Notes under the pieces: model-generated
Database searches by the model: none
What the model saw: the letters and a program-made list of their open reading frames with translations, nothing else
What the model was told of the DNA's origin: nothing
Assembly (NCBI GenBank): GCA_036556125.1
Contig: DATBJZ010000138.1
Location: 124 to 64,123, forward strand
Reading direction: 5' to 3'
Origin: Gemmatimonadota bacterium
GTDB taxonomy: Bacteria; Gemmatimonadota; Gemmatimonadetes; JACCXV01
Length of the DNA stretch: 64,000 bases
Program-made: the position numbers and the translations under genes
Part shown: one piece after another, positions 1-64,000 of the stretch
How the letters are laid out: every line of letters begins with the position of its first letter
Position numbering within the stretch: the stretch's first letter is position 1

Positions 1-562
1 CCCGGCGCAGGAGCCACCGCTCGCAGCCAACGAGCACGGCCTGTGCGACGCGGTTGCGGAAGCCGCGGTGCGCCCGCAGCTGCTCCGGCAGACTCGACGC
101 CATGTCGTAGACGATGGGGACCTTTCTCCGTGACCCCAGCAGGGCGGCCAGGAACGCCCCCTCCTCGAGGGCGTGGATGCAGAGGTAATCGGCTTCCCGG
201 AGCCGCTGCCGGAGGACCGGAACCAGGCCGGCGTTCAGCACCAGCTTTCGCAGCGAGAGGCCAACCCGCACGTGCCGGATTCCGAGCGGGTTCCTCCCGC
301 GGTGGAAGCGGACGCCCGGGATGTCGAGAGGAGCGCCCACCGGGTAGACGACCACGTCCACCTCGTACGCCAGGCTGCTCAGGGCCTCGAGGAGCTGCCG
401 CAGGGCGATGGGGGTGCCGCGGTCCTCGTAGAACGGCTGGGGGGAGAGGACGAGGACGCGCCGTGAGGGCGCGGCCGGGGGATCGCTTCCGAGGCCCGGG
501 GCCGTTCTCGCCCCGCCTCCCGGCTCCGTCGCTGGCGTCGCGGCGGCGATGAGAGGGTTCAC
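1..562 (-). CDS. Glycosyltransferase family 4 (GT-B) protein, N-terminal part only; the C-terminus lies beyond the window start
   Basis: Reverse-strand translation reads ...SRRVLVLSPQPFYEDRGTPIALRQLLEALSSLAYEVDVVVYPVGAPLDIPGVRFHR..., typical of a GT4 N-terminal Rossmann domain. The start is a GTG around 560-598 (MNPLIAAA...). Not in the ORF track because it has no stop within the window. Confidence 0.5.
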   Translation of the reverse strand, partial: MNPLIAAATPATEPGGGARTAPGLGSDPPAAPSRRVLVLSPQPFYEDRGTPIALRQLLEALSSLAYEVDVVVYPVGAPLDIPGVRFHRGRNPLGIRHVRVGLSLRKLVLNAGLVPVLRQRLREADYLCIHALEEGAFLAALLGSRRKVPIVYDMASSLPEQLRAHRGFRNRVAQAVLVGCERWLLRR

Positions 563-740
563 GGAAGCGTCACCAGCGCTGGGCGGGCTGGAGTCCACGA
601 GGAAGCCGACGGTGCCCGAATCCTGCTCCGATAGCAAGCGGCGTGCCGCCGGATTCGCGTCGGTCTCGTGGCCTAGCCCATCGTGCGCCAAAAACCGTCT
701 CGCAACGGCTCGGGTGGTCCGGCGAGCGGCCGCCGGGTCG

Positions 741-2180
741 TCAGCCCTTCACTACCCCGAACGGCCGCAACCGGGCCACGCGCCGCGCCAGCCCCGCGCC
801 CTCCACGACCTCCGCCACGGCATCCACGTCCTTGTAGGCCAGGGGAGCCTCCTCGGCCAGGCCCTTGTTCGACGCGCACCGCACGACGATCCCCTGCGCC
901 TCGAGCTGGCGGCGGAGGTCGGCGCCGGTCACCTGCTTCTTCGCGGCCGTCCGGCTGAGGCGGCGGCCGGCGCCGTGGCAGGCGCTGCCCCAGGAGCGCT
1001 CGTCGGAGGTGTCCAGGCCCGCCAGCACCCACGACGCCGTCCCCATCGAGCCGGGGATGAACACGGGCTGGCCGATCCCGCGGTATGCCGCGGGCATCTC
1101 GGGATGGCTGGGACCGAACGCGCGGGTGGCGCCCTTCCGATGGACGCACACGTCCTGCCCGCCGTACCGCTCCATCTTGGCGATGTTGTGCGCCACGTCG
1201 TACACGACGCGCACGTCCTCGGGGGCGACGTCGGGGAAGATCCGCGTCGCCGCCGTCCGCACGCGGTGGCCCATGAGCTGGCGGTTGGACCACGCGAAGT
1301 TCGCCGCCGCCGCCATCGCCGCGAGGTAGTCGCGGCCCTCGAGCGACGACGCGGGCGCGCACGAGAGCTGGCGGTCGACCAGGGTGATTCCGCGCTCGGC
1401 GAGCCGGGCGTCCATCAGCCGAACGTAGTCCGTGCAGACCTGGTGGCCGAGGCCCCGGGAGCCGCTGTGGACGAGCGCCGTCACCTGACCCTCGAAGAGG
1501 CCCATCGCGCGTGCGGCCTCGGCGTCATGGACCGCCTCCACCTCCTGCACCTCCACGAAATGGTTCCCCGCCCCCATCGTGCCGAGCTGGTCGCGGCCGC
1601 GGTCGCGCGCCCGGCGGGACACCTTGTCGGGATCCGCTCCCGGCAGGCAGCCCTCGGACTCGGTGTGCTCGACGTCGGCGGCGAGGCCGAAGCCCTTCTC
1701 CTCGACGAGGAACCGGCTGCCCTCGGCGAGCACGCGGTCGAGCTCGGCGTCGGTCGCCCGCCAGGGGCCGCCCCGCCCCGTCCCCGACGGGATGCTGCGG
1801 GAGATCTCGTGCACGAACGCCTCGGCGCGGTCGCCGAGGTCGCGCCGGAGGAGCGGCGTGGAGAGCAGGCGGACCCCGCAGTTGATGTCGAAGCCGACCC
1901 CGCCCGGGGAAACGACGCCGTCCGGCATCCGCATGGCGGCGACGCCGCCCACGGGGAAGCCGTACCCTTCGTGCATGTCGGGCATCCCGTAGACGCGGCC
2001 CACCACGCCGGGGAGCGTCGCCACGTTCGCGAGCTGCGTGACGGCCTCGCCTTCGAGGATCGCTTCGAGGAGGTCGTGGCTGGCGTAGACGCGGGCCGGG
2101 ACGTGCATGCCCGGCCGCCAACCGGCGGGGATGTCGTACGCCCAGGGCGAGGTGCGCTTCGGCAGGGCCGGCTCGGGCAT
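741..2180 (-). CDS. rtcB: RNA-splicing ligase RtcB (3'-phosphate/5'-hydroxyl nucleic acid ligase)
   Basis: 479-aa ORF with the RtcB hallmarks GMPDMHEGYGFPVGGV, GAGNHFVEVQ, HSGSRGLGHQV and a C-terminal CHGAGR motif. Confidence 0.95.
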   Translation of the reverse strand: MPEPALPKRTSPWAYDIPAGWRPGMHVPARVYASHDLLEAILEGEAVTQLANVATLPGVVGRVYGMPDMHEGYGFPVGGVAAMRMPDGVVSPGGVGFDINCGVRLLSTPLLRRDLGDRAEAFVHEISRSIPSGTGRGGPWRATDAELDRVLAEGSRFLVEEKGFGLAADVEHTESEGCLPGADPDKVSRRARDRGRDQLGTMGAGNHFVEVQEVEAVHDAEAARAMGLFEGQVTALVHSGSRGLGHQVCTDYVRLMDARLAERGITLVDRQLSCAPASSLEGRDYLAAMAAAANFAWSNRQLMGHRVRTAATRIFPDVAPEDVRVVYDVAHNIAKMERYGGQDVCVHRKGATRAFGPSHPEMPAAYRGIGQPVFIPGSMGTASWVLAGLDTSDERSWGSACHGAGRRLSRTAAKKQVTGADLRRQLEAQGIVVRCASNKGLAEEAPLAYKDVDAVAEVVEGAGLARRVARLRPFGVVKG

Positions 2181-2220
2181 CGTCGTCTCCGGTGATGGCG
2201 CCGGCGCGAGCGGCGACGGC

Positions 2221-2748
2221 TCAGACGTCGAAGAGCACGGCGGCCCGCCAGCCGTCGCCGTCGCGGGTCAGCTCCAGGCCGTGGTACGTGGCGGCCTTGA
2301 GGGCGGACTCCCAGACGGACACGGGCGATCCGCGGACCTCCGCATCGACGGTCACCGCGTTCGCGGCACCCGGAAGGGCATCCGGCGCGGCACGCTCCGA
2401 GCGCGTCGCGCGGCGGGACGCGCCGGCGACGGCGGTCGGCGCTCCGACGGTGTCGCCCCGCCCGACCGCGCCCGAAAGGCGGAGGCCGCGCACCTCGCGG
2501 TAGGCCCGGCCTTCGACCTCGGAGCGGCCGATGAGCTCGTTCAGCCAGTCCACGAGCAGCGTCGCCGGGTCGCGCGCGGCGAGGCGGAGCGGTTCCCACG
2601 GTCCGGGCTCCCCTTCGGTGCGGCCGCACTCTCGCGCGACCACGCCGGCCGCCTCGACGAAGAGGCCCTCGAGGGTGGGCGCGCGCAGGGCCAGCCTGAG
2701 CTCTCCCACGTGCTCCTCGAAGCGGGCGCTGGCAGGGAGCGGCTCCAT
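2221..2748 (-). CDS. Archease (RtcB activator)
   Basis: 175-aa protein MEPLPASARFEEHVGELRL...KAATYHGLEL, the conserved archease C-terminus, within the longer 2221-3309 ORF. ATG at 2748. Sits immediately upstream of rtcB on the same strand, the canonical pairing. Confidence 0.8.
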   Translation of the reverse strand: MEPLPASARFEEHVGELRLALRAPTLEGLFVEAAGVVARECGRTEGEPGPWEPLRLAARDPATLLVDWLNELIGRSEVEGRAYREVRGLRLSGAVGRGDTVGAPTAVAGASRRATRSERAAPDALPGAANAVTVDAEVRGSPVSVWESALKAATYHGLELTRDGDGWRAAVLFDV

Positions 2749-2813
2749 CGCTGGACGGCGGGGGACGGGGGGAATAGACATAAGTATACCCCGCCCGACA
2801 TCCAGGAGGACGG

Positions 2814-4226
2814 ATGCTCTTCGAGCGCTTCGAGGATCCCGGGCTGTCGCAGTACTCCTACGCCGTCGGCTGCCAGACGACCGGACAGCTCGCGATCGTG
2901 GATCCGCGCCGCGACGTGGACGTCTACCTCCACTTCGCCGAGGACCGTTCGATGCGCATCGCGCACGTCCTCGAGACGCACATCCACGCCGACTACGCAT
3001 CCGGCGCCGGAGAGCTCGCGAAGCGGACGGGGGCCGAGCTGTGGCTCTCCGCCTACGACGCGGGGGAGACGTACGAGTCCACGCTGCCGCACCGCGAGCT
3101 GCGCGACGGCGCGGCGGTGACGATGGGCCGGGTGCGGCTCGAGGCGCTGCATACGCCCGGCCACACGCCCGAGCACGTGTCGCTCCTGGTCTACGACGGG
3201 GCGCGCTCCGAGACGGTCCCCGAGCTCCTGCTCTCGGGCGACTTCCTGTTCGTGGGCTCGGTCGGACGCCCCGACCTCCTGGGGGAGCAGGCCAAGAGGG
3301 ACCTGGCACGCCGGCTCTTCCACAGCGTTCGAGAGAAGCTGGCCGGGCTCCCCGAGGGCCTCGAGGTGCATCCGGGCCACGGGGCGGGTTCGATGTGCGG
3401 ATCGGGAATGAGCGGTCGGCCGCAGAGCACGCTGGGGTACGAGCGGGCGGCGAACTCGTACCTCGACGCCTCGCTCGACGAGGACGCGTTCGTGGAGCAC
3501 GTCCTCTCCCACGTCCCCCCGTTCCCCGACTACTACCGCAGGATGAAGCGCGTGAACGCCGCGGGCGCGCCGGTTCTGGAGGGGCTGCCGGGGAACGAGG
3601 CCGTCGCGCCGGAGCCGTTCCGCGCGCTGCTCCGGAGCGGCTACGTCGCGATCGACCTCCGGGACCAGCTCGCCTTCGGCGGCGGCCACGTGCCCCGCGC
3701 GTTCGGGATCGGGGCCGGCGGCAGCCTCTCGCAGTGGGCGGCGTGGGTGGTCCCCTACGAGACCCCGATCCTGCTCGTGACGCAGGACGGCCACTACGAC
3801 GAGGATTCGGTCCGGGCGCTGGTCCGGGTCGGCCTGGACGAGGTGCGCGGCTACCTGCGCGGGGGGATGCACGCGTGGGTGTCGGCGGGGCTCCCGGTCG
3901 CGGAGACCCCGCAGATCTCGCCCCTCGAGCTCCACCGGCGGCTCAGCGGCGGCAACGGGCTCCGCGTGCTCGACGTCAGGACCGACGACGAGTGGGAGGA
4001 TGGTCACATCGCGGGCGCCGTGCACGTGATGGGGGGGACGCTGCCCTCCCGCCTCGACGAGGTGCCGCGCGACGGCGGGGGGCCGCTGGCGGTCGTGTGC
4101 GGCAGCGGCTACCGCTCGACCGTGGCCGTCAGCGTGCTGGAGCGCGCGGGCTTCGAGCACCTCCTGAACGTCACGGGCGGGATGGGCGCCTGGCACAGGG
4201 CGGGGCTGCCGACCGTGCGCGACTAG
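2814..4226 (+). CDS. Persulfide dioxygenase (ETHE1/MBL fold) fused to two rhodanese domains, a CstB/Blh-like sulfur dioxygenase-sulfurtransferase
   Basis: N-terminus has THIHADY and HTPGHTPEH MBL motifs. C-terminus has two rhodanese modules, the second with a CGSGYRS active-site loop. Ribosome-binding site caggaggacgg precedes the ATG. Confidence 0.9.
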   Translation: MLFERFEDPGLSQYSYAVGCQTTGQLAIVDPRRDVDVYLHFAEDRSMRIAHVLETHIHADYASGAGELAKRTGAELWLSAYDAGETYESTLPHRELRDGAAVTMGRVRLEALHTPGHTPEHVSLLVYDGARSETVPELLLSGDFLFVGSVGRPDLLGEQAKRDLARRLFHSVREKLAGLPEGLEVHPGHGAGSMCGSGMSGRPQSTLGYERAANSYLDASLDEDAFVEHVLSHVPPFPDYYRRMKRVNAAGAPVLEGLPGNEAVAPEPFRALLRSGYVAIDLRDQLAFGGGHVPRAFGIGAGGSLSQWAAWVVPYETPILLVTQDGHYDEDSVRALVRVGLDEVRGYLRGGMHAWVSAGLPVAETPQISPLELHRRLSGGNGLRVLDVRTDDEWEDGHIAGAVHVMGGTLPSRLDEVPRDGGGPLAVVCGSGYRSTVAVSVLERAGFEHLLNVTGGMGAWHRAGLPTVRD

Positions 4227-4333
4227 CTCGACCCGAGCGAGCGGCGCACCCGTCGGACGCGCGCGAAAGGTCGTGCCCCGCCGCATTCCACGGGGCGGCG
4301 CCTGCAGACGCGCCGTCAGCCGCGAGGCGACTC

Positions 4334-5917
4334 CTACTTCCTTCCCGCGAGATCCACGGACCCGGGCGGTAGCCCCGGTCCGTCGGCCAGCGCGCGGGCG
4401 GTCTCCAGCCAGAAGCGCACGTACTGCGCCGCGCCCTCCCAGCCGAGCACGCGCGAAAGGTCGTCGGTCGAGCGGTGGTAGTGCTCCTTGAGGTAGAGCG
4501 CGGCCTGCTCGACCCCCCAGGCGGGCTCGCGCTCCTCGAATGCGAGGCCGGGGAAGAGCAGCGTGCCGGGAACGCCCGCGCGCAGGAACGAGTAGTGGTC
4601 GGAGCGGAAGAAGAACCCCTCCGACGGAAACGGATTCGGGCTCCACTCGAGCCCCTGCGCCTCGACGGCGCCGCGGAGCGCCTCCTCGAACGGGGCCGCG
4701 GCCGACGCCGCGACCGCGACGACGTCGAGTGAGCGGCCCCACGCCTCCGGCGATCCGTCCTTGTTGAGGCACGCGACGATCGAGTCCAGCGGGACCGTCG
4801 GGTGCTCGACGAAGTACTCCGATCCCATCAGCCCGGCCTCCTCCGCGGTCGGGAAGAAGAAGAGCAGCGAGCGGCGCGAGGGGCCCTGCAGCCGCGCCAG
4901 CGCCGCCACCTCGATCAGCTCTCCCACCGACATCGCGTTGTCGATCACGCCGGAGTAGACGGCGCGATCGCTGCGGCCGAGGCCGTCCCAGTGCGCGGAG
5001 AGGCACACGTGCTCCGGCGCGACCGCGGGATCCGCGCCTGGCAGCCGCGCCAGGACGTTGGAGCTGCGGAACCGGCGGAGGTCCTGCCGCAGCTCGAGGG
5101 CGAGCCGGCCGGGCAGCGGGCGGGCGGCGAATCCCGGTCGGACCGCCTCCTCCCAGGGATTGATGCCGCCCGACATCGCCGCGACGAGCGGCCCCTTCAG
5201 CGCGACCCAGGGTGCGGGCTGCCCGCGCTGCCCGCGGCCCCAGCCGGGGAGGATCCGCTCCTCGCGCGCCAGGTCGTGGGGCTCCGGCCACTCCGTCACG
5301 TGCGACAGCAGGACGAGCCCGACCGCGCCGCGGCGCGCGGCGGCGTAGAGCTTCGAGACGGGCTGGGCCGCGGCGTGCGAGAGCCGCGTCTCCCCCGGAG
5401 GCTCTCCCTCGAGCGCGACGGCCCAGCGTCCGCGGAGGTCCGCCTGGCCGAAGTCGTCCCACCCCGCGGCGGAGCTCGAGATGCCGTACCCCACGAAGAC
5501 GAGCCCGCCCTCCACGGCGGCGCTCTCGACGGGCGCGTTCCAGCCGGCGAGGAAGTCGTCGGATCCGGCGCGCACGGCCGCGACGGAAGCCGTCGGATCG
5601 GGACCGTCGCCGGGATGCCAGGTGAGCGCCGTCCGGCGCGACGTGCGGATCCCCCGCAGCGGCACGGGCTGACGGAACCCCTCCGTGCCCGCGGGTTCCA
5701 GGCCGGCCTCGCGCAGCCGCGCCTCGACGTACTCGGCGGCGGCCTCGCCGCCCCGCGTGCCGGGCGCGCGACCCGCGTAGCGGTCGTCGGCGAGCTCGCG
5801 GACGTGCGAGGCGATCCGGATCTCGAGCGCGTCGGGGGGTGGAGACGCCGATCCCCCGGCGCAGCTCACGAGAGCCGGCTGAAGGGCGAGAGGCAGGAGG
5901 ACGAGGGAGCGGCGCAT
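4334..5917 (-). CDS. M28-family aminopeptidase with PA domain, lipoprotein
   Basis: Signal/lipobox MRRSLVLLPLALQPALVSCAGG. M28 catalytic region HWDGLG...DNAMSVGELIEVA...EEAGLMGSEYF. Confidence 0.85.
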   Translation of the reverse strand: MRRSLVLLPLALQPALVSCAGGSASPPPDALEIRIASHVRELADDRYAGRAPGTRGGEAAAEYVEARLREAGLEPAGTEGFRQPVPLRGIRTSRRTALTWHPGDGPDPTASVAAVRAGSDDFLAGWNAPVESAAVEGGLVFVGYGISSSAAGWDDFGQADLRGRWAVALEGEPPGETRLSHAAAQPVSKLYAAARRGAVGLVLLSHVTEWPEPHDLAREERILPGWGRGQRGQPAPWVALKGPLVAAMSGGINPWEEAVRPGFAARPLPGRLALELRQDLRRFRSSNVLARLPGADPAVAPEHVCLSAHWDGLGRSDRAVYSGVIDNAMSVGELIEVAALARLQGPSRRSLLFFFPTAEEAGLMGSEYFVEHPTVPLDSIVACLNKDGSPEAWGRSLDVVAVAASAAAPFEEALRGAVEAQGLEWSPNPFPSEGFFFRSDHYSFLRAGVPGTLLFPGLAFEEREPAWGVEQAALYLKEHYHRSTDDLSRVLGWEGAAQYVRFWLETARALADGPGLPPGSVDLAGRK

Positions 5918-5980
5918 CGGACGGTGTCCCCCGCCTCTACCCGGTCTCGTGCGCAGGGTTTCACCGGCGCGCCGCCGCGC

Positions 5981-6568
5981 TCAACCCTGGGCCGCGTGGG
6001 CGCCGTGATCGAAGCGCTGCGCCGCGAACCACGCGTGCAGAGCGCGGACCAGCGCCGGATCGCGTGTCTCGTACCGGATCGCCCCGCCGCCCGGCACGTC
6101 CGTGTACGTGACCTCGATCCGCGCAGCTCCCGCCCGCAGCTCCGCCAGCCCCGGCATCGCCGCCCCGTGGATCGCGGCCGGATCGGCGAAGTCTCCCCGG
6201 CGGAAGCGCTCGGCCTCCTCGCGGAGGTGGACCCGCGTCAGGCGGACCTGCTCGCCGTCCGCGGGGTCGTCCGCCGTCACGGTCTGGATGCCGCCCGACG
6301 GGTTCGGCGAGAAGACGTGCGTCGTGCGGTCGAGGTCGAACGGCATCACGCGCGCGCCGCGCTCAGCGACGTCACGCCGGCGCTCCGCGACGGCGGCGGA
6401 GTCGGCGAGCGTCGCCTGCGCGGCGCCGCCGGCGTACGCGGGAGGGTCGTCGGACGATGCATCGGGGCGGCAGCCGGTCGCGAGCGCGGTCGCCGCCGTC
6501 AGAAGGGCGGCCGTCACGGCCGCGGCCCGGGCTCCCCGCGCCGCGGGCGGCGCCGCCAGCCGCCTCAT
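5981..6568 (-). CDS. Hypothetical lipoprotein
   Basis: Starts MRRLAAPPAARGARAAAVTAALLTAATALATGC (lipobox) inside the longer 5981-6724 ORF. Its ATG overlaps the TGA of the upstream gene (ATGA). Confidence 0.55.
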   Translation of the reverse strand: MRRLAAPPAARGARAAAVTAALLTAATALATGCRPDASSDDPPAYAGGAAQATLADSAAVAERRRDVAERGARVMPFDLDRTTHVFSPNPSGGIQTVTADDPADGEQVRLTRVHLREEAERFRRGDFADPAAIHGAAMPGLAELRAGAARIEVTYTDVPGGGAIRYETRDPALVRALHAWFAAQRFDHGAHAAQG

Positions 6569-7155
6569 CGCGGCTCCGGCCGCGGCAGGTTCACGACGAC
6601 CTGGGTGCGGGCGGCGGCGAGCAGCTCCCCGTAGGCGTCGAGGTCGGCCGACGTGACGCCCTGCGCGTCGCGGCGGTCGAAGCGCTCGAGCATCGCCTCG
6701 CGGTCGGCGCCCTCCGGCTCCCACGGCTCGACGGCGAGCCCCGAGAACGCGCGCTCGAACTCGTAGCGGACGACGCCCGGCTGGAGCGTCGTGTTGCGGC
6801 GCCGCGTCCTGGCCCGGAGCTCGCGGTCGTAGTACGCGGCCACGCGATCGGGGGCATCGACGGTGAAGAACTCCGCGGCCACGAAGGGCGCCGTGTTCGC
6901 CTCGAACTCGGTCGCGTCGAGGCCGCCGGCGCCGGGATAGAGCGGGATGTCCGCCGACGCGAGCGCGGCCCTCGCCAGCCGAACGGGCTCGACCTCGGGG
7001 TCGTCCGGCCGGGCCGCCATCGCGCCGGATGGGCCCGCGGCCCTCGAGCCCGCGCCCTCCGCGTCGGATGCGCCGTCGGCGCCGGCGTCGCGCGCGCCGC
7101 CCGGATCACCGCAGGCCGCCCATGCCAGCGCCGCCAGCAGGCAGGTGGCGAGCAC
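6565..7155 (-). CDS. Hypothetical secreted protein or lipoprotein; start uncertain
   Basis: Non-low-complexity C-terminal 190 aa (ADIPLYPGAGGLDATEFEANTAPFVAAEFFTVDAPDRVAAYYDRELR...). Signal-like LATCLLAALAWAACG. The upstream part of the ORF is Arg-rich junk; the start is probably the GTG near 7155 or the CTG near 7194. Confidence 0.4.
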   Translation of the reverse strand: MLATCLLAALAWAACGDPGGARDAGADGASDAEGAGSRAAGPSGAMAARPDDPEVEPVRLARAALASADIPLYPGAGGLDATEFEANTAPFVAAEFFTVDAPDRVAAYYDRELRARTRRRNTTLQPGVVRYEFERAFSGLAVEPWEPEGADREAMLERFDRRDAQGVTSADLDAYGELLAAARTQVVVNLPRPEPR

Positions 7156-7616
7156 GGCCGGCGGCGCCTGCCGGCGCCGGTCCCGCGGCCGCAGGCATCC
7201 AGAGACGCCGTGCGAACGCCGGCGTCCTCGTGACGTCGCGAACGCCCGAGAGTCCAGACGGGCCCGCGAACGCCCGAGGTCCCCACGGGTTTCTCCATCG
7301 GACACGCGCATCGGCTCGGGGATTGGACGTGAACGCAGTGAGCGGAACCGCGGCGGAGCCTGCTCGGGCCGGCGCCGCGAAACTCCGCGAGTCCGGCTGC
7401 CGTACGAAGGTAACCGCCGCCGCCCCCGAGGGGCACCACCCGCGGAGGAACGCCACTGCGCCCGTCTCCGGTTCATCCCTCGCGCCGCGCGTCCCGCGCG
7501 ATTCGCGTGCGTCCGGTCCCAAATCGATTGTCGTCCGTCCCTGCTGCTGCTTTTCTAGCACCGCCGGGGCGGCGCTCCGCCGCCGCGGACCCCGTCCCTC
7601 ATCCGGACGTACGGCG

Positions 7617-10600
7617 ATGGCGCAGAGCCGGCTCAGCGGCCGCGAACGGCAGGTGATGGACGTTCTGTTCCGGCTCGGCTGCGCCTCCGCGGCGGACGTC
7701 CGGGCGGCCCTGCCGGACGCGCCGGGCTACTCGGCCGTGCGGGCCGTGCTCAGCGTCCTCGAACGCAAGGGCCTGCTCGTCCACCGTCCCGACGGCCAGC
7801 GGTACGTCTACGCTCCGCGGCCGGCGCGGTCCGACGCGCGCCGCCTCGAGCTCCGCCGGCTGCTGCACACGTTCTTCGACGATTCGGCGGAGGACGTCGT
7901 GGAGGCGCTCCTGGATCCCACCGTCGCGTCCCTGACTCCGGCCCGGCTCGAGCGCCTCGCGCGGCTCATCGAGGAGGCCGGCCACGCCGCCGCCGACGGA
8001 GAGGCCGCTCCCGCGCAGGAAGGCGGCGACGATCGCGGCCGCGCTCGCGCCGCGCGGGCGCCGAGGCCTTCGGCCGGCGCTTCGGCGACCCTGGTCGCCG
8101 CACTGGTCGGTGCTCTCGTGCAGGGCCTCGCGGCCGCCGAGCCCGCCCGCAGCCCGGCCGCCGTGCAGGTGCAGCCCTACGGCGGCGCCGTGGCGGGAAC
8201 GGCGCCCCTCGCAGGCCCCGCCGCAGGCGCCGCGAAGGTCCGGGCCGACACGGTCGCGGCGCCGCGCGGAGCCGCGGCGTCGGCCGTGGCGGACACGATC
8301 CGGCCCGCGAGCGGGGCGCCGCAGGACGCCGCCGGCACGTCGCGGGGGGACTCGCCCGCCCCCAAGCGCGTCCCCGCGGCGCGCATCCCGGCGCAGGCCC
8401 CGCACGTGGACGGGCGCCTCGACGACGCGGCGTGGGCGGCCGCCGCCTTCGAAGCGGGGTTCGTCCAGAAGGAGCCCGATCACGGCGCCGCGCCCGTCGA
8501 GCGTACGGAGGTCGCGTTCCTCTACGACGACCACGCGCTCTACGTCGCCGCGCGGATGGAGAGCCGCGACCCCGACGCGGTGGGCGACGTCGTGACCGCG
8601 CGCGACGACCACGGCAACGCGGAGCGGATCGTCGTCACGCTGGACACGTTCCACGACCGCCGGACCGCGTACGCCTTCGGCGTCACCGCGTCCGGCGTCC
8701 GGCTGGACTGGTTCCATCCCGACGACGACGAGACCCGCACCGACCTGACCTTCAACCCGGTGTGGGTCGCGCGGACGGCGCGCGATCCGCGCGGCTGGAC
8801 CGCGGAGATGCGCATTCCGTTCTCCCAGCTCCGCTTCCGGCGCGCGGATCCGCAGGTGTGGGGCGTCAACGTCCACCGGATCGTGCCGGCGCGGAACGAG
8901 AGCGACTACTGGGTCGCGGTCCCGCGCGACCAGAGCGGGTGGGCGTCCCGGTTCGGCGAGCTCGTGGGGATCGAGGGCGTGCCGGCGACGCGCCGCCTCG
9001 AGGTGACGCCCTACGTCTCGAGCGACACGCGCACCCGCAGCGACGCGCTCGTCGATCCCGAGAACCCGCTGGACGACGGGAGCCGCACGGGGTTCCGCAG
9101 CGGCGTGGACGTGAAGATGGGGCTCGGACCGAACCTGACGCTCGACGCGACGCTCAATCCCGACTTCGGGCAGGTCGAGGCCGACCCGGCGCAGGTGAAC
9201 CTCACGGCGTCGGAGATCTTCTTCGACGAGCGGCGGCCGTTCTTCACCGAGGGCAGCCGGCCGCTGGGCGCCCACCTCTACTCCGAGTTCACCACGAGCG
9301 ACCCGCCGCCGCTCTTCTACACGCGCCGCATCGGCGCCCCGCCGCACGGGACCGCGGACGCGGACTTCGTGCACGTCCCGCAGGTGAGCACGATCCTCGG
9401 GGCCGCGAAGCTCTCCGGTCGCCTCGACTCCGGCCTCTCGATCGGCGCGCTCGCCGCGCTCACCGACGCCGAGCACGCCGAAATCTTCGACGTCGCGCTC
9501 GGCCGCGAGGAGCTCGTCCGCGTCGAGCCGCGCACGGGGTTCGGGGTGCTGCGCGTCGAGCAGGAGCTCGGCCGCTCGGGCTCCACGGCGGCCCTGACGC
9601 TGACCGGCGTCCGGCGGGCGCTCGGCGAGGGCGACCCGCTGGCGGCGCTCCTCGTCGAGCAGGCGATCGCCGGCGGACTGGACTGGAACCTGCGCTTCGG
9701 GGGCGGCAACTACGACCTCAAGGGACATCTCCTCGGCAGCTGGCTGCGGGGCGACTCCCTCGCCATCGCGCGCGTGCAGCGCTCGAGCGTGCACTACTTC
9801 CAGCGGCCGGACACGCCCCAGGTCGACTTCGACCCGGGCCGCACGTCGCTCGCAGGCGGCAGCGCCATGCTGCGGTTCCGGAAGACGGGCGGCGGCCACT
9901 GGCGCGGGGAGGCGGGCGTGTGGGGGGACGGGCCCGCGTTCGAGATCAACGACCTCGGCCGCATCGGGAAGGCGGACGACATCGCGCTGTGGGGGAACCT
10001 CCGCTGGAGGGAGGACGACCCGGCCGGCACGCTGCGCAACTGGGAGGTCGGCCTGTTCGGCTCCAGCAACCTGAACTTCGGCGGGGTGCGGAAGTTCACG
10101 CGCGCCGCGCTGCGCGGCCGCACCACCTGGAGCAACTTCTGGGCGAGCCTGCTCGAGGTGGGCTACGTGCCGCCGTACACCAGCGACGACGCCACGCGCG
10201 GCGGTCCGTTGATGACGTGGGCGCCGGGCTGGGACCTCTACTACGAGCTCCTCGGCAACCAGCAGGCACGCACGCGCTGGAGCACGACCGGCTTCTTCTT
10301 CCGGAACGGCCTCGGCGGCTGGAGCCTCGAGCTGGACGGCGTGCTCGCGACGCAGGCGGGGGACCGGTGGAAGGTGTCCTTCGAGCCCCGGTTCCTGCTC
10401 GGGAACACGGCCCGCCAGTACCTCGCCACGCTCGACGGCGGCCGCGCCGAGACCTTCGGGAGCCGCTACGTCTTCGCGCACACGAAGCGGAGCGAGGTCG
10501 CGACGCCCGTCCGCGTGAACTACGCGATCTCGCCCGACCTCGGGCTCGAGCTCTACGCCGAGCCGTTCGCGTCGAGCGGCCGGTACCGCCGGTTCGGCGA

Positions 10601-10937
10601 GCTGGGCGAGGCCGGGGGGCGCGACCTGCGGACGTACGGCGAGGCGCCCGGCACGAGCCTGGCGCGGGGCGAGGACGGCTCGGTGCTCGTGACGGACGGC
10701 GACGCCGGATTCACCCTGCCCAACCCGGACTTCCACGTCGTGTCGTTCCGCAGCAACCTGCTGCTCCGATGGGAGTGGCACCCCGGGAGCACGGTCTACC
10801 TGGTCTGGCAGCAGAACCGCTCGGCGTTCGACCCCGAGGGCCGGCTGGTGAGCCCCGGCTCGCTCCTGGACTCCTTCACCGCCGACGGGGAGAACGTCTT
10901 CGCGCTGAAGGTCACCTACTGGCTGCCGATCGGGTGA
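7617..10937 (+). CDS. BlaI/MecI/CopY-family winged-helix repressor domain fused in frame, through a hydrophobic helix, to a CBM9-like/DUF5916 extracytoplasmic protein
   Basis: Residues 1-125 ([28 protein letters not shown]...[17 protein letters not shown]) form a complete BlaI-type repressor. No stop codon follows. An Ala-rich linker leads to an [35 protein letters not shown] hydrophobic segment (signal peptide or TM-like). Then comes a CBM9/DOMON-like domain ([11 protein letters not shown]...[12 protein letters not shown]) and DUF5916 motifs ([35 protein letters not shown]). ATG at 7617. Confidence 0.75.
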   Translation: [1106 protein letters not shown]

Positions 10938-11848
10938 CCGGGGCGCGTCCGCGCGCCGCGGTCCTCCTGCTGGCCTGCCTCGCCGCCGCGGCGGCCGCCG
11001 GGGCGTGCCGGCGCCAGGATGCGGTCGCATCCGCCGGGCCGCGCGGCGAGCGCGACGCGGCTCCCGCGGCGGGCGCCGGCGGGGACGCGAGCACGGATCG
11101 GGGCGACGCCCGGGGCGTCGAGATCACGCACCTGGCCAACGAGGGGTTCCTCCTCTCGGCGGGCGGCACGAAGGTCCTGGTGGACGCGCTGTTCCGCGAC
11201 GGTCTGCCCGAGTACGCGCGGGTGGCGGGCGCCGGGCGCGAGGCGCTCGAGACGGCCCGCGGCGCGTTCGCCGGCGTGGACGCCGTGCTGATCACCCACG
11301 TCCACCGGGATCACTTCCACCCTCTCGCGGTCGCCCGGCACCTGGAGTCCGCCGGCGACGCGGTCGCGCTCGGCCCCCGTCAGGCGGCGGACAGCCTCGA
11401 GCGTCACGCGCCGCAGTGGCCCCGCATCGCCGACCGGTTCGTGGCCGTCACGCCGGGGCCCGGCGAGCGCGTCGAGCGCCGCGTGGACGGCGTCGAGGTG
11501 CTCGGCCTCGGGCTGCACCACCCTCCCTCCCGCAACCAGCCGGTCCAGCACTCGGGGTGGCTCGTGCGCATCGGCGGGCGTACGATTCTGCACCTGGGCG
11601 ACGCCGGGCTGGACGAGGCCGAGTTCGCTCCGCTCCGGCTGGAGGACGACCGGATCGACCTGGCGCTCGTTCCGTTCTGGCTGCTCGACGACGAGGGCCG
11701 GGCGTTCCTCGACCGCCACGTGAGGCCGGGCCGCGTCGTGGCGATGCACGTGCCGCCCGGCGACGTCTCCCCGACCCGCGAGCGCCTCGCGGCCCGGGGG
11801 CGCGGCGCCGTCGTGCTCGCTCCCGGCGAGAGCCTCCGGATCCGGTAG
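10934..11848 (+). CDS. MBL-fold metallo-hydrolase lipoprotein
   Basis: Its GTG start overlaps the TGA of the upstream gene (GTGA). Lipobox LLLACLAAAAAAGAC. HxHxDH motif LITHVHRDHFHP. Confidence 0.85.
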   Translation: MTGARPRAAVLLLACLAAAAAAGACRRQDAVASAGPRGERDAAPAAGAGGDASTDRGDARGVEITHLANEGFLLSAGGTKVLVDALFRDGLPEYARVAGAGREALETARGAFAGVDAVLITHVHRDHFHPLAVARHLESAGDAVALGPRQAADSLERHAPQWPRIADRFVAVTPGPGERVERRVDGVEVLGLGLHHPPSRNQPVQHSGWLVRIGGRTILHLGDAGLDEAEFAPLRLEDDRIDLALVPFWLLDDEGRAFLDRHVRPGRVVAMHVPPGDVSPTRERLAARGRGAVVLAPGESLRIR

Positions 11849-11968
11849 GGCGGCTGCCGGCGGCCTGCCGCGCCCGCGGTGCTCCCGCTAGACGGCGCCC
11901 GGCCGCGGCTGCGCGCTCGCGATCGTGAGGGCGCTTCGAGCCATCCACGACAAGGGAGGGAGGGACGC

Positions 11969-13003
11969 ATGGACGGTCGGACGAGCACGTTCCGCTCGAT
12001 CGCGCTCAACCTGCTGAGGATCGTGGCGGGGCTGCTGTTCATGCAGCACGGAGCCATGAAGCTCTTCGGCGCACTCGGCGGCGTGGACGGGGAAGGCGGA
12101 ACCGTGCCGGTGGGCTCCCTGTTCTGGGTGGCGGGCGTGCTCGAGGTGTTCGGCGGCGCGGCCGTCGTGCTCGGACTCTTCACGCGCGTGGTGGCGTTCG
12201 TCCTGTCGGGCGAGATGGCGGTCGCCTACTTCAAGGCGCACCTGCCGCGGGGCTTCTGGCCGATCGAGAACGGCGGCGAGCCGGCGGTGCTCTTCTGCTT
12301 CGTCTTCCTCTTCCTGGCCGCGAACGGCGGCGGGCGCTTCAGCCTCGACGGCGTGTTCCGGAGGGGACGTGCGCGCCTGGGCGACGAGCCGGCGCGCGTC
12401 GAGGTCCGCTCCGCCGCGATGGCGCTGGCGATCGCGGTCTCGGCGCTCGGCGCGCCGCTGACGGCCCAGACCGGCCGCTCCGGAGATCCGCCGGCGGCGG
12501 ACGCAACCCCCGCGGCGCCGGCGGAGGCCGCGGCGGCGGACACGGAAGCCGCTGCGCCAACGGCCGTCGGCGCGGTCACGGGTGCGCGGGCGCCGTCCAA
12601 CCCCGCCGAGACCGAGGCGTTCCGCGCGTGGGACGCCGTGTACGAGACCTTCCGACGCGGCTACCGCGAGGCCGACGCCGACGCGGTCGCCGCCGTGTAC
12701 GCGGACGACGCGTTCTACCTCGGGCCGGGGCGCGACGTGGTGCGCGGCCGCCCCGCGATCCTGGAGACGTTCCGTCCGTTCCTGGAGGGCGCGCCGGCCG
12801 GCACGTACGACGTCACGTTCGAGATCCTGGCCCGCGAGGTCGCGGACGACCTCGGGTACGAGGTGGGGTTCTACGACCTGCGAGTCCGGAAGCCGGACGG
12901 CGAGGGCCGCTCGCGCGGCAAGTTCACCGTGGTGTGGAAGCGCGGCGCCGACGGCGCCTGGCGGATCCAGTCCGACACGTACAGCGGGGTGGGCGAGGAC
13001 TGA
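11969..13003 (+). CDS. DoxX-family membrane protein with a C-terminal SnoaL-like/DUF4440 (NTF2-fold) domain
   Basis: ATG at 11969 after ribosome-binding site aagggagggaggga. The DoxX core (IALNLLRIVAGLLFMQHGAMKLFGA...) runs without a stop through MALAIAVSALGAPLTAQ into an NTF2-like domain (TEAFRAWDAVYETFRRGYREADADAVAAVYADDAFYLGPG...WRIQSDTY). Confidence 0.6.
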   Translation: MDGRTSTFRSIALNLLRIVAGLLFMQHGAMKLFGALGGVDGEGGTVPVGSLFWVAGVLEVFGGAAVVLGLFTRVVAFVLSGEMAVAYFKAHLPRGFWPIENGGEPAVLFCFVFLFLAANGGGRFSLDGVFRRGRARLGDEPARVEVRSAAMALAIAVSALGAPLTAQTGRSGDPPAADATPAAPAEAAAADTEAAAPTAVGAVTGARAPSNPAETEAFRAWDAVYETFRRGYREADADAVAAVYADDAFYLGPGRDVVRGRPAILETFRPFLEGAPAGTYDVTFEILAREVADDLGYEVGFYDLRVRKPDGEGRSRGKFTVVWKRGADGAWRIQSDTYSGVGED

Positions 13004-13079
13004 TCGGCCCGGCGTCTCCGGGATCGCGAGCGAACGATCCTGCCGGGGGTTCCTCCGCGGTCGGGCACGACCGATCGGG

Positions 13080-14615
13080 TCAGCGCTCCTCCGGCGTGAC
13101 GGGGACCGCCCGCCGTTCCCCGTCGCGCTCGTACACCAGCTCCACCTCCCGCCCCGCCTGCAGCCCCGACAGGATCGCGGTGTAGCCGTAGACGTCCGCG
13201 ATCTCCCGCCCGTCCAGCTTCAGCATCACGTCGCCGGTCCGCAGCCCCGCCCGGTCCGCCGGGCTCCGCGGCCGGACGCCGGCGATCCGCAGGCCCGGCC
13301 CGGCGAAGCCGTAGTCGGGCATCGTCCCGAGACCGACGCGGAACGGCATCGGCCGCGGCTGCGTGACCGGCGCCTCGGCGTAGGGAACGCGCGCCCCGGC
13401 CGCGACGGCGGAGAGCACCTCGGCGACGAGCTCCACGACCCGCTCCGCGCCTTCCGGGCTGACGCGAGCGGCGTCGTCCGTCGGCCGGTGGTAGTCCTCG
13501 TGCGAGCCGGTGAAGAACGCGAGGACGGGGATGCCGCGTCCGTAGAAGGACGCGTGGTCGCTCGGGCCGTAGCCGTCGGGGACGACGCTGACGTCCGGGG
13601 GCGCCGCAGCGGCTCCGCGCACGTTCGCGGCGGCGTCCTCGAGCAGCCGCGGCCACGCCGGCGAGGTCCCGGTGCCGAGCACGGTCAGCCGCTCGCGCAG
13701 CCGCCCGATCATGTCGAGGTTCAGCATCGCGACGGTGCGGTCGAGCGGCCACGCCGGATCGTCCACGTACCGCAGCGAGCCCACGTTGCCGAGCTCCTCG
13801 GCGCCGAACGCCACGAAGATGAGCGTGCGGGGTCGCGGGTCGGCGGCGAACCGCCCGGCGAGCTCGAGAAGGCCCGCGACGCCGGACGCGTTGTCGTCGG
13901 CGCCGTTGTGGATCGCCGGCACGGCCGGCGCGAGGGATCCCTCCCCGCCCATCCCGAGATGGTCGTAGTGCGCGCCGATCACCACCGCCTCGCGGGCGAG
14001 CTCGGGATCCGTCCCACGCACGATCCCCACGACGTTGACGCTCCGGCGCGCGGGCCGGGGCGCGCCAACCGGTGGAGCGCCGTCGTCCGGCGGCGGGTGA
14101 CCCTCCGGCAGCACCGTACCGTGCGGCGAGGCGCCGGGCGGGGGCAGGTCGAAGGCCTGGAGGTACGCCGCGGCCGCGCCGCCGGGCGCTCCGGCCGGCG
14201 CGCCGGCCGTTCGGCTCGAGTCGGCCGGTGGCTCGAGACCGAGCCCGGCGAAGCGGTCCGCGATCCAGGCCGCCGCCCGGTCCGACCCGGCGGTGCCGGC
14301 GCGGCGGCCCGCGAGGGAGTCGTGCGCCAGCACCTCGACGACGTAGCGGATCTCGGCGGCCGTGACCTCGGCTGAAGCGGCGGGCGAGGAGAGTTCCGCG
14401 ACCGGCGCGGCCGACTGGGCGAAGGCGGAGGCCGCGGATGCCCAGCCGACGGCGAGGAGCGCCAGGATGGGGGCCGCGCGGATCGGGGTCCGGCGCGTCG
14501 CTTGAAGGCCCCCGGGAGGCGGTCTAAGTTGGGCGCGCCGGGCGCTCACCCCCCGCGCGCCCCCTTCCGCGCGACCGTCGCGCCCGGGCGCGCCTCTCCA
14601 CTCCAGCCGTCCCAT
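13080..14615 (-). CDS. M28-family peptidase with C-terminal PDZ domain, secreted
   Basis: Signal IRAAPILALLAVGWASAASAFAQ. M28 core VVIGAHYDHLG...HNGADDNASGVAGLLELA...FVAFGAEELGNVGS. PDZ domain LRTGDVMLKLDGREIADVYGYTAILSGL. The start is ATG 14615 or the alternative GTG about 14549. Confidence 0.8.
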   Translation of the reverse strand: MGRLEWRGAPGRDGRAEGGARGVSARRAQLRPPPGGLQATRRTPIRAAPILALLAVGWASAASAFAQSAAPVAELSSPAASAEVTAAEIRYVVEVLAHDSLAGRRAGTAGSDRAAAWIADRFAGLGLEPPADSSRTAGAPAGAPGGAAAAYLQAFDLPPPGASPHGTVLPEGHPPPDDGAPPVGAPRPARRSVNVVGIVRGTDPELAREAVVIGAHYDHLGMGGEGSLAPAVPAIHNGADDNASGVAGLLELAGRFAADPRPRTLIFVAFGAEELGNVGSLRYVDDPAWPLDRTVAMLNLDMIGRLRERLTVLGTGTSPAWPRLLEDAAANVRGAAAAPPDVSVVPDGYGPSDHASFYGRGIPVLAFFTGSHEDYHRPTDDAARVSPEGAERVVELVAEVLSAVAAGARVPYAEAPVTQPRPMPFRVGLGTMPDYGFAGPGLRIAGVRPRSPADRAGLRTGDVMLKLDGREIADVYGYTAILSGLQAGREVELVYERDGERRAVPVTPEER

Positions 14616-14618
14616 CCG

Positions 14619-15839
14619 ATGCCTCCAGGACGTGGTCGTTCGGGGTCGGCCACCCGCGAGGCGTACGGCGCCGCGTGGCTGGTCGCCGTTCTGCTCGTCG
14701 TGCCCGGCGCCTGCTCCACCGGCGAGCCGCCCGTGGATCGCGCGGAGGCCGATCCGGCCGGCGGCGGCGCCTCCGGCGAAACGGCCGGGTCGCCGGCAGC
14801 CGGCGGGAGTCCGCGCCGGGCCGGCGACGGGCCGGGCGCCGCCGCGAACGACGTCGCGGGCGTCGGTCCGTTCGGCGACGAGGCGCGCCACCTCTCCGGC
14901 GTGCGCCAGCTCACGTTCGGCGGGCAGAACGCCGAGGCCTATTTCGGCCCGGGCGACTCGCTGATCACGTATCAGGCGACGCCCGACTCCGGCGGATGCG
15001 ACCGCATCTTCACGATGCGCGTGGACGGCAGCGGGAAGCGGCAGGTCTCGAGCGGCGAGGGCGTCACGACCTGCAGCTACTTCCTCCCCCCCGACGGCCA
15101 GCGGCTGATCTACTCCTCCACCCACCTCGCCGGCCCGGCGTGCCCGCCGCGTCCGAGCTACGACCGCGGCTACGTGTGGCCGCTGCACGAGGGCTACGAC
15201 GTCTTCAACGCCCGGTCCGACGGACGCGACCTCCGGCGCCTCACGTCCGAGCCCGGCTACGACGCCGAGGCGACCGTGAGCCGGGACGGACGCCGCATCG
15301 TGTTCACCTCGGTGCGCGACGGCGACCTGGAGATCTACACGATGGACCCCGACGGGGGCTCGCTCAAGAGGCTGACCCACGAGCCCGGGTACGACGGAGG
15401 CGCGTTCTTCTCGAGCGACGGCTCCAGGATCGTGTATCGCGCGCACCATCCCGAGCCGGGTCCCGAGCTCGAGGACTACAGGGCCCTGCTCGCCGACGCG
15501 CTCGTGCGTCCCAGCCGGATGGAGATCTGGGTGATGGACGCGGACGGCTCGAACAAGCGCCAGGTCACCCGCAACGGCGCCGCCAACTTTGCGCCCTATT
15601 TCTTCCCCGACGGGGAGCGGATCGTCTTCGCCTCCAACGTTCACGACCCCGACGGACGGAACTTCGACCTCTACGCGGTGCGCGTGGACGGCACGGGTCT
15701 CGAGCGGCTCACCTTCCACCCGGACTTCGACGCGTTTCCGATGTTCAGCGCCGACGGCCGGACCCTGATCTGGGCCTCGAACCGGAACGGCGGCCGGCCG
15801 GGCGAGACCAACGTGTTCACCGCGGCGTGGCGGGACTGA
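14619..15839 (+). CDS. TolB-like WD40/PD40 beta-propeller protein, lipoprotein
   Basis: Signal/lipobox AAWLVAVLLVVPGAC. Repeated PD40 motifs (DGRRIVFTSVRDGDLEIYTMDPDGG, DGSRIVYRA, DGERIVFASN, DGRTLIWASNRNG). Confidence 0.8.
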   Translation: MPPGRGRSGSATREAYGAAWLVAVLLVVPGACSTGEPPVDRAEADPAGGGASGETAGSPAAGGSPRRAGDGPGAAANDVAGVGPFGDEARHLSGVRQLTFGGQNAEAYFGPGDSLITYQATPDSGGCDRIFTMRVDGSGKRQVSSGEGVTTCSYFLPPDGQRLIYSSTHLAGPACPPRPSYDRGYVWPLHEGYDVFNARSDGRDLRRLTSEPGYDAEATVSRDGRRIVFTSVRDGDLEIYTMDPDGGSLKRLTHEPGYDGGAFFSSDGSRIVYRAHHPEPGPELEDYRALLADALVRPSRMEIWVMDADGSNKRQVTRNGAANFAPYFFPDGERIVFASNVHDPDGRNFDLYAVRVDGTGLERLTFHPDFDAFPMFSADGRTLIWASNRNGGRPGETNVFTAAWRD

Positions 15840-15840
15840 C

Positions 15841-16776
15841 GTGCGGCTCGTCAGCGTCCGTCGCGAGGGCGGCCTTCGGCTCGGGGGTCTGCTCCGCGGC
15901 GGACCGGTGGAGCGGGTGCTGGACCTGAACGCGGCGGACGCCTCGATCCCCGCCGACCTGCGGTCCTTCCTCGAGGCCGGGGACCTCGCCTGGAAACGCG
16001 CCTCCGATCTGCTCGGGTCCTCGGCTCGCCCGCGCAGCGCGCGGACGCGGCATCCGGCGCACGCGCTCCTCCCGCTCGACGAGGCCCGCCTCGGGCCCGT
16101 CGTGCCGAACCCCTCGAAGATCGTCTGCATCGGACTCAACTACCGCGACCACGCGGCGGAGACCGGCCAGGCCCTCCCCGAGGTCCCGACGGTCTTCGCG
16201 AAGTACCCGAACGTGCTGATCGGGGCCGGCGAGGCGATCGTGGCGCCGCGCGCGTCGGACCAGGTGGACTACGAGGCGGAGCTGGCGTTCGTGATCGGAC
16301 GGCGCGGCCGGCACGTGCCGGAGGAGCGCGCGGCCGAGCACGTGGCGGGCTACACGATCTTCAACGACGTGACAGCGCGGGACGTCCAGCGCCGGACGCC
16401 GCAGTGGACTCTCGGCAAGTCGTTCGACACCTTCGGCCCGCTGGGTCCCGCGCTCGTCACGCCCGACGAGGTGCCGGACCCGCACGCGCTCGCGATCCGC
16501 CTGACCGTGGACGGCGAGACGCTCCAGTCGTCGAGCACCGCCGGGATGGTCTTCTCCGTGCCGCGGCTGGTCGCGCACCTGAGCGCGGTGATGACGCTCG
16601 AGCCCGGCGACGTGGTCTCGACCGGCACGCCCGCCGGCGTGGGCTTCGTGCGCGACCCGCCCCGGTTCCTCCGCCCGGGACAGACGGTGCGGATCGAGAT
16701 CGAGGGCCTCGGGATCCTCGAGAACCCGGTCGTGGCGGAGGACGAGGCGCGCGGCCCGCGCGCCGTCGAAGACTAG
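15841..16776 (+). CDS. Fumarylacetoacetate hydrolase (FAH) family protein
   Basis: GTG start 2 nt after the upstream stop. FAH motifs KIVCIGLNYRDHA, DYEAELAFVIG, GDVVSTGTPAGVG. Confidence 0.9.
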   Translation: MRLVSVRREGGLRLGGLLRGGPVERVLDLNAADASIPADLRSFLEAGDLAWKRASDLLGSSARPRSARTRHPAHALLPLDEARLGPVVPNPSKIVCIGLNYRDHAAETGQALPEVPTVFAKYPNVLIGAGEAIVAPRASDQVDYEAELAFVIGRRGRHVPEERAAEHVAGYTIFNDVTARDVQRRTPQWTLGKSFDTFGPLGPALVTPDEVPDPHALAIRLTVDGETLQSSSTAGMVFSVPRLVAHLSAVMTLEPGDVVSTGTPAGVGFVRDPPRFLRPGQTVRIEIEGLGILENPVVAEDEARGPRAVED

Positions 16777-16820
16777 ATCCCTCTGCCGGCGGCCACGATC
16801 CTCGAGGCGCTCCCCGCGGC

Positions 16821-17852
16821 CTAGACCGCTCCAATCCGTCGCAGCGCGTCGTCCTCGGCGGCATAGTCGAACCGCGCGGGATCCGCGGGCGCGAGGCCGG
16901 CGGCGAGGTCGGCCTCCACGGTCGCGCGCAGCGCGTCGGCCAGCGACGTCCCCCCGCTCCAGCCGAGCTCCCGGCGGATCCGCGAGGAATCCACGACCAG
17001 CGGATGGCGGTAGTCGTACGGGTCCTGCAGGTGCGCGGGGAGCTCGGCCCGGGGAACCGTGGCGATCCTGCCCCGCCAGCCCGCCGCCTCGCCGATCCGG
17101 CCCACCCACGCCGCCAGCTCCGGCGCGGGATCGTCGGCGACGTTGTACACGCGGTCCGCGCTCGCGCCGCCGGTGACCGCGCGGGCGATCGCCTCCGCCA
17201 CGTTCTGGACGTAGCCGTGAGACCATCGCCAGCGCGCCGCCTCCTCGGCGAGCAGGATCGCGGGCCGTGCGTCCACCATCCGCCGGAGCCACGGGTGGAG
17301 CCGCCGCTGCGGGTCGCCGGGTCCGTACACGGCCGGAAGGCGGAGAACCGTGGCCGGCAGGTCGGGCGCCTCGAGGAAGACGCGCTCGGCGAGGATCTTC
17401 TCGTAGTCGTGCGTCCAGTCGTCCGGACCCGAGGCGGCGGCGCGGTACGGGAACAGCCGCGAGCGCAGCGGCGCGTCCTCGGCGAGAGGCGCGTGATCCG
17501 GCGGCCCGTCCTCGAGACGGATGAGGCGGCCGTAGGCGGCGTACACGTCGCAGCTGCTGAGGGCCACGACCCGGCCGGCCCTTCCCGCGAAGGCGTCCAC
17601 GGCGGCGCGTGCGTCGCGCGCTCCGAGCGGCGTCATGTGCAGGACGACGTCGGGCCGGTCCGCGGCGAGATCCGCCGGGAACGACAGCACGGGCATCGCG
17701 GCGGACGGTGAGTGGACGTGGCGCACGCCCGCGGGCAGCGGCGGCTCGTGCTCGCCGCGATGGAAGACGGCGACCTCGTGGCCCGCGCCGGCGAGGAGGC
17801 GGACGACCGGCGGTCCGATGAAGCCGGTGCCGCCGATCACGAGGACGCGCAC
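16821..17852 (-). CDS. NAD-dependent epimerase/dehydratase (SDR family)
   Basis: GTG start VRVLVIGGTGFIGPPVVRLL (Rossmann GxxGxxG) located 2 nt after the response-regulator stop. 343 aa. Confidence 0.85.
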   Translation of the reverse strand: MRVLVIGGTGFIGPPVVRLLAGAGHEVAVFHRGEHEPPLPAGVRHVHSPSAAMPVLSFPADLAADRPDVVLHMTPLGARDARAAVDAFAGRAGRVVALSSCDVYAAYGRLIRLEDGPPDHAPLAEDAPLRSRLFPYRAAASGPDDWTHDYEKILAERVFLEAPDLPATVLRLPAVYGPGDPQRRLHPWLRRMVDARPAILLAEEAARWRWSHGYVQNVAEAIARAVTGGASADRVYNVADDPAPELAAWVGRIGEAAGWRGRIATVPRAELPAHLQDPYDYRHPLVVDSSRIRRELGWSGGTSLADALRATVEADLAAGLAPADPARFDYAAEDDALRRIGAV

Positions 17853-17854
17853 GG

Positions 17855-18547
17855 TCAGGGCTGGAGCCGGTAGCCGGCCTTGCGGACGGTCAGGATGTGC
17901 CGGGGGGCGGCGGGGTCCTTTTCGAGCTTGCGGCGCAGCTCGGCTACGTGGGTGTCCACGGTGCGGCTCAGCACGGCCGCCTGGTGGCCCCAGACCTCGC
18001 GCATCAGGTCGAGACGCGACGCGACCGCGCCCCGTCGGCGGAGGAGCGCCAGCAGCAGGTCGAACTCCATCGGACGCAGGCCGACCGTCCGGCCGTTGCG
18101 CCGCACGCTGCGCGACGCCGGGTCGACCTCGACGTCGCCGAAGCGCTCGACGCCGCGACCGGCCGCGGCCGCGCCGTCGCCGACGGCCGTGCGCCGCAGC
18201 AGCGCCTCCACGCGCGCCAGGAGCTCGAGCACGCCGAACGGCTTCGTGACGTAGTCGTCGGCGCCCAGCCGCAGCCCGCGCACCTTGTCGCTCTCGTCGC
18301 CGCGCGCCGTCAGCAGCAGCACGGGGACGCGCGACCCCTCCTCGCGGAGCGTCCGCAGGACGCGAAACCCGTCGAGCCCGGGCAGCATCAGGTCCAGAAC
18401 GACCAGGTCGGGGCGGCAGGCGCGGGCCTCCTCGAGGCCGCCGGGGCCGTCCGACGCGACGGTCACCTCGTAGCCTTCGATCTCGAGGTTGTTGCGGAGG
18501 CCGAAGGCGAGGTCGGGGTTGTCCTCGACGACGAGGATGCGGGTCAC
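17855..18547 (-). CDS. OmpR-family two-component response regulator
   Basis: Receiver domain MTRILVVEDNPDLAFGLRNNLEIEGYEV...DLVVLDLMLPGLDG plus a winged-helix output domain. Its GTG start overlaps the histidine-kinase stop (GTGA). Confidence 0.9.
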   Translation of the reverse strand: MTRILVVEDNPDLAFGLRNNLEIEGYEVTVASDGPGGLEEARACRPDLVVLDLMLPGLDGFRVLRTLREEGSRVPVLLLTARGDESDKVRGLRLGADDYVTKPFGVLELLARVEALLRRTAVGDGAAAAGRGVERFGDVEVDPASRSVRRNGRTVGLRPMEFDLLLALLRRRGAVASRLDLMREVWGHQAAVLSRTVDTHVAELRRKLEKDPAAPRHILTVRKAGYRLQP

Positions 18548-20397
18548 GCGCGGGGAGCGGGAGGGGCCGTGCCCGCGGGTGTCGGCGCGTCATCCGACGG
18601 GGAGGCGGCCGGCCGCGCCGCGGCCCCCTGCGCATCGGATGCCTGGGCATCGGCTGCCTGCGCATCGGATGCCTGGGCGTCGGCAGCCTGCTGTCCGCCG
18701 TTCGACGCCGCGGCTTCGGGGGCGCCCGCCGCGGCCGGCTGCGCGCGGGGCAGCTCCACCAGGAAACGGGCGCCTCCGCCCGGCGCGTCCTCGCACCACG
18801 CGCGGCCGCCGTGCTGCGTCGTCAGCTCGCGCACGACGGCCAGCCCGATGCCGGTGCCGGCCACGGCCGACTGCTCCTCGCGCGCCATCCGCCAGAACCG
18901 CTCCCAGACCCGGCGCCGGTCGCGCGAGGGGATTCCCGGGCCCTGGTCGTCCACCCGGATCCTGGCGCAGTCGCCGGCGGCGGCCGTGGCGACGGTCACG
19001 GTCTGGCCCGGAGGTCCGTACTTCACGGCGTTGTCCAGCAGGTTCAGGAGGATCTGCCGCATCGCGTTCCGGTCCACGCAGACCACGAGCCCCTCCGCGA
19101 GCTCGGTCCGGATCGTCACCTGCCGGGCGAGCGCCAGCGGCAGGAAGCCGTCCACGACCTCGCGGACCAGGCCGGTGAGCTCGGTCGGCTCGGGCGCCAG
19201 CCGCACGGCGCCGCGCTCCGCGCGCGAGAACAGCAGGACGTTCTCGACGAGGTGCGTGAGCCGGCGCGCCTCCTGGTCCACGATCTCGAGCGAGCGCCGG
19301 CGCTCCTCCGCGGAGCGCACGCGGCCCAGCAGCAGCGTCTCCGCGAACATCCGGATCTGCGCCAGCGGCGTGCGGAGCTCGTGCGAGACGTTCGACACGA
19401 ACTCCGCGCGCAGCGCGGCGAGCTCGTACTCCCGGCGGTGCTGGAGCAGCGCCATCCCGACCAGCCCGGCGGTCAGTCCGAGGAGGCCCACCAGCAGCGG
19501 CAGCCGCGACTTGGGGACGCCGCCGATCACCAGGCGCTCCGCGACCTCGGGCCGGATGGCGACGTGCACGGTCAGGCCCCCGTAGCGGCTGCCGACGGTG
19601 TCCGACGCGGCGAAGGCCTCGGGGTAGCGGACGGGTGAATGGAAGATCTCGCGTCCATCGGCGTCGGTGACCGAGATCGCCATCAGAGAGTCGGTCGGCA
19701 TCGAGCCGATCAGCGAGGGCGGCAGGAGCGTCCCCTCGCTCCCGATCCAGCGCAGGATCGGGCGGAGCGCGTCGGGGTCGAGCTCGAAGCCGACGACGCT
19801 GCGCACCCGCTCGTCTTCCCGCCCGAGCGAGTAGACCACCGCGCGCGGGGCTTCCATCCGCATCGGCAGCGGTGCGTCGTGCTTCGCCGACCCGGCGGAG
19901 CGGACCAGCACGGCGAACGTCCACTCCGGGTCGTACACGGCGCGGGCGTGCTCCGGGATCGTGTCGCGCACCCACTGGCGCAGCGGAGCCGGATGCGTGC
20001 TCCCGCGCGTGCGCACCCAGCCCTCCCACAGGTCGGCCGAGAAGTAGGACTGCACGATCCCCGTCGCGTCCTCGTGCTTGCCGAGCTTGCGCAGCGTGAG
20101 CGCGAAGTCGTGCGGATCCGGGAGCGGCCGCTCGGGCGTCAGGGTCTCGGCGTGGCCGAGCGACTTGAGCGCGGTCGTGAAGTACCAGTGCAGGTCGTTC
20201 CGCAGGCCGCCGGCGTACTTCCACGCCGCGAAGGCCGCGTAGTCGCGGAGCGTGTTCTCGACGGCCTCGCGATGCGAGGTCGCCGCGCGGTGGGCCTGGT
20301 GCGCCAGCACGCCGGCGAGCCCGAGCGTGAGGAGCAGCAGCACCACGATGACGAGCGACTGCGGCCGCTGGCCGCGTCTGCGGGTGGGCGCGCGCAC
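18544..20397 (-). CDS. Sensor histidine kinase (transmembrane, periplasmic sensor, HisKA + HATPase)
   Basis: TM1 SLVIVVLLLLTLGLAGVL, TM2 LPLLVGLLGLTAGLVGMALL. H-box VSHELRTPLAQI. N/G boxes LLNLLDNAVKYG, DDQGPGI, GTGIGLAVV. The start is the GTG at about 20397 or the TTG at 20523. Repetitive Ala/Asp/Gln C-terminal tail. Confidence 0.85.
   Translation of the reverse strand: MRAPTRRRGQRPQSLVIVVLLLLTLGLAGVLAHQAHRAATSHREAVENTLRDYAAFAAWKYAGGLRNDLHWYFTTALKSLGHAETLTPERPLPDPHDFALTLRKLGKHEDATGIVQSYFSADLWEGWVRTRGSTHPAPLRQWVRDTIPEHARAVYDPEWTFAVLVRSAGSAKHDAPLPMRMEAPRAVVYSLGREDERVRSVVGFELDPDALRPILRWIGSEGTLLPPSLIGSMPTDSLMAISVTDADGREIFHSPVRYPEAFAASDTVGSRYGGLTVHVAIRPEVAERLVIGGVPKSRLPLLVGLLGLTAGLVGMALLQHRREYELAALRAEFVSNVSHELRTPLAQIRMFAETLLLGRVRSAEERRRSLEIVDQEARRLTHLVENVLLFSRAERGAVRLAPEPTELTGLVREVVDGFLPLALARQVTIRTELAEGLVVCVDRNAMRQILLNLLDNAVKYGPPGQTVTVATAAAGDCARIRVDDQGPGIPSRDRRRVWERFWRMAREEQSAVAGTGIGLAVVRELTTQHGGRAWCEDAPGGGARFLVELPRAQPAAAGAPEAAASNGGQQAADAQASDAQAADAQASDAQGAAARPAASPSDDAPTPAGTAPPAPRA
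18631..18690. repeat. Tandem duplication of a 30-nt unit (2 copies, about 2 mismatches) inside the histidine-kinase 3' end
   Basis: cgcatcggatgcctgggcatcggctgcctg followed by cgcatcggatgcctgggcgtcggcagcctg. Encodes the ADAQASDAQAADAQASDAQ tail. Confidence 0.7.
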
Positions 20398-20866
20398 GGT
20401 CCCACACTCTGCACGCCGGCGGCGCACCCGCAAGGCCGGCGCGGACTGGTTCCGGCCGCCCGCGCGCCGTTTCACCGAATTCTGACGTTTCGCGGACGGA
20501 TCCCGGACGGCCCCGCCACCCAAACCGCGGATCGCCGCCCTATGGTCCGGACGTCGCAGCCGGCCTCGAGGCCGGCGGCGGCGGTGGGGGGGTCGTGAAC
20601 GGCGGGCTCCGCATCCGGAGGTTCCCGATGCTCGATCGGCTGATGCTCCTCGTCGCGCCTCTGGCGTTCGCCTTCTTCCTCTCGGTGGGCGCGTGGGAGG
20701 CCGGCGGCGCGCCGCGCGCCGCCCTGGTCCACCCGGCCGTGGTGGTGGAGGTCCCGCGCGCCGGCGGGGTCGCCGTCTCCGCGCGGGCGGCCCTCCCGTC
20801 GCACGCCCCGGACGGCACGGCCGCCGCGCCGTGCACGCACGCCCGGCACGCGGCCGTCCGCGTCTC

Positions 20867-21343
20867 GTGACCGCCGTCGCCGGAACGCGGACGGCCGCGG
20901 TCCTCGCGCTCGCGGTCGTCGCCGCCTTCGCCGCCGCCGCGGCCGCGCCCGGTCGGCCGGGGGACGCGGAGACCCGATCGGACGAGGAGGCGATCCGCGC
21001 GACGATCGAGCGCTACTTCGAGGGGCACCGCACCGGGCACGGCGACGCGGCCGCCTCGGCGTTCCATCCGATCGCGCGTCTCGCCTGGATCCGCGAGGGA
21101 GCGCTGACGACGCGCAGCCTGGAGGAGTACCTGGCGGGCTTCTCGGGGCGTCCCGCCGACGACGAGGACCGGCGCCGCCGGCGCGTCGTGAACGTGGACG
21201 TGGCGGGCGACGCCGCCGTGGCCCGGCTCGAGCTCGACTACCCGGACGCAACCATCACCGACTTCATGACCCTGCTCGAGGTGGACGGGGAGTGGAAGAT
21301 CGTCCACAAGAGCTTCCACGTGCAGCCGAAGGAGGCATCCTGA
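20867..21343 (+). CDS. NTF2-like (putative lumazine-binding / SnoaL-like) secreted protein
   Basis: GTG start (VTAVAGTRTAAVLALAVVAAFAAAAAAPGRP signal) inside the longer 20693-21343 ORF. Domain EEAIRATIERYFEGHRTGHGDAAASAFHPIARLAW...LLEVDGEWKIVHKSFHV. Confidence 0.65.
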   Translation: MTAVAGTRTAAVLALAVVAAFAAAAAAPGRPGDAETRSDEEAIRATIERYFEGHRTGHGDAAASAFHPIARLAWIREGALTTRSLEEYLAGFSGRPADDEDRRRRRVVNVDVAGDAAVARLELDYPDATITDFMTLLEVDGEWKIVHKSFHVQPKEAS

Positions 21344-21633
21344 TGAACACGGTCGCGAAGAGCACGCTGGCCGTCGCCGCGTTCCTGCCGCTCGGCCTCC
21401 TCTTCGAGGTGGACTGGACCGCGGTCGTGGGGCGGCCCGTCCTCGCGGACGCCCGCTCGTCGGCCGGGGCGTTCGCAGCGGACACGCTGCGCGACAAGCG
21501 GCACGCCGGCGGAAAGGCCGGCTGCGAGAAGGGAGCGAAAGGCGGGCACGAGCGCCGCGGGGGGGCGGCGGACGAGGGCGGGCGCAGCGAGTCCGAGGCG
21601 CGCGAGACGGCGGCGGCGCGCGTCGCCTCTTGA
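21343..21633 (+). CDS. Hypothetical small secreted or membrane protein
   Basis: Its ATG overlaps the upstream TGA (TGATG). N-terminal hydrophobic MNTVAKSTLAVAAFLPLGLLFEVDW, then a charged tail. Confidence 0.4.
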   Translation: MNTVAKSTLAVAAFLPLGLLFEVDWTAVVGRPVLADARSSAGAFAADTLRDKRHAGGKAGCEKGAKGGHERRGGAADEGGRSESEARETAAARVAS

Positions 21634-22133
21634 GAGGGACCTCGGCCGCCGTTTCGCCGGAGGCGCGGGGGCTCGCCTTCCCCCGCCTCGGACGGGGCGG
21701 CCGGTCTCCGCGCGAGTCCGCGATCCCGACCGGCGGCGCGGACGCGCAGACGGCGCTCACGAACGACGATCGGGACGCGCAGACCGCGGTCGCACTGTAC
21801 CTGGACGCGCTTCGCGCCCGCGACGTCGCAGGTCTCCGCCGCGCGCTTCATCCCCGGGTGAAGGTGGTGTACCTGCGGGGCGACGGCCGGGCGAGACAGC
21901 TCACGCGAGCCGCGTGGCTGCGTCAGTTCGAGACCCGTCCGGTGCCCCGGGAGGAGGTCCTGATCGCGGCGCGCGCGTTGGGGAGCCGCCAGGCCGGAGA
22001 CCGCGCGGTGGCGCGCATCGAGCGCCGCTACCCCGGCGGCGCGTACGCCGAATGGCTCTGGCTGCGGCGGCTGGGCCCGCGGTGGAGCGTGGTCGCGAAC
22101 GTCATCCGGTGGGAGGACGCCGCGGACGCCTGA
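21630..22133 (+). CDS. NTF2-like / DUF4440-like protein
   Basis: TTG start overlapping the upstream stop. TAVALYLDALRARDVAGLRRALHPRVKVVYLRGDG...WSVVANVIRWEDA. Confidence 0.55.
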   Translation: MRGTSAAVSPEARGLAFPRLGRGGRSPRESAIPTGGADAQTALTNDDRDAQTAVALYLDALRARDVAGLRRALHPRVKVVYLRGDGRARQLTRAAWLRQFETRPVPREEVLIAARALGSRQAGDRAVARIERRYPGGAYAEWLWLRRLGPRWSVVANVIRWEDAADA

Positions 22134-22142
22134 ACGAGCCGG

Positions 22143-23711
22143 TCAGGACCCGCCCGCCCTCTTCTTCTTTCCAGCCCGGGCGTCGATGTCGGCGCCGGGC
22201 GGCGCCACGACGGCGGCACGGCGGTCCGGCTCCGGGGCTTCCGCCGCCCCCGGTCCGGGAGGCAGCGGGAGCGGCGGCCCGACCTCGCCCGTCTCGAGGA
22301 CGAGCGGCGGCTTCGCCATCTCGGCCTCGACGTCGGCGATCGATCGCGGGATCCGTGCGGTCATGTCCACCGGGTCCCCCTCGGTGACGAGCACGTCGTT
22401 CTCGATGCGGACCCCGATGTCGTACCACTTCGGGTCCACGCCGGGCCAGCCGTCGCGGATGTAGATCCCCGGCTCGTTCGAGAGGACCATGCCCGGCCGG
22501 AAGGCGCGCGGCGAGCCGTCCGGCTCGGTGTAGCTGCCGGCGTCGTGCACGTCGAGCCCCAGCCAGTGGCTGAGGCCGTGCATGTAGAAGTCCTGGAAGG
22601 CGCCGGACTGGAGGTTCTCCTCGACGGAGCCCTTCAGGATGCCGAGTCGCACGAGCCCCTCGGTCACGACGCGCGCCGCCGCCAGACTCGCCTCGCCCAT
22701 CGTGTGTCCGGGGCGCATCAGCCGGAACGCGGCGTCCTGCGCGTCCACGATGATCTGGTAGATCTCGCGCTGCTCGGGGGTGAAGCGTCCGCTCACGGGG
22801 ATGGTGCGCGTCACGTCGGCCGAGTACATCGCGTACTCCGCCCCGATGTCGATCACCATCACCTCGCCCTCGCGCATCACGCGGGAGTTCTCCTCGTAGT
22901 GCAGCGTGGTGGAGTTCGGCCCCGACCCGACGATCGAGGGGAATCCGAAGCGCCGCGCGCCGAGCGTGCGGTAGAGGTAGTACTGGAGGGCCTCCAGGTC
23001 GTACTCGTGGAGGCCGGGAGTCGCCGCGCGCATCGACGCCCGGTGCGCCTGCTCGGTGACGTCGATCGCGCGCTGGATCCGCGCCACCTCCTCCGGCGAC
23101 TTGATGAGTCGCATCTCGTGGACGATCGGAAGCGGGCTCGGAAAACCCGCCTGGCCGGGCGTCTCGGCGTCCGGCTGGACGCCGCCGCCCTCCGCCGCGG
23201 CCGGTCCCGTCCACTCCCGCAGCCGCGGCCCGAAGTCGAGGTCGCCCGCGGAGCTGTAGAGGACGCGCGACGCTCCCCTGAGGAGCCGGGGCATCACGGC
23301 GGGCAGGCTGTCGAGGACGAACGCCTGGTCCGCCCGGAAGACCTCCTTCGCGCGCTCGGGGCCCCAGCGGAAGCCCGTCCACACCTCCTCGTCCGGGTTG
23401 CGCGGACGGACGAACAGCGTGTAGCCCGGCTTCCCCTCGTCCGCGGAGAGCACCGCCACCGCCTCGGGCTCCTCGAACCCGGTCAGGTAGTAGAAGTCGC
23501 TGTCCTGGCGGTACGGGTAGTCCACGTCGTCGTTCCGGTTCAGAACGGGCCTGGCGTGGAACACGGCGACCCCGGAGTCGAGACGGCGGAGGAACTCCGC
23601 GCGGCGCTCGGCGAACATCGCCGGCTGCTCCACGCCGTCCTGCGGCACCTGGGCCGCCGCCGGGACGCCGATGAGGAGGAGGAGGAACAGGCCGCGGAAA
23701 CCGGAGATCAT
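22143..23711 (-). CDS. Xaa-Pro aminopeptidase (M24B, PepP-like) with signal peptide
   Basis: Signal MISGFRGLFLLLLIGVPAAAQ. M24 metal-binding motifs VIDIGAEYAMYSADVTRT, HGLSHWLGLDVHD, SNEPGIY, RIENDVLV. 522 aa. Confidence 0.9.
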   Translation of the reverse strand: MISGFRGLFLLLLIGVPAAAQVPQDGVEQPAMFAERRAEFLRRLDSGVAVFHARPVLNRNDDVDYPYRQDSDFYYLTGFEEPEAVAVLSADEGKPGYTLFVRPRNPDEEVWTGFRWGPERAKEVFRADQAFVLDSLPAVMPRLLRGASRVLYSSAGDLDFGPRLREWTGPAAAEGGGVQPDAETPGQAGFPSPLPIVHEMRLIKSPEEVARIQRAIDVTEQAHRASMRAATPGLHEYDLEALQYYLYRTLGARRFGFPSIVGSGPNSTTLHYEENSRVMREGEVMVIDIGAEYAMYSADVTRTIPVSGRFTPEQREIYQIIVDAQDAAFRLMRPGHTMGEASLAAARVVTEGLVRLGILKGSVEENLQSGAFQDFYMHGLSHWLGLDVHDAGSYTEPDGSPRAFRPGMVLSNEPGIYIRDGWPGVDPKWYDIGVRIENDVLVTEGDPVDMTARIPRSIADVEAEMAKPPLVLETGEVGPPLPLPPGPGAAEAPEPDRRAAVVAPPGADIDARAGKKKRAGGS

Positions 23712-23809
23712 CGTCTGCGCTCCTGACGCGAGGGGTTCGAAGAGGATCGTCAAGCTGCGACGCCCGGGGCCGAACGGCCACGACCCGGGACGGAACGACG
23801 GCGCCGGCC

Positions 23810-24337
23810 TCATCGCCTGCGCCGCCGCGGGGCGAGCGCCTCCAGGAGCGCCCGCAGCCCCTCCGCCGTCGCGCCGTGCAGGAAGCCGCCGTCCACCAGC
23901 ACGTTGGGCGCGAGCCGGCACGCCCCGAGGCACTCGGTGACGTCCAGCCGGACCTCGCCGCCGGCGGTCTCGCCGCCGGGGACCAGGCCCCACTCCTCGC
24001 GCAGCAGGCGGAGAAGGGCCGGAGCCCCCGCCGCACGACACGCACGGTGGACGCACACCACGACGTCGCACGGGGCGGTCCGCCGGAGCGGGGCGGTGCG
24101 CGTCCCGGCCACGAACTCGCGCAGGTCCGCGGGTCTGACGCCGAGCGCCCGCCCCGCCAGGCGGAGGTCGTCGTCCGACAGCGCGCCGCGCACCGAGCGC
24201 ACGGCCTCGAGCACCGGAACGATCGCCGCCCCGTCCATCCCGTGGTCCGCGATCAGGCGCCGGATCCGGTCCGCCAGGTCCGGCGGGAACGCGTCCGCGG
24301 CCCCGGCTCCGCCGGCCGATCGACGCCCCACGCTCAC
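23810..24337 (-). CDS. Thioredoxin-like [2Fe-2S] ferredoxin (NuoE-like)
   Basis: Cys pattern CDVVVCVHRACRAAG...LDVTECLGACRLAPNVLVDG. Its GTG start overlaps the upstream TGA (GTGA). Confidence 0.7.
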   Translation of the reverse strand: MSVGRRSAGGAGAADAFPPDLADRIRRLIADHGMDGAAIVPVLEAVRSVRGALSDDDLRLAGRALGVRPADLREFVAGTRTAPLRRTAPCDVVVCVHRACRAAGAPALLRLLREEWGLVPGGETAGGEVRLDVTECLGACRLAPNVLVDGGFLHGATAEGLRALLEALAPRRRRR

Positions 24338-25197
24338 GAAGCCGCGCCCAGCATCCGTCGCAGGCCATCGGGCAGGTCCACCATCTCGACGTCGAAGTCG
24401 GCGCGCATCGCGGTCGTGTCGCAGACGTTCGGCTCCGCCAGCATCGCGAGCTGGTCCCGCGTCACCGGCGGATCGGGCAGGATCCGCTCGGCCAGGGCGG
24501 CTCCGGCGCGCGCCAGCGGGAGCGGGACGTGGACTCGCGGCCTGCGGCGGCCGGACGCGCGCATCAGCTCGCCCATCAGGGCCTCGAGCGTCCAGCGTCT
24601 CGGGCCGCCGAGCTCGTACGTCCGCCCGACCGTGACAGGGCGCCCGAGAGCGCCCAGGAAGCACGCCGTGACGTCGCCGATCCACACCGGCTGGAGCAGG
24701 CTGCGACCGTCCCCGGGAACGGGCGCCACCGGGCTCCATCGGAGGATGCCGAGCAGGCGCGATACGAAGCCGTCCCCGGGTCCGTACACCACCGACGGAC
24801 GATGGATCGTCCAGTCCAGGCCGCTCCCCCGCACCGCCTCCTCACCCGCCCACTTCGTGCGGTGGTAGGGGGTCGTCGCTCCCGGGCGGGCGCCGAGGGC
24901 GCTCATGTGGACGATGCGCCGGACGCCCGCCGCGTGCGCGGCGGCCACGACGTTCTCCGTCCCGCGCGCGTGCACCGCCTCGAACGTGTTGCGGCCGCGC
25001 TCCTGGATGATGCCGACCAGGTGGATGACGGCCGAGGCGCCGGCGAACGCCCCCGTGAGGGCGGCGCGGTCGGTCACGTCGGCGGCGACGGCCTCGACGC
25101 CGCGCACGGAGAGATCCGAGGCCGCCGGGGCGCTCCGCGACAGGACCCGCACCGCCAGACCACGGTCCAGGGCGGCGAGGGCCAGGTGGCGCCCCAC
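24334..25197 (-). CDS. NAD(P)H-binding complex-I NDUFA9-like / NmrA-like protein; true start probably upstream, near 25236
   Basis: VHMSALGARP...YHRTKWAGEEAV...VYGPGD. The Rossmann motif IAITGGTGFVG is encoded in frame just upstream of the first canonical start (GTG at 25197), preceded by AAGGAA with no ATG/GTG/TTG. Confidence 0.7.
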   Translation of the reverse strand: MGRHLALAALDRGLAVRVLSRSAPAASDLSVRGVEAVAADVTDRAALTGAFAGASAVIHLVGIIQERGRNTFEAVHARGTENVVAAAHAAGVRRIVHMSALGARPGATTPYHRTKWAGEEAVRGSGLDWTIHRPSVVYGPGDGFVSRLLGILRWSPVAPVPGDGRSLLQPVWIGDVTACFLGALGRPVTVGRTYELGGPRRWTLEALMGELMRASGRRRPRVHVPLPLARAGAALAERILPDPPVTRDQLAMLAEPNVCDTTAMRADFDVEMVDLPDGLRRMLGAAS

Positions 25198-25349
25198 GAA
25201 CCCCGTCCCGCCTGTGATCGCGATGGGCTCGGAAACCGTTGTGTTCCTTCCGCTTGAATGGATTCAGGAGCCCGGTTCCCGCCCCCCGGCCATCCTCTAT
25301 ATTATGCGCCTCCCGCTCCAGGTCACCCGACGCTCCACCCCGGCCGGCG

Positions 25350-26045
25350 ATGCCGCTCACGGACAGGATCGTGCTCGTGACCGGCGCGACGGGCGGAGTC
25401 GGCCCCGCCGTGTCGCGGATGCTGGTGTCGGAGGGGGCGCACGTCGTCGTCGTCTCGCGCCGCGAGGACGCCGCGTGCGAGCTGGCGCGCGAGCTGGTGG
25501 AGGCGCACGGCTTCGGAGCGGACCTGACGGACGAGGCTGCGGTCGGCGACCTGCTGGGCCGGATCCTGTCGGAGGTGGGCCGCGTCGACGCCCTGGTGCA
25601 CCTGACCGGCGGGTACTCGGGCGGCGCGCCCGTGGCACGCACCGCGAGCGCGGACTGGGAGCGCATGCTCGCGCTCAATCTGCGCTCGGCGTTCCTCACG
25701 ATCCGCGCGGTGCTCCCCGGCATGCTCGACCGGGGGAGCGGGAGCATCGTCACGGTCGGCTCCCGGGCGGCGTTCGAGGAGGGGGCGGGGATGGCGGCCT
25801 ACGCGGTGGCGAAGTCCGCGCTCCTCAGGCTCACGGAGGTCCTGGCGGCCGAGGTGCGGACGGGCGGGATCCGGGTCAACGCGGTCGCGCTCTCCACGGT
25901 GGACACTCCGGCGAACCGCGAGGCGATGCCGCGCGCGAAGCACGACGCGTGGGTGAAGCCGGAGGACGTCGGGCGCGCGATCGTGTTCCTGCTGGGAGCC
26001 GAGGCGGTGAGCGGGGCGGTGCTGAAGGTGTACGGTGCGGCCTGA
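25350..26045 (+). CDS. SDR-family short-chain dehydrogenase/reductase
   Basis: MPLTDRIVLVTGATGGVG (TGxxxGxG) and the YAVAK catalytic motif. Confidence 0.9.
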   Translation: MPLTDRIVLVTGATGGVGPAVSRMLVSEGAHVVVVSRREDAACELARELVEAHGFGADLTDEAAVGDLLGRILSEVGRVDALVHLTGGYSGGAPVARTASADWERMLALNLRSAFLTIRAVLPGMLDRGSGSIVTVGSRAAFEEGAGMAAYAVAKSALLRLTEVLAAEVRTGGIRVNAVALSTVDTPANREAMPRAKHDAWVKPEDVGRAIVFLLGAEAVSGAVLKVYGAA

Positions 26046-26097
26046 GAGCGTCCGCCCGGGGCGAGTCGGCGGCCGCGAGACGCACGGAGAGGGCACG

Positions 26098-27534
26098 ATG
26101 ACGGACGTTCTGGAGGCCACGCGGACCTTTCCGTTCCTGCTGGCCGGGGAGCTGGTCGAGGGCGGCCCGGGCTGGGACGTGCGGAGCCCGTGGTCGGGCG
26201 AGGTCGTCGGCCGCGCCGCGGCGGGCTCGAGCGCCGACGTCCGGCGCGCGATCGCGGCGGCCGCGGAGGCGGCGCGCGAGGCGCGCGCGATGCCGTCGCA
26301 CGCCCGCGCGACGGTGCTGGACCGGATCCACGCCGGACTTCTGGAGCGCCGCGACGAGGTCGCCGCGCTGCTCGCGCGCGAGGCGGGGAAGCCCGTCACC
26401 AGCGCCCGGCTCGAGATCGACCGCGCGCTCTTCGTCTTCGAGACCGCCGGGGAGGAGGCGAAGCGGATCGGGGGCGAGGTCCTGCCGCTGGACCTGGTGC
26501 CCGCGGGAGAGGGTCGGTGGGGCGTCACCCGGCGCTTCCCGCTCGCGCCGATCTCCGCGATCACGCCGTTCAACTTCCCGGTGCTCCTCGCGGCCCACAA
26601 GCTGGCGCCGGCGATCGCCTGCGGCGCGACGATCGTTCTGAAGCCGCCGCCGCAGGACCCGCTCTCCTCGCTGGTTCTCGCGGAGATCGTGCAGTCCGCC
26701 GGCTATCCGGCCGGCGCCGTGAGCGTCGTCCCCTGCTCCGTCGAGGACGCGGCCCCGCTCCTCGACGACCCTCGCGTGCGGATGGTGACGTTCACCGGCT
26801 CGGCGCGCGTGGGCTGGATGATCCGCGAGCGCGCGGTCCGTAAGAAGGTGGCGCTCGAGCTGGGGGGGAACGCCGCGATCCTCGTCGAGCCGGACGCCGA
26901 CCTCGACCTCGCCGCCGCACGCTGCACCCTCGGGGGCTACTCGTACGCGGGCCAGTCGTGCATCTCCGTGCAGCGGATCCTGGTGCACGAGGACGTCTAC
27001 GACGCCTTCGTGGAGCGGTTCGTGGCGCGCGTGGCCGCGCTGCGCACGGGCGATCCGCTCGACGAAACGACCGACGTGGGTCCCCTCATCGACGAGGCGA
27101 ACGCCGTGCGCGCGCAGTCCTGGATCGAGGAGGCGGTGCGCGGCGGAGCCGTGCTGGCCACCGGCGGCGGCCGGAACGGTGCCGTCCTCGACCCGACGGT
27201 GCTGCTCGACACCACGAGCGGGATGCGGGTGAACTGCGAGGAGGTGTTCGCCCCGGTCACGACCGTGCGCCGCTACCGCGAGTTCGATGAGGCGCTGGAG
27301 GAGCTGAACGCCTCGCCGTACGGCCTCCAGGCGGGCCTCTTCACCCACGACCTGCGGCGCGTGCGCCGCGCGTTCGAGCAAGCCGAGGTGGGAGGCCTGA
27401 TCGTGAACGACATCTCCGGCTTCCGTGTTGACCACATGCCGTACGGCGGCGTGAAGGAGTCCGGGCACGGCCGTGAGGGAGTGCGCTACGCCATCGAGGA
27501 GATGACCGAGATGCGCCTGCTGGTCCTTTCGTGA
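26098..27534 (+). CDS. Aldehyde dehydrogenase family protein
   Basis: ATG after ggagagggcacg. ALDH motifs FTGSARVGW, ELGGNAAILV, catalytic YAGQSCIS. Confidence 0.9.
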   Translation: MTDVLEATRTFPFLLAGELVEGGPGWDVRSPWSGEVVGRAAAGSSADVRRAIAAAAEAAREARAMPSHARATVLDRIHAGLLERRDEVAALLAREAGKPVTSARLEIDRALFVFETAGEEAKRIGGEVLPLDLVPAGEGRWGVTRRFPLAPISAITPFNFPVLLAAHKLAPAIACGATIVLKPPPQDPLSSLVLAEIVQSAGYPAGAVSVVPCSVEDAAPLLDDPRVRMVTFTGSARVGWMIRERAVRKKVALELGGNAAILVEPDADLDLAAARCTLGGYSYAGQSCISVQRILVHEDVYDAFVERFVARVAALRTGDPLDETTDVGPLIDEANAVRAQSWIEEAVRGGAVLATGGGRNGAVLDPTVLLDTTSGMRVNCEEVFAPVTTVRRYREFDEALEELNASPYGLQAGLFTHDLRRVRRAFEQAEVGGLIVNDISGFRVDHMPYGGVKESGHGREGVRYAIEEMTEMRLLVLS

Positions 27535-28565
27535 GCGCCGTGGCCCGAAGGCTCGCCCGGCTCCTCCTGGTCCCGGCCGCGGCCGCCGCCGCGCTTCCCG
27601 CGCCGGCCGCCGCGATCCAGGCGGCGGCGTCGCCGCCGAGCGCCGCCGCGCCCGCACCGGGGAGCCGCGAGGTGAAGCGCCTCCCGCCCGCCGAAGGCTT
27701 CCGCGTGTTCCTCGTTCCCGACATGGAGGGGATGGGCAGCGTGGTGGACGCCCACGAGTACATCGCGGGCGTCGAGGGGGAGCGCTATCGCACGCTCACG
27801 AGCTCGGACTACTGGGACCGCTTCCGCAGCCTGCTGACGCAGGAGGTGAACGCCACGATCGCCGGAGCGCGCAAGGCCGGCGCCCGCGACTTCGTCGTGA
27901 ACGAGGGCCACGGCGGGAACCTGTTCGCGAACGTGCTCCCCTGGGATCTCGATCCCGACGCGATGCTCGTCCGCGGCTGGCCGAAGCCGATCGTGATGAT
28001 CACCGGGATCGACGAGACCTTCGGCACGATGATGTTCACGGGCGCGCACCCCAACGCGGGCAGCCCCGGCGTGGGCGCGCACAACTTCGCGTTCGACCGC
28101 TTCACGGTGAACGGACGGTCGCTGAACGAGGTGGGGATCAACGCCCTGATCGCCGGGGAGATGGGGGTCTCCGTCTCGATGGTGAGCGGCGACGACGTGC
28201 TCGTGGCCGAGACGCAGGAGATGCTCGGCAACGGCGTCATCGGCGTGGTGGTGAAGAAGGCGATCGGCAGCCGCGCCGCGATCACGTGGAGCCCCGAGAA
28301 GGTGCGGGCGGAACTCGAGGAGGCGGCCGAGGAGGCCGTTCGCCGAGAGATGCGCGGCGACTTCGCGCCGTTCACGCTGCCGAAGCCCTACCGGGTCGAG
28401 TTCGACCTGCGGGCGAGCTACCCCGCCGAGTACGTCGACGGCGTGGCCGCGCTCGCGGACTTCCGGCTGGAGAAGACGGGGGAGCGGTCGTTCCGCCTGG
28501 TCACCGAGGACGCGAAGGAGATCGGCCACCTCCTGAACGCCATCGAGGAGGTCGTGCTCCGGTGA
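27531..28565 (+). CDS. M55-family D-aminopeptidase (DppA-like), secreted; paralog 1 of 3
   Basis: Signal peptide. DppA-like blocks VPDMEGMGSVV, VNEGHGGN, GWPKPIVMITGIDETF, GAHPNAGSPGVGAHNF, LNEVGINALIAGEMGVSVSMVSGDD. Confidence 0.85.
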   Translation: MSAVARRLARLLLVPAAAAAALPAPAAAIQAAASPPSAAAPAPGSREVKRLPPAEGFRVFLVPDMEGMGSVVDAHEYIAGVEGERYRTLTSSDYWDRFRSLLTQEVNATIAGARKAGARDFVVNEGHGGNLFANVLPWDLDPDAMLVRGWPKPIVMITGIDETFGTMMFTGAHPNAGSPGVGAHNFAFDRFTVNGRSLNEVGINALIAGEMGVSVSMVSGDDVLVAETQEMLGNGVIGVVVKKAIGSRAAITWSPEKVRAELEEAAEEAVRREMRGDFAPFTLPKPYRVEFDLRASYPAEYVDGVAALADFRLEKTGERSFRLVTEDAKEIGHLLNAIEEVVLR

Positions 28566-29554
28566 GGCACGCGCGCGCGGCCGTCTTCGGTCTGGTCCTC
28601 GCCGCGGCCGTGGGCGCGAGCCGGAGCGCAAATCCCGCCCGCTCCTCCGCGCGCGCCGCGGATCCGCCGCCGCCGCCGGCGGCGGCGCCGGACGAGTTCA
28701 AGGTCTTCATCGTGCCGGACATGGAGGGGATGGCGGGCGCCGTCTTCAGCCGCGAGGTGCTCTCCGGCGCGGAGGCGAACTGCGACGACTGCTTCACGAG
28801 CCCGGACTACGAGCGCTTCCGGACGATCCTGGCGGACGACGTGAACGCGGTCATCGAGGGGGCGCGGGAGGCCGGCGCCACCGCGTTCACCGTGAACGAA
28901 GGGCACGGGGGCAACGACTTCGCCAACCTCCAGCCCTGGGACGTCGATCCCGACGCGACCCTGGTGCGGGGGTGGCCCAAGCCGCTCGTGATGATCACGG
29001 GGCTCGACGAGACCTACGACACCGTGATCTTCATCGGCGCCCACGCCGACGCCGGGAGCGGCGGGGTGATGGCGCACAACTTCGCGATGGACGCCTTCAC
29101 GGTGAACGGCGTGCCGCTCAACGAGGTCGGCATCAACGCGCTGATGGCGGGCTCGATGGGGGTGTCGGTGTCGATGGTGAGCGGCGACGACGTCCTGGTC
29201 GAGGAGGCGCGGCGGATCCTCCCGGAGGTCGAGGCCGTGACGACCAAGATCGCGTACGGCCGGAACGCGGCGGCCACCTGGACCCCGGCGCGCGTCCAGG
29301 AGCGCCTGCGGGACGCCGCTCGCGCCGCCGTCGAGGGCGAGCGCGCGGGGCGGCACGCGCCGTACCGGCTCGACCCGCCGTACCGCGTCGAGCTCACTCT
29401 GCGGCGGAGCTTCTTCGGCTGGGCCGACCAGGTCGCCGCTCTCGAACGCTACGGGCTGGAACGGACGGGCGAGGGCTCGTTCCGGTTCACCACCGACGAC
29501 GCCCTCGAGATCGGCCACTTCCTGAACGACCTCGAGGTCATCGTCTTCCAGTGA
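28562..29554 (+). CDS. M55-family D-aminopeptidase (DppA-like), secreted; paralog 2 of 3
   Basis: Its GTG overlaps the upstream TGA (GTGA). Same conserved blocks (IVPDMEGMAGAV, VNEGHGGNDF, GWPKPLVMITGLDETY, SVSMVSGDD). Confidence 0.85.
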   Translation: MRHARAAVFGLVLAAAVGASRSANPARSSARAADPPPPPAAAPDEFKVFIVPDMEGMAGAVFSREVLSGAEANCDDCFTSPDYERFRTILADDVNAVIEGAREAGATAFTVNEGHGGNDFANLQPWDVDPDATLVRGWPKPLVMITGLDETYDTVIFIGAHADAGSGGVMAHNFAMDAFTVNGVPLNEVGINALMAGSMGVSVSMVSGDDVLVEEARRILPEVEAVTTKIAYGRNAAATWTPARVQERLRDAARAAVEGERAGRHAPYRLDPPYRVELTLRRSFFGWADQVAALERYGLERTGEGSFRFTTDDALEIGHFLNDLEVIVFQ

Positions 29555-29562
29555 GGATTCCG

Positions 29563-30648
29563 ATGCCGTTCCGCGCCGCAGCGACTCTCGTCGTCGTCCT
29601 CGCCGCCGGCGCCGCGCTCCCCGCCCGGGCGCTCGGCCAGGGCGCGGGAACCCCGACGCCGACACCGGGCGCTCCGGGCGCCGGGCAGCCCGGGGGGGCG
29701 GCGGTCGCCGAGCGCGACACGACCCCCGCCTCGGCGGTGTTCGGGGTCACCGAGTACGAGCTGGCGCGCCGGAAGCTCGAGGAGGAGCTCGACCCCGAGG
29801 CGTTCACGGTCTACATCGTGGCCGACATGGAGGGTCTGGCCGGCGCGGTGATGAACGCCACCGAGATGCGCCCCGTCTACCGCGGCGGGCACCCGACCCA
29901 CGAGCGGTTCCGCGAGGAGCTGACGGACGAGGTGAACGCGGCCATCGAGGGCGCGCGCGAGGCGGGGGCGACCCGGTTCGTCGTGAACGACGGGCACGGA
30001 GGCACGCTCTTCCGCAACACCCTTCCCGAGAAGCTCGACCCCGAGGCGCTCCTCATCCGCGGCTACCCGAAGCCGATCGTGATGACCACGGGGATGAACC
30101 CCCGGGTGGACGCGATCTTCATCGTCGGCGCCCACGCGAACGCCGGGACGCAGGGGGTGATCTCCCACAACTTCGCCTTCGACTCCTTCACGATCGACGG
30201 CCGCGTCCTGAACGAGGCGGGGATCGCGGCGTTCCACGGCGGGGAGATGGGCGTGCCCCTGGCGCTGGCCACGGGGGATGACGTGCTGGTGGCCGAGACG
30301 AAGGAGATGCTGGGCCCGATCGAGACGGTGACCGTCAAGCAGGCCTACGGCCGGAGCGCCGCGGCCGGCTGGTCGCCCGAGAAGGTCCGCGGCTGGATCC
30401 GGGAGGCCGCGGGCCGCGCGGTGCGCCGGGTGAAGGCCGGGGAGATCCGGCCGCTGCGGCTCGATCCGCCCTACGAGGTGGCGTTCTGCACGCGGAAGAC
30501 CTACGAGCCCTGGGTGGCCGAGGCGGTGGGCCGCCTCGAGGGGGTTCAGCCCGGCGACGGTGCGGGCTGCTTCCGCTACACGAGCGACTCCGCCGAGGAG
30601 GTGGGGAACCTGCTGAACGAGATCGAGTGGGTCGTGCTCAAGCCCTGA
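29563..30648 (+). CDS. M55-family D-aminopeptidase (DppA-like), secreted; paralog 3 of 3
   Basis: ATG after gagga. IVADMEGLAGAV, VNDGHGGTLF, GYPKPIVMTTGMNPRVD, LALATGDD. Confidence 0.85.
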   Translation: MPFRAAATLVVVLAAGAALPARALGQGAGTPTPTPGAPGAGQPGGAAVAERDTTPASAVFGVTEYELARRKLEEELDPEAFTVYIVADMEGLAGAVMNATEMRPVYRGGHPTHERFREELTDEVNAAIEGAREAGATRFVVNDGHGGTLFRNTLPEKLDPEALLIRGYPKPIVMTTGMNPRVDAIFIVGAHANAGTQGVISHNFAFDSFTIDGRVLNEAGIAAFHGGEMGVPLALATGDDVLVAETKEMLGPIETVTVKQAYGRSAAAGWSPEKVRGWIREAAGRAVRRVKAGEIRPLRLDPPYEVAFCTRKTYEPWVAEAVGRLEGVQPGDGAGCFRYTSDSAEEVGNLLNEIEWVVLKP

Positions 30649-30710
30649 CTCCGGGCGCGACGGCGATGGCGGCCGCGGCTGCCTCGACCGGCGAGCACCC
30701 CCCAAGTGAA

Positions 30711-30745
30711 AAGCCCGCCGATCCTTCCGGCGGGCTTTTCTGCTT
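30711..30745. terminator. Rho-independent terminator hairpin, usable from either strand
   Basis: aagcccgccg-atccttc-cggcgggctt followed by ttttctgctt. Sits between the third M55 gene and the small ORF / cvpA. Confidence 0.6.
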
Positions 30746-30809
30746 CGGCTTCTGACGGTGGAGGCGGATCCTCGAACCCACCCCAACCCTTTTTGGGGCT
30801 TGTGGAGCT

Positions 30810-30896
30810 TTACTTCTTCTTGCCGGAGCTCTTCTTCGCGGACTTTCTCGACGAGCTCGAGCTCTTCTTCTTGCTTGAGGACTTCTTCGTGGCCAT
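30810..30896 (-). CDS. Hypothetical 28-aa Lys/Ser-rich small protein
   Basis: ATG GCC ACG AAG AAG TCC...AAG AAG TAA = MATKKSSSKKKSSSSSRKSAKKSSGKKK. GAGG ribosome-binding site 8 nt upstream. Lies in a locally AT-richer 100-bp island flanked by hairpins. Below the ORF-track size cutoff. Confidence 0.35.
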   Translation of the reverse strand: MATKKSSSKKKSSSSSRKSAKKSSGKKK

Positions 30897-30977
30897 TTCG
30901 GACCTCACGAGAAGGAGTAGAGACGGAACCACCGCGAAGCCGTCGCGCGGGATTGTAGGGCGGCTCTCGATTCTCTG

Positions 30978-31538
30978 TCAAGAGAACTGTGGACGGATTT
31001 CGAGCGATCGCGCCATCGCCGGCGCGTCGGGCGCGGGGATCGGACGCGGAGGGAGACGCTCGGGCGCGCCGTTCCACGGAGGAGGGAGGAGATCGACGAT
31101 CGGGGCGCTCACCTCGAGGAACCAGCCGGCGAGGCGCGACGCCGCGCGCTCGCGCTCGAGGATCGCGAAGCCGCCGAGGAGCGCGAGCGCCACTCCGGCG
31201 ACGATCACGGCGGAGACCGCCGCGGGGATCGCCCCGAGCGGGCGGTTCACGATGCCGAGCCGCAGCGCCTGGACGAGGCGGGTCCCCAGGATCCCGAGCG
31301 CGTCGAGCGCGAGCGCCGCGGCGAGCGCGACGACGGTGAAGGCGACGAGGCCCGCGACGGCGGGGCTCGGCGCCCAGTCCAGGAGCAGCGGCGCGAGCCA
31401 GGGGACCAGGGCCGACCCGAGCGCGAAACCGGCGACGAGCCCGATCAGGTTGGCCGCGCTCCGGACGAATCCGGTGGCGAGGCCGCCGAGCGTCGCGAGG
31501 GCCACGAACAGGAGGAGGAGGACGTCGAGGACGTTCAC
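30978..31538 (-). CDS. cvpA: CvpA-family membrane protein (colicin V production protein homolog)
   Basis: 186 aa with four hydrophobic helices, MNVLDVLLLLFVALATLGGLATGFVRSAANLIGLVAGFALG... Confidence 0.75.
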   Translation of the reverse strand: MNVLDVLLLLFVALATLGGLATGFVRSAANLIGLVAGFALGSALVPWLAPLLLDWAPSPAVAGLVAFTVVALAAALALDALGILGTRLVQALRLGIVNRPLGAIPAAVSAVIVAGVALALLGGFAILERERAASRLAGWFLEVSAPIVDLLPPPWNGAPERLPPRPIPAPDAPAMARSLEIRPQFS

Positions 31539-31645
31539 GGGGTGAAGATAGGCAGATCGCCCGGCGGGTTCGCCCGCACCCTCGGCGGGCGGACCGGAGC
31601 GGGCCGCCTCGCGCGTCGAGCCGTCGTGGCCCGGCTCTGCCGCGT

Positions 31646-31675
31646 CCCCTTCTTTGACGGGGAGCCGGCGCCGGA
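31646..31675 (+). promoter_or_regulatory. Putative sigma-70-type promoter for tRNA-Asn
   Basis: TTGACG, 18 nt, TAGATT, ending about 17 nt upstream of the mature tRNA 5' end. Confidence 0.35.
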
Positions 31676-31692
31676 CGTAGATTTTCGAGCCT

Positions 31693-31768
31693 TCCCCGGT
31701 AGCTCAGCTGGTAGAGCAGGTGGCTGTTAACCACCGTGTCGCTGGTTCGAATCCGGCCCGGGGAGCCA
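31693..31768 (+). tRNA. tRNA-Asn (anticodon GTT), with encoded CCA
   Basis: Cloverleaf by hand. Acceptor tccccgg/ccgggga, D-arm gctc-agctggta-gagc, anticodon arm ggtgg-ctGTTaa-ccacc, variable loop gtgtc, T-arm gctgg-ttcgaat-ccggc, discriminator g, CCA. Confidence 0.9.
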
Positions 31769-31805
31769 CCTCAGCCGCGCCGCCGTGACGGTAAGCGGCG
31801 ATCGA

Positions 31806-31842
31806 GAAGCCCCGCGGGATCCCCTTCCGCGGGGCTTCTTGC
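31806..31842 (+). terminator. Hairpin downstream of tRNA-Asn (weak terminator)
   Basis: gaagccccgcgg-gatcccctt-ccgcggggcttc followed by ttgcg; 12-bp stem with a poor T-tract. Confidence 0.4.
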
Positions 31843-31885
31843 GCGGCGTCGCAGCGGCGGGCCCACCGCGGCGCGGACGTCGGAC

Positions 31886-31914
31886 GGTTGACGGCCGGAG
31901 CGAAACGTGCTACG
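31886..31914 (+). promoter_or_regulatory. Putative sigma-70 promoter of the csp leader
   Basis: TTGACG, 17 nt, TACGTT. Confidence 0.3.
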
Positions 31915-31971
31915 TTCCTGCCGTCGTGATCCGGCGACCGCTCGCGGCCGCCGGAGAGACCAGCGGGAACG

Positions 31972-32000
31972 GACCTGGCGCACGCCGGGTCTTTTTTTTT
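31972..32000 (+). terminator. Intrinsic-terminator-like hairpin plus U9 inside the cspA 5' leader (possible attenuator)
   Basis: gacctggcg-cac-gccgggtc (8-bp stem including one G-U pair) immediately followed by ttttttttt. About 130 nt upstream of the csp ATG. Confidence 0.55.
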
Positions 32001-32129
32001 GGACGCCCGTCACGTCTCCGGCCCTCGGGTCGGCGGACAGGCGGGCACGCCCAGCGCGGGGGCAGGTCCGCGCACACCGTGGCGCGGGCCGGCTTCGACC
32101 GGCGCCGGCCACAGATCGAGGAGCAGCAA

Positions 32130-32345
32130 ATGGGTAGCACGACCGGGACGGTCAAGTGGTTCAACGACAGCAAGGGCTTCGGGTTCATCACGCCGGACGG
32201 CGGGCAGAAGGACTGCTTCGTCCATCACTCGGCGATCCGGAGCGATGGGTTCAGGTCGCTGAGTGAGGGCGACCGGGTGGAGTTCGACATCGTCCAGGGC
32301 CCGAAGGGTCCGGCGGCCGAGAACGTCTCCAAGGTGACCGCCTGA
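32130..32345 (+). CDS. cspA: Cold-shock protein (CspA family)
   Basis: [66 protein letters not shown], with RNP1 KGFGFI and RNP2 VFVHH. Long 5' UTR. Confidence 0.95.
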
Positions 32346-32487
32346 CCGGACACCGTCCCGAACGCAACACCACGAGGGGCCGCCTTTCCGGCGGCCCTTC
32401 GTGTTTCCGGCGCCGGCGGCGTCCGCCTCTCTCTCCGTACGTCGACCTCGTTCGGCGAAGCCCTGCGCCGCCGGGCCGGCCCCGACT

Positions 32488-33324
32488 TCAGCCGCCCGCC
32501 CGCCCCTCCCGCAGATCCACGACGAAGCCCACGACCGTGTTCCAGTACGCCTCCGGCTCGCGGGGCTCCGCATCGTTGTGGCCGCCCCCCGGGACGCGGT
32601 GGAACCGCTTCGGGGAGCGGATCGCCCGGAAGAGCCGCTCGCCTTCCTCGAACCGGACGACCACGTCGCGGTCGCCGTGGATGACCAGGGTCGGACGATT
32701 CACGCCCTGCAGGAGCGCCGCCGTATCGAAGCGGTAGCTCGCGAAGAGACCCAGGAACGAGAGGACGGGGTCGCCGCGGAACACGTCGCGTCCGCGGGCG
32801 AACCCCGATTCGAGCACCAGGCCGTCGGGCGGCTCGATCCGCGCGGCGCGGGCCGCCGGCGCACAGCCGAGGGACCGTCCCCAGTAGACGACCGGGACGC
32901 CCGGCCTCCGGAGCTCGGAGGCGAACAGGCGCACGAACGCCTCGGCGTCGCGGTACAGCCCGCGCTCGGAGGGCCGTCCCGTGCTGTGCCCGTACCCGCG
33001 GTAGTCGAGGGCGAGCACCTCGAAGCCGCGCCGGTGAAGCCCCGCCAGGACGGGCGCCCAGCCGGCGAGATTCCCGCCGTTGCCGTGGAAGTAGAGCACC
33101 TGGGCCAGCGCGTCGTCGCGAGGCAGGAGCCAGGCGTGGAGGCGTTCTCCGTCCCCCGTCGTCACCACCAGGTCGCGGTAGCCGACGCCGAAGTCGGCCG
33201 GCGTCTCTCCGCCGCCGGGAACCGGATGGAAGGCGAGCCGCGGCTCGAGGACGCGGGCGAGCACGACGAGGCCGACCAGCGCCGCCGCGAGGAGGACCAG
33301 CGGCACCAGGAGGACTTTCGTCAT
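32488..33324 (-). CDS. Alpha/beta-fold hydrolase (BAAT/dienelactone hydrolase-like), N-terminal membrane anchor
   Basis: Nucleophile elbow GRSLG, FHGNGGN, HGDRDVVV, C-terminal His GGGHND. Confidence 0.85.
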   Translation of the reverse strand: MTKVLLVPLVLLAAALVGLVVLARVLEPRLAFHPVPGGGETPADFGVGYRDLVVTTGDGERLHAWLLPRDDALAQVLYFHGNGGNLAGWAPVLAGLHRRGFEVLALDYRGYGHSTGRPSERGLYRDAEAFVRLFASELRRPGVPVVYWGRSLGCAPAARAARIEPPDGLVLESGFARGRDVFRGDPVLSFLGLFASYRFDTAALLQGVNRPTLVIHGDRDVVVRFEEGERLFRAIRSPKRFHRVPGGGHNDAEPREPEAYWNTVVGFVVDLREGRAGG

Positions 33325-33473
33325 CGCGCTCGCGAGCCGGGGTTCACGTTCTCCTCACGCAGGTCCGGCATCCTCCGGTTCGGAGCCGCGTCCGCGTGGA
33401 CGACGCGCCGCGCGGGAGCGAACGTAGCCGGGCCCGGCCGGTGAACGGCTGAACTTCGAGGAGGTGCGTCGAC

Positions 33474-35603
33474 GTGGAGACCGGATACGCGCTGGTCAGG
33501 GACCTCGCGCTCGTCCTGGGCGTCGGCGCGGTCACGAGCGTGGTCTTCCGCCGGCTCCACCAGCCGGTGGTCCTCGGCTACCTGCTGACGGGGCTCGTGC
33601 TCGGCCCCCACGTGCCGTTGCCGCTGCTGGCCGACGTGGACCGGATCCGCACGCTGGCGGAGCTGGGCGTGATCCTGGTGATGTTCTCCGTCGGCCTCGA
33701 CCTCAGCCTGCGGCGGCTGGCGGGGGTCCTGCCGACCGCCGGGCTCACCGCGCTCGTCCAGGTCAGCCTGTCGATGTGGCTGGGGTTCACCGTCGCGCGC
33801 GCGGCGGGATGGACCCCGCAGGAGAGCCTGTTCGCCGGCGCCATCGTCGCGATCTCCAGCACGATGGTCGTGGCGCGGGTGTTCGCCGAGAACCGGATCC
33901 GCGGCCGCCTGCCGGAACTCGTCTTCGGCGTGCTGATCGTGCAGGACCTGGCCGCGATCCTGCTGCTCGCGTTCCTCACCACCGTCGCCACGGGCAGGGG
34001 CCTTCCGGCCGGGGCGCTGCTGGTCACCGCGGGGCGACTCGGCGCGTTCCTCGTGGCGATGGCGGCGCTGGGCTTCCTCGTGGTCCCGCGGACGATCCGG
34101 GCCGTCGCCGCGCTGCGGAGCGGCGAGACGCTGCTGGTGACCGTGATCGGCTTCGCCTTCGCCTTCGCGCTCCTGGCGCAGGAGCTCGGGTACTCCGTCG
34201 CGCTGGGCGCGTTCCTCGCGGGTTCCCTCGTGAGCGAGTCGGGGGAGACCGCCCGGGTCGGCGCGCTCGTGCGGCCGGTCCGGGACGTGTTCGCGCTGGT
34301 CTTCTTCGTCGCGGTCGGGATGCTCGTGGATCCGGCGGTCATCCTCGAGCGCACGGTCGAGGTGGCCGCGCTCACCGCCATCGTGCTGCTGGCGCAGCCG
34401 CTGGGCGTCGCGGTCGGCGCCTTCCTCAGCGGCCACGACGCGCGCACCTCGATCCAGGCGGGGATGAGCCTGGCCCAGATCGGAGAGTTCTCGTTCATCC
34501 TGGCGACCGTGGGCATCACCACGGGGGCCGCCCGCGAGTTCCTGCTCCCCGTCGCCGTGGCCGTCTCGGTGATCACCACCTTCACGACGCCGTGGTACGT
34601 GCGTGCCTCGGAGCGGGTCGCGCTCGAGATCGACCGCCGGCTGCCGCGTCCGCTGCAGACCTTCTCGGCGCTCTACGGCTCCTGGCTCAGCGACGCCCGC
34701 CGCGGAGACGAGGAGCCGACGCCGCGCGCGCGCCGCAGGCGCCTCGCCCGACGGTTGCTCGTGGACGCGATCGCGATCGCCGCGATCGCGATCGGCGCGT
34801 CGGTCGAGATGGAGCGCCTGGTGGCGTGGGCCGGGCGGTGGACCGGGCTGGAGGCGCCCGTGGCGCGGGGGCTCGTGCTCGCGGGCGGATTCCTGCTCGC
34901 CTCGCCGTTCGCGTTCGGTGCCATCCGCACCGCCCGGGCCCTCGGCGCGGCGCTCGCGGCCGCGGCGCTGCCGCAAACGGGTACGGGGCGCCTGGACCTG
35001 GCCGCGGCGCCGCGGCGCGCGCTCGTCGTCGCGCTCCAGCTCGGGCTCGTGCTCCTCGTCGGTCTCCCGCTGCTGGCCCTCACCCAGCCGTTCCTGCCGC
35101 CGGGCGTGGGCGCGGTCGTCCTGGGCCTCGTGCTCGCCGCCCTGGGCGTCGCCTTCTGGCGGAGCGCGGAGAACCTGCAGGCTCACGTCCGCGCGGCCGC
35201 CGAGGTCATCGCGGAGGCGCTCGCGAAGCAGGCCCGCGCCGGGACGCGGCCGACCCTCGACGACGTGCACCGGCTCCTGCCCGGCTTCGGAGACCTCACG
35301 CCGGTGGAGCTCGACGACGGAAGCCCGGGGATCGGCCGGACGCTCGCCGAGCTGAACCTGCGCGGGAAGACGGGCGCGAGCGTGCTCGCCATCGCCCGGG
35401 GCGGCCGCGGGCTCGTCGCGCCGGCGGCCGCCGAGGTGCTGGACCGTGGAGACGTGCTGGCGCTCGCCGGGACCCGCGAGGCGGTGGACGCGGCCCGCGA
35501 GCTGCTCGCGGCCGGCGCGCCGGACGTCAGGGATGCCGGTGGTGGGTCTCGATCGGAAGGCCCGCGTCCACCCAGTCGGACTTCCCCCCCGCGTAGTCCG
35601 TGA
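33474..35603 (+). CDS. Cation:proton antiporter (CPA2, KefB-like) with C-terminal TrkA-C/RCK_C domain
   Basis: GTG after gaggaggtg. Twelve or more TM helices (RLHQPVVLGYLLTGLVLGP...). C-terminal TrkA-C LAELNLRGKTGASVLAIARGGRGLVAPAAAEVLDRGDVLALAGTREAVDAAR. The extreme 3' end overlaps the rhodanese gene antisense and may be shorter than shown. Confidence 0.85.
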   Translation: METGYALVRDLALVLGVGAVTSVVFRRLHQPVVLGYLLTGLVLGPHVPLPLLADVDRIRTLAELGVILVMFSVGLDLSLRRLAGVLPTAGLTALVQVSLSMWLGFTVARAAGWTPQESLFAGAIVAISSTMVVARVFAENRIRGRLPELVFGVLIVQDLAAILLLAFLTTVATGRGLPAGALLVTAGRLGAFLVAMAALGFLVVPRTIRAVAALRSGETLLVTVIGFAFAFALLAQELGYSVALGAFLAGSLVSESGETARVGALVRPVRDVFALVFFVAVGMLVDPAVILERTVEVAALTAIVLLAQPLGVAVGAFLSGHDARTSIQAGMSLAQIGEFSFILATVGITTGAAREFLLPVAVAVSVITTFTTPWYVRASERVALEIDRRLPRPLQTFSALYGSWLSDARRGDEEPTPRARRRRLARRLLVDAIAIAAIAIGASVEMERLVAWAGRWTGLEAPVARGLVLAGGFLLASPFAFGAIRTARALGAALAAAALPQTGTGRLDLAAAPRRALVVALQLGLVLLVGLPLLALTQPFLPPGVGAVVLGLVLAALGVAFWRSAENLQAHVRAAAEVIAEALAKQARAGTRPTLDDVHRLLPGFGDLTPVELDDGSPGIGRTLAELNLRGKTGASVLAIARGGRGLVAPAAAEVLDRGDVLALAGTREAVDAARELLAAGAPDVRDAGGGSRSEGPRPPSRTSPPRSP

Positions 35604-35880
35604 CGTTCGTGTAGCCGAGGGCCGCCAGCTCCCGGGCGGCCCGCTCCGACGCGTGTCAGGTGGGGCTCGCGCAGTAGACCACGATCTCGCGGCCGCGATC
35701 GGGGAACAGGACCGGGGCGAGCTCCGCGATCCGGTCGGGCGGAAGGTTCACGGCCCCCGGCAGGTGGGCGTGATCGTACACGTGGCGGGGGAGCGTCTCG
35801 ACGAGCGCGAAGTCGTCCCCACGCCCGATCTTCGCCCGCAGCTCGTCACGGGAGATGGTCCGGAGCGCCGCGTCCGTCAT
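35527..35880 (-). pseudogene. Single-domain rhodanese (sulfurtransferase) interrupted by an in-frame TGA at 35656-35658
   Basis: MTDAALRTISRDELRAKIGRGDDFALVETLPRHVYDHAHLPGAVNLP...REIVVYCASPT-TGA-HASERAARELAALGYTNVTDYAGGKSDWVDAGLPIE. The TGA lies 5 codons after the active-site Cys, where the Arg of CX4R normally sits (CGA to TGA is one transition). The ATG overlaps the nucleotidyltransferase TGA (ATGA). Confidence 0.6.
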
Positions 35881-36842
35881 CGCGCCGAGCCGCCCCCGGA
35901 CCGGCGGGCGTTCGCGGCGGCGGCCGCGCTTCGGCCCTCGCGGCCAGCCCGCTGTGATTCCGCGGCGGCGCCCGGCTGGGGGTCCGTGCGGACTCCCTCG
36001 TCCGTGCGGGCTCCCTGGTCCGTGCCGGCGATCCGCGTCGGCCCGGCCGGCCCGCCGGGCCCGGCGCCGTTCTGCATGCCGTCCGCGTAGCCCCACCTCT
36101 CGAGCGCAGTCCTGTACTGGGTCTGCGAGACGAACCGGCCCCGGCACGTGGGTGGGGCCGCCGTGAGGTCCGCCTCCTGCCGCTGAAGACGCCCGAGGAG
36201 CTCCGTCATCACGGCCTCGGGGATCGCGTGCCGGTCCCCCGGAAAGACGTACCGGAACAGGAGCAGGTGCTGGAGCAGCACCGGCCACTGGTCGCCGAAC
36301 CGGCGCAGCAGGCGGTCCCAGTCGAGCCGGCTGCCCTGCGACCGGATCAGGTGCACGACGTCGTGGCCGTCGAAGCGCTCACGCTCCATCACGAATCCCT
36401 TGGACCAGATCATCTCCTCGACGGGGATGAGCGGGACGCGCTCGCCCAGGGCCTCTCCCTCCACGGCGTTCGCCAGCCACTCGTCGTCCACCCGCGCGAC
36501 GCCGTTGCCCGAGCTGAAGATGATGTCCACGAACTCGTCGCCGTCGAAGGCCTTCCCCAGCCAGTGGTCCGTGTCCTCCCGGCGATACCCGGTGCGCGTG
36601 AGGACCTCCTGCAGGCGCTCGTAATCCCCGGGCCGGATGAAGAGGTCGAAGTCCTTCGTCCAGCGTTCGATGCCCGTGTAGTGCCGGAGCGCGAACGCGC
36701 CGCCCACCATGAACGGGATCCCCGAATCCCGGGCGAGGTGCAGGACGCGCCGGTAGAACTCGAGCGTCCGCGGGTGGATGTCCTCGAAGACCGACCTCTC
36801 CTCAGGCGCGGCTCCCCCCTCCTTGGCAGCGTCTTCCGTCAC
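35877..36842 (-). CDS. Pol-beta-superfamily nucleotidyltransferase family protein (PF14907-like)
   Basis: NTase core GIPFMVGGAFALRHYTGIERWTKDFDLFI (GG...DxD). 321 aa with a low-complexity Gly/Pro/Thr/Asp tail containing 18-nt repeats. Confidence 0.65.
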   Translation of the reverse strand: MTEDAAKEGGAAPEERSVFEDIHPRTLEFYRRVLHLARDSGIPFMVGGAFALRHYTGIERWTKDFDLFIRPGDYERLQEVLTRTGYRREDTDHWLGKAFDGDEFVDIIFSSGNGVARVDDEWLANAVEGEALGERVPLIPVEEMIWSKGFVMERERFDGHDVVHLIRSQGSRLDWDRLLRRFGDQWPVLLQHLLLFRYVFPGDRHAIPEAVMTELLGRLQRQEADLTAAPPTCRGRFVSQTQYRTALERWGYADGMQNGAGPGGPAGPTRIAGTDQGARTDEGVRTDPQPGAAAESQRAGREGRSAAAAANARRSGGGSAR

Positions 36843-36933
36843 TCGAGTCCTCGCGTCGGGGTCGACGTCTGAACCTTGAAGGGCCGTGGCGCGGCGACAA
36901 GCGGGAGTTTTGCAAACGGTTCGCGGAACGCGG

Positions 36934-37476
36934 TCACCCTGCGCGTGAGGGCGGTGCCGACCCGGCGGGATTCCCGGCCAGAAGCTGCCGGTAGACGGCG
37001 AAATCCGCCTCGCGGAAGCACACGAAGCGCACGAGCTCGATCGTGGTCGGCCGCGCCGTCTCCCCGCGGACCGTCTCGACCGCGATCCCGGCCGCCTGGT
37101 CGATCGGGTACCGGTAGGCGCCCGTGCCGATGCACGGAAACGCGACCGAGCGGAGCCCGTGCGCGGCCGCGAGCGCGAGCGAGCTGCGGTAGCAGCCCCG
37201 GAGGAGCTCGGCCTCGCGCCTGCGGCCGCCGCTCCACACCGGTCCCACCGTGTGGATGACGTGGCGCGCGGGGAGCCGGTGCCCTCCGGTGATGCGCGCC
37301 TCCCCGGTTGGACATCCGCCCAGTGCGCGGCACTCCTCGAGCAGGCCGGATCCCGCCGCCCGGTGGATGGCGCCGTCCACGCCTCCGCCGCCCAGAAGCG
37401 TCGTGTTGGCCGCGTTGACGATCGCGTCCACGCGCTCGACGGTGATGTCTCCGGAGACCGCCTCGAGCCTCGTCAC
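36934..37476 (-). CDS. Macro domain protein (O-acetyl-ADP-ribose deacetylase, YmdB/MacroD-like)
   Basis: MTRLEAVSGDITVERVDAIVNAANTTLLGGGGVDGAIHRAAG...VAFPCIGTGAYRYP. Its GTG start overlaps the upstream TGA (GTGA). Confidence 0.9.
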   Translation of the reverse strand: MTRLEAVSGDITVERVDAIVNAANTTLLGGGGVDGAIHRAAGSGLLEECRALGGCPTGEARITGGHRLPARHVIHTVGPVWSGGRRREAELLRGCYRSSLALAAAHGLRSVAFPCIGTGAYRYPIDQAAGIAVETVRGETARPTTIELVRFVCFREADFAVYRQLLAGNPAGSAPPSRAG

Positions 37477-38675
37477 CGGTCCCAGAACGCGATGGCGTCG
37501 GGCCGCGGGCCCACGGCCGCCGTGCTCTCGAGCGGCCCGTCGGGTGCGTGGATGGAGAGCGTCCCCCCGTCGGTGTTCACGACCAGGAGACGCCCGGTCG
37601 CGGGGTCGAGCCGGATCGTCTCCGGCCCGTCGCCGGTGGGGAGCTCCCGGCGCACGGTGAGGTTGGTGAGGTCGATCTCGGAGAGAGTGTCCGAGATTCG
37701 GTTCGCGACGTACGCGAGACTGCCGTCGGCGGAGAAGTCGATCGACCGGGGAAACTGTCCCACCTCGATCCTGGCCAGCTCCTCGAGGCCCGGGAGCGCC
37801 AGGACCACCACCTCGTCGCTCCCCGCGCAGGGCACGAGGAGGCGGCTGCCGTCCGGCGTCGGCCGCAGGCCCTCGGGCGAGCGCCCGACCTCGGCGACGG
37901 CCTCCACGGCGAGCGTCTCCGTGTTCACGGCGCGCACCGTCGAGGGGGGGCCGATGTTCGAGACCCAGAGCGTGCCGCCGTCGGCGGAGAGCACCGCCAG
38001 GTCGGGGCGCACCCCGGGGTCGTCCACCAGGCCGAGCACCGCGCCGGTGACCGGGTCGAGGACGCCGATCTCGTGCTGGTTCGGAAACGTCGCGAAGAGC
38101 CGGTCGCCGCCGGGCGAGAGGAGGAGCGCCTGCGGCTGCCGGAACCCCTCGATCTGGAGCTCCGCGGCGCTCTCACCCGTGTCCAGGTCCACGATCAGCA
38201 GCCGCCCGGGCCCATGGCTCCCCACGTACGCGATCCCGCGGGATCGATCCACGGCGATCTCGTGGAGGTCCACGCCGAGCGGCCCGGTCCTCCCGGCGTC
38301 GAAGGTGCGGCGGTCCACGTACTCGAGCGTTCCGTCGCCGCGGTTCACCACGATGGCGAGCCGGCGTGCCCCCGGCAGCGGCGCGGGCAGCGGGTCCGAG
38401 ACGCCGCCGCCCGAACAGGCTGCGAGGACGAGGAAGGCTCCTGCGACGAACGGGCGCGCGCACCCGTCCGCGATCCGCGCGCGGGCTCCCGCGCGGCTCG
38501 TGCGGCCGGCGCCGCCGGTGCGCGCCGGGACCCTCCTCCGCCGCGGGTTATCCGTCGATTCGCTCACGCGCGGAATGTACGGATCCGAGACGGCCGGCAA
38601 AGTGACCGTGGCGGGAGGCGCGTGGCGGTGCCTAATTGAGAGAGGCGGCCGACGCTCGACCTGGCACCTGGCCAC
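37473..38675 (-). CDS. YVTN/YncE-type beta-propeller lipoprotein
   Basis: Lipobox FLVLAACSGG. Repeated beta-propeller blades (YVGSHGPGRLLIVDLDTG, GDRLFATFPNQHEIGVLD, DGGTLWVSN, DGSRLLVPCAGSDEVVVL, DGSLAYVANRISDTLSEIDL, TGRLLVVNTDGGTLSI). The start is probably an internal GTG near 38560. Confidence 0.7.
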   Translation of the reverse strand: MARCQVERRPPLSIRHRHAPPATVTLPAVSDPYIPRVSESTDNPRRRRVPARTGGAGRTSRAGARARIADGCARPFVAGAFLVLAACSGGGVSDPLPAPLPGARRLAIVVNRGDGTLEYVDRRTFDAGRTGPLGVDLHEIAVDRSRGIAYVGSHGPGRLLIVDLDTGESAAELQIEGFRQPQALLLSPGGDRLFATFPNQHEIGVLDPVTGAVLGLVDDPGVRPDLAVLSADGGTLWVSNIGPPSTVRAVNTETLAVEAVAEVGRSPEGLRPTPDGSRLLVPCAGSDEVVVLALPGLEELARIEVGQFPRSIDFSADGSLAYVANRISDTLSEIDLTNLTVRRELPTGDGPETIRLDPATGRLLVVNTDGGTLSIHAPDGPLESTAAVGPRPDAIAFWDR

Positions 38676-38740
38676 CCGCGGCGCGAACCTCCATCGCGAA
38701 CGCGGATCACGACTTACGACTAGTCGGCAAGGAGGAAGCG

Positions 38741-39931
38741 ATGGCCAACCGATGGACTCTGGCAGGCGGCGCCGGCCTTGGCGCCGGGGCGATGTACCTG
38801 CTGGACCCCGACAAGGGCCGGCGGCGCCGCGCCCTCACCCGCGACAAGGTCCTGCACTTCGCGAACAAGGCCGGTGAGGCGATCGGCACGACGTCCACCG
38901 ATGTCTCGCACCGCACGGCCGGAGCGTTCGCGCGCGTGCGCGGCCGGTTCGCCGGCGGGGACGTTCCGGACCACGTCCTGACGGAGCGCGTCCGTTCGCG
39001 GATCGGCCGGGCGGTCTCCCATCCGCGCTCGATCGACGTCACGTCGGAGCACGGGTGGGTGACGCTGAGCGGGCCGGTCCTGCTGAACGAGGTGGACGAG
39101 CTCCTGCGGACGGTGTGGTCGGTTCCCGGCGTGCGCGAAGTGGAGAACCGGCTCGAGGTGCACCGCGAAGCCAGCGACGTGCCGGGGCTCCAGGGCGGAT
39201 CCACCCGTCCCGGACAGCGCGCCGAGCTGCGTCAGCGCAACTGGTCTCCGACCGCGCGCTTCCTGACCGGCGTCGGCGCGGGGGCCCTCGCGGTGAGCGG
39301 AATCCGGCGCGGCGGCGTGCTGGGGTGGACGGTCGCCGCCCTCGGCGGTGCGGGCCTCGCGCGGGCGCTCGCCAACCGTCCGGTGCGGCAGCTCGCGGGT
39401 CTGGACGGACGGCGCGCGGTGGACTTCCACAAGACGATCAACGTTCAGGCGCCGATCGAGGAGGTCTTCGACTTCTGGGCCACCTTCGAGAACTTCCCCC
39501 GCTTCATGTCGCACGTGCGTGAGGTGCGGAAGACGGGCGACGGCCGCTCGCACTGGGTGGCGGCGGGGCCGGGCGGGACCGAGGTCGAGTGGGACGCCGT
39601 GGTCACCGAATGCGAGCCGAACCGTGTCGTGGCCTGGCGCAGCGTTCCGGGCTCGACCGTGGCGAACGCGGGCATCGTGCGGTTCGACCCGAACCCCGAC
39701 GGAAGCACGCGAATCGACATCCGGATGTCCTACAGCCCTCCCGCGGGCGCGCTCGGCCACGTCGTGGCCGCGCTGTTCGGAAAGGATCCCAAGCGGGCGA
39801 TGGACGAGGACCTGGTGCGGTTCAAGTCGCTGCTGGAGGACGGCCGGACCACCACGCCTCGCGCGGGAACGGTCGACCTCGAGCAGGTGCAGGGGCAGGG
39901 GAACGGCCCGGGAGGCGGCGCCGGCGGCTGA
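38741..39931 (+). CDS. BON-domain protein fused to an SRPBCC (polyketide cyclase/START-like) domain
   Basis: ATG after aaggaggaag. BON domain (VTSEHGWVTLSGPVLLNEVDELLRTVWSVPGVREVENRLEV). SRPBCC domain (INVQAPIEEVFDFWATFENFPRFMSHVREV...). Confidence 0.75.
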   Translation: MANRWTLAGGAGLGAGAMYLLDPDKGRRRRALTRDKVLHFANKAGEAIGTTSTDVSHRTAGAFARVRGRFAGGDVPDHVLTERVRSRIGRAVSHPRSIDVTSEHGWVTLSGPVLLNEVDELLRTVWSVPGVREVENRLEVHREASDVPGLQGGSTRPGQRAELRQRNWSPTARFLTGVGAGALAVSGIRRGGVLGWTVAALGGAGLARALANRPVRQLAGLDGRRAVDFHKTINVQAPIEEVFDFWATFENFPRFMSHVREVRKTGDGRSHWVAAGPGGTEVEWDAVVTECEPNRVVAWRSVPGSTVANAGIVRFDPNPDGSTRIDIRMSYSPPAGALGHVVAALFGKDPKRAMDEDLVRFKSLLEDGRTTTPRAGTVDLEQVQGQGNGPGGGAGG

Positions 39932-40110
39932 GCGCGCACGACCTTCCGGAGTCGGTTGCTTTCCTCCTGCCGCCGAGCTTGTAAGTTCCGGCCTTCGGCG
40001 GGGATCCACGAGATGTCCGCGGCGGCTGCCGGCCGCGCGGGCGGCATTCGCGCGGATCGACCCGCGAGGCAACCCGGCCGACGCGGCGCAGCCGCAGAAG
40101 CGAGGCAGAG

Positions 40111-40494
40111 ATGCGGATGGGATTCCTGGTGGCGGCGATGACGGCCGTTGCCGTTCCGGCCTTCGCGCAGGATGCCGTGACGGTCGACCCGAAGCACTAC
40201 AAGGTGGAGTTCGAGAACGACCACGTGCGGGTCCTGCGAATCACCTACGGGCCGGGCGAGGCCTCGGTGATGCACGAGCACCCGGAGAACGTGGCCGTGT
40301 TCCTGACCGACGGTCAGGGCAAGTTCACCCTGCCGGACGGATCCACGCAGGACGCTTCGTTCCCCGCCGGGTCGGTGCAATGGGGGCCCGGGGAAACGCA
40401 CCTGCCGCAGAACGTCGGCGAGGAGCCGTTCGAGCTGATCCTGATCGAGCTCAAGGGGGCGGCGGCGCCCGCGACGACCGCGTCCACGAGGTGA
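40111..40494 (+). CDS. Secreted cupin-domain protein
   Basis: Signal MRMGFLVAAMTAVAVPAFAQ. Cupin motifs VMHEHPENVAVFLTDGQG...GETHLPQN. Confidence 0.7.
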   Translation: MRMGFLVAAMTAVAVPAFAQDAVTVDPKHYKVEFENDHVRVLRITYGPGEASVMHEHPENVAVFLTDGQGKFTLPDGSTQDASFPAGSVQWGPGETHLPQNVGEEPFELILIELKGAAAPATTASTR

Positions 40495-40561
40495 GCCGAA
40501 TCGGCTGAGTCCCGACCCCTCGACGGCCGCGCCCCTCCCGAGGCGGCGCGGCCGTTCGCGT

Positions 40562-41083
40562 TCAGCGACGGCGGGACCGAAGGCGCCGGTGCTCGATGGC
40601 CGTGCAGCGGTCCTGCACGACCAGGATCCCCGCCTCCGCGATCTCGCGGGCGGCCCGATCCTCGCGGATCCCCAGCTGGAACCAGACGACGCGCGGACGC
40701 TTCGCGACGATGTCGGCTACGTGCGGCGGGATGTCGCGCGGCCGGCGGAAGACGTCCACCAGGTCCACCTCGCCGGGCACGGCTGCCAGGGTTCGGTAGA
40801 CCGGCTGCCCCAGGATCTCGGTCACCGTGGGATAGTACACCGGGACCGGCACGATCTCGTAGCCCTCCCTCTGCAGGTACTCCGGCACCGTGAACGCCGG
40901 CTTCGGGCTCCGGAACTCCGGCTTGATGCCGAGCACCGCGATCCGCCGCACGGAGGCGAGCAGGTCGAGAACCCGTTCGTCGTCCTCGACCAGGTTGTCC
41001 CGCCAGCCACCGATCGGCGCCGCGTCGCTCACCGGGCGGTCCGCCGTCCCGGGGGCGGAAGGACGGCGATGATCCTCGATCAC
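40562..41083 (-). CDS. CoA-binding domain protein (YccU/YneT family)
   Basis: RIAVLGIKPEFRSPKPAFTVPEYLQREGYEIVPVPV...VDLVDVFR...VVWFQLGI. 20 nt downstream of the Usp gene. Confidence 0.85.
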   Translation of the reverse strand: MIEDHRRPSAPGTADRPVSDAAPIGGWRDNLVEDDERVLDLLASVRRIAVLGIKPEFRSPKPAFTVPEYLQREGYEIVPVPVYYPTVTEILGQPVYRTLAAVPGEVDLVDVFRRPRDIPPHVADIVAKRPRVVWFQLGIREDRAAREIAEAGILVVQDRCTAIEHRRLRSRRR

Positions 41084-41103
41084 GAAGCCCCGTCCGGCGC
41101 CGG

Positions 41104-42120
41104 TCAGGGCAGCGAGAAGACCGGCGTCCCCCGTCGGACCAGCAGGACGTCGCAGGCGGCACGCCGCGTGATGGCTTCGGCCACGCTGCCGAAGAGCACG
41201 TGCGGGATGCCGGAGCGGCCGTGCGTGCCGAGGGCGAGCAGCCCCGGCCGCAGCGTGCGCGTTACCCGCAGGATCTCCTGCATCGGACTGCCCTCCCGGA
41301 AGTGCACCTCGACGGACCGGCCTCGGGTATCGACCTCCGCGAGCAGCGCGTCCATCGCCTCCCGCGCGCGTTCCAGCTCCTCGGCTGCCGCCGAGCGCGC
41401 GGCGGAGGTGGGGACCAGCCCGCCGAGGGCGGCCCGCCCGAGGGTGATCTGGGAGAGCGACCCGTAGACGTGAAGCACGTGCAGCTCCGACCGGACGTCG
41501 GTCCCGGAGGCGCGCCCGCCTCCGGCGCGCCCGCGGGTGGACTTCGACCTGCCTTCCCGTCGCCCGCCGCCGTCACGGTCGGGCGCCTCCGTCGCCGGGG
41601 AGGAGGCGGTGAGCGCGGCAGCCGCCTCGAGCGCACGGCGGGAGTGCTCCGAGAAGTCCACCCCCACGAGAACACGGGCGTAGGGACGGGTCGCGGCCCG
41701 CTTGACGACCAGAACGGGCCGGTCCCCCTTCCGCACGACCCGGTCGGCGGTCGCGCCGAGCAGGTCCTCACGCCAGCCGCTCTCGCCGTGCGAGCCGAGG
41801 ACGATCAGGTCGGCGCCGGTCTCCCGCGACTTGCGGACGATCTCGACGAAGGCCTTCCCGAAGGCCGTCGCCATCTCGGCCTCGACACCGACCCGGTCCG
41901 CCGCCGCGCCCGCCTCGCGCGCGAGCTGCTCCGCGAACCACGTGGCGACCTCGCCCGGATCCGCACCCATGCCCTTGAGACCTTCGGGGGGGATCTCGAG
42001 GACGTTCAGGGCGACCAGCCGGGCGCCGTGATCCCGTGCGATCAGGGAGGCGCGGCGCACCGCCTTCCCCGCGGCGTCGGAGAAGTCCGTCGCCACCAGA
42101 ATCGAACGGATCTCGCTCAC
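41104..42120 (-). CDS. Tandem universal stress protein (two UspA domains)
   Basis: Usp domain 1 ILVATDFSDAAGKAVRRA...LIVLGSHGESGW...VLVV. Usp domain 2 VLVGVDFSEHSRRALEAA...LLALGTHGRSGIPHVLFGSVAEAI...VLLV. Confidence 0.9.
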   Translation of the reverse strand: MSEIRSILVATDFSDAAGKAVRRASLIARDHGARLVALNVLEIPPEGLKGMGADPGEVATWFAEQLAREAGAAADRVGVEAEMATAFGKAFVEIVRKSRETGADLIVLGSHGESGWREDLLGATADRVVRKGDRPVLVVKRAATRPYARVLVGVDFSEHSRRALEAAAALTASSPATEAPDRDGGGRREGRSKSTRGRAGGGRASGTDVRSELHVLHVYGSLSQITLGRAALGGLVPTSAARSAAAEELERAREAMDALLAEVDTRGRSVEVHFREGSPMQEILRVTRTLRPGLLALGTHGRSGIPHVLFGSVAEAITRRAACDVLLVRRGTPVFSLP

Positions 42121-42350
42121 GAGGGCGAGTCTACACCGCCCCGGCGGGCCCCGTCGAGCCGCGGCGCTCGCGGGGCGGGGCCGGAAACTTTTTCACTCCC
42201 GTGCGGCGAACGCGCGCTGGCTGCATCCGCCCCCGATGCCAGATGCGTGCCCGGCAAGGCTTTCGGGGGCCGGCCCCGGTGGAGCGCGGACGGCACGGGA
42301 GATGCCCCCTTCGGGGAGTCTCCCGTTCATTCTGCCGGAGGTGAGTCCCC

Positions 42351-43565
42351 ATGAAGGCGATCGTCTTCCACGGCATCGGCGACATCCGGCTCGAGGACGT
42401 TGCCCAGCCGAAGATCGAGGAGCGCACCGACGCGATCGTGCGCATCACCGCCAGCGCCATCTGCGGGACGGACCTGCACCTGGTGCGCGGGACGATGCCC
42501 GGCGTGAAGCCCGGCACGATCCTCGGGCACGAGGGAGTGGGCATCGTGGAGGAGATCGGCCGCGACGTGCGGAACCTCAAGGCCGGCGACCGCGTCGTGA
42601 TCCCCTCCACGATCGCGTGCGGCTTCTGCTCCTACTGCCGTGCCGGCTATTACGCGCAGTGCGACGAGGCCAACCCCAACGGGAAGCTCGCCGGCACCGC
42701 GTTCTTCGGCGGGCCCGCGACGACCGGTCCCTTCCACGGCCTCCAGGCCGAGTACGCCCGCGTGCCGTTCGCCAACGTGGGGCTGGTGAAGCTGCCCGAC
42801 CAGGTGGACGACCACCAGGCGCTCCTGCTCTCGGACATCTTCCCCACGGGCTGGTTCGGCGCCGAGCTGGCGGAGATCGAGGACGGCGACACGGTCGCGG
42901 TGTTCGGCTGCGGACCCGTCGGCCAGTTCGCGATCGCGAGCGCCAAGCTCCAGGGCGCGGGGCGCGTGTTCGCGGTGGACGCCGTGCCCTCACGGCTGGA
43001 GATGGCCCACGCGCAGGGCGCGGAGGTCCTGGACTTCGGAACGGAGGACCCCGTCGAGACGATCCGCCGCCTCACGGGCGGGATCGGCGTGGACCGGGCG
43101 ATCGACGCGGTCGGCGTGGACGCGGAGTCGCCGCACACCGGGCCCGCGGCGAAGAAGGCGAAGGCGCAGCGCGACGAATTCGAGGAGGAGCGGAAGAAGG
43201 TCGCCCCGAAGACGAACCCCGAGGGGAACAACTGGATTCCCGGCGACGCGCCGTCGCAGGTCCTGCGCTGGGCCGTGGACGCCCTCGCGAAGGCCGGTAC
43301 GCTGTCGGTGATCGGGGTCTATCCCGAAACGGCGTCGAGCTTCCCCGTCGGCAAGGCGATGATGAAGAACCTCACCGTGAACGGCGGCAACTGCCACCAC
43401 CGCCGCTACATCCCCCAGCTCCTGGAGCTCGTCCAGACCGGCGTGATCGATCCGCAGAAGGTCATCACCCAGATGGAACCGCTGCGGATGGGGATCGAGG
43501 CCTACCGCGAGTTCGACCGCCGGGAGTCGGGGTGGGTCAAGGTCGAGCTGCAGACCGCGGCGTAG
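42351..43565 (+). CDS. Zinc-dependent alcohol dehydrogenase, glutathione-independent formaldehyde dehydrogenase-like
   Basis: MKAIVFHGIGDIRLEDV, catalytic zinc CGTDLH, GHEGVG, structural zinc CGFCSYCRAGYYAQC, Rossmann GCGPVG. Confidence 0.9.
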   Translation: MKAIVFHGIGDIRLEDVAQPKIEERTDAIVRITASAICGTDLHLVRGTMPGVKPGTILGHEGVGIVEEIGRDVRNLKAGDRVVIPSTIACGFCSYCRAGYYAQCDEANPNGKLAGTAFFGGPATTGPFHGLQAEYARVPFANVGLVKLPDQVDDHQALLLSDIFPTGWFGAELAEIEDGDTVAVFGCGPVGQFAIASAKLQGAGRVFAVDAVPSRLEMAHAQGAEVLDFGTEDPVETIRRLTGGIGVDRAIDAVGVDAESPHTGPAAKKAKAQRDEFEEERKKVAPKTNPEGNNWIPGDAPSQVLRWAVDALAKAGTLSVIGVYPETASSFPVGKAMMKNLTVNGGNCHHRRYIPQLLELVQTGVIDPQKVITQMEPLRMGIEAYREFDRRESGWVKVELQTAA

Positions 43566-43638
43566 CGGCCGCGAGTGCCCGGGGCCTGGGTCCGCGGGCC
43601 CGAGCGCCCGGGCCGGGGTGAGCCAGGTCGACGCGAAA

Positions 43639-43665
43639 CGCCCCGCCGGAGTGGCCGGCGGGGCG
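43639..43665. terminator. Strong convergent hairpin between the ADH and PepSY genes
   Basis: cgccccgccgg-agtgg-ccggcggggcg, 11-bp perfect stem. Weak T-tracts on both strands. Confidence 0.4.
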
Positions 43666-43693
43666 CTCGCGTGCCGCCTGTGACCGCCACGGT

Positions 43694-44077
43694 CTAGTCG
43701 TCGTCCTCGCCGTCGTCGTCCGACCCGTCGTCGTCCCCGCCCGAGTCGTCGTCGCCGTGCTCGATCTCGAGCACCTCACAGGTCGCGGCGTCGAACTCGA
43801 TCTCCACGCCGTTGCTCAGCTCGACCCCCCAGACGTCGCGTCCGCCCTCGCGCTCCTCCTCGATCACGAGGATGTCGGCGGGGGTGCCGTCGGCGTTGCG
43901 GGATTCCGCGAGCGCGGCGAGCTCGTCGCGGCAGCTGTCGAACTCGGCCTCGCGGGGCGTTCCCACGAGGTTCTCGCCGTCGCCGCTGCAGGCGATCGCC
44001 AGGAGCGCGGCCAGGAGCAGGCGGCCGCCGGGCGGGCGGCAGCCACACGCGCGCGTGAAGGGACGGGTCGTTCTCAT
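43694..44077 (-). CDS. PepSY-domain lipoprotein with acidic Asp-rich C-terminal tail
   Basis: MRTTRPFTRACGCRPPGGRLLLAALLAIACSG lipobox. PepSY-like DVWGVELSNGVEIEFDAATCEVLEIE. Tail DDDSGGDDDGSDDDGEDDD. Confidence 0.6.
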   Translation of the reverse strand: MRTTRPFTRACGCRPPGGRLLLAALLAIACSGDGENLVGTPREAEFDSCRDELAALAESRNADGTPADILVIEEEREGGRDVWGVELSNGVEIEFDAATCEVLEIEHGDDDSGGDDDGSDDDGEDDD

Positions 44078-44306
44078 CGCCGATGCTCTCCTGCGGGGGT
44101 TGTTCGGCGGCGCCGCCCGCGGATCCGCGGCCGCCGGGCAGTGTGCCGGCAGCCGGAGAACCGTGGCGGGTGCCGCGGCTTCACGCTGAGGGAACGCACG
44201 GGCCGGCGGGTTTGTGACAGGGGGGCGCGGCCACGCTCTGGCAGGGCGCGCGGGTCCGTCGCACCTTTCAGCCCCCGAGGACTGGTTCTTCCCAGGAGGT
44301 GGTGGG

Positions 44307-44789
44307 GTGCCGCTGACCCTGATTTCCCCTGCGTTCGCGGACGGAGGCGAGATCCCGACGCTCTTCACCTGCGAGGGCGACGACATCAATCCGCCGCTCT
44401 CGTGGGACTGGGTGCCCGAGGGCACGCGGAGCTTCGCGCTGATCGTGGACGACCCGGACGCGCCGGATCCCAGGAACCCCCAGCGCACGTGGTCCCACTG
44501 GGTGCTCTACAACATGGACGACAACACCCGGGAGATTCCCGCCGACGTGGACGAGGACCAGCTCCCGCCGGGCACGCTGCAGGGACTCAACGACTGGAAG
44601 CGCACCGGCTGGGGCGGCCCCTGCCCGCCGATCGGGCGGCACCGGTACTTCTTCCGGCTCTACGCCCTGAGCCACGAGCTGCCGGACCTCGAGGAGCCCA
44701 CCCGCGAGGAGCTCCTGTCGGAGATGGAGGGGCTGATCCTCGAGTCGGCGGAGCTGGTGGGGACGTACCAGAAGAAGGTGAAGACGTGA
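44307..44789 (+). CDS. YbhB/YbcL-family PEBP (Raf kinase inhibitor-like) protein
   Basis: GTG after ggaggtgg. LTLISPAFADGGEIP, LIVDDPDAP, WSHWVLYN, HRYFFRLYAL. Confidence 0.85.
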   Translation: MPLTLISPAFADGGEIPTLFTCEGDDINPPLSWDWVPEGTRSFALIVDDPDAPDPRNPQRTWSHWVLYNMDDNTREIPADVDEDQLPPGTLQGLNDWKRTGWGGPCPPIGRHRYFFRLYALSHELPDLEEPTREELLSEMEGLILESAELVGTYQKKVKT

Positions 44790-44815
44790 GGAACACCAAG
44801 GAGGAAGGACGACGG

Positions 44816-45847
44816 ATGGCCGATCTCGCAGCGATCGCCCGTGCAATGGTGGCGCCCGGCAAGGGCATCCTCGCCGCCGACGAGAGCTCCGGCACGATCG
44901 AGAAGCGGTTCAGGGCGGTGGGGGTCGACTCCACGGAGGAGAACCGCCGCGCGTACCGCGAGCTGCTCTTCACGACGAAGGGCGCCTCGGAGTTCATCAG
45001 CGGCGTGATCCTCTTCGACGAGACCATCCGGCAGGGGGCGGCCGACGGCACGCCGTTCCCTGAGGTGCTCCGCCGGCAGGGCGTGATCCCGGGCATCAAG
45101 GTGGACAAGGGCGCCAAGGCCCTGGCCGGCGCGCCGGGCGAGAAGGTGACGGAGGGGCTGGACGGCCTTCGCGAGCGCCTGGCCGAGTACGTGAAGCTCG
45201 GCGCGCAGTTCGCGAAATGGCGGGCGGTCATCACGATCGGCGACGGGATCCCGAGCGCCTATTGCATCGAGGCCAACACCCACGCCCTCGCCCGATACGC
45301 GGCCCTGTGCCAGGAAGCGGGGGTCGTGCCCATCGTGGAGCCCGAGGTGCTGATGGACGGCGACCATTCGATCGAGCGGGCGGAGGACGTCACCGAGTGG
45401 ACGCTGCGCGCCACGTTCGAGGCGCTCGACCGGCACCGTGTCCTCCTCGAGGGGACCATCCTGAAGTCGTCCATGGTCGTCTCGGGCAAGGATGCGCCGC
45501 AGCGCGCGGGGGTGCAGGAGGTCGCGGAGCGGACGATCCGCTGCCTGCTGCGCTCCGTCCCGGCGGCGATCCCCGGGATCGTGTTCCTCTCGGGGGGCCA
45601 GAGCGAGGTCGAGGCCACGGCGCACCTCAACGCGATGAACGCGATGCGGCGCGAGCGCGATCTGCCCTGGGAGCTCAGCTTCTCGTACGGCCGCGCGCTC
45701 CAGGAGTCGGCGCAGAAGGCGTGGCGCGGGCAGTCCGGGAACGTGGCGGCGGCGCAGCGCGCCTACCATCACCGTGCGCGGTGCAACGGCGCGGCCAGGA
45801 GCGGGCGGTACAGCGAGCAGATGGAGCGGGAGCTGACCGCGGCCTAG
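44816..45847 (+). CDS. fba: Fructose-bisphosphate aldolase, class I
   Basis: ATG after aaggaggaagg. GILAADESSGTIEKRF, Schiff-base Lys region VLLEGTILKSSMV, FLSGGQS. Confidence 0.9.
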   Translation: MADLAAIARAMVAPGKGILAADESSGTIEKRFRAVGVDSTEENRRAYRELLFTTKGASEFISGVILFDETIRQGAADGTPFPEVLRRQGVIPGIKVDKGAKALAGAPGEKVTEGLDGLRERLAEYVKLGAQFAKWRAVITIGDGIPSAYCIEANTHALARYAALCQEAGVVPIVEPEVLMDGDHSIERAEDVTEWTLRATFEALDRHRVLLEGTILKSSMVVSGKDAPQRAGVQEVAERTIRCLLRSVPAAIPGIVFLSGGQSEVEATAHLNAMNAMRRERDLPWELSFSYGRALQESAQKAWRGQSGNVAAAQRAYHHRARCNGAARSGRYSEQMERELTAA

Positions 45848-45972
45848 CGGTCCGCCCCTTGACGGGCGCGTGCCCGCGTCCTTACAAGTTCACGAGCGCG
45901 GCGATTTTCCCGACTTGATGGGCCGCGCGCCGGTTACGGCCGGGACGTTCACCATCTAAGTCGCGGACCGAC

Positions 45973-46000
45973 GGCCCCGCGGCGGGGCCGTTTCTGTTTG
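45973..46000 (+). terminator. Rho-independent terminator after fba
   Basis: ggcccc-gcggc-ggggcc followed by gtttctgttt. Confidence 0.55.
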
Positions 46001-46231
46001 GTGGACCGGATCCCCGCTCCTGCAGGATTCGACCGGTCCGTACGTCGGCAGCCTCCGTTTCGGCTGCCGGCATGGAGAGCGCGGCGAGAGCACCGGCTCG
46101 ACGACCCGCGCGCCAACCGTCGCCCTGCTCCCGCCGAGGGAGCGCACGGTGGCCCAGCCGGCCGGACCTCTCCCGGAGGTCCCGGACCCATGCGCCAGTG
46201 AAACGGGACCGTTCACCGGAAAGGGCCGACC

Positions 46232-46573
46232 ATGTGGGATCCTGACAGCGCCCGTGCGCGCGTCGTCGAGACCGCGAACCTCGTCGTCGAAGCCGTGCGG
46301 CGCGAGTTCCCCCACGATTCGCCGATCATCCGGCGTCCGGATCGGAGCGACCTCGAACGTCTCGAGGTCATCGTTCCGCGGAAGGTCGCGTGGACGCTCC
46401 GTCCAGTCGCAGGCGCGATGCTCGAACCTCTGACGGTGCAAGGCTTTGCGGCATCACTGTCGCGTGAGCCATCGCGGTCCCGGCGAGTCTTGACAGCTGG
46501 ACGTTCGACAGTAACTTGCCAGCTCGACGTTTGCATGGCACGTCAGACGAGGGAGGGCCGGACCGTTGAGTGA
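46232..46573 (+). CDS. Hypothetical protein; weak call
   Basis: ATG after ggaaaggg. The N-terminal 80 aa are protein-like (MWDPDSARARVVETANLVVEAVRREFPHDSPIIRRPDRSDLERLEVIVPRKVAWTL). The 3' end overlaps the merR promoter. Confidence 0.25.
   Translation: MWDPDSARARVVETANLVVEAVRREFPHDSPIIRRPDRSDLERLEVIVPRKVAWTLRPVAGAMLEPLTVQGFAASLSREPSRSRRVLTAGRSTVTCQLDVCMARQTREGRTVE
46491..46530 (+). promoter_or_regulatory. Putative promoter/operator of the merR-like operon
   Basis: TTGACA-gctggacgttcgacag-TAACTT, with imperfect inverted repeat CAGCTGG...CCAGCTC spanning the spacer. Confidence 0.3.
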
Positions 46574-47186
46574 CAATCCGAAGGACGCCAGCGGCGGGGC
46601 GGCCAGCTACTCGCTGACGGAGCTCGCCGAACTGGCCGACGTCTCTCAGCGCACGGTCCGCTACTACATCGGCCAGGGGCTGCTCCCGTCTCCCGGTCTC
46701 GGCCCCGCGGCCGAGTACACGTCCGCGCACCTCGATCGGCTCCGGCTGATCAAGCGTCTGCAGCGGATTCATCTGCCGCTCGCGGCCATCCGGTCGCGTC
46801 TGGAGGGCATGACGGACGAGCAGGTCGCGGCGATGCTCGCGGAGGCGGAGCCGCCGCCCGACTCCGCACTCGACTACGTGCGTGCGGTGCTGGCCGAGCC
46901 GTCGGCTCCCCACCCGAGACCCTCGGCACGAGCGGCCGCGCCGTCGTTTCAGACGCGGATGCCGGCCGCGCCGATGGTCCGCTCGCCTGTCCCTTCGTTC
47001 CACGACATCGACTCGGGGGCGGACCCCGAGCGCACCCCTGGTCCAGGTCGTTCCTCGTGGGAGCGCATCGCACTCTCACCCGACATCGAGCTCCACGTCA
47101 GGAGGCCGCTCAGCCGGATCCAGAACCGTCTTCTCTCCCAGCTCGTCGCGTTCGCCAACAAGCTCCTCCGCGAGGAACTTCGATGA
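46566..47186 (+). CDS. MerR-family transcriptional regulator
   Basis: TTG start. HTH YSLTELAELADVSQRTVRYYIGQGLLPSP, then a coiled-coil and a Pro/Ala-rich C-terminus. Confidence 0.8.
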   Translation: MSDNPKDASGGAASYSLTELAELADVSQRTVRYYIGQGLLPSPGLGPAAEYTSAHLDRLRLIKRLQRIHLPLAAIRSRLEGMTDEQVAAMLAEAEPPPDSALDYVRAVLAEPSAPHPRPSARAAAPSFQTRMPAAPMVRSPVPSFHDIDSGADPERTPGPGRSSWERIALSPDIELHVRRPLSRIQNRLLSQLVAFANKLLREELR

Positions 47187-48493
47187 ACGTCTCCGTCCGC
47201 ACCGACCGCCGTCTGATCCTCTCGTCCGGACCGAGCCAGCGTCACGTGCTCGTCCGGATCACCGCCCCGGAGGCACCCCGCACCCGGGAGCGCGCCCCCA
47301 TCCACGTGGCGTTCGTCCTCGACCGCTCGGGGTCGATGGCGGGTCCGAAGCTCCGTCTGGCCGCGACCGCGCTCGAGCGCGCGCTGGGGCTCCTCGACGA
47401 CCGGGACCGCTTCTCGGTCGTGATCTACGACAACGAGGTGGAGGTCCTGCATCCGAGCACCGAAGCCATCGCCGAGGCGCGGCGCGAGGCCATCCGCCGC
47501 GTGCGGGCGGTGGAGTCGCGCGGCTGCACGAACCTGTGCGGCGGCTGGCTGCGCGGGGCCGAGCAGGTTGCCGCGCACCTGACGCAGAACGGGACCGGGC
47601 TCTGCCTGCTCCTGACGGACGGTCTCGCGAACGAGGGCGTCACCGACCCTGACGTGCTGCGGGACCACGCCCGCGAGCTCCGGCGGCGCGGCGTGGCGAC
47701 CACGACCTTCGGCGTGGGCGCGGACTTCGACGAGACGCTGCTCCAGGCGCTGGCCCGCGAGGGCGGCGGCAACTTCTACTTCCTCGAGCGGCCCGAGCAG
47801 ATCCCGGACCTGCTCGCGAGCGAGCTGGGCGAGGTGATCGAGACGGTGGCGCGCGACGTGGCCATCCGCGCCCGGATCCCGGCCAAGACGGGCGTCGAGT
47901 TCCACACCCGCCTGAGCGTCGCGGAGGACGGCGAGACGTCCGACCGCGGCTTCCTCGAGTCGATGGTCACCGGCGCGGACGGGGCCGACCTGCGTCTGCG
48001 CGTCGGCGATCTCACCTCCGGGCAGGAGCTGGACGTCCTGCTCACGCTGGCGTTCGGTACGGACGAGGCGGGCAGGAGGCTGGTCGCCGCCTTCTCGGTC
48101 GAGGACCGTGACGGAGTCATCGCCGGTCCGCCTCAGACGCTTACCTGGGAATACGCCGGCGGCGAGGCGGTGGACGCCGAGGCCCGGGACCGTGCCCTGG
48201 AACGGCTCGTGTCCGAGATGCTCGCGGCCCGCGCGCGCGAGCGCGCCGTGGAGCTCAACCGCGTCGGCAACTACCGGCAGGCGAGCGCGATGATGGCGCA
48301 GCTGGCCGACTCCATCGTGGCGGACGCGGGAGACGATCCGGGTCTGCGGAGCATCGCGAGCGACCTGCGCGCCGAGAGCGCTCCGTTCGCCGCGCCGATG
48401 GACTCCACGGAGCTGAAGCGCCGCCACTACCTCAGCCACGTCACCCGCTCGAGGCGGGCGCCGGACGGGAAGGCGCGGAAGGGCGACGCGTGA
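47183..48493 (+). CDS. von Willebrand factor type A (VWA) domain protein
   Basis: Its ATG overlaps the merR TGA (ATGA). MIDAS motif VLDRSGSM, then TNLCGGWLRGAE, LLTDGLANEGV. Confidence 0.85.
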   Translation: MNVSVRTDRRLILSSGPSQRHVLVRITAPEAPRTRERAPIHVAFVLDRSGSMAGPKLRLAATALERALGLLDDRDRFSVVIYDNEVEVLHPSTEAIAEARREAIRRVRAVESRGCTNLCGGWLRGAEQVAAHLTQNGTGLCLLLTDGLANEGVTDPDVLRDHARELRRRGVATTTFGVGADFDETLLQALAREGGGNFYFLERPEQIPDLLASELGEVIETVARDVAIRARIPAKTGVEFHTRLSVAEDGETSDRGFLESMVTGADGADLRLRVGDLTSGQELDVLLTLAFGTDEAGRRLVAAFSVEDRDGVIAGPPQTLTWEYAGGEAVDAEARDRALERLVSEMLAARARERAVELNRVGNYRQASAMMAQLADSIVADAGDDPGLRSIASDLRAESAPFAAPMDSTELKRRHYLSHVTRSRRAPDGKARKGDA

Positions 48494-49776
48494 GAGGGGC
48501 GGTCGCGGGCGCGGCGCTCGTCGCGCTGACGGCGGGCTCGGGAGCGGCATCCGTGCACGCCCAGGTCCGGCCGGTCGGAGCCGCCGTGGCGGCGCCCCGA
48601 CTCGACGTCGGCGCGCTTCGTCAGGACCGTCCCCGCGCGCGCGAGCTCGGCGTGGCGCCGGGGACGCTCGAACCGGGTCCGGAGAACGCGATCACCGACG
48701 TGGCCGGCGTCCTCGTCGGCCACGTCACCCTCCGGGAGAGCGACGACGTGCGGTCCGGCATCACGATGATCGTCCCGCACCGCGGCGACGTCTTCCGTGA
48801 CCGCGTGCCCGCCGCCCTCCACGTCGGGAACGGCTTCGGGAAGCTCGTCGGCGTGACCCAGCTGCGTGAGCTGGGCGAGCTCGAGACGCCGATCGCCCTC
48901 ACCTGCACGCTCTGCGTGTGGAACGTCGCGAACGGGCTCGCCGACTGGAGCCTGGCGCGCGAGGGTCACGAGGACGTCCGATCGGTGAACCCGGTCGTCG
49001 CCGAGACGAACGACGGCTTCCTGAACGACATCCGCGGCCGCCCGGTGACCGCGGATCACGCCGTGGAGGCGCTGCGGCGGGCAGCCGGAGGACCGGTCGA
49101 GGAGGGTGCGGTCGGCGCCGGGACGGGCACCGTGGCCTTCGGATGGAAGGGGGGAATCGGGACCTCGTCCCGCCGCGTCGATGCCGCCGGTCGCCCGTGG
49201 ACGGTCGGGGTGCTGGTTCAGACGAACTACGGCGGCGACCTCACGATCCTGGGAGTTCCGGTGGGCCGCGAGCTCGCCCGGCGCGGGATCGACCCGACCG
49301 CAGCCCGCGCCGCGCGATCAGCCGGCGGACCGTCGGCGGCGTCCGGTGAGAACCCGGCTGGCGGCGACGGCTCTGTGGTGGTCGTCCTCGCGACCGACGC
49401 TCCCGTCGACGCGCGGCAGCTCGAGCGCCTCGCCCGGCGCGCGATCCTCGGCGTCGCCCGGACGGGGTCGGTGATGAGCCACGGATCGGGCGACTACGTG
49501 ATCGCGTTCTCGACCGCCGAGGGCGTGCGCCGCCGGCAGCTCGGCGGCACGACGGCGCCCGGCGGCCGATCCTCCGACGGGAACGCACCCGCCGCGACGC
49601 TGGCCGAGGACGCGCTCACGCCGCTCTTCCAGGCCGCCGTCGAGGCGACGGAGGAGGCGATCTACAACTCGCTCTTCAGGGCCGAGACCACGACCGGCAA
49701 CGGGCGCACGGTCGAGGCGCTGCCGATCGAGCCGGTGCTCGAGATCATCCGCTCGCGGGGTGCGATCGGTCGCTGA
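48490..49776 (+). CDS. S58/P1-family peptidase (DmpA-like L-aminopeptidase / D-Ala esterase-amidase), secreted
   Basis: Its GTG overlaps the VWA TGA (GTGA). Signal peptide. ITDVAGVLVGH, SGITMIV, GTGTVAFGWKGGIGTSSR, NYGGDL. Confidence 0.8.
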   Translation: MRGAVAGAALVALTAGSGAASVHAQVRPVGAAVAAPRLDVGALRQDRPRARELGVAPGTLEPGPENAITDVAGVLVGHVTLRESDDVRSGITMIVPHRGDVFRDRVPAALHVGNGFGKLVGVTQLRELGELETPIALTCTLCVWNVANGLADWSLAREGHEDVRSVNPVVAETNDGFLNDIRGRPVTADHAVEALRRAAGGPVEEGAVGAGTGTVAFGWKGGIGTSSRRVDAAGRPWTVGVLVQTNYGGDLTILGVPVGRELARRGIDPTAARAARSAGGPSAASGENPAGGDGSVVVVLATDAPVDARQLERLARRAILGVARTGSVMSHGSGDYVIAFSTAEGVRRRQLGGTTAPGGRSSDGNAPAATLAEDALTPLFQAAVEATEEAIYNSLFRAETTTGNGRTVEALPIEPVLEIIRSRGAIGR

Positions 49777-50887
49777 TCCGGGCCATCGCGCGCAGCCTCC
49801 GCAGCGCGGCGAGCTTCTCGCTTCGTCCCGCCCGCGCGTTCGCGACCGCCGACGCCAGATGGTCGATCGTGCGGTCGTACGTCTCGCGGTCGACGGGGTG
49901 CGGCGTCCCGTCCTTCCCGCCGTGCGCGAACGAGAAGGTGGCGGGGTCACGCGTCGACGCGGCCGATCCGTACAGGAGCTCCGACAACAGGTTGAGCGCG
50001 CGGAGCGTGCGCGCTCCAAGGCCGCGCGTCCCGAGCAGCCGCTCGAAGTCGCCGGGCTGCTCTTCGTACGTGCGAAGCAGGATCGTTCGCAGGTGGGAGG
50101 GCGACAGGTCGGCGGCCGTGATCCCGTGCCGCCGCGGAAGCCGGAGATCGTCGCCCCTTCGCCCGTGCCGGCGCGGCACCCGCATCGCGCCGGCGGCCGC
50201 GAGCTCGCGCAGCAGCCGCTCCGGTTCCTCGCGGGCGAGCCCCGGAATGGTGGAGCGGACGGCCGAGCTCTCCCGGGCGACGAAGTTGAGCACGTCCTCC
50301 GCGCCCCCGCCGCAGACCGCGGCGTGCGGCTCCTCGACGAACGACCCGACCTCCTCGCCGCGCCAGTGGTAGCGCCGGGCCGTGCGGTCGGCGTCGCGCA
50401 TGCCCTGCTGGACCACCGCCCACTCGCCGGTCGCGGTCGCGAAGAACGCGTGGTGGTACAGCGTGAAGCCGTCCTGCACGGCGGCGCTGTCCACCTTCGC
50501 GGCCATGCGACTGGCGTAGGCGAGAGGCCCGGGCTCCACGCCCGTCCGGGCGCCCCAGCGCTCGATCTCCGCCGGCGTGCGGCGCGACGCGGCCCCCTTC
50601 CCGCCGGCCACCAGGAGGCCCACGTCGCGCTCGCGGCCCGCGAGGCCCGCCTTCATCGCTCCGCAGACGGTCGTGGTCACCCCGCTGGAGTGCCAGTCGA
50701 ACCCCAGCAGACAGCCGAACGCCTGGAACCAGAACGGATCTCCGATGCGCCGCAGGACCTCGGCGGGTCCGCCCTCCAGGACGAGCGCCTCGGTGACGCC
50801 GGCGGCGAGCCGCGTCATCCGCCCGAAGAGCCAGGCGGGCGCGCGGCCGCCGTGGAGCGGCAGATCGGCGGTCCCGGTCCGCCTCAT
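49745..50887 (-). CDS. DUF763 domain protein
   Basis: N-terminus MRRTGTADLPLHGGRAPAWLFGRM, characteristic of DUF763. 380 aa. Confidence 0.8.
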   Translation of the reverse strand: MRRTGTADLPLHGGRAPAWLFGRMTRLAAGVTEALVLEGGPAEVLRRIGDPFWFQAFGCLLGFDWHSSGVTTTVCGAMKAGLAGRERDVGLLVAGGKGAASRRTPAEIERWGARTGVEPGPLAYASRMAAKVDSAAVQDGFTLYHHAFFATATGEWAVVQQGMRDADRTARRYHWRGEEVGSFVEEPHAAVCGGGAEDVLNFVARESSAVRSTIPGLAREEPERLLRELAAAGAMRVPRRHGRRGDDLRLPRRHGITAADLSPSHLRTILLRTYEEQPGDFERLLGTRGLGARTLRALNLLSELLYGSAASTRDPATFSFAHGGKDGTPHPVDRETYDRTIDHLASAVANARAGRSEKLAALRRLRAMARISDRSHPASG

Positions 50888-51179
50888 CGGACCCTCTCCC
50901 GGGGCGACCCCGTCATCGGTGCGATCCGGTGAAGGCGTCCGGCAGGTGAGTCGGACCGCGACGGGCTCCCCTGCCGGCGAGCGTCGGGCGCGTTCCGGCC
51001 TTCGACCGCCGGGACGGCAAACTCGCGGTTGCGACGAGGATTCACGGGCCTAGAGTAGCCCTGAGGGGTCGGCGCGCCAGCCGGGGACCGGGCGGGTCGG
51101 CTCGGTCGCCTCCGACCACGCCGCCTCGGGCGCCGCCCCTGCCGTGGACCTTTCAACTCGTTCGAAAGGAGGGACGCCG

Positions 51180-51848
51180 ATGGCGAACCTCACCAGATGG
51201 GACCCCTTCGGGGAGATGCTGAGCCTGCGGCAGGCGATGGACAGGCTCATGGAGGACGCGTTCGTGGCCCCCGCCCGGCGCCTGGGCGTCGGCCAGGGCG
51301 GCGAGGACGGCGGACTGGACCTCGACCTCTACGAGGACGACGACGCGGTCGTCGTCACCGCGAGCCTCCCCGGCGTGAAGCCGGAGGACGTGGACGTCTC
51401 GGTTCAGGGCGACGTGCTCACGATTCGGGGCGAGACGCGGTTCGAGCAGGAGACGGAGCGTGGCCGCTGGCATCGGCGCGAGCGCCGGGTCGGCTCGTTC
51501 CACCGCCGCATCGTCCTGCCGTGTCCGGTGAACACCGACGGTGCCGAAGCCCGGTTCGAGAACGGGATCCTCAATCTTCGCCTCCCGAAGGCCGAGGAGG
51601 CGAAGGAGCGGAAGATCCGCATCGAGAGCGGCGCGCGGCGGGAGATCGGACAGGGCGGAGGGAACGGGGGAGGGGACGGCGGCGCGGCCGAGCGATCGGG
51701 CGCGTCGTCCTCACGCCGGACGGGCGCGCAGACCGGCGCAGCCGCGACCGGCGGGACCCGGACGGGCGCCACGCAGACGGCCGGCCCGTCTGAAGGGCCG
51801 CGAGGGGAGCCCGAGGTCGTCCACGGACGCGGGAGTCGCTCCGGCTGA
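51180..51848 (+). CDS. Hsp20/alpha-crystallin family small heat-shock protein
   Basis: ATG after aaaggaggga. Alpha-crystallin domain DLYEDDDAVVVTASLPGVKPEDVDVSVQGDVLTIRGE...GSFHRRIVLP...ENGILNLRLPK. Gly/Thr-rich C-terminal extension. Confidence 0.9.
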   Translation: MANLTRWDPFGEMLSLRQAMDRLMEDAFVAPARRLGVGQGGEDGGLDLDLYEDDDAVVVTASLPGVKPEDVDVSVQGDVLTIRGETRFEQETERGRWHRRERRVGSFHRRIVLPCPVNTDGAEARFENGILNLRLPKAEEAKERKIRIESGARREIGQGGGNGGGDGGAAERSGASSSRRTGAQTGAAATGGTRTGATQTAGPSEGPRGEPEVVHGRGSRSG

Positions 51849-52016
51849 GAACCGTACGCCCCTGCGTGACCTGCAGCCTCGGGCCGCCGGCGCGCCAGAC
51901 GAGCCGCCGCTCTCCGGAGCGGCGGCTCGTTGCGTTCGGGTCGGTCGCCGTGTATGTGGAAGGCCCGCGGTGCGGACGGCGCCTCGCGGACGGAGCACCC
52001 GAGCGAGGAGGGCCGG

Positions 52017-53243
52017 ATGAAGGGCAGGATCGTGGTCGGGCAGGCGGGCGGGCCGACGGCCGTCATCAACCAGAGCCTCGTCGGGCTCGTGAGGCGGGCG
52101 AAGAAGCGCGGCGTCAAGCGCATCTACGGCGCCCGCCACGGCGTCCAGGGCATCCTGGCGGACGACTTCGTCGATCTCGGGAAGGAGACCCGGGAGACGC
52201 TCGAGGCGGTGGCGAGCACCCCCGCGAGCGCGCTGGGCAGCGTGCGCAAGAAGCCCACCCAGGAGGAGTGCGGGCGGATCCTGGACGTCTTCCGGGCACA
52301 CGACGTCCGGTGGTTCTTCTACATCGGCGGGAACGACACGGCCGAGACCGCGGACATCCTGAACCGGAGCGCCTCGGAGCTCGCCTACGAGCTGGCGTGC
52401 TTCCACGTCCCCAAGACGATCGACAACGACCTGCGGGTGACGGACCACTGCCCCGGCTATCCCAGCGCCGCGAAGTTCGTCGCGCACGCGTTCCTCGGCG
52501 ACAACCTCGACAACCGCAGCCTGCCGGGCATCAAGGTGAACGTGGTGATGGGTCGCCACGCCGGATGGCTCACCGCGGCCAGCATCCTCGCCCGGCGGGA
52601 GGAGGACGACGGCCCGCACCTGGTGTTCGTGCCCGAGCGCGACTTCTCGCTCGACCGCTTCGCCGCGAAGGTCGAGGCCGTGAACGGCCGCTTCGGCCGC
52701 TGCATCGTGGCCGTGTCGGAAGGCGTTCACGGACCGGGAGGGGAGCCGCTCGCGGCCACGAAGGAGCGGGACGCGCACGGGAACGTCCAGCTCTCCGGCT
52801 CAGGCGCGCTGGGCGACCTCCTCGCCTCCGAGATCCGCAACCGGCTCGGCCGGAAGCTCCGGGTCCGTGCCGACACCTTCGGGTATCTGCAGCGCTGCTT
52901 CCCCGGGATCGTCAGCAAGGTGGACGCGAGGGAGGCGCGCGAGGTCGGCAAGGCCGCGGCCGACGCGGCGCTGGAGGACGAGCTTCCCGAGGGGTCGATC
53001 GCGATCCGACGGCTCGAGGGCGGGAAGAAGTACGCCAGCGAGACCTTCGTGACCCCGCTCGAGAGCGTCGCGAAGGTGACGCGGAACCTCCCGGACGAGT
53101 GGCTCCCGAGCGACGAGGGGGTGGACGAGGGCGCGCTCCGCGCCTACCTCGAGCCGCTCGTGGGCTCCCTTCCGGAGACGGCGCGCCTCGAGGCCCGGCC
53201 CGTCAAGCCGAGGATGCGCGAGGTCGAGGTGCCGGTGGGCTGA
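52017..53243 (+). CDS. pfk: 6-phosphofructokinase (PfkA family, PPi-dependent-like group)
   Basis: IVVGQAGGPTAVINQS, FFYIGGNDT, HVPKTIDNDL, MGRHAGWL. Confidence 0.9.
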   Translation: MKGRIVVGQAGGPTAVINQSLVGLVRRAKKRGVKRIYGARHGVQGILADDFVDLGKETRETLEAVASTPASALGSVRKKPTQEECGRILDVFRAHDVRWFFYIGGNDTAETADILNRSASELAYELACFHVPKTIDNDLRVTDHCPGYPSAAKFVAHAFLGDNLDNRSLPGIKVNVVMGRHAGWLTAASILARREEDDGPHLVFVPERDFSLDRFAAKVEAVNGRFGRCIVAVSEGVHGPGGEPLAATKERDAHGNVQLSGSGALGDLLASEIRNRLGRKLRVRADTFGYLQRCFPGIVSKVDAREAREVGKAAADAALEDELPEGSIAIRRLEGGKKYASETFVTPLESVAKVTRNLPDEWLPSDEGVDEGALRAYLEPLVGSLPETARLEARPVKPRMREVEVPVG

Positions 53244-53343
53244 CGGCCCTCGCGGCGTCGCGCGTCATCCGAAGCCGAAACGCCCGCGTGCCGCGGTGCC
53301 GCCGTTCGGACCCGCCACGACCGTTCTTTCGCGGCTCCCCACC

Positions 53344-54153
53344 ATGCTCCTGAGCTCCCGCGCGCGAACGTGGCTCGAGCGGCTGGCGCGTCTCGGCTAC
53401 GCCTCCAAGGGAGTGGTCTACCTCCTGATCGCAGCGACGGCTCTCACCGCGGCCGTCCGCGCGCGCGGGTCGGTGAGCGGCGCGAGGGGCGCCCTCGTGT
53501 CGCTGCTCGACGAGCCGTTCGGCAGGACCGTTCTGCTCGCCGTCGGGCTCGGGCTCCTCGCCTACGTGCTCTGGCGTTTCCTCCAGGCCGTCCTCGATTG
53601 CGACGCGAAGGGCAGCGACCTGAAGGGTCTCGGCGTCCGCGCGTTCTTCCTCGTGAACGGCATCATCTATCTGTCCCTCGCGCTGGCGGCGCTCGACCTC
53701 TCGCGCGGCGTGACGTCCGCCGCGGGTGACGACGGCCCCGAACGCTGGACGGCGAAGCTGATGAGCCAGCCCGCCGGCCGTCCTCTGGTCGCCGCAGCCG
53801 GGGCGACGCTGATCGGCGTGGCCCTCTATCAGGGTTGGCGCGCGTGGACGGCGCGGTTCAGGAAACGGCTGAAGACCGGGGCGATGAGCCGGCGCGAGGA
53901 GACCTGGGCGACGCGCGTGGGTCGCGTGGGCCTGGCGACGCGCGCGGTCACGTTCGTCCTGATCGGCACCTTCCTGCTCAGGGCGGCGGAGAAGGCCGAT
54001 CCCTCCGAGGCGGGCGGCCTCGCCGAGGCGCTGGGCTCGATCGGGGCCGGGCCGCTCGGGGCCTGGCTCCTCGGGGGCGTCGCGGTGGGGCTCGCCTCGT
54101 ACGGGCTCTTCCAGCTCACGATGGCCCGCTACCGCCGCATCCGCATCGGGTGA
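53344..54153 (+). CDS. DUF1206 domain membrane protein
   Basis: Three repeats of the Y..KG.VY..IG motif (YASKGVVYLLIAATAL, GIIYLSLALAAL, ATRAVTFVLIGTFLL). Confidence 0.7.
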   Translation: MLLSSRARTWLERLARLGYASKGVVYLLIAATALTAAVRARGSVSGARGALVSLLDEPFGRTVLLAVGLGLLAYVLWRFLQAVLDCDAKGSDLKGLGVRAFFLVNGIIYLSLALAALDLSRGVTSAAGDDGPERWTAKLMSQPAGRPLVAAAGATLIGVALYQGWRAWTARFRKRLKTGAMSRREETWATRVGRVGLATRAVTFVLIGTFLLRAAEKADPSEAGGLAEALGSIGAGPLGAWLLGGVAVGLASYGLFQLTMARYRRIRIG

Positions 54154-54172
54154 AAGGCGGTCACGGCGGAGC

Positions 54173-55159
54173 GTGAAGGCGATCGTGGTGCCGAACCCCG
54201 GCGGACCCGAGCAGCTCGTGCTCGACGAGGTCCCGGATCCCCGACCGGGCGCGGACGACGTGCTCGTGCGCGTCAGGGCCGTCGGCGTGAACCGCGCCGA
54301 CGTCCTTCAGCGCCAGGGGCGCTACCCTCCGCCGCCGGGTGCGAGCCCGGTCCTCGGACTGGAGATCGCCGGGGTGGTGGAGGGCGCGGGCCCCGGCGCC
54401 GGACCGTGGTCGCGGGGAGACCGCGTGTTCGGACTGCTCGCGGGCGGCGGCTACGCCGAGCGCGCCGCGCTCCCCGGGACGCTCGCGATGAGGATTCCCG
54501 ACCCGCTCTCGTTCGAGGAGGCGGCGGCCGTCCCGGAGGTCTTCCTCACCGCCTGGCAGACGCTGTTCTGGATCGGCCGGTGCGCCGCCGGCGAGGCGGT
54601 CCTGATCCACGCGGGGGCGAGCGGCGTCGGGACCGCGGCGATCCAGCTGGCGCGCGAGGCGGGGGCGGACGTCCTGGTGACGGCCGGCTCCGCGGAGAAG
54701 CTCGAGAGGTGCCGCGAGCTGGGGGCGCGGGTCGCCGTGAACCGCAGGGAAGGGCCCTTCACGGTACGCGTGCTGGAAGAGACCGGCGGCCGGGGGGTGG
54801 ACGTCATCCTGGACGTCGTCGGCGCGCCGTACTGGGATGCCAACGTGACCTGCCTCGCCACGGACGGCCGTCTCGTGCTGATCGCGACGATGGGCGGATC
54901 CACGATCGACGGCGCGGACCTCCGCGCGCTGATGCGGAAGCGGCTCACCGTCGCCGCCACGACCCTGCGGGCGAGGAGTGTCGCCTACAAGGCGGAGCTC
55001 ACGCGCCAGGCCGCGGCGTTCGTGCTTCCGCGCCTCGCCGACGGCCGCGTCCGCGCGGTCGTGGACAGCGTCTTCCCGCTGGAGCAGGCGCCCGCGGCAC
55101 ACCGCCGGATGGAGGAGAACCGCAACGTCGGGAAGATCGTGTTGACGGTCGGAGGGTAG
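54173..55159 (+). CDS. NAD(P)H:quinone oxidoreductase (Qor, zeta-crystallin, MDR superfamily)
   Basis: GTG start. MKAIVVPNPGGPEQLVLDEVPDP, GVNRADVLQRQGRY, AGASGVGTAAIQLAR. Confidence 0.9.
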   Translation: MKAIVVPNPGGPEQLVLDEVPDPRPGADDVLVRVRAVGVNRADVLQRQGRYPPPPGASPVLGLEIAGVVEGAGPGAGPWSRGDRVFGLLAGGGYAERAALPGTLAMRIPDPLSFEEAAAVPEVFLTAWQTLFWIGRCAAGEAVLIHAGASGVGTAAIQLAREAGADVLVTAGSAEKLERCRELGARVAVNRREGPFTVRVLEETGGRGVDVILDVVGAPYWDANVTCLATDGRLVLIATMGGSTIDGADLRALMRKRLTVAATTLRARSVAYKAELTRQAAAFVLPRLADGRVRAVVDSVFPLEQAPAAHRRMEENRNVGKIVLTVGG

Positions 55160-55518
55160 CCGCGCACGACGAACGTCGCGCACCACGCCGTGACCGTCTC
55201 CGCAGATCCCCCTTCGGAGCCCGCGGACGGCCGGCGGGGGACATTCGCCGGCGGTCGTGAAAGATCTTCATGCCCGCGCCTCGTCCCCCGGGCAAATGCT
55301 CTTCCCCGTCGTCGGGGCGTGGTCGTCGCCACCTCGAAAGTTCAACATCCGCAACGACTTTCCGGGCTCGTGTACCGGTGGGGCCGGTCGTCACGCTCCT
55401 TGCTTCCAAGCCGGATGCTCACCCGTTCGGATCAGGGCCCGTCCGTCCCGGAGCCGCGGCACCCCGTCGCCACGGCAGGCGCGAACCGGCCCGCACCTCC
55501 ATTCAGGAGGCCGTTCCC

Positions 55519-56304
55519 ATGCGCTTCGACTACACGCCGATCTTCGCCGCGTCCGGCGCTTCGCTCTTCGCCGTCCTGAGCCTGCTCGTCCTCGCGGAGA
55601 CGGGATGCCAGACCGGGCGCGAGTCGCAACCGGCGGACACGCACGAGATCGCCGACGACACGGATCCCGCTTCCACCTCCGCCACCGGCGAGGAACGGGA
55701 CCTGACCTCGGACGTGGCCGGCTCCGAGCCGGGCGCGACCGAGACGCCCCCGATGCCGGATCCGGGTGTGCTCTCCGACGCCGAGATCACGGCGATCGTT
55801 CAGGCGATCAACTCGGGAGAGATCGAGCTCGGCGAGCTGGCCCGGCAGAAGGCGCAGAACCCGGACGTCAAGGAATTCGCCCGCCTGATGGTCCAGGACC
55901 ACCGGGCGATGTCGCAGGAGAACGTGGACATCGCCACGCAGCCGGGCGGTCCGGCGGGCGCGCCCGACGCCGACGCAGGCGGCGGGCAGGCCGGCGAGGC
56001 CTCGCCTCCGCCCGGTCAGGCGGAGGGGAGCGAGGTGATGGGGTATCTGACGACCGAGACGCAGGGGACGCTCCGACGCCTCGGGGGCCTGAGCGGGGCC
56101 GAGTTCGACCGCGCGTACGTCGACAGCCAGGTGCGGATGCACAGCCAGGCCCTGACGCTGGTCGAGCGGCACCTGCTGCCCGGCACCACCGCGGCGCCGC
56201 TCCAGAGCTCGCTGCGCAGCGCACAGTCCAAGATCGAGTCGCACCTGCAGAAGGCCGAGTCCCTCCGCGACGAGCTGACCGGCGAGACGCCTTCGGGGGC
56301 GTAG
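55519..56304 (+). CDS. DUF4142 domain lipoprotein
   Basis: ATG after ttcaggagg. Lipobox LSLLVLAETGC. DUF4142 region LSDAEITAIVQAINSGEIELGELARQKAQNPDVKEFARLMVQDHRAM...FDRAYVDSQVRMHSQAL. Confidence 0.75.
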   Translation: MRFDYTPIFAASGASLFAVLSLLVLAETGCQTGRESQPADTHEIADDTDPASTSATGEERDLTSDVAGSEPGATETPPMPDPGVLSDAEITAIVQAINSGEIELGELARQKAQNPDVKEFARLMVQDHRAMSQENVDIATQPGGPAGAPDADAGGGQAGEASPPPGQAEGSEVMGYLTTETQGTLRRLGGLSGAEFDRAYVDSQVRMHSQALTLVERHLLPGTTAAPLQSSLRSAQSKIESHLQKAESLRDELTGETPSGA

Positions 56305-56334
56305 CGCCGGCGGAATTCCCCACGGACTCGCGCG

Positions 56335-56362
56335 AACGGCCCCGGGTGACCGGGGCCGTTCG
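56335..56362. terminator. Strong convergent hairpin between DUF4142 and the DJ-1 gene
   Basis: gaacggccccgg-gtga-ccggggccgttc, 12-bp perfect stem. Confidence 0.45.
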
Positions 56363-56398
56363 CATCTTCGCCTGCCCCCGCCGCCGGGGCGGAGCCTC

Positions 56399-57085
56399 TC
56401 AGGACGATGGCGAGGCCGCCGCGGCGGATTCGAGCGCGTCGGCCACGGCGCGTGCCGCGCTGGCGCTGGATTGCGGATTCTGACCGGTCACGAGCAGCCC
56501 GTCGCGCTCGACGTGGTCGCTCCAGTTCGGCGCCGCGACGAACTCCGCGCCGCGCTCGCGCAGTGCCGTCTCGAGCAGGAACGGCACCTTGTCGGCCAGA
56601 CCGACCTCGCGTTCCTCGGCATCCGTGAAGCCGGTCAGCCGCCGGCCGCGGACGAGCGGCCGGCCCTGGCGGTCGCGGAGGTTGACGAGCGCCGCCGGCC
56701 CGTGGCAGACCGCCGCCACCACCCTCTCGCGGGCGAACGCCGCGACGAGAAGGTCCTGGAGGTCGGGATCGTCGGGGAAGTCGAACATCGTCCCGTGACC
56801 GCCCGGCAGGAACACCGCGTCGAAGTCGGCCGCCCGGAAGCAATCGAGCGTGCGCGTCTCGACCAGCGCCCCGCGCGCCTCCCGCCAGCGGTCGCCTTGC
56901 TCGGGCCGGGGGCGGCTCCGTGGATCCACCGGCGTCGCGCCGCCGCGCGGGCTCACCACCGTCACCAGGTAGCCGCGCGAGCGGAACTCCTCGTACGGGA
57001 GCGCGAATTCCTCGAGCCACAGCCCCGTCGGGTGCTCGTCGTCGATGCGATCGTGACTCGTGACCACCATCAGGATCCGCCGCAT
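56399..57085 (-). CDS. DJ-1/PfpI / class-I glutamine amidotransferase-like protein (Hsp31-like)
   Basis: MRRILMVVTSHDRI..., FDAVFLPGGHG, nucleophile elbow AAVCHGPAAL. Confidence 0.85.
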   Translation of the reverse strand: MRRILMVVTSHDRIDDEHPTGLWLEEFALPYEEFRSRGYLVTVVSPRGGATPVDPRSRPRPEQGDRWREARGALVETRTLDCFRAADFDAVFLPGGHGTMFDFPDDPDLQDLLVAAFARERVVAAVCHGPAALVNLRDRQGRPLVRGRRLTGFTDAEEREVGLADKVPFLLETALRERGAEFVAAPNWSDHVERDGLLVTGQNPQSSASAARAVADALESAAAASPSS

Positions 57086-57322
57086 CGTTCACCCCCGTGT
57101 TTCGTGGTCGTGGGCTGGTGGCCGGCCGCGAGGCGGGCGAGCCCGGCGCCGGCGCCGGCCGGTCCTGCTTCGAAGATGGTGAGCGCGCGCGCCGGTCGCC
57201 CCGGCCTCCTGTGGCGCCGGGTGGCCGGCCGCCGCCCTTGCCCCGCATACGAATCGGGTGTCTCGTCGGGGGTGTGCACGCGGCGGTCTCGGACCCGCCG
57301 CGCAGCCACCCCGGAGGCGACC

Positions 57323-58176
57323 GTGGATGTCCTCGTCGTGGGCGGCACCGGCAACGTCGGCCGCCCTCTCGTGCGCGGCCTGGCCGGTTCCGGCCACACG
57401 GCGCGGGTGCTCTCGCGCACCGCCGCCGCCGCCGATCTGCCGCGCGGGGCGCGCGCCTGCCCGGGGGACCTGGACCGGCCGGAGACGATCGTCCGGGCCC
57501 TCCGCGGCGCGGACGCCGTGTTCCTGATGCTGCCGATGTCGCCGAACGAGCTCACGCAGGGTCTCGCGACGGTGCGCGCGGCGCAGGACGCTGGCGTGCG
57601 GCGCCTCGTCTACCTGTCCGTCGCGAAGGGCCCGGAGGCGGATCAGATCCCGCATTTCGCGAGCAAGAGAGCGATCGAACGGGCGGTGCGGGACTCGGGG
57701 CTCGCGTGGACGATCCTCAGGCCGCACCACTTCTTCACGACCTCCTCTTCCGTGATCCGATCCTGCGCCACGGGCTGTACCCCGAGCCCATCGGAGGTCG
57801 CGGACTCTGGCGCGTGGACGTCCGGGACGTCGCGGAGGCGGGGCTCCGCGCGCTGGCCGCGGATGGCGTTCCCGGCGTTCTGCCGGTGTGCGGTCCCGAG
57901 CCCCTGACCGGTGAGGACGTCGCCGCCGCGTGGTCGCGCCATCTCGGCCGCACCGTGCGATACGCGGGGGACGACCTCGACGCGTGGGAGGCGCGGGTCC
58001 GGTCCGTGATGCCCGACTGGATCGTGCACGCCCTTCGTCTGATGTACGCGCACGTGCAGGCACGCGGCATCCCGCCCGAGCCCGGCGACGCCGAGGCGCT
58101 GGAGCGGGTGCTCGGGCATCCGCCGCGTCGCTACGAGGACTGGGTCCGCGAGTCGGCCGCGGCCCGGGCCGCCTGA
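57323..58176 (+). pseudogene. NmrA-family NAD(P)-binding protein with an apparent frameshift near 57731-57745
   Basis: N-terminal half in the frame of ORF 56471-57907 (GTG 57323 after ggagg: VDVLVVGGTGNVGRPLV...WTILRPHHFF). C-terminal half in the frame of ORF 57097-58176 (DLLFRDPILRHGLYPEPIGGRGLWRVDVRDVAEAGLRAL...). The two join only with a 1-nt indel in ttcttcacgacc. Confidence 0.65.
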
Positions 58177-59066
58177 CGACGGAGCTCCGGACGCCCACGT
58201 CCGTCGGCATTCTCGGCTGCGGCCGCTTCGGCGCCTTCCTCGCGAGCCGCCTCGCAGCGGACTTCGAGGTCGTGGTCGCCGACGAGGCCGACCGCGCCGC
58301 GGAGGCGCGCCGGGCCGGCGCGCGCTGGGCCGCGCTCGACGACGTGGCGCGCTGCCGGTGGGTCGTGGCGGCCGTGCCGATCGGCCGGCTGCGCGCCGCG
58401 CTCGCGGAGCTCGCCGCGCGAATGGGCCCGGGGCAGGTGCTGGTGGACGTCTGTTCGGTCAAGGAGCTGCCGGCCGGCTGGCTGCGGGAGGCGGCGCCGC
58501 CGGGGGTCTCGGTCGTCGCCACCCATCCGCTCTTCGGGCCCGATTCCGCGGCGAGATCCCTCGTGGGTCTTCCGCTCGTGATCTGCCCCGCGGTGCGGGC
58601 CGCCGCTTGCGCCCGGTCGTCCGGCGGATCCGGGGATGCCGTTCACGACGATGCAGCGGCCGCGGGGGATCACGACGCCGCACGGCGGCTGGCGGCGTAC
58701 GCCCGGTCCCGCGGGCTCCGGGTCCTCACGCTGGACGCGTCCGAGCACGATCGCGCGATGGCGCGCACACAGGCGCTCACGTTCTTCCTCTCGCGCGTCC
58801 TGTCGCGGCTCGACCTCCCGCAGCCGGAGGGACCCGTCGGGACGCGCTCGTACCGGAACCTCCGGGCCGCGCTGGAGAGCGTCGCGCGCGACACCGACGA
58901 GCTCTACCGCGACCTGGTCCGATTCAATCCGCACGCGCGCCGATTCCTCGAGGAGGTCGCGCGCGCGATGGGAGCGGAGGCGGATGCGCTGGGGCTCGGC
59001 GACGAGGCGCGCGTCGCGCGCGACGTCGTCCGGTCCGGCGCGCCACGGCAGCGCGCTGCATATTGA
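58173..59066 (+). CDS. Prephenate/arogenate dehydrogenase family protein (TyrA-like NAD-binding); start uncertain
   Basis: SVGILGCGRFGAFLASRL Rossmann motif right after the NmrA stop, with no canonical start nearby (in-frame CTG at 58173). Core VLVDVCSVKE...VATHPLFGP. Confidence 0.55.
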   Translation: MTTELRTPTSVGILGCGRFGAFLASRLAADFEVVVADEADRAAEARRAGARWAALDDVARCRWVVAAVPIGRLRAALAELAARMGPGQVLVDVCSVKELPAGWLREAAPPGVSVVATHPLFGPDSAARSLVGLPLVICPAVRAAACARSSGGSGDAVHDDAAAAGDHDAARRLAAYARSRGLRVLTLDASEHDRAMARTQALTFFLSRVLSRLDLPQPEGPVGTRSYRNLRAALESVARDTDELYRDLVRFNPHARRFLEEVARAMGAEADALGLGDEARVARDVVRSGAPRQRAAY

Positions 59067-59153
59067 GCGCGGCGCGGGCGGTCCTCGCCGGACGCGGGGG
59101 CACGTCGCGCGGGTCCGACACGTCCATTCACGACCGAATCGAGGGAGACCGTC

Positions 59154-59888
59154 ATGCCCGCCGCCATCCTCCTCGCGCTGTCCCTCGCGGGTGCGCCGCC
59201 GGACACGACCGCCGAGGACGTCATCGGTGCCATGCACGAACGCTACGCCGGCAGCTGGCCGAAGAACGTGACGTTCGTCCAGACCAGCTCCTGGATCGAG
59301 AGCGACAGCATCGTCCGCCAGGAGACCTGGTACGAGGCGATCGAGCCCGGCAAGCTGCGCATCGACATCGCCCCGCTCGAGAACGGCAACGCGATCCTCT
59401 TCCGGAACGACTCCGTGTACCGGTTCCAGAGCGACTCGCTGGTGGCGAGCGCCTACCAGCCGCACCCGCTGATGGTCCTCTCACGCGACGTGTACGAGCT
59501 GCCGCCCGAGCAGACGATGGCGAAGCTCGAGCGGCTCGGCTTCGACCTCACGAAGGTGCGCGAGGACGTGTGGCAGGGTCGGCCCGCGTGGGTCGTGGGA
59601 GCGGCCGCCGGCGACTCCACGTCCGCGCAGTTCTGGGTGGACCGCGAGCGGCTGCTGTTCACGCGCCTCATCCAGCCTTCTCGGCAGGATCCCTCCGTGA
59701 CCGAGGAGATCCAGTTCAACGAGTACGTCCCGCTGGGGAACGGCTGGATCGAGACGGAGGTCGTGTTCCTCGCGAACGGCCGGCGCGTCTTCCACGAGGC
59801 CTACGCCGAGCCCCGCGAGAACGTGACGTTCGACGACGCCCTGTTCGACCCGCAGCGGTTCGGGCGTCCAGGCTGGGTGAAGGAGTAG
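59154..59888 (+). CDS. Hypothetical secreted protein (LolA-like fold suspected)
   Basis: ATG after gagggagacc. Signal MPAAILLALSLAGAPP. 244 aa, no low complexity. Confidence 0.55.
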   Translation: MPAAILLALSLAGAPPDTTAEDVIGAMHERYAGSWPKNVTFVQTSSWIESDSIVRQETWYEAIEPGKLRIDIAPLENGNAILFRNDSVYRFQSDSLVASAYQPHPLMVLSRDVYELPPEQTMAKLERLGFDLTKVREDVWQGRPAWVVGAAAGDSTSAQFWVDRERLLFTRLIQPSRQDPSVTEEIQFNEYVPLGNGWIETEVVFLANGRRVFHEAYAEPRENVTFDDALFDPQRFGRPGWVKE

Positions 59889-59921
59889 GGCCGGGCTCTC
59901 ACTCCCTCGAAAGGAGGAGCG

Positions 59922-60341
59922 ATGGCACGCTACGGAAAGGGAGCGTCGAAGTCGGTCGGGAGCGCGATGCGCCGCCGGAAGCGCGGGACGCTGAAGAGCG
60001 GCAGCGGCAGGAAGGTGAAGAGCCGCAAGCAGGCGATCGCCATCGGGCTCTCGGAGGCGCGGAAGAAGGGCGCGAAGGTGCCGCGGAAGAAGGGCGGCTC
60101 GAAGCGCTCGGGGTCGAAGCGCTCGTCGTCCCGGAAGTCGTCCGGCGGCCGGCGCTCCTCGTCGTCCCGGAGGTCGTCGGGCACCCGGCGTTCCTCGTCG
60201 TCCCGGAGGTCGTCGGGCAGCCGGCGCTCCGCCTCGTCCCGCAAGTCGTCGGGCGGCCGGCGTTCCTCCGGCTCCCGTCGCGCGTCGAGCTCGCGGCGCT
60301 CGAGCTCGGGACGGAAGCGCTCCCCTTCGCGGAAGCGCTGA
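59922..60341 (+). CDS. DUF6496-family small basic protein with a Ser/Arg tandem-repeat tail
   Basis: ATG after aaaggaggagc. N-terminus MARYGKGASKSVGSAMRRRKRGTLKSGSGRKVKSRKQAIAIGLSEARKKGAKVP is the DUF6496 signature. Then (RRSSSSRRSSG)n. Confidence 0.7.
   Translation: MARYGKGASKSVGSAMRRRKRGTLKSGSGRKVKSRKQAIAIGLSEARKKGAKVPRKKGGSKRSGSKRSSSRKSSGGRRSSSSRRSSGTRRSSSSRRSSGSRRSASSRKSSGGRRSSGSRRASSSRRSSSGRKRSPSRKR
60115..60300 (+). repeat. About five tandem copies of a roughly 36-nt unit (cgctcctcgtcgtcccggaggtcgtcgggcacccgg) encoding the SR-rich tail
   Basis: Direct inspection of 60115-60300. Copies differ at a few positions. Confidence 0.7.
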
Positions 60342-60455
60342 CGCCGGACCGAGCGGCGGCGGGAGGAGGAACGATGCCTCCCGCCGCCCCGCTTCGCCTG
60401 TCGGTCGAGTCGCGCGGGCGCTATCGGATCGAGACGGGTTCGAGCACGGCCGACG

Positions 60456-62561
60456 CTACGAGAACAGGTCGGGCTGTGACGCGGCCGCACCGGCCGGTCG
60501 GCGGAACGCCGCCGTCGACAGCTCCGGACCGCGCGTCGACAGTCCGGCGCGCCGGCATCCCGCCGCGAACAGCGAGCCGATCGCCGCGGCGATCGGCCCC
60601 TCCCCGCGCTGACGGTAGCCGAACCGCGGGTCGTTGAGCCGGCCGCCGCGCATCTCCCGGATCCGCCCCAGCACCTTCGACTTCTTCTCCGGGTAGCGCT
60701 CGTCGAGCCACCGCTCGAAGAGCGGCGCCACGGCGTGCGGCAGCTTGATCGGCACGTACCCGGCGAAGCACGCGCCGGCGTCCGCGGCTGCCTGCAGGAT
60801 CGCCGGCAGCTCGTGGTCGGTGAGACCGGGGATGACCGGGGCGACGAGCACCCCCACCGGCACGCCGGCCCGGCTGAGCTTCTCGATCGCGGTCAGCCGT
60901 CGCGCCGGTGTGGACGTACGCGGCTCCATCGTGCGCGCGAGGTCGGGATCCAGCGTGGTCACCGAGACGTTCACGGCCGCCGCGTCGACCGCGGCGAGCT
61001 CGGCCAGGAGATCCGCGTCGCGCGTCACGAGGTGGTTCTTCGTGATGACACCCACCGGATTCCGAAACTCCACCAGAACCTCGAGGCAGCGGCGCGTGAT
61101 CCCCAGCCGGCGCTCGATCGGCTGGTAGCAGTCGGTGTTCCCGGAGAGAGCGATCACCTGCGGCTCCCAGCGCGGCGACGACAGCTCGCGCCGGAGCAGC
61201 TCGGGCGCGTTCTCCTTCACCAGGATCTTCGTCTCGAAGTCGAGGCCGGCGGACAAGCCGAGGTATTCGTGCGAGGGGCGGGCGAAGCAATTGTGGCTCA
61301 CGACCCCGTTCGCGATGAAGTCGCCGGTGCCGGTCGTGATGTCGTACAGCGTTCGCATCCCGATGGGCTCGATGCTGACCACGCCCAGAGGGGCCGAGCT
61401 CTCGAGAGCCTGCCCTGCGATGTCGCGCTTCCGGCGGATGGCGGGATCGACGAGGTGCATGAAGCGCAGGTGCTGGCGCAGTCCGCCGGTGAGGCGGGCG
61501 ATCAAGAGCGGTTTACGGGTGCCCGGTTGAACTTCCAGAACGGACGAGAAGCCGAATCGGTGGAGAGCCCATCGTGTCTCCTGAATGATGGTCGGCTCGG
61601 TGTTGAAGATCCTGAGAATGCCGCCCGAATAACCTCCCTCGGCATCGAAGATTCCTGCGAGGAATCCACGCGACCATTCTGCGGTCGCAGCTCGCGGCCA
61701 CTCGATGAGCCCTAGCACCCGCTCGAAGGCATCCGGGTTGTTGGCGGAGATCGCGCGGATCTCCTTGCGAGTTCCCGTTGCGTTCTGGAAGACGAATCTC
61801 CGCGTCTCGAGTCCGAAATCACGCAGGTACGCCGCCGTTCTGTCGAGTCCGTCATCGTCGATGAGCGCAACGCGGAAGTGGTGCCGGACTCCAGATCCCC
61901 GTTCGTACCGCCGGAGAAGCCCATCTCCACGGATCATTCCAGAGAGATAGCCGAGCCTGTAGTCAGCGGAGACCAGCTGGTGCCGAGGCAGCGCGCCGAC
62001 CCCGACAAGCTTGTTCTTGAGTGTGAGGCGGGGACGGCAGTTTCGGCCGCACCCCGCTCCCGTCACGAACTTCCAGCCTCGCTCCGTGAGAAACCGATGG
62101 TCTCCACTGGCGACCAACTCCGTGCCGTCCTCCAGCATGATTCGGTGCGCCAGCTTCCGCGTGTCCCAGTGCGCCAGGACTCGAGTGCGCACGTAGTAAC
62201 GACCGCGTTGCCGCCGGATCGTTCCATAAATCTCGTCCCCCGTTTTGAGATCGCCGATCGGACGAGCCTGACCGTCGGCCGTCAACACGCTGGTGTCGCC
62301 GAGATGGCAGTAGGCACATCCATGCTGGCATCCCCTGTACGGATTGATCCCCGCGTCGAACCCGACGTCCGGGCTGTCGTTGTGTGCGATGACGCTCTGC
62401 GTACGATCGCTGAAGTACTGCGTCCGGGGCGCCGGCAACTCGAGGTCGCCGGCCTCCTCCAGGTCGGCTAGATCCGGCTCGACGTGCAGTCGCTCGAACC
62501 GATTCGGCGGATTCCAGGAAGCGCCGCGGCCTCGCGGCGCCGGATTGCGGGGTGAGGACAC
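60456..62561 (-). CDS. PA0069/SplB-like radical SAM protein interrupted by a full-size intein (precursor 701 aa; mature about 361 aa)
   Basis: N-extein ...GINPYRGCQHGCAY. Intein CHLGDTSVLTADG...(LAGLIDADG blocks LGYLSGMIRGDG and FLAGIFDAEGG)...TGTGDFIANGVVSHN. C-extein CFARPSHEYLGLSAGLDFETKILVKENAPELL..., which is the PA0069-family signature. GTG start. Confidence 0.9.
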   Translation of the reverse strand: MSSPRNPAPRGRGASWNPPNRFERLHVEPDLADLEEAGDLELPAPRTQYFSDRTQSVIAHNDSPDVGFDAGINPYRGCQHGCAYCHLGDTSVLTADGQARPIGDLKTGDEIYGTIRRQRGRYYVRTRVLAHWDTRKLAHRIMLEDGTELVASGDHRFLTERGWKFVTGAGCGRNCRPRLTLKNKLVGVGALPRHQLVSADYRLGYLSGMIRGDGLLRRYERGSGVRHHFRVALIDDDGLDRTAAYLRDFGLETRRFVFQNATGTRKEIRAISANNPDAFERVLGLIEWPRAATAEWSRGFLAGIFDAEGGYSGGILRIFNTEPTIIQETRWALHRFGFSSVLEVQPGTRKPLLIARLTGGLRQHLRFMHLVDPAIRRKRDIAGQALESSAPLGVVSIEPIGMRTLYDITTGTGDFIANGVVSHNCFARPSHEYLGLSAGLDFETKILVKENAPELLRRELSSPRWEPQVIALSGNTDCYQPIERRLGITRRCLEVLVEFRNPVGVITKNHLVTRDADLLAELAAVDAAAVNVSVTTLDPDLARTMEPRTSTPARRLTAIEKLSRAGVPVGVLVAPVIPGLTDHELPAILQAAADAGACFAGYVPIKLPHAVAPLFERWLDERYPEKKSKVLGRIREMRGGRLNDPRFGYRQRGEGPIAAAIGSLFAAGCRRAGLSTRGPELSTAAFRRPAGAAASQPDLFS
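61290..62309 (-). mobile_element. Intein with LAGLIDADG homing-endonuclease domain (about 340 aa) inserted in the radical SAM CX3CX2C motif
   Basis: Starts with Cys (block A CHLGDTSVLTADG). Two LAGLIDADG motifs. Ends ...VVSHN followed by +1 Cys. Removing it restores the contiguous GCQHGCAYCFARPSHEYLG. Confidence 0.85.
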
Positions 62562-63033
62562 GTCGCACCTTCAGTCGTGCGGGCGAAGAGGCTCCACAGG
62601 GGGACACTGCAGGCCACCGAAAAAATACCGAAACCGGCCCGCCGTTGAAAGGGTGAGCTGGGCTTGACGAGGCGGGCTCGATTCCCCGCCCGCGGTCGCG
62701 ATGGGAGTCCGCGATGCGGAGATTCCGGCGGCATCGGACCGGTGCCGAGCTGCCGGGCACAACCCCTGGCGGGGGCCGCCTCGGCACGGACCGAAGGTCG
62801 CGCGGCCTCGCTCCGCGTGCGCCTCGCTCAGCCGGCCGCAAGCGGGGGCCCCCGGTCACCGGCTCTTCTCGCAGCGGGCCGGATCGCCGTTTGCACGGGT
62901 CGCGCACCGCAAGCGAGCCGTACGCCGGCCGCCGACGGTCACGTCCGCCACACGCCGCGGCATCTCGCGCTCGCGGCCGCGGACCTCTGCTCCGTACATT
63001 TCTCTCTCCACACACGCACACAGGGAGGTCGCC

Positions 63034-63543
63034 GTGTCCTACGTCGAGGTGCGCCGGGGAATCCTCTCCGAGGAGAACCGGACCAAGAGGGAGGAGCTCC
63101 TCGAGCTCCTCAAGAAGGCCTACTGGATGGAGATCGAGACCGTGATGAGCTACATCGCGAACTCGGTCAACCCGGACGGCGTGCGCGCCCAGGAGATCGT
63201 CGAGAGCCTCAGGGAGGACGTGACCGAGGAGCTGGGCCACGCGCAGCAGTTCGCGCAGCGGATCAAGGAGCTCTACGGCGTCGTCCCGGGATCGCTCGAG
63301 TTCACGGCCGAGCAGAGCTATCTGCAGCCGCCCGAGGTCCAGACCGACGTGATCCACGTGGTCCGCGGCGTGATCGAGGCCGAGCGCGGCGCGATCGAGC
63401 ACTACAACCGCGTCATCGAGTTCTGCGACGGGCTGGACCTCGTGACGCAGGACATGATGATCGACATCCTGCGCGACGAGGAGGGGCACCTCCGCCTGTT
63501 CGAGGGCTTCCTGCGCGAGTACGAAGCCGAGGGGCTCGCCTAG
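63034..63543 (+). CDS. Ferritin-like domain protein
   Basis: GTG after cagggagg. Helical ferritin-like pattern with paired E..H motifs (EELGHAQQFAQRIKE, ERGAIEHYNRV, EEGHLRLFEGFL). Confidence 0.75.
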   Translation: MSYVEVRRGILSEENRTKREELLELLKKAYWMEIETVMSYIANSVNPDGVRAQEIVESLREDVTEELGHAQQFAQRIKELYGVVPGSLEFTAEQSYLQPPEVQTDVIHVVRGVIEAERGAIEHYNRVIEFCDGLDLVTQDMMIDILRDEEGHLRLFEGFLREYEAEGLA

Positions 63544-63649
63544 CACGGCAGCCCGCTGGACGCCGCGCATCCGCCGCCCCCCCGCGGGGACGGCGGCGCC
63601 GGTGCCTCGGCTCCGCACGTCGCCGACGGTCGGCGTGACGCACGGTCCG

Positions 63650-64000
63650 CCGCGTCGGACCGGCGGATCCTCTACGCCGCAGCGTTCCTGCGGTCGCTCG
63701 CGACCGGCGCGATCGGCGTCCTTCTCGGGATCCACCTCTCCCGCGTCGGCCTCGACGCGGCGGCGATCGGCGCCGTCGTCTCCGCCGGCCTCGCCGGCGC
63801 GACCGCCGCGGCCCTGCTGGCGACCGTCGCGGGCGACCGGATCGGCCGGCGCCGGCTCCTCGCCGCCCTGGCGCTGCTGGGCGGGGCCGGAGGGGTCGGG
63901 GTCGCGCTCGCATCCGATCCGCTCGCGCTGGCCGCCGCCGCGTTCGTGGGGATGGCGAACGGAATGGGGCGGGACCGCGGCGCCGCGCTCATCCTGGAGC
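63650..64000 (+). CDS. MFS transporter, N-terminal part; continues beyond the window end
   Basis: RILYAAAFLRSLATGAIGVLLGIHLSRVGLDAAAIGAVVSAGLAGATAAALLATVAGDRIGRRRLL contains MFS motif A (GDRIGRRR). No canonical start found in frame after the ferritin stop. Confidence 0.45.

What the first reader, a model, noticed from the sequence alone, without database searches (positions are those of the whole stretch)
60456..62561. LAGLIDADG intein inserted in the iron-sulfur cluster motif of a PA0069-type radical SAM enzyme
The 701-aa ORF aligns end to end with PA0069/SplB-like radical SAM proteins except for a roughly 340-aa insertion. The insertion begins with Cys (CHLGDTSVLTADG), carries both LAGLIDADG motifs (LGYLSGMIRGDG and FLAGIFDAEGG), and ends in HN followed by Cys. 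These are the defining features of a class 1 intein with a homing endonuclease. The insertion splits GCQHGCAY | CFARPSHEY, so the third cluster-ligating Cys of the CX3CX2C motif is the +1 splice nucleophile. Hence the 4Fe-4S/SAM site can form only after splicing, which suggests conditional (for example redox-dependent) maturation.
Basis: partly seen in the sequence, partly recalled or inferred. Interest (0 to 1): 0.85.

Follow-up and report, generated by a model that had tools for sequence, protein, structure and literature searches.

The report
Intein splitting a radical SAM iron-sulfur motif
A DNA-damage-type radical SAM enzyme gene of a Gemmatimonadota bacterium is interrupted, exactly at the third cysteine of its iron-sulfur motif, by a self-splicing mobile intein with a homing endonuclease. 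The feature is real and intact, but it belongs to a widespread and already catalogued intein lineage.

Summary
ORF 60456-62561 (-) encodes a 701-aa precursor. Residues 85-424 (window 61290-62309) form a 340-aa class 1 intein with a LAGLIDADG homing endonuclease. It is inserted as GCQHGCAY|C...HN|CFARP, so the +1 Cys is the third Cys of the CX3CX2C motif. The spliced 361-aa product is a full-length PA0069-family radical SAM protein. A syntenic ortholog lacks exactly these 340 residues.

It is not new in kind. COG1533 'SplB' inteins are listed in Novikova et al. 2016. NCBIfam has a model (NF038136) for the same intein at the same site in the sister Rv2578c family. At least 322 loci in a one-genome-per-species collection carry it.

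The best explanation is a selfish homing intein. Splicing rebuilds the cluster loop. The endonuclease is under purifying selection and substitutions cluster at the homing site.

Redox-gated or Fe-S-gated maturation is plausible, because C(-3)xxC1 has the geometry of the Pyrococcus abyssi MoaA 'redox trap'. It is untested.

One wider observation is less well documented. Related inteins occupy this same motif in many other radical SAM families and in phages.

Interest is moderate (0.4).

The parts
60456..62561 (-). Precursor CDS: 701 aa plus stop (stop codon 60456-60458), GTG start. PA0069-family radical SAM protein interrupted by an intein.
62310..62561 (-). N-extein, aa 1-84. It ends ...NPYRGC78QHGC82AY, which are the first two Cys of the CX3CX2C motif (62328-62330 and 62316-62318). 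C82 is at position -3 relative to intein Cys1.
61290..62309 (-). Intein, 340 aa (precursor aa 85-424). GC is 63.4% against 70.9% in the exteins. GC3 is 76% against 90%.
61971..62309 (-). N-terminal splicing (Hint) part, intein residues 1-113. Block A is CHLGDTSVLTADG (62271-62309) with Cys1 at 62307-62309. Block B is GTELVASGDHRFLT (62085-62126), with His71 invariant.
   Evidence: PDB sequence match to the Ssp DnaE intein 1zd7 over residues 5-113. Invariant columns in A2.
61425..61967 (-). LAGLIDADG homing endonuclease domain, intein residues about 115-295. Motif 1 is LGYLSGMIRGDG (61920-61955, Asp129). Motif 2 is FLAGIFDAEGG (61632-61664, Asp222 and Glu224).
   Evidence: PF14528 at 32.5 bits. 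I-DmoI matches by sequence and by fold, TM 0.78. Acidic residues are conserved. dN/dS is 0.15.
61290..61412 (-). C-terminal splicing part, intein residues about 300-340. Block F is LYDITTGTGDFIANG (61305-61349, Asp323 invariant). Block G is VVSHN, with His339 and Asn340 invariant.
60459..61289 (-). C-extein, aa 425-701. It begins with Cys425 (+1; 61287-61289), which is the third Cys of CX3CX2C, followed by FARPSHEY. It holds the rest of the radical SAM core.

Best explanation
The gene encodes a precursor of a PA0069-family (COG1533) radical SAM protein that carries a mobile class 1 intein.

The intein is a Hint splicing domain with a LAGLIDADG homing endonuclease nested inside it. It sits between Tyr84 and the third cysteine of the CX3CX2C motif.

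Inferred mechanism. After translation the intein folds. Cys85 (Cys1) makes the N-S acyl shift. Cys425 (+1) attacks the thioester. Asn424 cyclises and releases the intein. A peptide bond then joins Tyr84 to Cys425 and recreates CQHGCAYC, so the 361-aa enzyme can bind its [4Fe-4S] cluster and SAM. The free intein acts as a site-specific endonuclease. It cuts intein-less alleles in the roughly 20-bp stretch that encodes the cluster motif, and repair copies the intein in (homing).

The motif is both indispensable and conserved across the superfamily. The site is therefore hard for the host to mutate away from. The same lineage has spread between PA0069, Rv2578c and other radical SAM families, across phyla and in phages.

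Shown here: architecture, boundaries, catalytic residues, empty-site alleles, evolutionary signatures. Inferred: actual splicing and cleavage activity.
For: Anatomy. C1, block B His, block F Asp, terminal His-Asn and +1 Cys are all present. They are invariant in 18 diverse relatives. C1, the terminal His-Asn and the +1 Cys were found by pattern in 114 of the 120 closest homologs. The other six keep C1 but their C-terminal junction was not resolved.

Profiles. LAGLIDADG_3 is above its cut-off. The intein matches profile positions 76-334 of NF038136 with E 2e-63, and the C-extein resumes at position 335.

Structure. The AF2 model has pLDDT 91.5. Its best PDB matches are TliVMA, PI-SceI and PI-PfuI inteins (E 1e-14 to 6e-16) and I-DmoI (TM 0.78).

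Spliced product. It is a full-length PA0069 protein (477 bits, cut-off 360). Pfam Radical_SAM then aligns from profile position 1 in a single stretch.

Empty site. P0121 is 361 aa and 88% identical to the spliced product. Its exteins are 96.7% identical to those of intein-bearing P0002. It reads CSNGCTYCFARP with nothing in between. Its locus L144 has the same gene order as the window.

Homing signature. Between L145 (intein present) and L144 (intein absent), 11 of 48 extein differences fall in the 24 nt spanning the junction. Binomial P is 6.5e-9, and 0 of 200,000 permutations reach this.

Selection. dN/dS is 0.15 for the endonuclease domain, 0.22 for the Hint parts and 0.13 for the exteins.

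Homing-cycle stages. Mini-inteins of 155-236 aa without LAGLIDADG motifs occur at the same site.

Foreign composition. Intein GC is 63% against 71% in the exteins, and GC3 is 76% against 90%.

Spread. At least 322 loci were found in species-representative genomes of Actinomycetota, Gemmatimonadota, Proteobacteria, Omnitrophota, Planctomycetota and others. Every resolved N-terminal junction among the best 80 (79 of 80; in L045 the match starts at intein residue 14) reads C-x3-C-x2|C, and all resolved C-exteins begin with Cys. Intein distances between the PA0069 and Rv2578c host families (0.467) are about the same as within families (0.41-0.44). Extein distances are 0.707 between families against 0.46 within.
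Against: Nothing contradicts the intein identification. There are weak points.
- Generic intein profiles (PF14890, TIGR01445) score just below their curated cut-offs.
- The block B 'T' of TxxH is Ser here.
- Splicing and endonuclease activity are inferred, not observed.
- The substitution cluster at the junction could reflect co-conversion during homing, a cleavage-resistant empty allele, or a footprint of loss. These were not distinguished.
- The NJ tree of inteins is star-like and has no support values.
Confidence: 0.88

Rival explanations
1. The intein is a domesticated post-translational switch. This can hold in addition to its being selfish.

Cys1 and Cys+1 are embedded in the cluster motif, with Cys82 at -3 and Cys78 at -7. 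Oxidising conditions would lock the precursor through a C82-C85 disulfide (CAYC, a CXXC motif) or a C85-C425 disulfide. Alternatively, metal or Fe-S binding to these thiols would block the acyl shift. The oxygen-labile enzyme would then mature only when the cell is reducing.
For: The N-extein ends C(-3)-A-Y|C1. This is the same Cys-3:Cys1 arrangement reported to form a native disulfide that controls splicing in the P. abyssi MoaA intein. MoaA is itself an oxygen-sensitive enzyme (reviews PMC3922620; PMC10663303).

A Cys1:Cys+1 disulfide blocks the Pab PolII intein.

The C-x2|C context holds at every resolved N-terminal junction of this lineage (79 of the best 80 genome loci).

The founding host-family members are SOS genes. 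Rv2578c has a LexA site and RecA-dependent induction. PA0069 is one of 15 SOS genes in P. aeruginosa. A stress link is therefore conceivable.

A ferritin-like gene is the conserved divergent neighbour.
Against: There are no experimental data for this family.

The C(-3) is dictated by the host motif, so it would be there whether or not it regulates anything.

Intein-free alleles are common, including a 96.7%-identical one, so the host does not need the intein.

All evolutionary signatures found are those of a parasitic homing element: polymorphism, mini-inteins, cross-family spread, and a conserved endonuclease.
Confidence: 0.25
2. The intein is dead. It no longer splices, the 701-aa product is non-functional, and the gene is effectively a pseudogene.
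For: The only support is indirect. Generic intein profiles score below their cut-offs, and block B has Ser instead of Thr.
Against: Every catalytic residue is present and invariant across relatives.

The ORF is uninterrupted.

The exteins are under strong purifying selection (dN/dS 0.13), as are the Hint parts (0.22).

The AF2 model has high confidence.
Confidence: 0.04
3. The 340 residues are an ordinary inserted domain of the enzyme and not an intein. For example, a DNA-binding LAGLIDADG module could have been recruited by a DNA-repair radical SAM protein and kept in the mature protein.
For: LAGLIDADG folds have been recruited as DNA-binding domains elsewhere. One example is WhiA, which appears among the distant fold hits (3hyj). 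The host family is linked to DNA damage.
Against: The insert interrupts the CX3CX2C loop itself.

It is flanked by the complete set of splicing residues.

The LAGLIDADG domain is nested in a Hint fold.

Close orthologs lack it precisely.

Mini versions keep only the Hint parts.
Confidence: 0.01

Closest known systems
Inteins in COG1533 'SplB / DNA repair photolyase' proteins (Novikova et al. 2016, Mol Biol Evol, PMC4760082) and NCBIfam NF038136 'intein-containing Rv2578c family radical SAM protein'
   Same: The host superfamily and COG are the same. The intein is homologous (215 bits, E 2e-63 on the intein segment of NF038136). The insertion point is the same: the profile switches from N-extein to intein at position 76 and back at position 335, which aligns with the +1 Cys. 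Junctions in 42 Rv2578c-type loci read TINPYRGCSHACxY|C...HN|CFAR.
   Different: The host here is the PA0069 family, not Rv2578c. The full protein scores 474 bits on NF038136, below its 700 cut-off. The organism is a Gemmatimonadota bacterium, whereas the 2016 survey lists Actinobacteria only. That paper's main text does not mention radical SAM or the iron-sulfur motif. NCBI names the protein simply 'PA0069 family radical SAM protein' without flagging the intein.
Pyrococcus abyssi MoaA intein (Callahan et al. 2011, Nat Struct Mol Biol; described in PMC3922620 and PMC10663303)
   Same: It is an intein in an oxygen-sensitive radical SAM enzyme. It has a Cys at -3 and Cys1 forming a CXXC unit, and it has been shown to act as a disulfide 'redox trap' that blocks splicing until reduced.
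   Different: The host is archaeal and of a different radical SAM family. I could not read the primary paper. I could not verify whether that intein sits in the CX3CX2C motif or in MoaA's C-terminal CX2C motif. No redox data exist for the present lineage.
PI-SceI, PI-PfuI and TliVMA: bifunctional intein-homing endonucleases
   Same: They share the two-domain architecture, with a Hint fold interrupted by a two-motif LAGLIDADG endonuclease. They are the best structural matches (E 6e-16 to 1e-14).
   Different: Sequence identity is only 14-16%. The present intein is smaller (340 aa against 430-540 aa). It apparently lacks the extra DNA-recognition region of PI-SceI. Its endonuclease core resembles I-DmoI (TM 0.78).
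Inteins clustered in P-loop and other signature motifs of non-orthologous ATPases (Novikova et al. 2016)
   Same: The principle is the same. One intein lineage uses a superfamily-wide catalytic motif as its landing site and so appears in non-orthologous proteins.
   Different: Here the motif is the radical SAM CX3CX2C. The hosts include PA0069, Rv2578c, DUF5131, B12-binding radical SAM, QueE and SPASM maturases. I found no paper that describes this for radical SAM enzymes.

Membership tests
Class 1 intein | Cys, Ser or Thr as first residue (block A) | tested here: met
   Cys85 starts CHLGDTSVLTADG. C1 is invariant in alignment A2 and was found by pattern in 114 of the 120 closest homologs. The other six also start with Cys, but their C-terminal junction was not resolved.
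Class 1 intein | Block B TxxH with a conserved His | tested here: met
   The sequence is SGDH. His71 of the intein is invariant. The Thr position is Ser or Gly in this lineage.
Class 1 intein | Block F Asp and block G terminal His-Asn, followed by Cys, Ser or Thr at +1 | tested here: met
   LYDITTGTGDFIANGVVSHN|C. D323, H339 and N340 are invariant. TIGR01443 scores 18.1 against a cut-off of 15.6 when +1 is included.
Class 1 intein | Match to curated generic intein profiles at their thresholds | tested here: not met
   PF14890 scores 24.0 bits against a cut-off of 35.8. TIGR01445 scores 23.2 against 24.5. These are near misses. The lineage-specific NF038136 segment scores 215 bits.
Class 1 intein | Hint fold with the endonuclease nested inside | tested here: met
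   The AF2 model has pLDDT 91.5. Foldseek hits to TliVMA, PI-SceI and PI-PfuI have probability 1.00.
Class 1 intein | Precise absence from orthologs, leaving a contiguous host motif | tested here: met
   P0121, P0123, P0124 and P0131 lack exactly aa 85-424. L144 is syntenic with the window.
Class 1 intein | Protein splicing actually occurs | not testable with these tools
   This needs expression and detection of ligated exteins.
LAGLIDADG homing endonuclease | Two LAGLIDADG motifs, each with a catalytic acidic residue | tested here: met
   LGYLSGMIRGD129G and FLAGIFDAE224G. D129 and D222 are invariant, and position 224 is Asp or Glu. PF14528 scores 32.5 against a cut-off of 22.5. The fold matches I-DmoI with TM 0.78.
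LAGLIDADG homing endonuclease | Site-specific cleavage of the intein-less allele | not testable with these tools
   Only indirect evidence is available: dN/dS 0.15 and clustered substitutions at the junction.
PA0069 family radical SAM protein (NF033668) | Full-length match above the curated cut-off | tested here: met
   The spliced product scores 477.3 bits against a cut-off of 360, residues 10-357 on profile positions 1-345.
Radical SAM superfamily | CX3CX2C cluster-binding motif | tested here: met
   CQHGCAYC is contiguous only in the spliced product. PF04055 then aligns from profile position 1 (72 bits). That these three Cys ligate a [4Fe-4S] cluster follows from superfamily knowledge and was not tested.
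Intein-containing Rv2578c family radical SAM protein (NF038136) | Whole-protein score at or above 700 bits | tested here: not met
   The score is 474.4 bits. The intein is shared but the exteins belong to PA0069. The protein is not filed as a member.
Redox-trap inteins (P. abyssi MoaA type) | Cys at -3 forming CXXC with Cys1 | tested here: met
   The sequence is C82-A-Y-C85.
Redox-trap inteins (P. abyssi MoaA type) | A disulfide forms and reversibly blocks splicing | not testable with these tools
   This needs biochemistry.

The most novel reading that the evidence does not exclude
One intein lineage has specialised on the radical SAM signature motif itself. It inserts immediately before the third Cys of CX3CX2C, and occasionally before the second. 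It has hopped among at least six radical SAM families (PA0069, Rv2578c, DUF5131, B12-binding radical SAM, QueE, SPASM peptide maturases) in many bacterial phyla and in phages.

Its two splicing nucleophiles lie in or beside the cluster motif (Cys+1 is the third ligand; Cys1 takes its place in the precursor), next to two further ligand thiols. Splicing could therefore be gated by redox state or by Fe-S or metal loading. That would give a general post-translational oxygen/iron checkpoint on radical SAM enzyme maturation.

The distribution part is shown here. The gating part is speculation resting on the MoaA precedent.
Probability: 0.2. Interest if true: 0.65.

Novelty: new member of a known kind. 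Interest (0 to 1): 0.4.

Why it matters
For annotation. The protein is deposited as a plain 'PA0069 family radical SAM protein', and NCBIfam has an intein-aware model only for the sister family. Hundreds of roughly 700-aa homologs are therefore under-annotated.

For biology. It is a clean natural case in which both splicing nucleophiles lie in or beside an oxygen-sensitive cluster-binding motif. The same arrangement occurs in cultured organisms, including Micromonospora complete genomes and Microbulbifer magnicolonia. The long-running question of whether inteins are only parasites or also stress-responsive switches could therefore be tested directly in an Fe-S enzyme family whose founding members are SOS-regulated.

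For evolution. The spread of one intein lineage over many radical SAM families and phages illustrates that superfamily signature motifs act as shared landing pads.

Tried and rejected
- Exact-sequence contig look-up of the window protein found nothing. The homology search then found the identical NCBI protein.
- Literature searches covered intein + radical SAM, SplB, Rv2578c, PA0069, radical S-adenosylmethionine and 4Fe-4S. They gave only the 'SplB' table row in Novikova 2016. The Campylobacter phage paper mentions both terms but not together.
- The primary paper on the MoaA redox trap is not held. I could not confirm which MoaA cysteine motif that intein interrupts. 'Cys-3' is compatible with either CX3CX2|C or the C-terminal CX2|C.
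- I looked for an SOS box upstream. There is no GAAC-N4-GTTC anywhere in the window and only weak palindromes in 62540-63140.
- There is no Rfam match in 59000-64000.
- There is no second copy of the intein in the window.
- There is no solved structure for the PA0069 family. Only marginal sequence hits to spore photoproduct lyase were found (E 0.04).
- I considered and rejected 'ordinary inserted domain' and 'dead intein' (see rivals).
- I did not model the precursor, because the tool returns no coordinates from which Cys-Cys distances could be measured.
Full report
OBSERVATION. The ORF at 60456-62561 on the minus strand exists as described: GTG start, 701 aa. It is 100% identical over its full length to an NCBI protein named 'PA0069 family radical SAM protein' from a Gemmatimonadota MAG contig of 64,127 bp (P0001). 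The window is therefore essentially that contig. The insertion runs from Cys85 to Asn424, which is 340 aa at window 61290-62309. The junctions read GC78QHGC82AY | C85HLGDTSV ... GVVSHN424 | C425FARPSHEY.

IS IT AN INTEIN? Several independent lines agree.
- Profiles. LAGLIDADG_3 (PF14528) scores 32.5 bits against a cut-off of 22.5. The intein alone aligns to positions 76-334 of NCBIfam NF038136 ('intein-containing Rv2578c family radical SAM protein') with E 2e-63, and the C-extein resumes at profile position 335. The generic profiles PF14890 and TIGR01445 fall just short of their curated cut-offs. TIGR01443 passes when the +1 residue is included.
- Solved structures by sequence. Residues 5-113 match the Ssp DnaE intein, residues 120-287 match I-DmoI, and residues 305-340 match a DnaX mini-intein.
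- Fold. An AlphaFold2 model built on 18 diverse relatives has pLDDT 91.5 and pTM 0.86. Its best PDB matches are the endonuclease-bearing inteins TliVMA, PI-SceI and PI-PfuI (E 6e-16 to 1e-14). I-DmoI matches the central domain with TM 0.78.
- Catalytic residues. C1, His71 (block B), Asp323 (block F), His339-Asn340 and the LAGLIDADG acidic residues are invariant or nearly so. C1, the terminal HN and the +1 Cys were found by pattern in 114 of the 120 nearest homologs. The other six keep C1 but their C-terminal junction was not resolved.
- Empty sites. The nearest intein-free homologs lack exactly residues 85-424 and read C-x3-C-x2-C without interruption.

THE HOST. The spliced 361-aa sequence is a full-length PA0069-family radical SAM protein (NF033668, 477 bits, cut-off 360). 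Pfam Radical_SAM then aligns from profile position 1 in one piece. No structure is solved for this family. Spore photoproduct lyase is only a marginal sequence match. The function is unknown. Both name-giving members are SOS genes. Rv2578c has a LexA site and RecA-dependent induction (PMC3381160). PA0069 is one of 15 SOS genes of P. aeruginosa (bioRxiv 10.1101/2022.03.14.484287). This fits the known bias of inteins toward replication and repair proteins. I found no Gram-positive-type SOS box and no Rfam element upstream in the window.

EVIDENCE THAT IT IS, OR RECENTLY WAS, MOBILE.
- A metagenomic allele without the intein (P0121, locus L144) has the same neighbours as the window: divergent ferritin-like gene, radical SAM gene, small protein, a roughly 245-aa protein, and prephenate dehydrogenase.
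- The exteins of P0121 are 96.7% identical in protein, and 95.6% in DNA, to those of an intein-bearing allele (P0002, locus L145).
- Between these two alleles, 11 of the 48 nucleotide differences lie within 24 nt spanning the insertion point. Binomial P is 6.5e-9, and none of 200,000 permutations reached this. This is what co-conversion during homing, or selection for a cleavage-resistant empty site, would produce.
- The intein is compositionally foreign. GC is 63% against 71% in the exteins, and GC3 is 76% against 90%. L145 shows the same pattern.
- The endonuclease domain is under purifying selection. dN/dS is 0.15, against 0.22 for the Hint parts and 0.13 for the exteins.
- Mini-inteins of 155-236 aa that have lost the LAGLIDADG motifs occur at the same site in homologs. 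Full, degraded and empty states of the homing cycle all coexist.

DISTRIBUTION. The best 80 come from several groups:
- Actinomycetota, including complete Micromonospora genomes;
- Gemmatimonadota;
- Beta- and Gammaproteobacteria, for example Microbulbifer magnicolonia and Pelomicrobium;
- Omnitrophota, Armatimonadota, Gemmataceae and Kofleriaceae.

Every resolved N-terminal junction among these 80 loci (79 of 80; in L045 the match starts at intein residue 14) reads C-x3-C-x2|C, and all resolved C-exteins begin with Cys, in either a PA0069-type or an Rv2578c-type host. Intein divergence between the two host families (mean distance 0.467) is hardly greater than within them (0.41-0.44). The exteins differ much more between families (0.707 against 0.46). 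The intein therefore moved between the families after they diverged. Three PA0069-hosted inteins nest among Rv2578c-hosted ones in an unsupported NJ tree.

A WIDER PATTERN. Searching the intein alone against 1.8 billion representative proteins gave 1,879 hits, 219 of them below 1e-30. Among those with resolvable junctions, the host is almost always a radical SAM-type protein cut at the same motif. The hosts include:
- DUF5131 fused to ParB_N;
- B12-binding radical SAM proteins;
- small PA0069-like proteins;
- a MoaA/SPASM-like protein.

In viral contigs, 39 of 50 resolvable relatives sit in the motif, 37 before the third Cys and 2 before the second. Their hosts include bona fide QueE (243 bits, cut-off 206) and a CXXX-repeat peptide maturase (523 bits, cut-off 350). 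The most distant of these relatives are about 25% identical. They may share only general LAGLIDADG-intein ancestry, so this part is suggestive rather than proven.

MECHANISM. I commit to the ordinary reading. The element is a selfish homing intein. Its splicing restores CQHGCAYC, and its endonuclease targets the DNA encoding that motif. Confidence is 0.88 for identity and mode of persistence. Splicing and cleavage themselves are inferred.

Cys82 lies at -3 from Cys1 and forms a CXXC unit. This is the arrangement that traps the P. abyssi MoaA intein as a disulfide until reduced. Two qualifications apply. First, the -3 Cys is imposed by the host motif, so its presence says nothing about selection for regulation. 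Second, the precursor still contains a contiguous C-x3-C-x2-C, with intein Cys1 in third place. 'No cluster before splicing' is therefore not assured. Metal binding to the junction thiols might instead inhibit splicing. I give a regulatory role about 0.25.

NOVELTY. Novikova et al. [quoted passage not shown] Their main text does not mention radical SAM or iron-sulfur. NCBIfam models the sister-family case. The MoaA intein supplies the redox precedent. This instance is therefore a new member of a known kind, with a new host family label and a new phylum. The superfamily-wide use of the CX3CX2C motif as a landing site appears under-described in the literature I could search. That library omits most subscription journals.

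VERDICT. The feature is real, intact and well supported. It is biologically neat but not surprising to an intein specialist. Interest is 0.4. The most novel reading not excluded is a redox- or cofactor-gated maturation checkpoint shared by many radical SAM families. I put its probability at about 0.2 and its interest at about 0.65 if true.

Noticed in passing
window 59922-60341 (+): A DUF6496 protein (85 bits) carries a roughly 80-residue tail made almost entirely of Arg/Ser/Gly repeats (SSGGRRSSSSRRSSGTRRSSSSRRSSGSRR...). It is convergent with the radical SAM gene. A small protein occupies the same position in the intein-free locus L144.
   Followed up: partly
window 62562-63543; L144 4088-4597: A ferritin/rubrerythrin-like gene is transcribed divergently from the radical SAM gene. 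The two are separated by a long, roughly 480-bp GC-rich spacer with no Rfam hit. The adjacency is conserved in the intein-free ortholog locus. This may be a hint of an iron or oxidative-stress link to the unknown function of PA0069 proteins.
   Followed up: partly
L145 vs L144, nt 234-257 of the spliced CDS (window equivalent 62305-62327 and 61284-61289): Eleven of 48 substitutions between an intein-bearing and an intein-free allele are packed into the 24 nt around the insertion point, including CQHGCVY against CSNGCTY. This is either a co-conversion tract or a cleavage-resistant empty site. The two were not distinguished.
   Followed up: partly
L110 and L118 (viral contigs); P0281: In a few hosts (a phage QueE-like protein and a B12-binding radical SAM protein) a related intein sits before the second Cys (C-x3|C-x2-C) rather than the third. 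The motif therefore offers two insertion points.
   Followed up: partly
P0320, P0355, P0339, P0261, P0374, P0389: Mini-intein derivatives of 155-288 aa, without LAGLIDADG motifs, occur at the same CX3CX2|C site in PA0069/Rv2578c-type hosts.
   Followed up: partly
L005 (Solirubrobacterales MAG): Here the C-extein reading frame continues for 758 aa instead of about 270 aa. This suggests a fusion of the Rv2578c-type protein to another domain, or a missed stop.
   Followed up: no
window 60456-62561 vs L145: Synonymous divergence of the intein (dS 0.88) is clearly higher than that of the surrounding exteins (dS 0.50) in the same pair of alleles. Either the two inteins are older than the extein split (independent acquisition or extein conversion), or strong GC3 codon bias depresses extein dS.
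   Followed up: no
P0259, P0288, P0292: DUF5131 radical-SAM-like proteins fused to an N-terminal ParB-like domain, probably from phages or plasmids, carry a related intein at the equivalent Cys. This points to mobile elements as vehicles for the lineage.
   Followed up: partly
database annotation of P0001 and homologs: NCBI names the roughly 700-aa proteins 'PA0069 family radical SAM protein' and JGI names them 'DNA repair photolyase'. Neither mentions the intein. NCBIfam has an intein-aware exception model only for the Rv2578c family.
   Followed up: yes
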